From Archangiaceae bacterium (GTDB taxonomy: Bacteria; Myxococcota; Myxococcia; Myxococcales; Myxococcaceae): a DNA stretch of 29,444 nucleotides. The notes beneath the pieces were generated by a model. It searched no databases. It had not been told where the DNA came from and saw nothing but the letters and a program-made list of their open reading frames with translations. The stretch spans positions 1 to 29,444 of the forward strand of contig JAYVCD010000354.1 in the NCBI GenBank assembly GCA_043750125.1. The letters are read 5' to 3'. The translations under genes were made by a program, and so were the position numbers. This document shows, one piece after another, positions 1-29,444 of the stretch; the first letter of the stretch is position 1, and each line of letters opens with the position of its first letter.

Positions 1-104
1 CGCGGAAGCGATCGGATTTGCTGCGGGATCTGCGGCGCGGCGCAGGACTCTCAGCGACGCTGCGCTCGGAAATCACCCGGATTTTCCGGACAAGCTGTAA
101 CTAG
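1..104 (+). CDS. Probable 3' end of a convergent gene (partial, product unknown)
   Basis: Frame from nt 3 is open with GC3-rich codons (RKRSDLLRDLRRG...IFRTSCN). It ends at TAG 102-104, overlapping the opposite-strand stop in CTAG. An alternative frame ends at TAA 98-100. Confidence 0.3.
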   Translation, partial: RKRSDLLRDLRRGAGLSATLRSEITRIFRTSCN

Positions 105-1630
105 AAGACGCTGGTTCGGCTGCGCAGCATCGAGGTCAGCATGCCTTCGATCGCCTCGCGGGCGCGGTTATTGGTGTGAGCGACCCACGCCAGATCGTGC
201 TCGGCATCGTCCGGGGCCTGCGAGAGGTCAATGGGCGGCCCGAACCGAATGTGCCACTTCGCCGGAAGGGGCGGCACGGTGATCGGCAGGTAGGGCATTC
301 CCAGAATCCGTGCAGGAAGCCGCGCCAGCAGCGGCATCGATTCTTCGGCGCCCACGATCGCCACCGGCACGATCGGCACCTTCAGGCGCACCGCGAGCTT
401 CACGTAGCCGCCGCGCCCAAAGCGCTTGAGCTGGTAGCGCTCGCCAAAGCTCTTCGAGATTCCCTGGATTCCTTCGGGGAAGACCACCACCGGCAGCTTC
501 TCTTCGAGCAGCCGGGTCGCGTTCTCGGGGTTGGCGCGCACCGCACCGAGGCGGTTGGCGAGCACTCCGACGAACGGGGCATGGAACACCTGGTCTTCCA
601 TCAACCAACGCGCGTCCGGAAGATCTGCGCGTTCCCGCCGCAGCGCCAGATGGAGCATCGGCCCATCGAGCGGCAGGGCGCCTGAGTGGTTGGCGACGAG
701 AATCGCAGCTCCGGCCGGAACGTGATCCGCGCCTTCGACCGTGACCCGGAAATACTTGTCGTAGAGAAAGTCGGCCAGCGGCTCGAGCGACCGGGTGAGC
801 GAGAGATCTTTGCCCCATAGGTCGAGCTCGGTCGAACCGCTGATTCCCAGCGCGGTGCGGGCAGCGTTGAAGATTCCGGTGGCGGCGCCGGCCAGCGGGC
901 GGACGATGCTTCCGGTGAAGAGTTCGCGTGCGACGCCCAGCGCCAGCACCGGCCGGCTGGCCCGCGGCACCGCCGAGATTTCCCGATCGCTCATCGGGAC
1001 ATCGGGCCCGGACTGCTCGACCGTTTCGATCTCTGGCGCGCGCTTTCGGGTGGGCGGGCGGACCTCGACCGCATCGGGCGAGCCGCTGTGGAGAATCGTC
1101 GGGGGCCCCTCTGGCGGTCCGAGCTCACTCTTCACCACCGACTTCAGCTCGGGAGTGTTGGGGTGGGCGAGAAAGTCTTTGATCCGGTGGGGAGGCTGAC
1201 CCAGCCGGGCCATCTCGGGCGAGTCGGGGTGCGCGGTCGCGATCCCGTCGACCAACACGATCATCTGCGGCGAGCCGGAATGGGACGTGGGCTCCCACGC
1301 GCTCAGCCTTTCGGGAGGGCTGCCCAGCAGCGGCGCGCTGGGCGGGGGCGGGGCCACCGCGTCTTTCGGCGCCCCCTTGCTCATCATCTGACGCACGCTT
1401 TGACCCGCCGGCTTGTTCTTCCCCGCGGCTTTGGGCCAATCGCGCTGACCTGAAACCGGCGCCGCCTGCAGCGCGGCCGCCGGGCGCGGAGGCAGCCGGG
1501 GCTTCGCGTCGGGAATCGGCTTCGGCTCGGGGGTGATCGGCGCAGGCCGGGGGGCCCCTTCGATCACCGTCTCGGGGCGCACCGGCGCACCGCGCAAGAA
1601 CGGATCATTTCCAAGGACTCCCTTTGCCAT
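101..1630 (-). CDS. Lysophospholipid/PlsC-family acyltransferase with long Pro-rich N-terminal extension
   Basis: NHSGALPLD (HX4D), VVFPEG and VPIVPVAIVG motifs. Start set at ATG 1630 (MAKGVLGNDPF), which overlaps the upstream stop as TAATG. Confidence 0.9.
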   Translation of the reverse strand: MAKGVLGNDPFLRGAPVRPETVIEGAPRPAPITPEPKPIPDAKPRLPPRPAAALQAAPVSGQRDWPKAAGKNKPAGQSVRQMMSKGAPKDAVAPPPPSAPLLGSPPERLSAWEPTSHSGSPQMIVLVDGIATAHPDSPEMARLGQPPHRIKDFLAHPNTPELKSVVKSELGPPEGPPTILHSGSPDAVEVRPPTRKRAPEIETVEQSGPDVPMSDREISAVPRASRPVLALGVARELFTGSIVRPLAGAATGIFNAARTALGISGSTELDLWGKDLSLTRSLEPLADFLYDKYFRVTVEGADHVPAGAAILVANHSGALPLDGPMLHLALRRERADLPDARWLMEDQVFHAPFVGVLANRLGAVRANPENATRLLEEKLPVVVFPEGIQGISKSFGERYQLKRFGRGGYVKLAVRLKVPIVPVAIVGAEESMPLLARLPARILGMPYLPITVPPLPAKWHIRFGPPIDLSQAPDDAEHDLAWVAHTNNRAREAIEGMLTSMLRSRTSVF

Positions 1631-2625
1631 TACGAAGCCCTCCTTACTGCGGCAATCGCGTCGCTCGCCTGCCACTTCGGCATGAACTGAAGCTCACGCG
1701 CCGCTCGGGTCCCGTCAGCAACCCAGCTGTAGTGCAAATAGTCCATCAACGGGGGCAGGGCGGTGGGGGCCCCCAGGGCGTCGAGCGCGCGCATCGCGTT
1801 GATCAAAATAGTTCGGGGAAGGGGCACCGCCTGTCCTCCCGAAAGCCTCACTACCGCCGAAAGGGGCAGCACGCCCTCGGCGGCGACGTTGAAGGCTCCA
1901 GTCGCTTGGCTGAACAGCGCGGTGTGGAGCGCATCGGCGGCGTCCTCTTCGTGCAGCACCTGCCACAGCGGGTCAAAGCCGAGCAAGGTGGGCACCACCC
2001 GCGTTCGCAGCCAACGGGTGATCGGGTTGTCCGAGGTGGGCCCCACGATCGGAGCAAAACGCAGCACCAGCACCTGCATTCGGGGGTGCGCGGCGCGGAA
2101 GATCTGCAGCTGATTCTCGACCTCGACCTTGTCGTTGACGAAGCGGCTGCCCGGGCACCCCGCGAGCAGCGCCGCTTCGGTGATCAACGCCGGCGCATTG
2201 GCCCGGGCTCCGTACAGCGCCGTCAGCGAAGGAAAGATCAACCGCTTCAGGCCCAGCGCCGCTGCGGCGGCGAGGACGTGCATCGAGCCAATCACCTCGA
2301 GCTCGTGGGCGAAGGCCGCGCTGCGCACCCGGGAACTGATGAACGCCAGGTGGTAGAGCGCCTGCACCTTCGTCTCGGTCAGCGCCGCCGCCAGCTCATT
2401 TTCAATTCCTGGCCGGGTGAGGTCGACCCGCCGAAACTCGACCTTGCTCATGGGCACCGGGGCCGCGACATCGAGGGCGATCACCTTTTCGACCCGCGGA
2501 TCTTCAGCCAGCCGAGGCAGCAACAGGCGGCCCAGATCTCCGGTCGCACCCGTGACTCCCACCACCAGGCCTTTGGCGGGCCGGGTCGAAGCGTTCTTGC
2601 TTTTTGACTTGTCGCTCCCCACCAT
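1630..2625 (-). CDS. NAD-dependent epimerase/dehydratase (extended SDR)
   Basis: VGVTGATGDLG Rossmann motif, HLAF, SLTALYG, and FVNDK in place of YxxxK. Start at ATG 2625 (alternative 2637). Translationally coupled to the acyltransferase. Confidence 0.85.
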   Translation of the reverse strand: MVGSDKSKSKNASTRPAKGLVVGVTGATGDLGRLLLPRLAEDPRVEKVIALDVAAPVPMSKVEFRRVDLTRPGIENELAAALTETKVQALYHLAFISSRVRSAAFAHELEVIGSMHVLAAAAALGLKRLIFPSLTALYGARANAPALITEAALLAGCPGSRFVNDKVEVENQLQIFRAAHPRMQVLVLRFAPIVGPTSDNPITRWLRTRVVPTLLGFDPLWQVLHEEDAADALHTALFSQATGAFNVAAEGVLPLSAVVRLSGGQAVPLPRTILINAMRALDALGAPTALPPLMDYLHYSWVADGTRAARELQFMPKWQASDAIAAVRRAS

Positions 2626-2635
2626 TGCCCCGCGC

Positions 2636-3658
2636 ATGTACCCCAATCGTCCGGGCCTTGAAAGGCGTTGGGCAGCACTGGCGCTGTTGCTGCTGGCGCC
2701 GACGGCGTGGGCCCACGACGCGGACATCATCTACGCGACGCTCACCGAGCAGCCGGGGGGCAGCCTGGAAGAGAAGGTCACCCTCACCGCCAGCACCCTG
2801 AGCCAGCTGGCGCCCATCGACGCGGACAAAGACGGCGCGCTGTCCCAGGCCGATCTCGACGCACGCTCGAGCGCAATCGCCGCGGGCGTGTGGGAGCAGA
2901 TCCCGCTCGAGGCGGCGGCCCCATGCCTGCGCAGCGCCGAGCACGCGGTCTTGCGCGAAGGCTTTGTCGAGCTGTCGGCCCACTTCGTCTGCCCCCCGGG
3001 GCCGCTGAGTCAGGACTTCCGGATCTTGCGAACACTCACGTCCAACTACCGGGTGGTGCTCGGCAGCCAATTGGACGGCCAGACGGGGCAGGTGTTTGCC
3101 CAGGGCAACGTGCAGCGGCTGCTGCTGCGCGCCGCGCCTGCCTCGGCCGATGCGGTCACTTCGGGTTTCGCGGCGGGAGCGCTGACTCCCTGGGTCGCTT
3201 TCGATGTCACGCTGCTGTTCTTGCTGTCGCTGCTGCTGGCCGGCTCGGTCGGGGCGGTCGCCGAACGCTGGCTGGTTCTGACCTTGAGCCTGGCGGTGGT
3301 CTCATTGACCCTGGGCGCCCTGGAGCTGCGGGTCCCCGAAATCGTCGGCGAAGCCATCGTCGCCACAGTCGGAGTTGCCTTTGCCTTTCTGGTCCTGGCG
3401 CGCGATCGGGCCCAGGCGCCGCTGATCGCGTTGGGGCTGTTGGCGATCGGTGAAAGCCTGCGCGAGAGCACGGGAGGATCCTTGCCATTTCAGGCGGGGC
3501 GCGCGGTCGGCCTGGGGCTGGTGGCCGGGGTGGGAGCCCCGATTTTGCGGATGATCGCCCGGCGTCCGGGCCTGAAGCGCGAGGCCACAGTGGCCCTTGC
3601 GTGCGCGTCATTGGCGGCGGTGGGATTTTCTCTCGTGCAAACCCTTCGCACTTTCTGA
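2636..3658 (+). CDS. HupE/UreJ-like membrane protein (signal peptide, soluble domain, multi-TM C-terminus), divergent
   Basis: Signal peptide ending AWA-HD, a DADKDG loop, and about 6 hydrophobic segments at the C-terminus. Architecture resembles myxobacterial HupE/UreJ proteins. ATG 2636 is the nearest in-frame start ahead of the signal peptide. Confidence 0.55.
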   Translation: MYPNRPGLERRWAALALLLLAPTAWAHDADIIYATLTEQPGGSLEEKVTLTASTLSQLAPIDADKDGALSQADLDARSSAIAAGVWEQIPLEAAAPCLRSAEHAVLREGFVELSAHFVCPPGPLSQDFRILRTLTSNYRVVLGSQLDGQTGQVFAQGNVQRLLLRAAPASADAVTSGFAAGALTPWVAFDVTLLFLLSLLLAGSVGAVAERWLVLTLSLAVVSLTLGALELRVPEIVGEAIVATVGVAFAFLVLARDRAQAPLIALGLLAIGESLRESTGGSLPFQAGRAVGLGLVAGVGAPILRMIARRPGLKREATVALACASLAAVGFSLVQTLRTF

Positions 3659-3676
3659 TTACCTCTGCACCACCCC

Positions 3677-4450
3677 ATGGCGCGCGAGTCCTACAACGAT
3701 CTGATCATGCAGTTGGGCGACCTGGCGCGAGAGCGCCTGGCGAACAAGCCCAGCCCGCCACGAACGATGGCCCAGGTCTTCGCCGCCGAGGACGACGTGC
3801 TCGCGATTCGCGATGAGAAGACCGCGCTTGAGACCCAGCTCAACGAGGAAGACGGTCATTACCAGGACTTCCTCGACCAGCAGACAGCCGAGCGCATCGA
3901 GCAGCAGCAGATCGTCAAGAAGTGGAGGAAGGCGGTCGAGGGCATCGAGGCGCGCACCCGAGATCTCCGCAAGACCATCGCCACGTCCAAAGCGACGATG
4001 CGCTACGAGAAGGTCAGCCTCAAGCGGGCAGAGCGCAGGCACGTCGACCTCGAGCAGGCCGAGGCGCACGAGATCAAGAAGATCGCCCTCTCGAAAGAGA
4101 ACTTGAAGAAGGTGCGGCTTCAGTTGATGCGCAAGCAGCGCAACATCGAAGACTCGGAATCCGAGTTCCTGCTCATCCTCACCCCCCGCCCCGGCCAGCC
4201 CGGAGCCCAGGGGATCCTCGCCCACAAGCGGTTGCTCGAGATGGAAGATGAGGCGGACGACCGCAAGGTCGACCACGAGGAAAAGATGAAGTCTCTCGAC
4301 CTGGAGATTGGTGCCCGCGAAGAGGAAGAGAAGGACGCCGAAGTGGGGCTCGACGAGGGAATTTTCGCTCTTGGCGAAGAGTGCTACGCCGAGCGGATTG
4401 CGGACCCCGCGCTCTCGGCTTTCTACCCGCGCATCGACAAAGCCAGGTAG
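3677..4450 (+). CDS. Hypothetical charged coiled-coil protein
   Basis: 257-aa ORF with strong GC3 bias and E/K/R/Q-rich helical composition; no recognisable enzyme motif. Confidence 0.8.
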   Translation: MARESYNDLIMQLGDLARERLANKPSPPRTMAQVFAAEDDVLAIRDEKTALETQLNEEDGHYQDFLDQQTAERIEQQQIVKKWRKAVEGIEARTRDLRKTIATSKATMRYEKVSLKRAERRHVDLEQAEAHEIKKIALSKENLKKVRLQLMRKQRNIEDSESEFLLILTPRPGQPGAQGILAHKRLLEMEDEADDRKVDHEEKMKSLDLEIGAREEEEKDAEVGLDEGIFALGEECYAERIADPALSAFYPRIDKAR

Positions 4451-4498
4451 CCCACCGACCCACGCAAAAGCTGCAGGCGAAGACAGTGTGGCCACGGC

Positions 4499-4528
4499 TT
4501 GACGCCCGCTTTATCCCACGCCTAGGGT
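4499..4528 (+). promoter_or_regulatory. Sigma70-type promoter candidate for rpsA
   Basis: TTGACG (4499-4504), 18 nt, TAGGGT (4523-4528), about 120 nt upstream of the rpsA ATG. Confidence 0.5.
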
Positions 4529-4646
4529 CCGCGCCCTTCGTCGCCAATTGTGGCGTTTGAGGTGCTTTTCGAGCGTTTTGCCCCCGCTCGAACCGGCAGT
4601 CGCGTGATCGGGGTGCAGTACGTCGAAGCAAGGAAATCTCTTACAT

Positions 4647-6362
<1,716 letters not shown>

Positions 6363-6386
6363 TCTTTTCTACCTCTTCGAAGAACA

Positions 6387-6428
6387 AGACGCCGGCTGCC
6401 CTCACGGGTGGTCGGCGTTTCGATTTTT
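6387..6428 (+). terminator. Rho-independent terminator after rpsA
   Basis: Stem AGACGCCGGCTGCCC / loop TCAC / GGGTGGTCGGCGTTT (with G-U pairs) followed by CGATTTTT. Confidence 0.75.
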
Positions 6429-6524
6429 CGAACCGGGCCGGCGCACCGTCCACCCTTAACCTTGAAATCGGTAGGGTTTGCGGCGAGAAGACGGGCCGTT
6501 ACTACCAGTCCGAGGAGATTTGCC

Positions 6525-7703
6525 ATGGCCCGCGACGTCGTCATTGTTGGAGCTGCCCGCACCCCGATCGGTGCTTTCCAGGGAGCCCTGTCCTCGCTCA
6601 CCGCTCCGCAATTGGGCGCGGTCGCAATCAAGGCCGCGCTCGAGCGCAGCGGAGTCAGCCCCGCTGCGGTCGACCAGGTGGTGATGGGCAACGTGCTCCA
6701 GGCAGGCGTAGGCCAGGCTCCGGCGCGACAGGCCGCGCTCTACGGAGGCATTCCGCACAGCACCCCGTGCATCACGGTGAACAAGGTCTGTGGCTCGGGG
6801 CTGCAGGCGGTGGTGCAGGCGGCCCAGGCCATCGCCCTGGGCGACGCCGAAGTGGTGGTCGCGGGTGGAATGGAATCGATGAGCAACGCCCCCTACCTGA
6901 GCCACGCGTTTCGCGGCGGGGCGCGAATGGGGAACTCGGAATTCAAAGACGCGATGATCCTCGATGGCCTCTGGGACCCGTACGACAACGTCCACATGGG
7001 CACCTGCGCCGAGGCCTGCGCCGAATCGATGAAGATTTCACGGTCGGCCCAAGACGAGTACTCGGTCGAATCGACCCGGCGGGCGATCAAGGCGCAGCAA
7101 GACGGCGCGTTCAAAGCCGAGATCTGCCCGGTCAGCGTCGCGCAGAAGAAAGGCGAGCCGCTGGTGGTGAGCGAAGACGAAGGCCCGAAGAACGCCAAGC
7201 CGGAAAAGATTCCCTCGCTCAAGTCGGTGTTCAAGAAAGACGGCACAATCACCGCCGCCAATGCGTCGTCGATCAGCGACGGCGCGGCGGTGGTGGTGCT
7301 GATGAGCGCCGAACGCGCCAAGGCTGAAGGCCGCACGGTGCTGGCCCGAATCACCGGTCACGCCGCTGCCGCACGCAAGCCGATCGAGTTTCCGATCGCG
7401 CCGGCCGATGCGATCAACAAGCTGCTGACGAAGAGCAAAGTGAGCTCGGCCGAAGTCGACCTCTGGGAAATCAACGAGGCGTTCGCAGTGGTGGCCATCG
7501 CCAACAACATGCTGCTCAAGCTCGACACCTCGAAGGTGAACGTCCGCGGGGGCGCGGTGGTGCTGGGTCACCCGATCGGGGCCTCGGGCGCGCGGCTGCT
7601 GGTGACGCTGCTCCACGAGCTCAAAGATCTCGGGAAAAGGCGCGGCGTCGCGTCGCTCTGCATCGGAGGCGGCGAAGGCATCGCGCTGATGGTCGAGCGA
7701 TGA
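6525..7703 (+). CDS. atoB: Acetyl-CoA C-acetyltransferase (thiolase)
   Basis: NKVCGSG, NEAF, GHPIGASG and CIGGG motifs. GAGGAG RBS precedes ATG 6525. Confidence 0.95.
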   Translation: MARDVVIVGAARTPIGAFQGALSSLTAPQLGAVAIKAALERSGVSPAAVDQVVMGNVLQAGVGQAPARQAALYGGIPHSTPCITVNKVCGSGLQAVVQAAQAIALGDAEVVVAGGMESMSNAPYLSHAFRGGARMGNSEFKDAMILDGLWDPYDNVHMGTCAEACAESMKISRSAQDEYSVESTRRAIKAQQDGAFKAEICPVSVAQKKGEPLVVSEDEGPKNAKPEKIPSLKSVFKKDGTITAANASSISDGAAVVVLMSAERAKAEGRTVLARITGHAAAARKPIEFPIAPADAINKLLTKSKVSSAEVDLWEINEAFAVVAIANNMLLKLDTSKVNVRGGAVVLGHPIGASGARLLVTLLHELKDLGKRRGVASLCIGGGEGIALMVER

Positions 7704-8398
7704 ACAAGGTCTTTGCGTCGGCCGCCGAGGCGGTGAAAGACATCGGCGATGGCTCGGTGCTGATGAGCGGCGGGTTTGGCTTGTGCGGCAACCCCGAGAA
7801 TCTGATCGCCGCGCTGCACCAGAAGGGCGTCAAGGGCTTGACCCTCATCTCGAACAACTGTGGGACCACCGAGCTCGGCCTGGGCGTGCTGCTCAAAGCG
7901 AAGCAGGTGAAGAAGATGATCAGCAGCTATGTCGGCGAGAACAAGGAATTCGAGCGCCAGTACCTGTCGGGAGAGCTGGAAGTCGAGCTCAACCCGCAAG
8001 GGACGCTGGCCGAGCGGATTCGAGCCGGTGGCTGCGGAATTGGCGGCTTCTTCACCCCCACCGGAGTGGGGACGGTGATCGCCGATGGGAAAGAGACGCG
8101 GGTCATCAACGGCCGCGAGTACGTGCTCGAGCTGCCGTTGAAGGCCGACTTCGCGATCGTCCGCGCGTGGAAGGGCGACACCTTCGGCAACCTCATCTTC
8201 CGCAAGACGGCCCGCAACTTCTCGCCGCTGATGTGCATGGCGGCGAAGACGACGATCGCCGAGGTCGAGCACCTGGTGCCGGCCGGCGAGCTGGATCCCG
8301 ACCAGATTCACCTGCCGTCGATCTTCGTCAAGCGGGTGGTGAAGAGCGTCGGGCTCAACAAGTGGATCGAAAAGAAGACCGTACGGAAGGCGAGCTGA
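7700..8398 (+). CDS. scoA: 3-oxoacid CoA-transferase subunit A
   Basis: [19 protein letters not shown] and [13 protein letters not shown] motifs. ATGA overlap with the thiolase. Confidence 0.95.
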
Positions 8399-8399
8399 C

Positions 8400-9056
8400 A
8401 TGCCCCTGACTCGAGAGCAGATCGCCGCACGCGTCGCCCAGGAGTTCAAAGACGGCTACTACGTCAACCTCGGCATTGGCCTTCCCACCCTTGTCGCCAA
8501 CTACATTCCGAAGGGAATGGAAGTGATGCTGCAGTCCGAGAACGGGCTGCTCGGCATCGGGCCCTGGCCGGTCGATGGGCAGGAAGATGCCGACCAGATC
8601 AACGCCGGCAAAGAGACGGTCACCGTGGTGCCGGGCGCCTCTTTCTTCGATTCGGCGATGAGCTTCGGGATGATCCGGGGCGGTCACGTCGACATGGCGG
8701 TGCTCGGGGCGATGGAAGTCAGCGCCCAGGGGGACCTCGCCAACTGGACCATTCCCGGAAAGATGATCAAGGGCATGGGCGGAGCGATGGACCTGGCGAT
8801 TGGGGCCAAGAAAGTCTTCGTCGCGATGGAACACGCGAACAAGGAAGGCGCCCCCAAGATCTTGAATTCCTGCGCGCTGCCGCTGACGGGCAAGAAGTGT
8901 GTCCACTTCATCGTCACCGACCTGGCGTTTCTCGAAGTCACCCCCGAAGGCCTGGTGCTGCGCGAGCTTGCCCCGGGAGAGAGCGTCGAATCGGTACAGA
9001 AGCTCACCCAGCCGAAGCTTCGGATTTCAAGCGATTTGAAGACGATCAAGGTCTGA
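8400..9056 (+). CDS. scoB: 3-oxoacid CoA-transferase subunit B
   Basis: [14 protein letters not shown] (catalytic Glu) and GMGGAMDL motifs. Confidence 0.95.
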
Positions 9057-9058
9057 CG

Positions 9059-9463
9059 ATGCGGACTTTCGACGAAGTGCTGGCCCACCTGCCGACGGTC
9101 GAGAAGAGCTCCACCCCCGGGCTGGGCTGGGCGTTGGCCCACTGCGCGCAGAGCCTCGAATTCTCGGTCACCGGGTTTCCGACCCAGAAGCCCGCCTGGT
9201 TCCAGCAGACCATCGGGCGGGTGGTGCTGGGGCGGTTCCTGAAAAAGGGGGCGATGTCCCACGACGTGGAAGCGGCGATTCCCGGCGCGGCCGACGTACC
9301 GCGTGACACTTCGGCGGCCGACGGAGCGCAACGGCTGCGGGCGGCAATCGCGCTTTTTCGGGGGCATTCGGGCCCGCTGGCGCCCCACGTCGTCTACGGA
9401 AAAGTCGACCGCGTCGGTTGCGAGTCGGTGCACTCAATGCACATCGCCAACCATCTCGCCTAG
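9059..9463 (+). CDS. DUF1569 / DinB-like protein
   Basis: LAHCAQSLEFS...APHVVYG...HSMHIANHL His pattern. ATG lies 2 nt after the scoB stop. Confidence 0.75.
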   Translation: MRTFDEVLAHLPTVEKSSTPGLGWALAHCAQSLEFSVTGFPTQKPAWFQQTIGRVVLGRFLKKGAMSHDVEAAIPGAADVPRDTSAADGAQRLRAAIALFRGHSGPLAPHVVYGKVDRVGCESVHSMHIANHLA

Positions 9464-9497
9464 CGGGGCGACTCAACACGGGTATAGTTGAGAGGCC

Positions 9498-9893
9498 ATG
9501 GCTGACAAGTTGGAGAAAAAGACTGGAGCGGCAAAGCGTCAGGCCGACCGGCTGCAGCACGAGCTCCTTGTCGCCTACCGGACGGTCGATGGCTTCATCA
9601 CCGACTGGGCGGTCAATATTTCCCGCGGTGGAATGTTCATCAACACCCGCAACCCGCTCGCCCTGGGCAGCACCGTTCGGCTGATCATCTCGCTTCCGGA
9701 CGCCGCCTTTCCCTTCGATCTCAACGGCAAAGTGATTCGCGTCAGCGAGTTCGACAACGTTCAGAATCAGGTTCCCGGAATGGGGATCGAGTTCGTCGAT
9801 GTCGACGAAGAAAAGCAGGTCCGAATCGAGCGTTTCGTGGAGCGGCTGCGCAAAGAGCTCCCTGACGCCGAGGTCCCGCGCAAAGCCACCTAG
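9498..9893 (+). CDS. Single-domain PilZ protein (TIGR02266-like)
   Basis: RQADR (RxxxR), NISRGG (D/NxSxxG) and GMGIEF motifs. GAGAGG RBS. Confidence 0.9.
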   Translation: MADKLEKKTGAAKRQADRLQHELLVAYRTVDGFITDWAVNISRGGMFINTRNPLALGSTVRLIISLPDAAFPFDLNGKVIRVSEFDNVQNQVPGMGIEFVDVDEEKQVRIERFVERLRKELPDAEVPRKAT

Positions 9894-9915
9894 TTTGGGT
9901 TTTGACGGGTTTTCC

Positions 9916-11154
9916 GTGCGGCAAGAAGAGCTGACCATCGAGCGCCTGGCCAAGTCGGGCGATGGCGTCGCGCACCTCGGGGGTCGCACCGTCTTCGTCG
10001 AAGGGGCGTTGCCGGGCGAAAAGGTCACTGCGAACGTCACCCAGGTCGGTCGGGTGCTGCGCGGAGAAGTCGTCGTTTTCCACGTTCAGAGCCCGGATCG
10101 CAGAGCTCCCGGTTGTGTGCTGGCCGATCGGTGTGGAGGCTGTGACTGGCTCCACGTGTCCGAAGCCGTGCAGCGCAGTGAGAAGGAAGAGATCTTGCTG
10201 TCCGCGCTCGAGCACCTGGGCGGGTTTGACCGTTCAGCCCTCAAGCTGCTTCCCACTCGCTTCGGCGCGAAGAGCCTCGGCTATCGACGGCGCGCCGTGC
10301 TGCATCCGGTGGGTTCCCGCTTCGGCTTTTTCGGGCGCGGCACCCACCAGAAGGTCGAGGTCGACACTTGTCCGGCGCTGACCCAGCCGCTGCAGTCGAT
10401 GCCCGCGGCCCTGGCCTCGGCGCTGGGAAACGCGATCAAAGACGTGGACCAGGCGCACCTGCTCGAAGCGGAAGGCCAGGTGGCCGTCTCGCTGCACCTC
10501 AAAGGCCCCGTCAAGCCGAAGACCCGTCAGAAAGCAGAGGCGATCAGCCGCACCGGAATCGGCGTGGTCCTGGTGCCGAAAGCGGGGCAAAGCGAGAGCT
10601 TTGGAAAGGTCGAGCTGCCCGACGGAGAAGTGCGGGTTCGCCCCGACGGGTTCGCCCAGGCCAACGTGGAGGTCAACGCAATGCTGGTGGCCGCCGCGGT
10701 CGAAGCGCTGGCGCTCGAGGCTTCCCATTCGGTGCTCGAGCTGTACGCCGGAAATGGCAACTTCACCTTCGCGATCGCGCGGGGGGCGGCCCAGGTCCTG
10801 GCGGTCGAGTCTTCGCCGCTGTCCCTGCAGCTGGCGCAGAAGGCCGCGAGCGGAGTGGCCAACGTCCGCTTCGTTCAGGGCGACGCGCTGAAGATCATCG
10901 AGGGCCTGGGACGAGAGGGGCGGCAGTTCGATCGGATGCTGGTGGATCCCCCCCGAATGGGCGCGCTCGGGTTGGGTCGGCTTGCCGCCCGGTTGGATCC
11001 CACCCGCCTGGTCTACGTCGCGTGTGATCCCGCCGCGCTGGCCCGCGACGCCGAAGAGCTCGTCGCCCATGGCTTTCGGCCGGTGAGCCTGCAGCTGTTT
11101 GATCTGTTTCCCCAGACGCGTCATGTCGAAGCGGTGCTGGCGATGGAACGGTAA
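9916..11154 (+). CDS. rlmD: RlmD/TrmA-family RNA (uracil-5)-methyltransferase with TRAM domain and Fe-S motif
   Basis: GDG..VFVEGALPGE, CVLADRCGGC, FAQAN, ELYAGNGNF, VDPPR, YVACDP and DLFPQTRHVE motifs. GTG start at 9916. Confidence 0.85.
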   Translation: MRQEELTIERLAKSGDGVAHLGGRTVFVEGALPGEKVTANVTQVGRVLRGEVVVFHVQSPDRRAPGCVLADRCGGCDWLHVSEAVQRSEKEEILLSALEHLGGFDRSALKLLPTRFGAKSLGYRRRAVLHPVGSRFGFFGRGTHQKVEVDTCPALTQPLQSMPAALASALGNAIKDVDQAHLLEAEGQVAVSLHLKGPVKPKTRQKAEAISRTGIGVVLVPKAGQSESFGKVELPDGEVRVRPDGFAQANVEVNAMLVAAAVEALALEASHSVLELYAGNGNFTFAIARGAAQVLAVESSPLSLQLAQKAASGVANVRFVQGDALKIIEGLGREGRQFDRMLVDPPRMGALGLGRLAARLDPTRLVYVACDPAALARDAEELVAHGFRPVSLQLFDLFPQTRHVEAVLAMER

Positions 11155-11159
11155 GGACC

Positions 11160-12557
11160 ATGGACGCGCGGATCGTCGAATTTGCCGAAGTGCTGAGGCA
11201 GAACGGACTGAAGGTCGCGGTGTCCGAGACGCTCGATGCGGCGCGCGCGGCCTCCGAGCTGGGGCTGGCGGATCGCGATCAATTCCGGGCAGTGATGCGC
11301 GCGACGCTGTGCAAGCGGGAAGCAGACGTGGCGAGCTTTGATCGGGCGTTCGAGTTTTATTTCACCGGCGCGGCCCGCACGTTCGAGAGAATCGACGAGG
11401 CGCTCGCCCGGCGCATCGAGGAAGAAGGCCTGCTCGAGGGCGACGAGCTGAAGATGATTCTCTGGATGTTGCCCCAGCTGGCCGGGGGGATGTCGCCGAT
11501 GGCACAGGCGGTTCTCAACGGCGATCGTGCGCAGCTGGCGCAGATCTTCCGGCAAGCCGCGCTGCAGCTCGACTTCGGGCGGATGCAGAGCTCACTACAG
11601 ACCGGCTTCTTCACCCGGCGCATGCTGGTGGGCGCCGGGGTCGAGACGATGCGCTCAGATCTGGCCGCGCTCAACGGTGAGCTGGCCGCGCGCGGAGTCA
11701 GCCCGGGGGGGCTCGAGGTCGTCTCGCGGTACCTGAGCGAGGCGATGCGCAAGGTGGAAGATGCGGCCCGGGCCGAGGTCAGCCGCCAGGGCGACGCGCG
11801 GCTGAGCAAAGCTTCCGGGGGGCTCAACGATCGGGCGTTTCACACCCTCTCGCGGGCAGAGGTCGAAAAGGCCCAGAGCGCCGTTCGGGCGATGGCCGAC
11901 AAGCTGAAAGCCCGGCTGGTTCGACGCGGGCGCAGCAAGCGCAAAGGCGCGCTTCACCCGTTGCGGACGCTGCGGAAGAATCTCACCGCTGGCGGCGTGC
12001 CGATGGTTCCGCACTTTCGCACCCGAAGGCCACAGCGCCCCGAGGTCGTCGTGTTGTGCGACGTCTCGGACTCGGTGGCCAACGCGTCCCGAATGATGCT
12101 GCTGTTCATGTACACGATGCAGGAGCTCTTCACCCGGGTGCGCAGCTTCGTCTTCGTCTCGGAGATTGGCGAAGTGACGAAGCTGTTCAAGGACACGTCG
12201 CCCGAAGAGGCGATTGATCTCGCCACCGCGGGAAAGGTGATCTCGGTCGCCAGCAACAGCAATTACGGAAACGCGCTGGCGAGCTTTTCCCGCGGCTACC
12301 TGGGGAGCATCTCGCGCCGCAGCACGGTGCTGGTGATCGGCGATGGTCGCAACAACTACAACCCCGCCAACGTCTGGGCGCTCGAGGACCTCAAGCGCAA
12401 GGCAAAGCGGGTGGTGTGGATCTGCACCGAGCCGAAGACTTCGTGGGGGTTTGGGGACAGCGAGATGAGGAACTACGCCCGCGCCTGCCATCAGGTCGTC
12501 ACCGTGCAGACGTTGGCAGATCTTCAAAAGGTGGCCGCCCAGCTCGTCCCCACCTGA
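11160..12557 (+). CDS. CoxE-like VWA-domain protein
   Basis: F..LR..G..V N-terminus, RTLRKNL..GG, MIDAS-like CDVSDSV, SNYG, and IGDGRNNY. Confidence 0.88.
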   Translation: MDARIVEFAEVLRQNGLKVAVSETLDAARAASELGLADRDQFRAVMRATLCKREADVASFDRAFEFYFTGAARTFERIDEALARRIEEEGLLEGDELKMILWMLPQLAGGMSPMAQAVLNGDRAQLAQIFRQAALQLDFGRMQSSLQTGFFTRRMLVGAGVETMRSDLAALNGELAARGVSPGGLEVVSRYLSEAMRKVEDAARAEVSRQGDARLSKASGGLNDRAFHTLSRAEVEKAQSAVRAMADKLKARLVRRGRSKRKGALHPLRTLRKNLTAGGVPMVPHFRTRRPQRPEVVVLCDVSDSVANASRMMLLFMYTMQELFTRVRSFVFVSEIGEVTKLFKDTSPEEAIDLATAGKVISVASNSNYGNALASFSRGYLGSISRRSTVLVIGDGRNNYNPANVWALEDLKRKAKRVVWICTEPKTSWGFGDSEMRNYARACHQVVTVQTLADLQKVAAQLVPT

Positions 12558-12563
12558 ACGCCT

Positions 12564-15500
12564 TCAGCGGCGTCGCTGGGTCCAGGTCGCCAGCAGCAGC
12601 GCCAGCACTCCGAAGATTCCCAGGGCCCCACCGTTCGTCCCGCAGCCGCAGTCTTTCGAGCTGATGGCACAGGCCCCTTTCACGCATTCCTCGCCCGCCT
12701 GGCACCGCGCGCCATTGTCGACCAGGCCATCGCAGTCGTCGTCGAGGCCGTTGCACCGCTCGTAGCTCGGCGAAGTGGCGCTGCACTCGGGCGCTCCGGT
12801 CGAACAGGAACCGGCGCACACGCCCAGGCCCAGGCACGCAGTGCGGGCTCCCCGGGGCTGGCCGATGTGAAGCGGGCTGCAGGTCCCAAGGGTCGCGGGC
12901 AAATCGCAGGCTTCGCACTGGCCGGCACAGACGCGGTTGCAACACACTCCATCGACACAGCGGCCCGTTTGGCACTGACGATCGTTCGCGCAGGCCGTTG
13001 CTTGCGACAACCGGGGGACGCAGACGTTGGCGGAACAGTAATGCTCGGAGCTGCACATTTCGTTGGTGGTGCAAAGGCCTTCGCAGCCCGTCTTCCCGCA
13101 TCCCATCGCGCAGACCTGGGTCTGAAGTGCCGGGCAGGCCCCGGTGCCCACGCACACCGCGCTGAGCGCAGCCACACCGTCGGCACAACTGGGCTCACTG
13201 CAGAGGGTTTCCCCAGCCGGATAGCTGCACGCGGTGGGGCTGGCTTCGCACCGGCCGGTGCAGACCCCTCCATCGCCGGAGCAGTTGGCCCTGGACCCCA
13301 CCGGAGCTCCGACCGACTGGCCGCAGAGGCCTTCTTTTCCCGGACGGCCGCAGGTCTCGCATTGGCCCGAGCAGCCGCGGTCACAGCAATAGCCATCGAT
13401 GCAGAACCCCGAAGTGCACGCCGCGGCCGAGGCACAGGCGTTTCCCACCGGTTCTGAAGGGGAACAGACGCTGTTCGTGCAGAAATTGCCGGGAGCGCAT
13501 TGAGCCGAGGTCACGCACGCCGCTGGACAGCTGGCCGCGCTGCCACACAGGTAGGGGGCACAGGACGGCGTGCCGAGGCTGCCCGCCTTCACGGTACAGG
13601 TTCCGTTGGCCGAAGCGCCCAGCGCGCTCGAGCAGACATCGCAGCTTCCCGAGCAGGCTGAGTTGCAACACCGGCCGTCCGCGCAAAACCCCGAGGCGCA
13701 TTGGGTTCCTGCGGTGCAAGATCCGCCCAGCGCCAGCACCGGGACGCAGGCGCTCGAAGAGCAGAAGCGAGCGCTGGCGCAGTCGGCAGTGGATGCACAT
13801 TGGGTGGGGCAGCTCGCCGAAGCGCCGCACTTGTAGGCCCCGCACGAAGGCGTGCCCGCCGACCCTGCGACCACCGAGCAGGTGCCATTGGCCAAAGACC
13901 CCAGTGCCGCCGAGCAGACATCGCAACTGCCCGAGCACGGGGAATCGCAGCAAAAACCGTTCGCGCACGACGCCGACAGGCACTCAGCCGAAGCGGCGCA
14001 GCTCTGTCCATTCGTCTTGGGCAACACGCAGACGTTGCCCAGGCACACAGTTCCCGCGACGCAATGCGAATTGCTGGTGCAGCTCGTAGGGCAGGCGGCG
14101 CCAAATCCGCGGCAGAGGTACGGAGTGCACGAGGGAATTCCGGGGCCGGAATTCTGGGTGCAGGTGCCATTGGCCGTGGCGCCCAGGGACAGCGCGCACA
14201 CGTTACAAGAGCCGACGCAGGACGAGTTGCAACAAAACCCGTCGACGCAGTTGTTCGAAAAGCATTGAGTGGCGGCAGTACACGACGCTCCGGTCGCTTG
14301 CAGTCCGACACACGCGCCTGCAATGCAGGTGGTCCCGGGGCCGCATTGGGCGGGCAGGGTGCAGGTCGAGGGGCAGGTGTTGGCTCCCGCGCACAGGTAC
14401 GGCCCGCACGCCGAGGACGAAGTGCCCGACGCCAGCAGGGTGCACGTGCCCGCCGTCCCCCCCAGGTTGCAGGCCTCGCAGCCGCCGGCGCACGCGCTGC
14501 CGCAGCAGGTCGAGTTGGCGCAGAACCCCGAGGCACATTGGTTCGCGCCCGCGCAGACCGCTCCGGAAGAACCCTTGGGAACGCAGGAACCCACAGAGCA
14601 CCAGTTTCCAGCCGAGCATTGGGCGTCAGCGGAGCAGCTCGTCGGACACACAGCGGTCGAACCGGTGCAGACGAACGGCGCGCAGGCTGGATTCCCCGCG
14701 CCGCCCACCAGGGCGCAGGTCCCATTGACTGCCGCGCCCTGAGCGACCGAACAGGCATCGCAAGATCCAGAACACGCGCTGTTGCAGCACAGGCCGTCCG
14801 CGCAGAAGCCGGCGGTGCATTCATTGTTTGCGGCGCAGCTCTGGCCTTGCGCTTTTTTCACCAGGCAGGCGCCGGTTCCGCAATAGCGACCCGCGACGCA
14901 CTCGGTGTCGAGGCTGCACGAGGCAGGGCAGCTCGCCGTGCCCGAACAGACGAAAGGGGCGCAGCTGGGGGTTCCGGCCGAGCCCGGCGTGAGCACGGTG
15001 CAAGTTCCATTGGCTGACGCGCCGAGGGCTGCGGTGCAGACGTCGCAGGAGCCCGAGCAACCGCCGCTGCAACACACCCCGTCGGCGCAGAAGTTCGAAG
15101 CGCACTCGACGGCCCCCGCGCATGCGATGCCCAGCGCCTTCTTGGGGACGCAGACGTTCGCTGTGCAGGTGTAGCCAACGGCGCACTGCGCAGGGACGGT
15201 GCAGGTGTTGGGGCAGGCGGTCGAGCTGCCGTTGCAGGCGTAGGGCGAGCAGCTGACGGGAGCTCCGGGGGCGCCCAGGATCGAGGTCGAGCACGTTCCG
15301 TTGGTGACGCCGTTGAGGGCCATTGAGCACGCGTCGCAGTTGAGCCCGCAGGTCGAGCTGCAACAAAAGCCGTCGATGCACAGCCCGTTGGTGCACTCGC
15401 TGCCGACTCCGCAGGCGCCTCCGGTAGGGCAGGGAATGGTGACCGTCAACAGCGCGCGCGCGGGACGATCTCCGTTCTCGCTCAGGTTGCCGTTGACCGC

Positions 15501-15986
15501 GTTTCCCCACCCGTGAAGGACCACCTGAGATCCACAGGTCGCAGACATCGCCGCGGTGACGGTGAATTGAAAGTCGGCGGTGAAGCTGGCGTTGAAGGCC
15601 CGAGGAGAGGTGTGGGTGACTTCGTTGCGCCCCCCCGTTCCAGAAATATTTCTCACTCCCACGTCCGCGGCGAGGCTGAGCGTTGCGGCAGTGGTGGTGG
15701 CTGCGACGTTGAACCCGGCGTTGATCTGCAGCCCGCTGAAGGTCGTCACTCTCAACGTCAGCACTGCTGCGCTGCCGCGCTCGAGGGTGAGGGTCGAGAC
15801 GGGGTTGTTTGCCGAATTGCGAAAGCCGGCGGTGGGAAGGATTCCGCCCGAGTGACATTCGTTGCACCCAACGGTGTTGAAGCCATTCCATTGGGTCGAG
15901 TCGACGCCGTTCACATGAGCTTCTGCCATCGACCCGCCGAACAGAATCAGTGCGATGCACAGCAGAAGAGGCGTCGAGAGTTTCAC
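12564..15986 (-). CDS. Large Cys-rich cell-surface protein: signal peptide, CxxCH + Reeler-like (MXAN_6652/choice-of-anchor V-like) domain, 9 Cys-rich repeats, MopE-like metal-binding motif, MYXO-CTERM
   Basis: AEA-H cleavage site; CNECH; AGFNVA..THTSP..GNAVNGN..GD; nine CxD/NxxCC modules; ERCNGLDDDCDGLVD; C-terminal CGC-TM-RRR. Confidence 0.85.
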   Translation of the reverse strand: MKLSTPLLLCIALILFGGSMAEAHVNGVDSTQWNGFNTVGCNECHSGGILPTAGFRNSANNPVSTLTLERGSAAVLTLRVTTFSGLQINAGFNVAATTTAATLSLAADVGVRNISGTGGRNEVTHTSPRAFNASFTADFQFTVTAAMSATCGSQVVLHGWGNAVNGNLSENGDRPARALLTVTIPCPTGGACGVGSECTNGLCIDGFCCSSTCGLNCDACSMALNGVTNGTCSTSILGAPGAPVSCSPYACNGSSTACPNTCTVPAQCAVGYTCTANVCVPKKALGIACAGAVECASNFCADGVCCSGGCSGSCDVCTAALGASANGTCTVLTPGSAGTPSCAPFVCSGTASCPASCSLDTECVAGRYCGTGACLVKKAQGQSCAANNECTAGFCADGLCCNSACSGSCDACSVAQGAAVNGTCALVGGAGNPACAPFVCTGSTAVCPTSCSADAQCSAGNWCSVGSCVPKGSSGAVCAGANQCASGFCANSTCCGSACAGGCEACNLGGTAGTCTLLASGTSSSACGPYLCAGANTCPSTCTLPAQCGPGTTCIAGACVGLQATGASCTAATQCFSNNCVDGFCCNSSCVGSCNVCALSLGATANGTCTQNSGPGIPSCTPYLCRGFGAACPTSCTSNSHCVAGTVCLGNVCVLPKTNGQSCAASAECLSASCANGFCCDSPCSGSCDVCSAALGSLANGTCSVVAGSAGTPSCGAYKCGASASCPTQCASTADCASARFCSSSACVPVLALGGSCTAGTQCASGFCADGRCCNSACSGSCDVCSSALGASANGTCTVKAGSLGTPSCAPYLCGSAASCPAACVTSAQCAPGNFCTNSVCSPSEPVGNACASAAACTSGFCIDGYCCDRGCSGQCETCGRPGKEGLCGQSVGAPVGSRANCSGDGGVCTGRCEASPTACSYPAGETLCSEPSCADGVAALSAVCVGTGACPALQTQVCAMGCGKTGCEGLCTTNEMCSSEHYCSANVCVPRLSQATACANDRQCQTGRCVDGVCCNRVCAGQCEACDLPATLGTCSPLHIGQPRGARTACLGLGVCAGSCSTGAPECSATSPSYERCNGLDDDCDGLVDNGARCQAGEECVKGACAISSKDCGCGTNGGALGIFGVLALLLATWTQRRR
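12760..15431 (-). repeat. Nine degenerate Cys-rich coding repeats (mostly ~95 aa)
   Basis: Cores CIDGFCC, CADGVCC, CADGLCC, CANSTCC, CVDGFCC, CANGFCC, CADGRCC, CIDGYCC and CVDGVCC, most followed by GxCxxC...NGTC...PSCxP(Y/F)xC. Confidence 0.85.
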
Positions 15987-16056
15987 GGAAGGCCTTCATC
16001 GTAGCCGAATGCGTTCCTTGACTTTGATCCGAGCCAGAACGGATCCTCTCGGGCCT

Positions 16057-16506
16057 TTGTCCACCCGATTCGCACTTCCCTCAGCTCTCGGTGCGGCTTG
16101 CTTGTTGGCCGCGTGTTGGCCGGGTCCAAGAATTGGCGAGAAGTTCGATGGGGGGGGGATCATCGCCAACGGCGCGGTCGCATTCAGCGAGATTCAAAGC
16201 CAGGTGTTTACCCGATCGTGCCTGGGCTCTTCGTGTCACGAAGGGCTGCCGCCGCGCGACGCTCCGATGTCTCTCGAGACGGGCCAGGGGTACGCAGAGA
16301 TGGTGGGCATCTCTGCGACGCAGACCACCGGGAAACGGGTCATTCCGGGCGACCCGGCGAACAGCTACTTGATCCAAAAGCTTCGGGGTACCGCCCAGAG
16401 CGTCGGGGGGGTCGCCACCCGGATGCCGCTCAACGCTCCGCCGCTCGACCCGGCGACGATCGCCGCGATCGAGGCCTGGATTGCGCGCGGGGCGCCCAAT
16501 GACTGA
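16057..16506 (+). CDS. Lipoprotein with planctomycete-type (PSCyt1-like) cytochrome c domain
   Basis: Lipobox LAAC; F..IQ..VF..SCLGSSCH...VIPGDPANSYL..KL...RMP...L....I..WI..GA pattern. Start is TTG 16057 or ATG 16009. Confidence 0.7.
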   Translation: MSTRFALPSALGAACLLAACWPGPRIGEKFDGGGIIANGAVAFSEIQSQVFTRSCLGSSCHEGLPPRDAPMSLETGQGYAEMVGISATQTTGKRVIPGDPANSYLIQKLRGTAQSVGGVATRMPLNAPPLDPATIAAIEAWIARGAPND

Positions 16507-17620
16507 TCGCGTGCGCCTGGTCTGCCTGGGCCTGCTGCTGACTTCGAGCCTCACCCAATCGGCCGAGGTCAAGGCTTCGGGTTCGGCGTACTTTGATTAC
16601 TGGGGGATGTCTTCGGAACGAGCGCGGGTCGGATCAATCGCCGGAATCACGCCCGAGATGGCGATCAAGATTGAAGCCGAGGCGCACGAGAAGCTCTCGT
16701 TCACCGGCCGCATCTGCTTCGGCTGCCATGGCCTGGAAGTCGATCGCGCGCATGTGGACTTCACCCCGTACGACCAGATCAACATTCAAGCGGGGCGCAT
16801 CGGAGTTCCGTTTGGGGACTTTGCCCTGCGCTACGAGCCGACTTCTCGGCACACGGTCACCAACCCGCTGATCTTCGAAATGGGCCGGATGTCGTACTAC
16901 CAGAAGTCGGCGTTCAACCTGGGCGTGGTGCCCCAGCCCTATGTGGACACCGGAGTGATCGTCTACGGGCAGTTCGCGCTCAGCGACACCCTGGCCCTTT
17001 GGTACGGGGCGTATGGAGTGGCGGGCTTCAAGGGCAACAACGACTTCGACTACCCCTCGATGCGCACTCCGTTCTACGCCGACAACAACAAGTTACCGTC
17101 GTGGGGGGGGCGGTTGAAGCTCAGCTACACCGCGTCGGACGCGGACTTCAAGGTGAGGAGCATCACCCTGGGAGTGTCCGGAATGCACGGCCGCTACGAC
17201 CCTCAACACACCCGCGACTACACGGCATTGGGCGTCGATGCGACCACCCGGATTGGGATCGCGACGATTCGAGCCGAAGTCGCCTTCCTGCGGGTGAACC
17301 TCGACCCCGCGGTTTCAGGTTATGGCTACGCGTTGCTCGACCCCTGGATCGAGAAGGGCGGCGCCTATTTCGAGATCGAGCACCCACTGTTCGAGCGGTT
17401 GATTCTCGTCTACCGGGCCGATGCCTTGCGTCGGGTCGGCGTTCAGTTGCCGGGCGCCGACCCCCGCCTTTCGCCCGACAGCTGGATCTTGCGTTACACC
17501 CAGGCGCTGCAGCTCGAGCTTGCGTACGGGGTGTATTTGAAGGGCGAGTACCAATACTCGTGGATGAACGACTTCCCTTCGTTCCACAGCTTTCACGCCG
17601 GGCTGGGGGGCGCCTTTTGA
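16499..17620 (+). CDS. Outer-membrane beta-barrel (porin-like) protein with a CxxCH motif
   Basis: Signal peptide, alternating amphipathic strands, IQAGRIGVPFG porin-type motif, terminal Phe, and CFGCH. Overlaps the upstream stop by 8 nt. Confidence 0.75.
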   Translation: MTDRVRLVCLGLLLTSSLTQSAEVKASGSAYFDYWGMSSERARVGSIAGITPEMAIKIEAEAHEKLSFTGRICFGCHGLEVDRAHVDFTPYDQINIQAGRIGVPFGDFALRYEPTSRHTVTNPLIFEMGRMSYYQKSAFNLGVVPQPYVDTGVIVYGQFALSDTLALWYGAYGVAGFKGNNDFDYPSMRTPFYADNNKLPSWGGRLKLSYTASDADFKVRSITLGVSGMHGRYDPQHTRDYTALGVDATTRIGIATIRAEVAFLRVNLDPAVSGYGYALLDPWIEKGGAYFEIEHPLFERLILVYRADALRRVGVQLPGADPRLSPDSWILRYTQALQLELAYGVYLKGEYQYSWMNDFPSFHSFHAGLGGAF

Positions 17621-19467
17621 GCGACCCGAGCGGCCCGATCAAATTCGGGAAGTACACCGTTCTGGCGCGCATCGGCGCCGGAGGGATGGCTGAGGTCTTC
17701 AAGTGCCGGCAGGCGGGCATCGGGGGCTTCGACAAGATCGTGGTGATCAAGAGGATCCTTCCGGACCTCGCCCAGGATCCCGAGATCGTCACGATGTTCC
17801 TCGACGAAGCGCGGCTGGCGGCAAATCTGAACCACCCGAACATCATTCAAATCTACGAAATCGACGAGTTCGGCGGGCTGCCCTACATCGCGATGGAATA
17901 TGTCCAGGGGCCGACGTTCCGCTCGATGCTCGGAATGCAGAAGCGCGCCGACCTGCCCTTCGAGATGGGCGTGGCGGCGAAGGTGATGTCCGGCATCTGC
18001 TCGGCGCTCTATTACGTTCACAACACCTGCGACGTGCAGGGCCGGCCGCTGCAGATGATTCACCGCGACGTGAGCCCGCCCAACATTCTCGTTTCGACCG
18101 ACGGAGTGCCCAAGCTGCTCGACTTCGGAGTCGCTAAAGCGCTCAGCCAGGCCTCGACCACGCGGGCCGGAGCCGTCAAAGGCAAGCTGAAGTTCATGCC
18201 CCCCGAGCAGATGCAGCCCGACGTTCAAATCGATCACCGCCTCGATATTTTTTCGGCGGGCGTCTGCCTCTACCAGGCCACCACCGGCCGGCTGCCGTAC
18301 AACGGGGTCGACGACGTGGCGATCATCATCGCCGCGGCGAAAGGCGAATTTCTGCCGCCGAGCGCGCTGGTTCCGGGCTACCCCCCCGAGCTGGAACAAA
18401 TCGTTCTGTGGGCGATGGAGCCGGACCGCAACAAGCGGTGCCCGAACGCAGACTTGCTGCACCAGGCGTTGGAAAAGTTCGTGGCGACGGCTCCATACGA
18501 GACCTCGACCCGAACGGTGAAGCAGCACATCGCCACCCTGTTCCCCCGGCTGGAAGAAGACAGCCGGGCGATGATCAACGCCTACTCGTCGGGCAAGCAC
18601 ACCGGGTCGCTCTCGTCCTTTCAACCGTCGGAAGCCATCGAAGCACGCCGAAACTCGCGCCCGTTGCCCGTGGTCGAAGAGTCGATCGCCCCGACTCGGC
18701 GCAGAGGCGTGATCGCTGTCGCGGCTTTCATCGCGCTGGCTGCAATCGCAACAGCAATCTGGCTCCTGGCCCGATCTCCGAAGGAACCGATCGCTGACCC
18801 GAGCGCAGAGGCGCGGTCGCACCTCGCGCTGGCCGAAGAGCTGATCGCGGCCCACAAACCCGAGATGGCGCGCGAGGCGCTGGGCCTGGCCCGGAAATCG
18901 AACATGGATGGCGCGCTTCAGGTTCGGGCCCGGGCGCTCGATGCTCAATTGGCCGCGCTCGCGCCGGTGGTGCCTACGCTCAAGCCCGTGCCCGTCGAGG
19001 TCTACGTCCCCACATCCCAGGGTCCGCCGGACAAGCCGAAAGTCGTCAACAATCGCCCCTCGAAGAAACCCGTTGCCGCGAAGAGCCCTGTTCCCGCCCC
19101 ACCCGAAGTGGCCAGGCCCGCGCCTGCGCCGGTGCCCGTGACAGTCGCCCCGGTGAAAGTTGAGCCCGCCCGGCCGCCGCCCGTCGCGGTGGCAGCCGCA
19201 GCGCCCGCCTCGCCTGCCGCCGACGACTTCGGGTGCAAGGACGACGCGGTTGCAAAAGGGGCGGGGCCGCCGCGAGGCACCTCTCGATGGTGTGAAGCGC
19301 CCGACGGCACCAAGCAGGGCCGGTCGGTGCGCTGGTACGCCAACGGGGTCAAAGCCGAAGAAGGCGAGTACAAGAACGGGAAGAAGAACGGCCGGTGGAT
19401 CGAGTACTTCGAAAGCGGTCTCGAGCGAGAACGCACCAACTGGCGTCGGGGCGTCACCGCCTTTTGA
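17617..19467 (+). CDS. Hanks-type Ser/Thr protein kinase with TM helix, Pro/Ala linker and C-terminal MORN-variant (YwqK-like) domain
   Basis: GAGGMA, VIK, HRDVSPPN, DFG and FMPPE motifs; TM GVIAVAAFIALAAIATAIWLLA; WYANG.K..EGEYKNGKKNGRW.EYFESG. TTG start overlaps the porin stop (TTGA). Confidence 0.92.
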   Translation: MSDPSGPIKFGKYTVLARIGAGGMAEVFKCRQAGIGGFDKIVVIKRILPDLAQDPEIVTMFLDEARLAANLNHPNIIQIYEIDEFGGLPYIAMEYVQGPTFRSMLGMQKRADLPFEMGVAAKVMSGICSALYYVHNTCDVQGRPLQMIHRDVSPPNILVSTDGVPKLLDFGVAKALSQASTTRAGAVKGKLKFMPPEQMQPDVQIDHRLDIFSAGVCLYQATTGRLPYNGVDDVAIIIAAAKGEFLPPSALVPGYPPELEQIVLWAMEPDRNKRCPNADLLHQALEKFVATAPYETSTRTVKQHIATLFPRLEEDSRAMINAYSSGKHTGSLSSFQPSEAIEARRNSRPLPVVEESIAPTRRRGVIAVAAFIALAAIATAIWLLARSPKEPIADPSAEARSHLALAEELIAAHKPEMAREALGLARKSNMDGALQVRARALDAQLAALAPVVPTLKPVPVEVYVPTSQGPPDKPKVVNNRPSKKPVAAKSPVPAPPEVARPAPAPVPVTVAPVKVEPARPPPVAVAAAAPASPAADDFGCKDDAVAKGAGPPRGTSRWCEAPDGTKQGRSVRWYANGVKAEEGEYKNGKKNGRWIEYFESGLERERTNWRRGVTAF

Positions 19468-19482
19468 AGCCCGGATCTTCCC

Positions 19483-19863
19483 ATGAGTGATGAGCGCACT
19501 TTGCGGTTGGCCCATCGGCCGGTCACGCCCGAGATCCTCGAAAAGTACAGTCAGTTCATTCGATTCGAGCAGGCGGGAGTGCCTGCGAGCCAGGGCCTGG
19601 AGCAGGTCGGGGTGACGGCGGACGACGTGGCGCGCACGGCTTCGGCGGTGAATGCTTTTTGCCGTCCCCGCCTGCTCAAGCGCAGGCTCGCGGGCGCAAA
19701 TGCCAACAGCGTGGAACGCCAACTGAAGCGGGTCGAAGAGCTGGCCCGACCGATTGACGACAGCGGGTTCATCGCCCTGTACGGGGAAGAGACCTACCGG
19801 GTACTGCGGGCTCAGGAAGAAGCGCTGATCGAGCTGCGCGCGAAGTCGGTGGGCGAGGGTTGA
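19483..19863 (+). CDS. Hypothetical protein
   Basis: 126-aa ORF with coding-like GC3 that fills the gap between the kinase and miaB. Confidence 0.7.
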   Translation: MSDERTLRLAHRPVTPEILEKYSQFIRFEQAGVPASQGLEQVGVTADDVARTASAVNAFCRPRLLKRRLAGANANSVERQLKRVEELARPIDDSGFIALYGEETYRVLRAQEEALIELRAKSVGEG

Positions 19864-19903
19864 TTTTCGCCTGCTGAAGGCCCGATAACCCGCGGCCGTC
19901 CCC

Positions 19904-21283
19904 ATGAAGCGCTATTTCATTCACACGTTCGGCTGTCAGATGAACGTCAACGACACCCAACGAATGGGCGAAGTCCTCGCCCGGCTCGACTACCAGCGGA
20001 CCCCGGTCGCCGAGAACGCCGACCTGATCATCCTCAACACCTGCTCGATTCGCGAGAAGGCCGAGGACAAGCTGTTTTCCGCGCTCGGGCGGTACCGCCA
20101 GGTGAAGACCCAGCGCGGCACCTTCATCGGGGTCGGGGGCTGCCTGGCCCAGCAGGAAAAGGACAAGATCCTCAAGAAGGTTCCGTACGTCGATTTCGTG
20201 TTCGGCCCCGACAACATCAACAAACTGCCCGAGATCCTCCACAAGGTGACCGTGGGTCGCGCGCGGGTGGTCGAGACGGCCTGGGTCGACTCGGAAGAGT
20301 ACGTCTTCCCCCGGGCTGATCCTCTGTCTTCCGCCGGCCGCGTCACCGAGTTCGTCACGGTGATGAAGGGCTGCGACAACGTCTGCGCCTTCTGCGTCGT
20401 GCCTCACACCCGCGGTCGCGAGGTCAGCCGCGCGTTCCCGGAAGTGCTGATCGAAGTGGCGTCGCTGGCGCGTGTCGGAGTTCGCGAGGTCACGCTGATC
20501 GGCCAGAACGTCAACTCGTACCAGGGAGGCCTGGGGTTTGATCAGCTGCTGTTGCGGGTCGCGGAAGTTCCGGGCATCGAGCGGGTGCGGTTCACCACCA
20601 GCCACCCGCACGATCTGTCGGACGCGCTGATCGAAGCGTTTCGGATTCAGCCGAAGATCGCGTCCCATTTTCAGCTTCCGGTGCAGAGCGGTTCGGACTC
20701 GGTCTTGAAGCGAATGCGTCGGGACTACACCGTGAAGGAATACCTCGAACGGCTGGCGAAGCTGCGCGCGGCGCGCCCGGACATCGGCATCACCACCGAC
20801 ATCATCGTGGGCTTCCCGGGCGAGACCGAAGAGGACTTCGAGCAAACGCTCCAGCTGACCCAGGCCGTTCGCTACGACAACCAGTACAGCTTCGTCTATT
20901 CGTCGCGCCCCAAAACATCGGCGGCCTTGCGCGAGAAGGAATGGGGCGAAGTCCCCCACGAGGTGAAGGTCGAGCGCCTCGAGCGACTGCAGAAGCTGCA
21001 AAAAATCATCGCTGCCGAGATCAACGCGCTGCACCGCGATACGACGGTCGAGGTGTTGGTCGAGGGCTGCTCGAAGAACGACCCCACTCGCCGGTCGGGC
21101 CGCAACCCCCAGAACAAGGTCGTCAACTTCGAAGGTGATGCGCCGATTGGCGCGATCGTCGAAGTGCAGGTCAAAGAGACCAGCGTCGGGGCGCTGTACG
21201 GAATTCAGGGTCGGACGGTGCTGGCGCCGACGATTCAATTGGCCGAACCGCAGCAAGGACCTGAGCTTTGCGACGTCGCGTGA
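19904..21283 (+). CDS. miaB: tRNA-2-methylthio-N6-dimethylallyladenosine synthase
   Basis: TFGCQMN, NTCSIREKAE, GGCLAQ, radical SAM CDNVCAFC, GQNVNSY, TDIIVGFPGET, and a C-terminal TRAM domain. Confidence 0.97.
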   Translation: MKRYFIHTFGCQMNVNDTQRMGEVLARLDYQRTPVAENADLIILNTCSIREKAEDKLFSALGRYRQVKTQRGTFIGVGGCLAQQEKDKILKKVPYVDFVFGPDNINKLPEILHKVTVGRARVVETAWVDSEEYVFPRADPLSSAGRVTEFVTVMKGCDNVCAFCVVPHTRGREVSRAFPEVLIEVASLARVGVREVTLIGQNVNSYQGGLGFDQLLLRVAEVPGIERVRFTTSHPHDLSDALIEAFRIQPKIASHFQLPVQSGSDSVLKRMRRDYTVKEYLERLAKLRAARPDIGITTDIIVGFPGETEEDFEQTLQLTQAVRYDNQYSFVYSSRPKTSAALREKEWGEVPHEVKVERLERLQKLQKIIAAEINALHRDTTVEVLVEGCSKNDPTRRSGRNPQNKVVNFEGDAPIGAIVEVQVKETSVGALYGIQGRTVLAPTIQLAEPQQGPELCDVA

Positions 21284-21657
21284 TCGATGTCGGGCTCGCG
21301 CTCGGCTACGCGGGGCTGATCTTTTTCCTGTCTGCGCAGTCATCCTTTCCGGTTCCGAAGGGGATCTGGACCTTCGACAAGGTCCTCCACTTCACCGAGT
21401 ACGGGGTCTTTGCCTTCCTGATTTGCCGGGCCATTCGCCCTGCGGACCTGCACAGCAGCAAAGAAACGTCGGCCCTGGTGATCGCCGTCATCCTCGCGAG
21501 CCTTTACGGGGTCAGCGACGAGATTCATCAGTACTTCGTGCCGGGCCGGTCTTCGGAAGTGCTCGATGCCGTGGCGGACGCCGCTGGCTCGGTGATGGGC
21601 GCGGGTGCGTTCGTTTTTCACAGGCGCAGGGGGTCGCGGGTCAGGGGTGGTACCTAG
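21268..21657 (+). CDS. VanZ-family membrane protein
   Basis: DKVLHFTEYG, YGVSDEIHQYFVPGR and D..AD..G motifs. AAGGA lies upstream of TTG 21268. Confidence 0.9.
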   Translation: MRRRVIDVGLALGYAGLIFFLSAQSSFPVPKGIWTFDKVLHFTEYGVFAFLICRAIRPADLHSSKETSALVIAVILASLYGVSDEIHQYFVPGRSSEVLDAVADAAGSVMGAGAFVFHRRRGSRVRGGT

Positions 21658-21686
21658 AAGTTTTGCCTTCCTAACGAGGAAAACCC

Positions 21687-22025
21687 ATGTCGAAACGGTT
21701 CGCAGTAGCGCTGGCAGCAGTGGTGATTGCAGCAGTCGCGGGCGCGTCGATCACCGCCTGGGCGGGCAGCGTGAGCAAAGGCTCGTGCAGCTTCAACGGG
21801 AAGAAGCTCTACGGAAAAATCCAGATCGTCACCGCCTTCCCCGATGTGAAGGTACAGGTCGTTACCGCCTTTCCTGACGTGAAAGTGCAGAACGTCACTT
21901 CGTTTCCCGACTCGTGCGGCAAATGGCAGTTGGTGACGGCGTTCCCCGACACCAAGGTGCAGTTCGTCACCGCGTTTCCTGACGTGAAAATCCAATACGT
22001 GACCAGCTTCCCCGGCGTTCCGTGA
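21687..22025 (+). CDS. Small secreted protein with six KxQxVT(A/S)FP(D/G) repeats (possibly DUF6150 / 7(1) knot family)
   Basis: GAGGA RBS, signal peptide ending AWA, two Cys, and 11-aa repeats. Confidence 0.85.
   Translation: MSKRFAVALAAVVIAAVAGASITAWAGSVSKGSCSFNGKKLYGKIQIVTAFPDVKVQVVTAFPDVKVQNVTSFPDSCGKWQLVTAFPDTKVQFVTAFPDVKIQYVTSFPGVP
21816..22016 (+). repeat. Six ~33-bp degenerate coding tandem repeats
   Basis: Units of the form (GTG)AAR RTS CAG NNN GTN ACN (GCN/Ser) TTY CCN GAY, arranged as 3 + SCG + 3. Confidence 0.85.
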
Positions 22026-22511
22026 GCACCCGAAAAAGCCTCGGGTCGATCGTTCGATGAGTTCCTGGCTGAGGTTCCTTCCGCGCCCCTGGCCCGCATC
22101 GGTCGGCCCTGGGACAACCCGTATGGGCCGGCGACCCTGCTCGACGCAGACGGCGACGGGGTGAAGGAAACCTTGTGGGTCGAAGAGCCGTCCGGGCCGG
22201 TCGCGTTTGTCGATCTCGACCAGGACAGCAAGCTTCCCGCCAACGCCTGGGCCGACACGATTCTCGCCAGCCGGGGACTGAAGGCCGAGCTCGCGATTCG
22301 AAAAATGGGCGGTAGGGTGGCGGTATTTTACGACACCAACGCAGACGGTCGCTTCGACCGCGTTCACCTGCAGGCGCCGAAGGGGAAAATCGAGGCATTT
22401 GAAATCGCCCCTGACGACACGATGAAGAAGCTCGAAGGTGTCGTTGCGCTGATCGGTGGGGCGCAGGTGATCGCGTTCCTCTCGAGACCTCGGTGCAGGC
22501 CGTCTACCTGA
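22026..22511 (+). pseudogene. Start-less coding fragment with two DxDxDG-type loops
   Basis: The frame is open from immediately after the 22025 stop, but the first start codon is GTG 22161, inside LLDADGDG-V-KE. Second motif: YDTNADGRFD. Confidence 0.45.
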
Positions 22512-24122
22512 CCCTGGCTCAAGAGGCGTTGTTGGGGACGAAGAGTCCGGCCCGATTTCTCGAAGAGACCTGGGCGTTGTTCACCGCGGTCACGGCCCAG
22601 TTGACCGCGGACAAGCCGCTGCTGGACGAGCCGTTCATCCTCCATGTCCCGGCGCTGCAGCGGCACGTCGCGGCGCTCAAAGAAGATCATCGGCTGTTCG
22701 GTGCGGATTTCGACCAGGCCCGGCGCTACGAGGTCCTGCTGCCTGCCTCTGCGTCGCTGACCGGAGGACGACGGGCCTTGAAGTTGTTGGTGCTGAAGGT
22801 GCCGGCTGCGTCCCAGTTCAAGCTGTGGGCCCGTCGGGACGGCTACCCGATGGTCCTGGTCGAGCAGCCCGGCGGGTTGATCGTGCTGTCGGTGGATCCC
22901 ACGGCGAAGGTTCGAATCGAACAGCTGGCCGCGCTGCTGACCCAGGCTGACTCAGGGCGGGCCTGGTACGACGGCGCGCGGCACGAGGGGACGTTGATCG
23001 CCTCGTCCCAGGCAGGCACCCGGCTGAAGCTCGAAGACGTGGTCGATGTTCTCGGCAGCTGGGCCCGGGTGCGTCGAAAAGGAAGCGTCGTCTCATCGCG
23101 GGTCCGCGTGGGGGTCTTCAGCGCGGCGGGGCTGGTGCTTCTCTTCGCAGTCGTCGCGGCGTCCCGGCAGCCCCCGGTCGGCCTGGCCCCCGTCGAGCCC
23201 GAAATCACCGGAAGCCAAAGGAGACCCCATTCCCCCCGCCCAGCTGATCAGCCTGCTGGCTTCTGCCGAAGGTCCGGCGTCTTTGACTTCCTACGCGCTC
23301 GTCGCCGGGGTCTGCGGTTACACCGGCGATCGTGCGCTGAATTCTCCGTGCCGCGACGCGCGCGAAGTGCGGCACCTGCTGGTGGGAAGGCTCGGATACG
23401 CGCCCGAGAACGTGCTGTACCTGATCGACAAACCGGATCCAGACGAGAAGACCGATGGGCCGCCGACTGCCGCCAACCTTCGGCTTCAAATCGAGAAGTT
23501 CCGCACCCGCTTTTCCGCGCGTGAACAGTCGAGCTTCTTCTTTTTCTACTCAGGTCATGGCGGCTACGAGAAGGGAGCACGCAAGGACTATGGGGTGCTT
23601 CAGCCCTCGGGCTATTTCGAGAACCCCGATCTGCCGATGTCTGATCGCGGCTGGGACATGCAAGAGCTGCTCGATGGCATCCGCAAAGGGGTGCCCTGCA
23701 TGCATGTGATGGTGGTGCTCGACGCCTGCTACAGCGGGTGGGCGGTAGGCGCGAAAGGTGAGGCAACTCTTACCGAGGCGATGCACTCGCTGTGGAAAGA
23801 GCGGGCCGAGGTGGTGATCACCGCCGGAACCAAGGGGCAGCGCGCCTGGGAAGACGAGGCCGAAGCAGGCGCCTGGCAGTGGGGTGGGCATTCGGCGCTG
23901 ACCGCGTTCCTCCTCGAAGGTCTAGGCGCGTCGGGCCGCCCGAAGGCCGACACCAACGCAGACAAGGTCGTCACCGATGAAGAGCTTGCCCGGTACCTGC
24001 GGGCACACGTTCCTGGCGCGGTCCGGCAGCTGAAGAAATCGGAGCAGACCCCTCAGTTCTTCCGTTTTGATGAGGCGCTGCCCCGCAGCGGGCAGTTTCT
24101 TTTCCTCCCCAAAGAAAATTGA
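22451..24122 (+). pseudogene. Frameshifted, probably 5'-truncated gene: unknown cytoplasmic domain - TM - caspase-like (C14) peptidase
   Basis: Frame A (22493) is coding-like up to EPEITG (23212). Frame B continues AKGDPIP... from 23214 with YSGHG (His 23556) and LDACYSG (Cys 23727). One extra A at 23212/23213 separates them. Confidence 0.75.
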
Positions 24123-24191
24123 AGTTTGGGCCGGGGAGCCTTCCGTAGAACTTGACGTAACAGGCGAGGGCCCTCACGCTTCAGGCCGATA

Positions 24192-24677
24192 ATGCTGCTT
24201 TTACTGGATAGGCGGATCCTCCCGAACTGGGACACGATTCAGGCCGAGTGGGATGGCTGCCTGGCGTTCTTCGGGCAGGCAGGAATGACGTCCGATCAGG
24301 CTCACGTTCTCGCGATGGCGACCCACGAGCTGTTGGAAAACGCCGTGAAGTACGGAGAGTTCGCCGCCGATCAGGTCATCGACCTTCGACTCGAAGCTTC
24401 GGTGAGGGAAATCACCATTGAAGTGCGCAGCCCCACCCATGCCGACGGGCGGGGGCTCAAAACGCTCGACGACACCATTCAGTGGATTCGCGGTTTTCAA
24501 AACCCGTTCGAGGCCTACGTCGAGAAGCTGAAGCAGGTGGCGGCCCGGACCTACAACACCGAATTTTCGGGCCTCGGCCTGGTGCGCATCGCCTACGAAG
24601 CGCAGTGCGTGATCGATTTTTACGTGGACGACGCGGATCACGTGGCGCTCTCGGCGGTGTACAGGTTGCCGCAATGA
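24192..24677 (+). CDS. Stand-alone GHKL kinase, anti-sigma-factor/SiaB/slr1658-like
   Basis: N-box HELLENAVKYG and G-box SGLGLVRI; 161 aa; no H-box/DHp domain. Confidence 0.8.
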   Translation: MLLLLDRRILPNWDTIQAEWDGCLAFFGQAGMTSDQAHVLAMATHELLENAVKYGEFAADQVIDLRLEASVREITIEVRSPTHADGRGLKTLDDTIQWIRGFQNPFEAYVEKLKQVAARTYNTEFSGLGLVRIAYEAQCVIDFYVDDADHVALSAVYRLPQ

Positions 24678-26050
24678 CTGACGTCGAGTCGATCGTTCGG
24701 CTGCGGGGAACCCTGATTCGCAATCAGGAAGAGCTCTCGGTCGGACTCAGCCCGCTGTCGCGTCTGACACTCGCAGTGGAGTTCCCTTCCGGCACCGTGC
24801 CTGAGCCCGGCACGATCTTCGACCAGCTCAAAGTGGTGCTCCCTGATCAGGAAGTCGCTTTGACCCGCTGCCGCGTCGAGCTGGGCAAGGCCGGAACCGG
24901 CGCCCGGCTGATCTTCCTCGATGAGGTCTATGACTGCGACGCGCTGATGACCGAGGGCCGGCTCGTCAACCTCAAGGCCTTTCTCGACAAGCTGCCTTTG
25001 ATCCTCACCCAGAAGGACGACGTCTCGCACGAGTTCAAGGAATACGTCGCCGACCTGACCTTCGGGCTCTCGGTCTACGAGAAATTCTTCAACGAGCAGG
25101 ACCGCATCTATTCGGCCGAAGATCCGCTGGTGGTCGCCGCCGCGCAGGCCGCGCTGATCAAGACCCATGCGGCCACGTTCAATCGGTACTTCGACGCAGA
25201 GCTGGCGCGGCTCGATGCGCTGGTAGCCCCCCTGAATCGCGACGCCTACGAGCGATGCGGCACCTACTTTCGACGGGTGATGTGGGACTTCATCCTCGGC
25301 TCGGAATTTTTCAAACGCACCAACTTGAAGCCGCGCGGGTATGCCGGCGACGCGACGATGATGAAGATGATCTACGAGGACCGCTTCCAGGGTCGCTACG
25401 TTTTCAACCAACTGCTGCACCGCCATGGCGTTTCCGTTCCCGCCGCCCAGGCGGTTCGAAGTCGGCGCCGCCTGATTTCCGGGCTGATGCGATCGATGCC
25501 AGGCAATGCCCCGCGTCGCTTCTTCTCAGTCGCCTGCGGCCCCGCGTGGGAACTGCGAGATGTGCTGTCCACCGCGGGCGAGGCCGAGAGGTGGGAAGGC
25601 GTCCTTCTGGATCAAGATGCCGAGGCCCTTTCCGTGGCGCAGGAAGGCCTGACCCAGACTGGGGCCAAGCTTGGGTGCACGCTCAAAGTCGAGTGCGTCA
25701 ACGACTCGGTGCGAACGATGTTGCGCACGCCCGAGCTGACGACCCGGTTCGGCACGTTTGATTTCGTCTATTCGATGGGGCTGTTCGACTATCTGACCCC
25801 GCCGGTGGCCCAGGTGCTGTTGCGCAAGCTGGCGGCGCTGCTGCGCCCCGGAGGCACGCTGTTGATCGGCAACTATCACGTCGGAAACCCGACTCGGCAT
25901 TACATGGCCTTCTGGATGGACTGGGTGCTCTACCTGCGCACCGAAGAAGAGTTTCTGGGGTTGGCCCACGGCATCGCGGCAACCCGGGTGTCGATCGGGT
26001 GGGACGAGACGAGAAGCCAGATGTTCCTTCGGGTGGACAAGGCCGCTTGA
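24674..26050 (+). CDS. Class I SAM-dependent methyltransferase, PhcB-like
   Basis: KPRGYAGD, AQAVRSRR, motif I SVACGPAWE, LLDQD, FDFVYSMGLFDYL, LRPGG.L.IGN and MDW.L..R motifs. ATGA overlap with the kinase. Confidence 0.8.
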   Translation: MTDVESIVRLRGTLIRNQEELSVGLSPLSRLTLAVEFPSGTVPEPGTIFDQLKVVLPDQEVALTRCRVELGKAGTGARLIFLDEVYDCDALMTEGRLVNLKAFLDKLPLILTQKDDVSHEFKEYVADLTFGLSVYEKFFNEQDRIYSAEDPLVVAAAQAALIKTHAATFNRYFDAELARLDALVAPLNRDAYERCGTYFRRVMWDFILGSEFFKRTNLKPRGYAGDATMMKMIYEDRFQGRYVFNQLLHRHGVSVPAAQAVRSRRRLISGLMRSMPGNAPRRFFSVACGPAWELRDVLSTAGEAERWEGVLLDQDAEALSVAQEGLTQTGAKLGCTLKVECVNDSVRTMLRTPELTTRFGTFDFVYSMGLFDYLTPPVAQVLLRKLAALLRPGGTLLIGNYHVGNPTRHYMAFWMDWVLYLRTEEEFLGLAHGIAATRVSIGWDETRSQMFLRVDKAA

Positions 26051-27441
26051 CCACTCTGGTCCGTCAGGAAGCCCCGGTCGCACGGACGCGGACCCACTTC
26101 GAGATCTACCGCGACGATCTGATTCACAGCTGGCTGCGCATCCTCACCATGCTCGGCTACGCGCTGATCCCGATCTTCTTCATTCTCGACTCGGTGATGA
26201 TGCCCAACGAGCTGCTGAGCAAGTTCGCGATCTATCGCGGCCTGGCGACGGGGCTCGTGCTGCTGCAGAACCTGATGGTCCGGCGAATGAAACCCAGTCG
26301 GTTCTCATTCCTCCACGGCTACGCGTTTTCGTTCGTGGTCTCGTTGATGATCGTCCAGATGACGGTCTCGCTGGGAGGCTTCAACTCGACCTATTACGCC
26401 GGTCTCAACCTCGTGCTGGTGGCCGTCAACCTGCTGTTGCCCTGGCGCGCGCTGCACTCGGCGATCAATGGGCTGCTGGTGCTGGCGCTGTACATGGTGT
26501 GGAACTGGTATTTCGGAGGCGCCACCGAGATCAGAGATCTGGTGAACAACCTGTATTTCCTCGGCGGCACCATCGTGATTTCGGTCGCGCTTTCTCACGT
26601 GCGCTTCCAACAGATCTCGCAGGAATTCCTGCTGCGTCAGGATCTGCTCAGCGCCAATGACAGCCTCGCCACCTCGCGGGCCGAGCTGAAGGGAGCGCGC
26701 GATGCCCTCTGGGGCGAGATGGAAGTCGCTCAGCGCATTCAGACCGCCCTGCTGCCCAACAACTGTCGGTTGGGGCGGTACGAGATCGCGGCGGTGATGC
26801 AGCCGGCGGCCGAAGTGGGTGGCGACTACTACGACTTCCTTCAGACCGCGCACGGTGAAAAGTGGCTGGCGGTCGGTGATGTCTCGGGGCACGGGGTCGA
26901 GTCGGGGCTGGTGATGATGATGACCCAGACGGCGATCGCCACCCTGGTGGGGGAAGCGCCCGGCCGGGCCCCCTCGACTGTCTTTTCCGACGTGAATCGC
27001 ACGCTGATGACGAACATCGCCCGACTGGGCACCACGCGCTTCATGACGCTGAGCATCGTGCGGTTGAACGAAGCCAGCCTCACGCTCGCCGGCAAACACC
27101 AGGACCTGTTGATCTGGCGCGCGGCGGAAAAACGCGTCGAGACCGTGACCTACGAAGGCTGTTGGATCGGAGTGGTGAGCGAAACGCTGGGCCGGTCGAT
27201 GGACGTAGAAGTGCCGCTGGCGAACGGGGACGTGGTGCTCTTCTTCACCGACGGGGTGACCGAAGCCTCGAACGCCGAGGGAAAGATGTTCGGCCAGGAC
27301 AAGCTCGCAGCGGGCTTTGCAGAGGTGGCCCAGTTGCCGCCGGCCGAGGCGCTGCAGCGGCTGGTGCAGATGGTCAACGGCTGGCAAAAGCGCCAAGAGG
27401 ACGACGTGACGCTGGTGCTGTTGCGCTTCGGGCCGGGCTGA
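26047..27441 (+). CDS. 6-TM sensor - coiled coil - PP2C/SpoIIE (RsbU/SiaA-like) phosphatase
   Basis: EVGGDYYD, GDVSGHG, FTDGVTEA and EDDVTL motifs; six N-terminal hydrophobic helices including GGFNSTYYAGLNL. TTGA overlap with the methyltransferase. Confidence 0.92.
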   Translation: MTTLVRQEAPVARTRTHFEIYRDDLIHSWLRILTMLGYALIPIFFILDSVMMPNELLSKFAIYRGLATGLVLLQNLMVRRMKPSRFSFLHGYAFSFVVSLMIVQMTVSLGGFNSTYYAGLNLVLVAVNLLLPWRALHSAINGLLVLALYMVWNWYFGGATEIRDLVNNLYFLGGTIVISVALSHVRFQQISQEFLLRQDLLSANDSLATSRAELKGARDALWGEMEVAQRIQTALLPNNCRLGRYEIAAVMQPAAEVGGDYYDFLQTAHGEKWLAVGDVSGHGVESGLVMMMTQTAIATLVGEAPGRAPSTVFSDVNRTLMTNIARLGTTRFMTLSIVRLNEASLTLAGKHQDLLIWRAAEKRVETVTYEGCWIGVVSETLGRSMDVEVPLANGDVVLFFTDGVTEASNAEGKMFGQDKLAAGFAEVAQLPPAEALQRLVQMVNGWQKRQEDDVTLVLLRFGPG

Positions 27442-27450
27442 CCCGCCTCT

Positions 27451-27834
27451 TCAGCTGGACTGAAACGTCACCATTCCCGCATCGAGTGCGTCGAAGGGCT
27501 TGAGCGCCCGCTTGAGCGCGTCGAACGACAAGGTCTGCCAGTGTTGGGTCGCGTCGTAGAAGACGGCGAGGCGCACCTTCTTCGACTGGGCCTGATTGAT
27601 GATCTGAATCAGCGCCGAAATGGTCGAGGAGTTGAAGTGCTCGAGCTTTTCGAAGTGGACCTCGATTCGGCCATTTCGCTCGACGGCGCGCTTGAGCAGG
27701 TCGGCGAAGTAGGGGACCAGTTGTTTTCCGGGTTCACGGCTGGTGCTGCGTCCGTGCAGCTCGACAATCAGCGCCGATGGATCTGAGTCCCGAAGCGTGA
27801 GTCGCAATTCGTCGAAGGTGGCTTCAGTCGTCAT
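27451..27834 (-). CDS. STAS-like anti-anti-sigma / SiaC-like phospho-acceptor protein
   Basis: L.GRS..REP...L.PYF and F.KLEHFNSSTI (cf. SpoIIAA FMDSSG, SiaC Y.NTSS); 127 aa; AGGA RBS. Confidence 0.78.
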   Translation of the reverse strand: MTTEATFDELRLTLRDSDPSALIVELHGRSTSREPGKQLVPYFADLLKRAVERNGRIEVHFEKLEHFNSSTISALIQIINQAQSKKVRLAVFYDATQHWQTLSFDALKRALKPFDALDAGMVTFQSS

Positions 27835-27876
27835 GGGCCGGACATCCTATCGTTCGCTGCGGGGGTGACGAGATTT

Positions 27877-28182
27877 TCACTGGCGGCGGCGCCACGACAA
27901 CAGCTTCCCGCCCACCCCGGTTCCGAAAACGACGACGGTGAAGATCGCGGTGTAGGCAAGAAACACCTTCCACCCCCCCCGTACTCCCGGGCCAGCCAAC
28001 CCCCGGGTCCATCTCGTTGAACTGCGCTCCCGAGAAGAACCCGCAGACGATGGTCCATTCCTTCGAAATGTTCCTTTCGGTACTCGTCGATTTCCGTCGT
28101 CTGGCTGCGCAGCGCTTCGACCGCCTGTTCCATCTGGTACATCAAAGAGGGAATCGATCGCTTTCTGCACGCCGGGGTCCAT
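27877..28182 (-). pseudogene. Probable degraded small membrane-protein gene
   Basis: Protein-like segments are spread across three frames: MDPGVQKAIDSL / MYQMEQAVEALRSQTTEIDEY / EWTIVCGFFSGAQFNEM / WKVFLAYTAIFTVVVFG...WRRRQ. Confidence 0.35.
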
Positions 28183-28216
28183 TGGAGGCGGCGCAGCATA
28201 GGGGGAGAAGGCGCGC

Positions 28217-29444
28217 ATGACCGCATTCGTGCTGGGGCGCGCGCAGCACGACATTGAGGCGATGGTCGGTCGCGGCCGGTCAGCCGACTACAAAGGGGCG
28301 ATGCAGAACGCTCGCCTGGTGCTCGAGGCGCTGCTGCGGGCGATGGTCACCGATCAGCTCAAGCAGACTCCGGGCAAGGCGATGCTCGACGAGCTGATCA
28401 CCAAATTCCGCCAGCAGGCCAACCAGGGCCTCGTCCCCACCAACGTCCTGGCCCACATGGGCACCGTGCAGTCCTGGGGCAATCTGTCGTCGCACGATCA
28501 GGCCACCCGGCTGTCGGACGAGGCGGTGAAGGTCGGGAAGCTCGAAGTGGTCGCCTCGCTCAACTCGATGGTCGCGGTCCACGACTGGTATGCCGACGCG
28601 TTCGGCCAGACGTTGGTGAAGGCCCAGGCGTCGTCCACCACCGCGGCCCCCGCCTCAGGCCCGCGAAATCGGAAAGCGCCCCTGGTCTTCGGCGCGGTCC
28701 TGCTCGGATCTGCTGCGGTCGGCGCTTACTTCTTCACCCGGCCCCCTGCCGCGGCGGTCAGCCCCGCCTCGCCGTTCCTCGCGGTCGACGCGCACTACGC
28801 GAAATGGAACGAGCCGTTGCCACCGCACCGATGCCAAAGAGCGATGCGAGCGCTGAGCTTCCTCGTGCTGCTGGCCGCCGGACTGGCGAGCGCGGCGCCG
28901 CTGAAGCTCGCGGTGATCTACGGCCACAATGGGGGCACCCAGACCCGGGCCGCCTTGCGGTTTGCGGAAGCCGACGCGGCGCGGGTCGCAGCGACTTTGA
29001 CCGAAGGGGCGCAGGCCATTCTCTACGTCTACCTCTCGGCCCATGGCGATGACGCGCGCGGGCTCGAGCTGGGAGCGCAGACCCTGCCCTGGGCCGACCT
29101 GAAATCGAGACTCACCGCGACGCGGGCCGACGTTCGGGTGGCGTTCATCGATGCCTGCAACGCGTCAGGAATGTTGGACGTCGGCGGGCGCGCGACGCCG
29201 CAGTTCGATCTTCACGCCGACGATCGCCTCACCGTGGCGGGCGAAGCGGTGATTACGTCCAGCGCGGCGAATGAGCCGTCGCTCGAAGCGGGGGCCTACC
29301 GGGGCAGCGTCTTCACCCATCACTTGATCGCCGCCCTGCGCGGCGCGGGAGACCGATCGGGCGATCGGCGGGTGTCCCTCGAAGAGGCCTACGCGTACGC
29401 CTATGCCCGAACGGTGGAAGGTCAAAGCGGCCAGCACCCAGGCT
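28217..29444 (+). CDS. Partial ORF (runs off the window): HEPN/DUF4145-like domain - TM - internal signal peptide - caspase-like (C14) peptidase
   Basis: I translated 409 stop-free codons from ATG 28217 (GGAGAAGG RBS); the ORF track omits it because it has no stop. Motifs: NARLVLEALLR, WGNLSSHD, TM, second ATG 28844 (MRALSFLVLLAAGLASAAP), LRFAEADA, YLSAHG, FIDAC, FTHHLIAALRG. Confidence 0.8.
   Translation, partial: MTAFVLGRAQHDIEAMVGRGRSADYKGAMQNARLVLEALLRAMVTDQLKQTPGKAMLDELITKFRQQANQGLVPTNVLAHMGTVQSWGNLSSHDQATRLSDEAVKVGKLEVVASLNSMVAVHDWYADAFGQTLVKAQASSTTAAPASGPRNRKAPLVFGAVLLGSAAVGAYFFTRPPAAAVSPASPFLAVDAHYAKWNEPLPPHRCQRAMRALSFLVLLAAGLASAAPLKLAVIYGHNGGTQTRAALRFAEADAARVAATLTEGAQAILYVYLSAHGDDARGLELGAQTLPWADLKSRLTATRADVRVAFIDACNASGMLDVGGRATPQFDLHADDRLTVAGEAVITSSAANEPSLEAGAYRGSVFTHHLIAALRGAGDRSGDRRVSLEEAYAYAYARTVEGQSGQHPG

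Follow-up and report, generated by a model that had tools for sequence, protein, structure and literature searches.

In the alpha-hydroxyketone systems CqsA/CqsS and LqsA/LqsS, the gene for an autoinducer synthase adjoins that for a multi-pass sensor, which binds the lipophilic signal in the membrane. A synthase and a sensor are also paired in Ralstonia, where PhcB makes the signal and PhcS senses it (PMC7694676; PMC11960443), and both proteins are described as co-evolving with the signal type (PMC7694676). Control of an enzyme by a partner switch is known from SiaABCD of Pseudomonas aeruginosa, in which the membrane PP2C phosphatase SiaA, the kinase SiaB and the phosphoprotein SiaC act on an enzyme whose gene belongs to that operon as well (PMC7647112; PMC8457831). 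The phosphopeptide reported for SiaC is LLYLNT(68)SSIK, in which T68 comes just after an Asn (PMC7647112). According to the same source, bgrRSTUWV of Sinorhizobium meliloti encodes a partner switch, BgrU/BgrW/BgrV, that controls the cyclase BgrR (PMC7647112). The locus reported here carries relatives of both kinds of system and, judged from its genes, looks like a self-signalling circuit not described before; our literature searches found no description of this cassette.

The window, namely the whole stretch of DNA that was analyzed, comprises 29,444 nucleotides of an Archangiaceae bacterium (GCA_043750125.1, contig JAYVCD010000354.1). Four of its genes, called K, M, P and S below, make up the cassette:

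K, 24192..24677, plus strand: 161-aa GHKL-like protein of the anti-sigma-factor kinase type, a distant slr1658 relative and a predicted binder of the methyltransferase
M, 24674..26050, plus strand: 458-aa putative class I SAM methyltransferase of the PhcB family
P, 26047..27441, plus strand: 464-aa membrane PP2C phosphatase with a TTG start
S, 27451..27834, minus strand: 127-aa STAS/SpoIIAA-like phospho-switch protein, convergent with P

The K stop and the M start overlap as ATGA (24674-24677), the M stop and the P start as TTGA (26047-26050), and 9 nt lie between the stop codon of P (27439-27441) and that of the convergent S (27451-27453). These overlaps and the gap, as well as the motifs KPRGYAGD and ACGPAWE in M and FNSST in S, are in place as the first-pass annotation of this DNA had reported. 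No gene-expression output is visible within the window. When 80 loci were sampled via M alone, the full set of K, S, M and P was present in 43 of them under seven phylum-level labels; because M was the only gene used for selection, this co-occurrence is beyond chance, and it bears out the expectation that the four genes would be found together elsewhere. The cassette thus spans at least seven bacterial phyla and is not specific to myxobacteria.

M is divided as follows:

M residues 10-81, 24701..24916, plus strand: PilZ-like beta-barrel, with strands in the AlphaFold model and without the c-di-GMP motif [DN]xSxxG
M residues 88-274, 24935..25495, plus strand: family-specific helical cap, with KPRGYAGD at residues 219-226
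M residues 281-455, 25514..26038, plus strand: Rossmann methyltransferase domain, with ACGPAWE (residues 287-293), LLDQD and GLFDYL

The AlphaFold model of M has a pLDDT of 95.4, the Pfam match to Methyltransf_25 reaches 29.7 bits (cut-off 27), and both KPRGYAGD and ACGPAWE are conserved family-wide. The beta-barrel gave no match to Pfam PilZ. Its c-di-GMP motif is absent not only from M but also from 53 of the 56 evaluable members of the M clade, and relatives linked to a cyclase carry it in 7 of 9 cases, Polyangiaceae relatives linked to a kinase in 5 of 7. By its sequence, M is a homologue of PhcB and a member of this family: it matches a Cupriavidus necator N-1 protein named PhcB (P0431) with 30% identity (E 3e-34) over residues 159-424, the N-terminal 160 residues being unalignable, and many close homologues of M carry JGI names after the function of PhcB. 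In a quick IQ-TREE tree of the family (80 rows, with 6 truncated loci omitted), M belongs to a separate 56-row clade with an SH-aLRT of 100, and the PhcB-named proteins form a clade elsewhere in the tree on a long stem (2.71). The first-pass annotation had called M PhcB-like and had named clustering away from PhcB as the result that would speak against this; the homology and the motifs stand, whereas the two proteins fall into separate clades. Since M lies outside the PhcB clade, a 3-hydroxy fatty acid methyl ester can be proposed as its product by analogy only, and with this separation, an identity of 30% and an unaligned N-terminus, M could make another molecule.

P is predicted to combine a sensor and a phosphatase:

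P residues 10-187, 26074..26607, plus strand: six-helix membrane sensor of the PhcS type, MASE8-related, with the motifs LD....P, F..YR, YYAGLNL and NNLYF
P residues 188-233, 26608..26745, plus strand: signalling helix, TM6 being prolonged into the catalytic domain
P residues 240-461, 26764..27429, plus strand: SpoIIE-type PP2C catalytic domain whose metal-binding motifs are intact

The AlphaFold model shows six N-terminal helices, where pLDDT exceeds 94, and a single helix running through residues 162-233. Pfam SpoIIE matches P with E 3.5e-35, and none of the residues D260, D278, G281-H282-G283, D402-G403 and D452-D453 varies among 37 P homologues. The six modelled helices and the SpoIIE match agree with the six-TM PP2C phosphatase proposed earlier, to which a PhcS-type sensor is now added, a homology that had been missed. 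An HMM built from 46 PP2C membrane domains matched 120 of 120 PhcS-like proteins (median E 4e-12), including Ralstonia pseudosolanacearum proteins named PhcS (E 1.8e-12 and 1.2e-13), and the reverse search of P with a PhcS HMM gave E 6.6e-12; in the alignment, YYAGLNL is among the motifs common to sensor domains across output classes. On these profile matches, the membrane domain of P and the PhcS sensor domain are homologous. The local version of Pfam MASE8 (PF20968.2) did not match this domain even at E 10; it recognized one PhcS-like protein at E 0.005 and relatives at 0.15-0.42, and the precomputed label of PF20968.4 is attached to 120 of 120 PhcS-like proteins. The host genome, 89% complete, has this sensor-domain gene only.

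K and S are more distant from characterized families. HATPase_c_2 matches K at 17.7 bits, below the Pfam cut-off of 27.4. The N-box ELxENAxKYG (E46, N50) and a G2-like box, SGLGL, are conserved in 31 K homologues, among which the G1 ATP-binding box DxGxG was not found. K may therefore not be an active kinase, as the lack of this box and the low Pfam and NCBIfam scores imply. Against solved structures, its profile found the anti-sigma F factor SpoIIAB (E 0.02) and RsbW as the best PDB matches. S scores 18.9 bits with Pfam STAS (cut-off 22.6), and its profile matches TM1442 (E 2.7e-5) and SpoIIAA (E 0.007) among solved structures. FNSST occupies residues 67-71, of which N68, S69 and S70 do not vary among 37 homologues. 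S is thus a putative STAS-fold antagonist in which a Ser/Thr acceptor is conserved, most likely the following residue:

Ser69 codon of S, 27628..27630, minus strand: likely phospho-acceptor, directly after the invariant Asn68

The first-pass annotation had assigned K and S outright as a GHKL kinase and a STAS-like protein; the profile matches to SpoIIAB and to TM1442/SpoIIAA point to the two families, although more weakly than claimed, the Pfam and NCBIfam scores being below threshold. The NCBIfam models slr1658/slr1659 (NF047703/NF047705) gave 41.2 and 35.4 bits, and 39.9 bits in the genome search, against cut-offs of 100, so that the proteins are relatives and not members of these families. 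Membership in SiaABCD was also rejected, as the SiaC model (PF09345) scored 17.8 bits on S against 24.5 and the SiaA model (NF038263) 62 bits against 700, and solved SiaC was matched at E 0.63.

The possible role of K emerges from a model of a complex in which K, S and M were combined. The ipSAE for M as the scored partner was 0.74, the best of three controls being 0.02; exchange of K alone brought the score down to 0.02, which means that M docks on K in the model. The predicted interface is formed by residues 72-77, 89-107 and 138-160 of K and residues 188-197 and 219-223 of M; the runs share at least 75% of the contacts, and the partner pLDDT is at least 85. In a calibration, 58 of 80 solved complexes and 2 of 110 mismatched pairs attained the same mark, counts that apply only roughly to an unusual three-chain job run with our own alignments. 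Sequence searches retrieved no comparable solved complex. The confidence of the model, which is not a measurement, supports binding of M by K and suggests that the synthase itself is under the control of the partner switch; the earlier proposal had taken the STAS protein as the end of the pathway, whereas here M would be the target of the switch.

K could instead be an ordinary anti-sigma-factor kinase whose true target, a sigma factor or other regulator, is encoded elsewhere, the K-M interface being a false positive and M just co-transcribed. The best profile matches of K in the PDB, SpoIIAB and RsbW, would fit such a role, as would the mismatched pairs that reached the mark and the altered gene expression reported for Synechocystis upon loss of slr1658 (PMC7555055). 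However, the conserved gene set includes no sigma factor gene, and K is confined to the M clade that it accompanies, remaining a neighbor of M in five loci from which S and the PP2C are absent (L045, L050, L054, L058 and L059). Together with the control in which K was replaced, these observations make this explanation improbable.

The link between M and the sensor domain extends beyond the cassette. A PhcS-type sensor domain adjoins M in 73 of the 80 loci, and four of the other seven are interrupted by a contig end. Among the 64 full-length M matches in 301 independently sampled Myxococcota genomes, 60 have a sensor domain at most 1 kb away; many large Myxococcaceae genomes having no sensor-domain match carry short M-family paralogues without the N-domain. 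The outputs joined to the sensor domain are PP2C, HisKA-HATPase with or without REC, PAS/GAF kinases, PAS-GGDEF-EAL, CheA-like Hpt-HATPase and adenylate cyclase, and such an exchange of outputs on one domain is the pattern expected from an input module. What this module senses may be an unrelated external or membrane cue (for example a nutrient, a lipid of the host or the state of the membrane), in which case M would be a mere output that modifies a metabolite or lipid for its own cell, and no signal would be self-made. The reverse linkage is in fact non-exclusive, as 48 of 111 Myxococcota sensor-domain matches have no M within 1 kb and the domain can thus work without a local synthase; M as an output is also compatible with its docking to K, and SiaABCD and BgrUWV/BgrR are precedents of partner switches controlling enzymes (PMC7647112). 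Yet the domain has a homologue in PhcS, the sensor of the PhcB product, nearly every full-length M gene has it as a neighbor, and their adjacency has been kept over five changes of output, which is hard to explain without a shared ligand or mutual action. We regard a foreign cue as possible but doubtful. As to the earlier idea that a self-made signal is read by the PP2C phosphatase, the sensor homology and the travel of the domain with the M family under five outputs strengthen it, whereas the methyl ester as the signal has analogy as its basis.

Constant adjacency to the sensor, whatever the output, would also be expected if M acted on proteins and methylated carboxylates on the signalling helix, K or S, so as to adapt the sensor or the switch just as CheR adapts chemoreceptors. 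The predicted hold of M on K at the face of the active site would suit this activity, and M does match the CheR SAM-binding domain, albeit at E 0.025 and at 14.4 bits, far below the cut-off of 27. The best structural neighbors of M are, however, O- and C-methyltransferases acting on small molecules, and PhcB, the sole characterized member of the family, is described as making the methyl esters of 3-hydroxy fatty acids. Protein methylation is very unlikely on these grounds.

Our preferred reading, to which we give a probability of about 0.5, is that of a Phc-like synthase-receptor pair whose output is Ser/Thr dephosphorylation and feeds back on signal synthesis. M would most likely methylate a small lipophilic molecule, which by analogy with PhcB may be a fatty-acid-type carboxylate converted to its methyl ester. 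Inside the membrane, this product or a closely related derivative would bind to the six-helix domain of P and thereby set the phosphatase activity; the product might also leave the cell. P would dephosphorylate S at Ser69, and K, if active, would phosphorylate S. Free K would hold M by the face that surrounds the active site of M, and dephosphorylated S would draw K off M, so that perception feeds back on synthesis, assuming that each regulatory step has the sign given here. If this is true, an autoinduction loop would be made from a partner switch instead of from transcription.

Among the known systems, Phc shares with this locus the methyltransferase family (30% identity, KPxGYAGD and ACGPAxE), encoded directly upstream of a six-helix sensor with YYAGLNL. 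The sensor of P, however, ends in a PP2C domain and that of PhcS in a histidine kinase; the window lacks the PhcR/PhcQ receivers and has the GHKL protein and the STAS-like protein in addition, and M differs from PhcB in its well-supported clade and its N-terminal region. The CqsA/LqsA synthases belong to a family that is not known to be related to M, and the CqsS/LqsS sensors are likewise histidine kinases. The triad of a PP2C phosphatase, a STAS antagonist and a GHKL anti-factor, as in RsbU/RsbV/RsbW and SpoIIE/SpoIIAA/SpoIIAB, has putative counterparts in the window too, but here the set has no sigma factor, K has no recognizable G1 box and its proposed captive is an enzyme. An enzyme under the control of a partner switch would also be the point of likeness to bgrRSTUWV. 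In SiaABCD, T68 of SiaC is equivalent in position to Ser69 of S, whereas the sensor domains are unlike; the controlled enzyme is a diguanylate cyclase in Sia and would be a methyltransferase here, and the protein that binds it is the phosphoprotein in Sia and, according to the complex model, the kinase-like K in this cassette.

The cassette consists of four genes, called from the ORF listing and translation.

24192-24677, + strand: K, GHKL-like protein, 161 aa
24674-26050, + strand: M, class I methyltransferase, 458 aa
26047-27441, + strand: P, membrane PP2C phosphatase, 464 aa
27451-27834, - strand: S, STAS-like switch protein, 127 aa

As the first-pass annotation had described from the sequence, K and M overlap in the DNA by ATGA (24674-24677), M and P overlap by TTGA (26047-26050), and 9 nt lie between the stops of P and S; its account of the four genes is likewise borne out by the ORFs and the family matches. 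GC3 of the four genes is 0.78-0.86. An additional ORF at 27831-28226 (- strand) was rejected as a gene because it has no family match, no homologue in the 80 related loci, and a GC3 of only 0.63. A scan at the cassette found no promoter-like site, and its one terminator-like hairpin sits inside the upstream gene. Caspase-like genes (Peptidase_C14) lie on both sides of the cassette, at 23046-24122 (+ strand) and at 28217-29443 (+ strand, running off the window), the latter with DUF4145 at its N-terminus; both match the NCBIfam entry 'caspase, EACC1-associated type' under its cut-off. A gene for a eukaryote-type Ser/Thr protein kinase (16999-19467, + strand; Pkinase, E 2.2e-36) is found 5 kb upstream of the cassette.

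M matches Methyltransf_25 at 29.7 bits against a cut-off of 27 and belongs to a large family, with 4149 representative clusters at E <=0.001 and 301 at E <=1e-30. Many of the best 120 homologues listed carry the JGI name 'extracellular factor (EF) 3-hydroxypalmitic acid methyl ester biosynthesis protein', and NCBI names M homologues plain class I methyltransferases. The motifs KPxGYAGD and ACGPAxE, given in the first-pass annotation as typical of PhcB-annotated homologues, prove in alignments to be real signatures of the M family. No Ralstonia locus was present among the best 80 loci fetched through M, and the comparison with PhcB, the Ralstonia signal synthase, and with its receptor PhcS was anchored through a Paraburkholderia graminis plasmid locus (tblastn against plasmids) followed by two protein searches. 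This locus has the order methyltransferase, histidine kinase and two response regulators, and its methyltransferase shares 68% identity with Cupriavidus proteins, some of which are named PhcB (e.g., P0431 of C. necator N-1). M itself aligns with P0431 over residues 159-424 at 30% identity (E 3e-34), its first 160 residues being unaligned. Two other plasmid matches were uninformative: that in Pseudanabaena is a truncated gene beside a transposon, and that on Rhizobium pRL12 is a short-form methyltransferase that adjoins a GGDEF-EAL gene and has no switch genes in its vicinity.

A family tree was built from 80 C-terminal parts, with the truncated or split genes of L039, L058, L059, L060, L063 and L066 (loci fetched through M) omitted. 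The window M and all 47 other PP2C-linked proteins fall in one clade of 56 rows (SH-aLRT 100, stem 1.19), and the PhcB-named proteins form a separate clade (SH-aLRT 100, stem 2.71) that is weakly joined (85) to a Polyangiaceae clade. The proposed kinship of M with PhcB accordingly holds as homology, in identity and motifs, but not as common clustering. From the 30% identity to P0431 and the separate clades, M is placed in the PhcB family in a broad sense and is not regarded as a PhcB orthologue. In the same tree, cassettes of Gammaproteobacteria (Natronospirillum, Saccharospirillum, Ectothiorhodospiraceae) are nested among those of Spirochaetota and SAR324, which suggests horizontal transfer of the whole cassette.

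The AlphaFold model of M (pLDDT 95.4, pTM 0.88) consists of a beta-barrel (10-81), a helical cap (88-274) and a Rossmann domain (281-455). Its PDB neighbours in Foldseek are headed by an unannotated Bordetella protein, 3ocj, and include small-molecule O- and C-methyltransferases; no functionally characterised close structural neighbour was found in this search, and a single-sequence search of the PDB gave weak generic matches only. A rival assignment, against which these small-molecule neighbours speak, is that M would be a protein methyltransferase. In the N-terminal barrel, a PilZ-type [DN]xSxxG motif is carried by 7 of the 9 relatives linked to a cyclase and by 5 of the 7 kinase-linked ones from Polyangiaceae; in the K-bearing clade, 53 of the 56 proteins that could be evaluated lack it, as do the PhcB-named proteins. 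One regulatory input may have been exchanged for another.

P is a clear PP2C (SpoIIE, E 3.5e-35), and its metal-binding residues are invariant in 37 homologues. In distant loci, the gene after the methyltransferase matches by tblastn only the first 215 residues of P. An HMM of this sensor domain, built from 46 PP2C N-domains and searched against 3105 ORFs of 81 loci, retrieved 33 further proteins at E 2e-92 to 2e-5, with a gap from 2e-5 up to 10. The same HMM matches the PhcS-like kinase of the Paraburkholderia locus at E 2.6e-13. When the first 225 residues of this kinase were used as query, 120 matches were listed, many of them named PhcS and including PhcS of Ralstonia pseudosolanacearum and R. 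syzygii; the sensor-domain HMM matches all 120 (median E 4e-12), with E 1.8e-12 and 1.2e-13 for two R. pseudosolanacearum PhcS proteins. In the reverse direction, an HMM of PhcS N-domains matches the window P at E 6.6e-12 and 72 of 3106 sequences altogether, and the 70 that were inspected are all membrane proteins of M-fetched loci. As judged from these reciprocal profile matches, the membrane domain of P is a PhcS-type sensor, and this is the main new result. LD....P, F..R, YYAGLNL and NNxFF are common to the aligned sensor domains of all output classes. The model of P (pLDDT 91.6) has six helices, the sixth being a single helix (162-233) that reaches into the PP2C domain; a crude hydropathy count gives four strong peaks, and the count of six is taken from the model. 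PhcS proteins carry the precomputed label PF20968 (MASE8); an older local MASE8 model does not match the window sensor domain and matches a PhcS-like protein only at E 0.005. In its accessible part, bioRxiv 10.1101/2021.11.05.467447 mentions MASE8 only in passing.

The linkage between methyltransferase and sensor was surveyed by a six-frame HMM search over the 80 loci fetched through M.

Gene combinations in 80 loci fetched through M
K, S, M and sensor: 43 loci, with a P-like PP2C as sensor protein (truncated at the contig end in L022, in two pieces in L040)
M and sensor: 21 loci
K, M and sensor: 6 loci
M, S and sensor: 3 loci, in which the contig ends upstream of these genes
K, S and M: 3 loci, two of them cut just after M
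M alone: 4 loci, two of them cut by the contig end

These combinations put a sensor gene in 73 of the 80 loci. The 43 complete K-S-M-P sets carry seven phylum-level labels, namely Myxococcota, Thermodesulfobacteriota, Calditrichota, Neomarinimicrobiota, Pseudomonadota, Spirochaetota (including Leptospira alstonii and L. alexanderi) and SAR324. Their usual order is K-S-M-P on one strand; Myxococcota have a second, convergent S after P, and the window retains only the convergent one. Two S paralogues are present in the Myxococcota loci L002, L004, L006, L008, L010, L011, L013, L014 and L021, usually one between K and the methyltransferase and the other convergent after the PP2C gene. In L040, the PP2C gene (7398-8817) is broken into two ORFs (350 and 199 aa), an indication of a frameshift or of misassembly.

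By Pfam, the outputs joined to the sensor domain are PP2C, HisKA-HATPase with or without receiver domains, PAS or GAF-PAS kinases, PAS-GGDEF-EAL, Hpt-HATPase (CheA-like) and adenylate/guanylate cyclase. In nine Bdellovibrionota loci (L062, L064, L065, L067, L074-L076, L080, L081), an M-family methyltransferase is followed by a sensor domain fused to the cyclase, except that in L067 the contig ends within the sensor-domain gene and no output domain is visible; seven of the nine methyltransferases have the canonical PilZ [DN]xSxxG, and the arrangement would fit a synthase gated by c-di-GMP and a receptor that produces cNMP. Five loci of Desulfobacterales and 'delta proteobacterium' MAGs (L045, L050, L054, L058, L059), which lie inside the PP2C clade, have the order methyltransferase, K and sensor and lack S and PP2C; in the first four, the sensor is joined to a receiver-bearing histidine kinase, and in L058 and L059 the methyltransferase is spread over two or three ORFs. 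In six further loci (L016, L017, L020, L024, L025, L034), a second sensor-domain gene follows the PP2C gene, with a PAS or GAF-PAS kinase plus receiver as output in L016, L017 and L020, a PAS kinase without a receiver match in L034, and PAS-GGDEF-EAL in L025. This second gene may encode another receiver of the same signal, the one that carries the output.

In a check not seeded with M, 301 Myxococcota genomes were searched for K, the sensor domain and the M family, which were found in 31, 77 and 110 genomes, respectively. A sensor-domain match lies within 1 kb (<=1 kb) of 60 of the 64 full-length M proteins; conversely, 63 of 111 sensor-domain matches have M within this distance and 48 do not. 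One genome, G196, is flagged unpublished, and without it each of the values 31, 77, 110, 60, 64, 63 and 111 drops by one. In G019, a K match directly adjoins a sensor-domain match (C1:643033-644153); no full-length methyltransferase lies close to them, and the sole methyltransferase match is a short form 33 kb away. Such short M paralogues match the profile only from about positions 160-216 to 474, so that the N-domain is absent, and many genomes without a sensor-domain match carry one to four of them (e.g., G218, G172 and G297, of 9-13 Mb and of the same family as the window); hence the catalytic core of M is used outside this circuit too. M could alternatively be no more than an output of a switch that responds to some other cue, a rival favoured chiefly by the orphan sensor genes and the short M paralogues. 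The best-supported reading is that M and the P sensor would form a Phc-like synthase-receptor pair.

K and S are identified by weak but consistent matches. K against HATPase_c_2, and S against STAS and SiaC, match under the curated cut-offs, and in NCBIfam they resemble the slr1658 and slr1659 superfamilies, respectively (41 and 35 bits against a cut-off of 100). A profile of K homologues matches the solved anti-sigma kinase SpoIIAB at E 0.02, and a profile of S homologues matches the antagonists TM1442 and SpoIIAA at E 2.7e-5 and 0.007; single-sequence searches of the PDB gave nothing for K and spurious matches only for S. N68, S69 and S70 of S are invariant in 37 homologues and T71 is nearly so. 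In Pseudomonas SiaC, the phosphorylated T68 lies in LLYLNTSSIK directly after Asn, according to the accessible part of PMC7647112, and Ser69 of S is the matching position. In 31 K homologues, E46, E49, N50, K53 and Y54 of the N-box region are conserved, as are a family-specific stretch, TIQWIRGFQDPFEAY, and SGLGL..IAYE, and no DxGxG box is visible, so kinase activity of K is plausible but not assured. K and S are found only with the 56-row M clade.

Because the conserved set contains no sigma factor or other regulator, it was asked whether M docks on the K/S pair. K, S and M were entered as alignments with M as the scored partner, and the complex model reached a score of 0.74, the best of three controls being 0.02. 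In calibration, 58 of 80 solved complexes reach this mark, as do 2 of 110 mismatched pairs; the counts apply only roughly to the present job, because it had three chains and alignments of our own. At least 75% of contacts are common to the runs, with a partner pLDDT of 85 or more. With K replaced by an unrelated protein the score falls to 0.02, so that the predicted placing of M depends on K. Binding of M to the K/S pair is supported in this way as a model prediction. The interface comprises residues 72-77, 89-107 and 138-160 of K and residues 188-197, 219-223, 345-353, 373-382 and 412-426 of M, which, by the usual class I methyltransferase layout, would ring the cofactor/substrate cleft. Sequence searches of the PDB gave no comparable complex. 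Five loci that lack S and PP2C still have K next to M, and this, like the absence of the PilZ-type motif from most of the K-bearing clade, fits a K-M partnership. A competing view takes K for an ordinary anti-sigma factor, to which the SpoIIAB match would correspond; the conserved set offers it no sigma factor, and the model places M on K.

In the best-supported model, which takes in the synthase-receptor pair, the receptor output would be dephosphorylation of S, and the partner switch would hold the synthase M, closing a feedback loop. Literature searches found no description of PhcB-like or PhcS-like homologues under those names and no work combining at least four of PilZ, SAM-dependent methyltransferase, PP2C, anti-sigma factor antagonist and quorum sensing; among the matches listed, none joined PhcB with partner switching or with Leptospira, Myxococcus or Anaeromyxobacter. 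These searches turned up no published description of the four-gene circuit. Contributed here are the assignment of the sensor domain to the PhcS type, the finding that this domain is shuffled among outputs, and the K-M model.

In the accessible part of PMC7694676, methyl-ester quorum sensing of the Phc type is reported only for the Ralstonia solanacearum complex, and the names PhcB and PhcS are also found on Cupriavidus proteins. We give a chance of roughly one in three to the broader reading that PhcB/PhcS-type signalling is a phylum-spanning family of lipid-like autoinducers, spread over Myxococcota, Spirochaetota including Leptospira, Bdellovibrionota, Thermodesulfobacteriota, Gammaproteobacteria and others, and not a peculiarity of Ralstonia and Cupriavidus. 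One synthase family and one intramembrane receptor domain would then be combined with kinases, cyclases, c-di-GMP enzymes or phosphatases as outputs, and here the receptor would act via a partner switch whose captive is the synthase, that is, as a post-translational autoinduction loop without a transcription factor. If the pairing reflects Phc logic, an unrecognised chemical language would exist in predators (Bdellovibrio), social bacteria (myxobacteria), Leptospira and many more; the pairing indicates for each signal the gene to express and the membrane domain expected to bind it, and the PhcS-type domain, a MASE8-related orphan, gains a candidate ligand class.

In the known system, PhcB is the synthase and PhcS the sensor (phospho-His 230), and the pair co-evolves with the signal type, as stated in the accessible parts of PMC7694676 and PMC11960443. 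The switch branch, if read correctly, would have as its target a small-molecule synthase, not a sigma factor or a cyclase, and would represent a new target class of partner switching.
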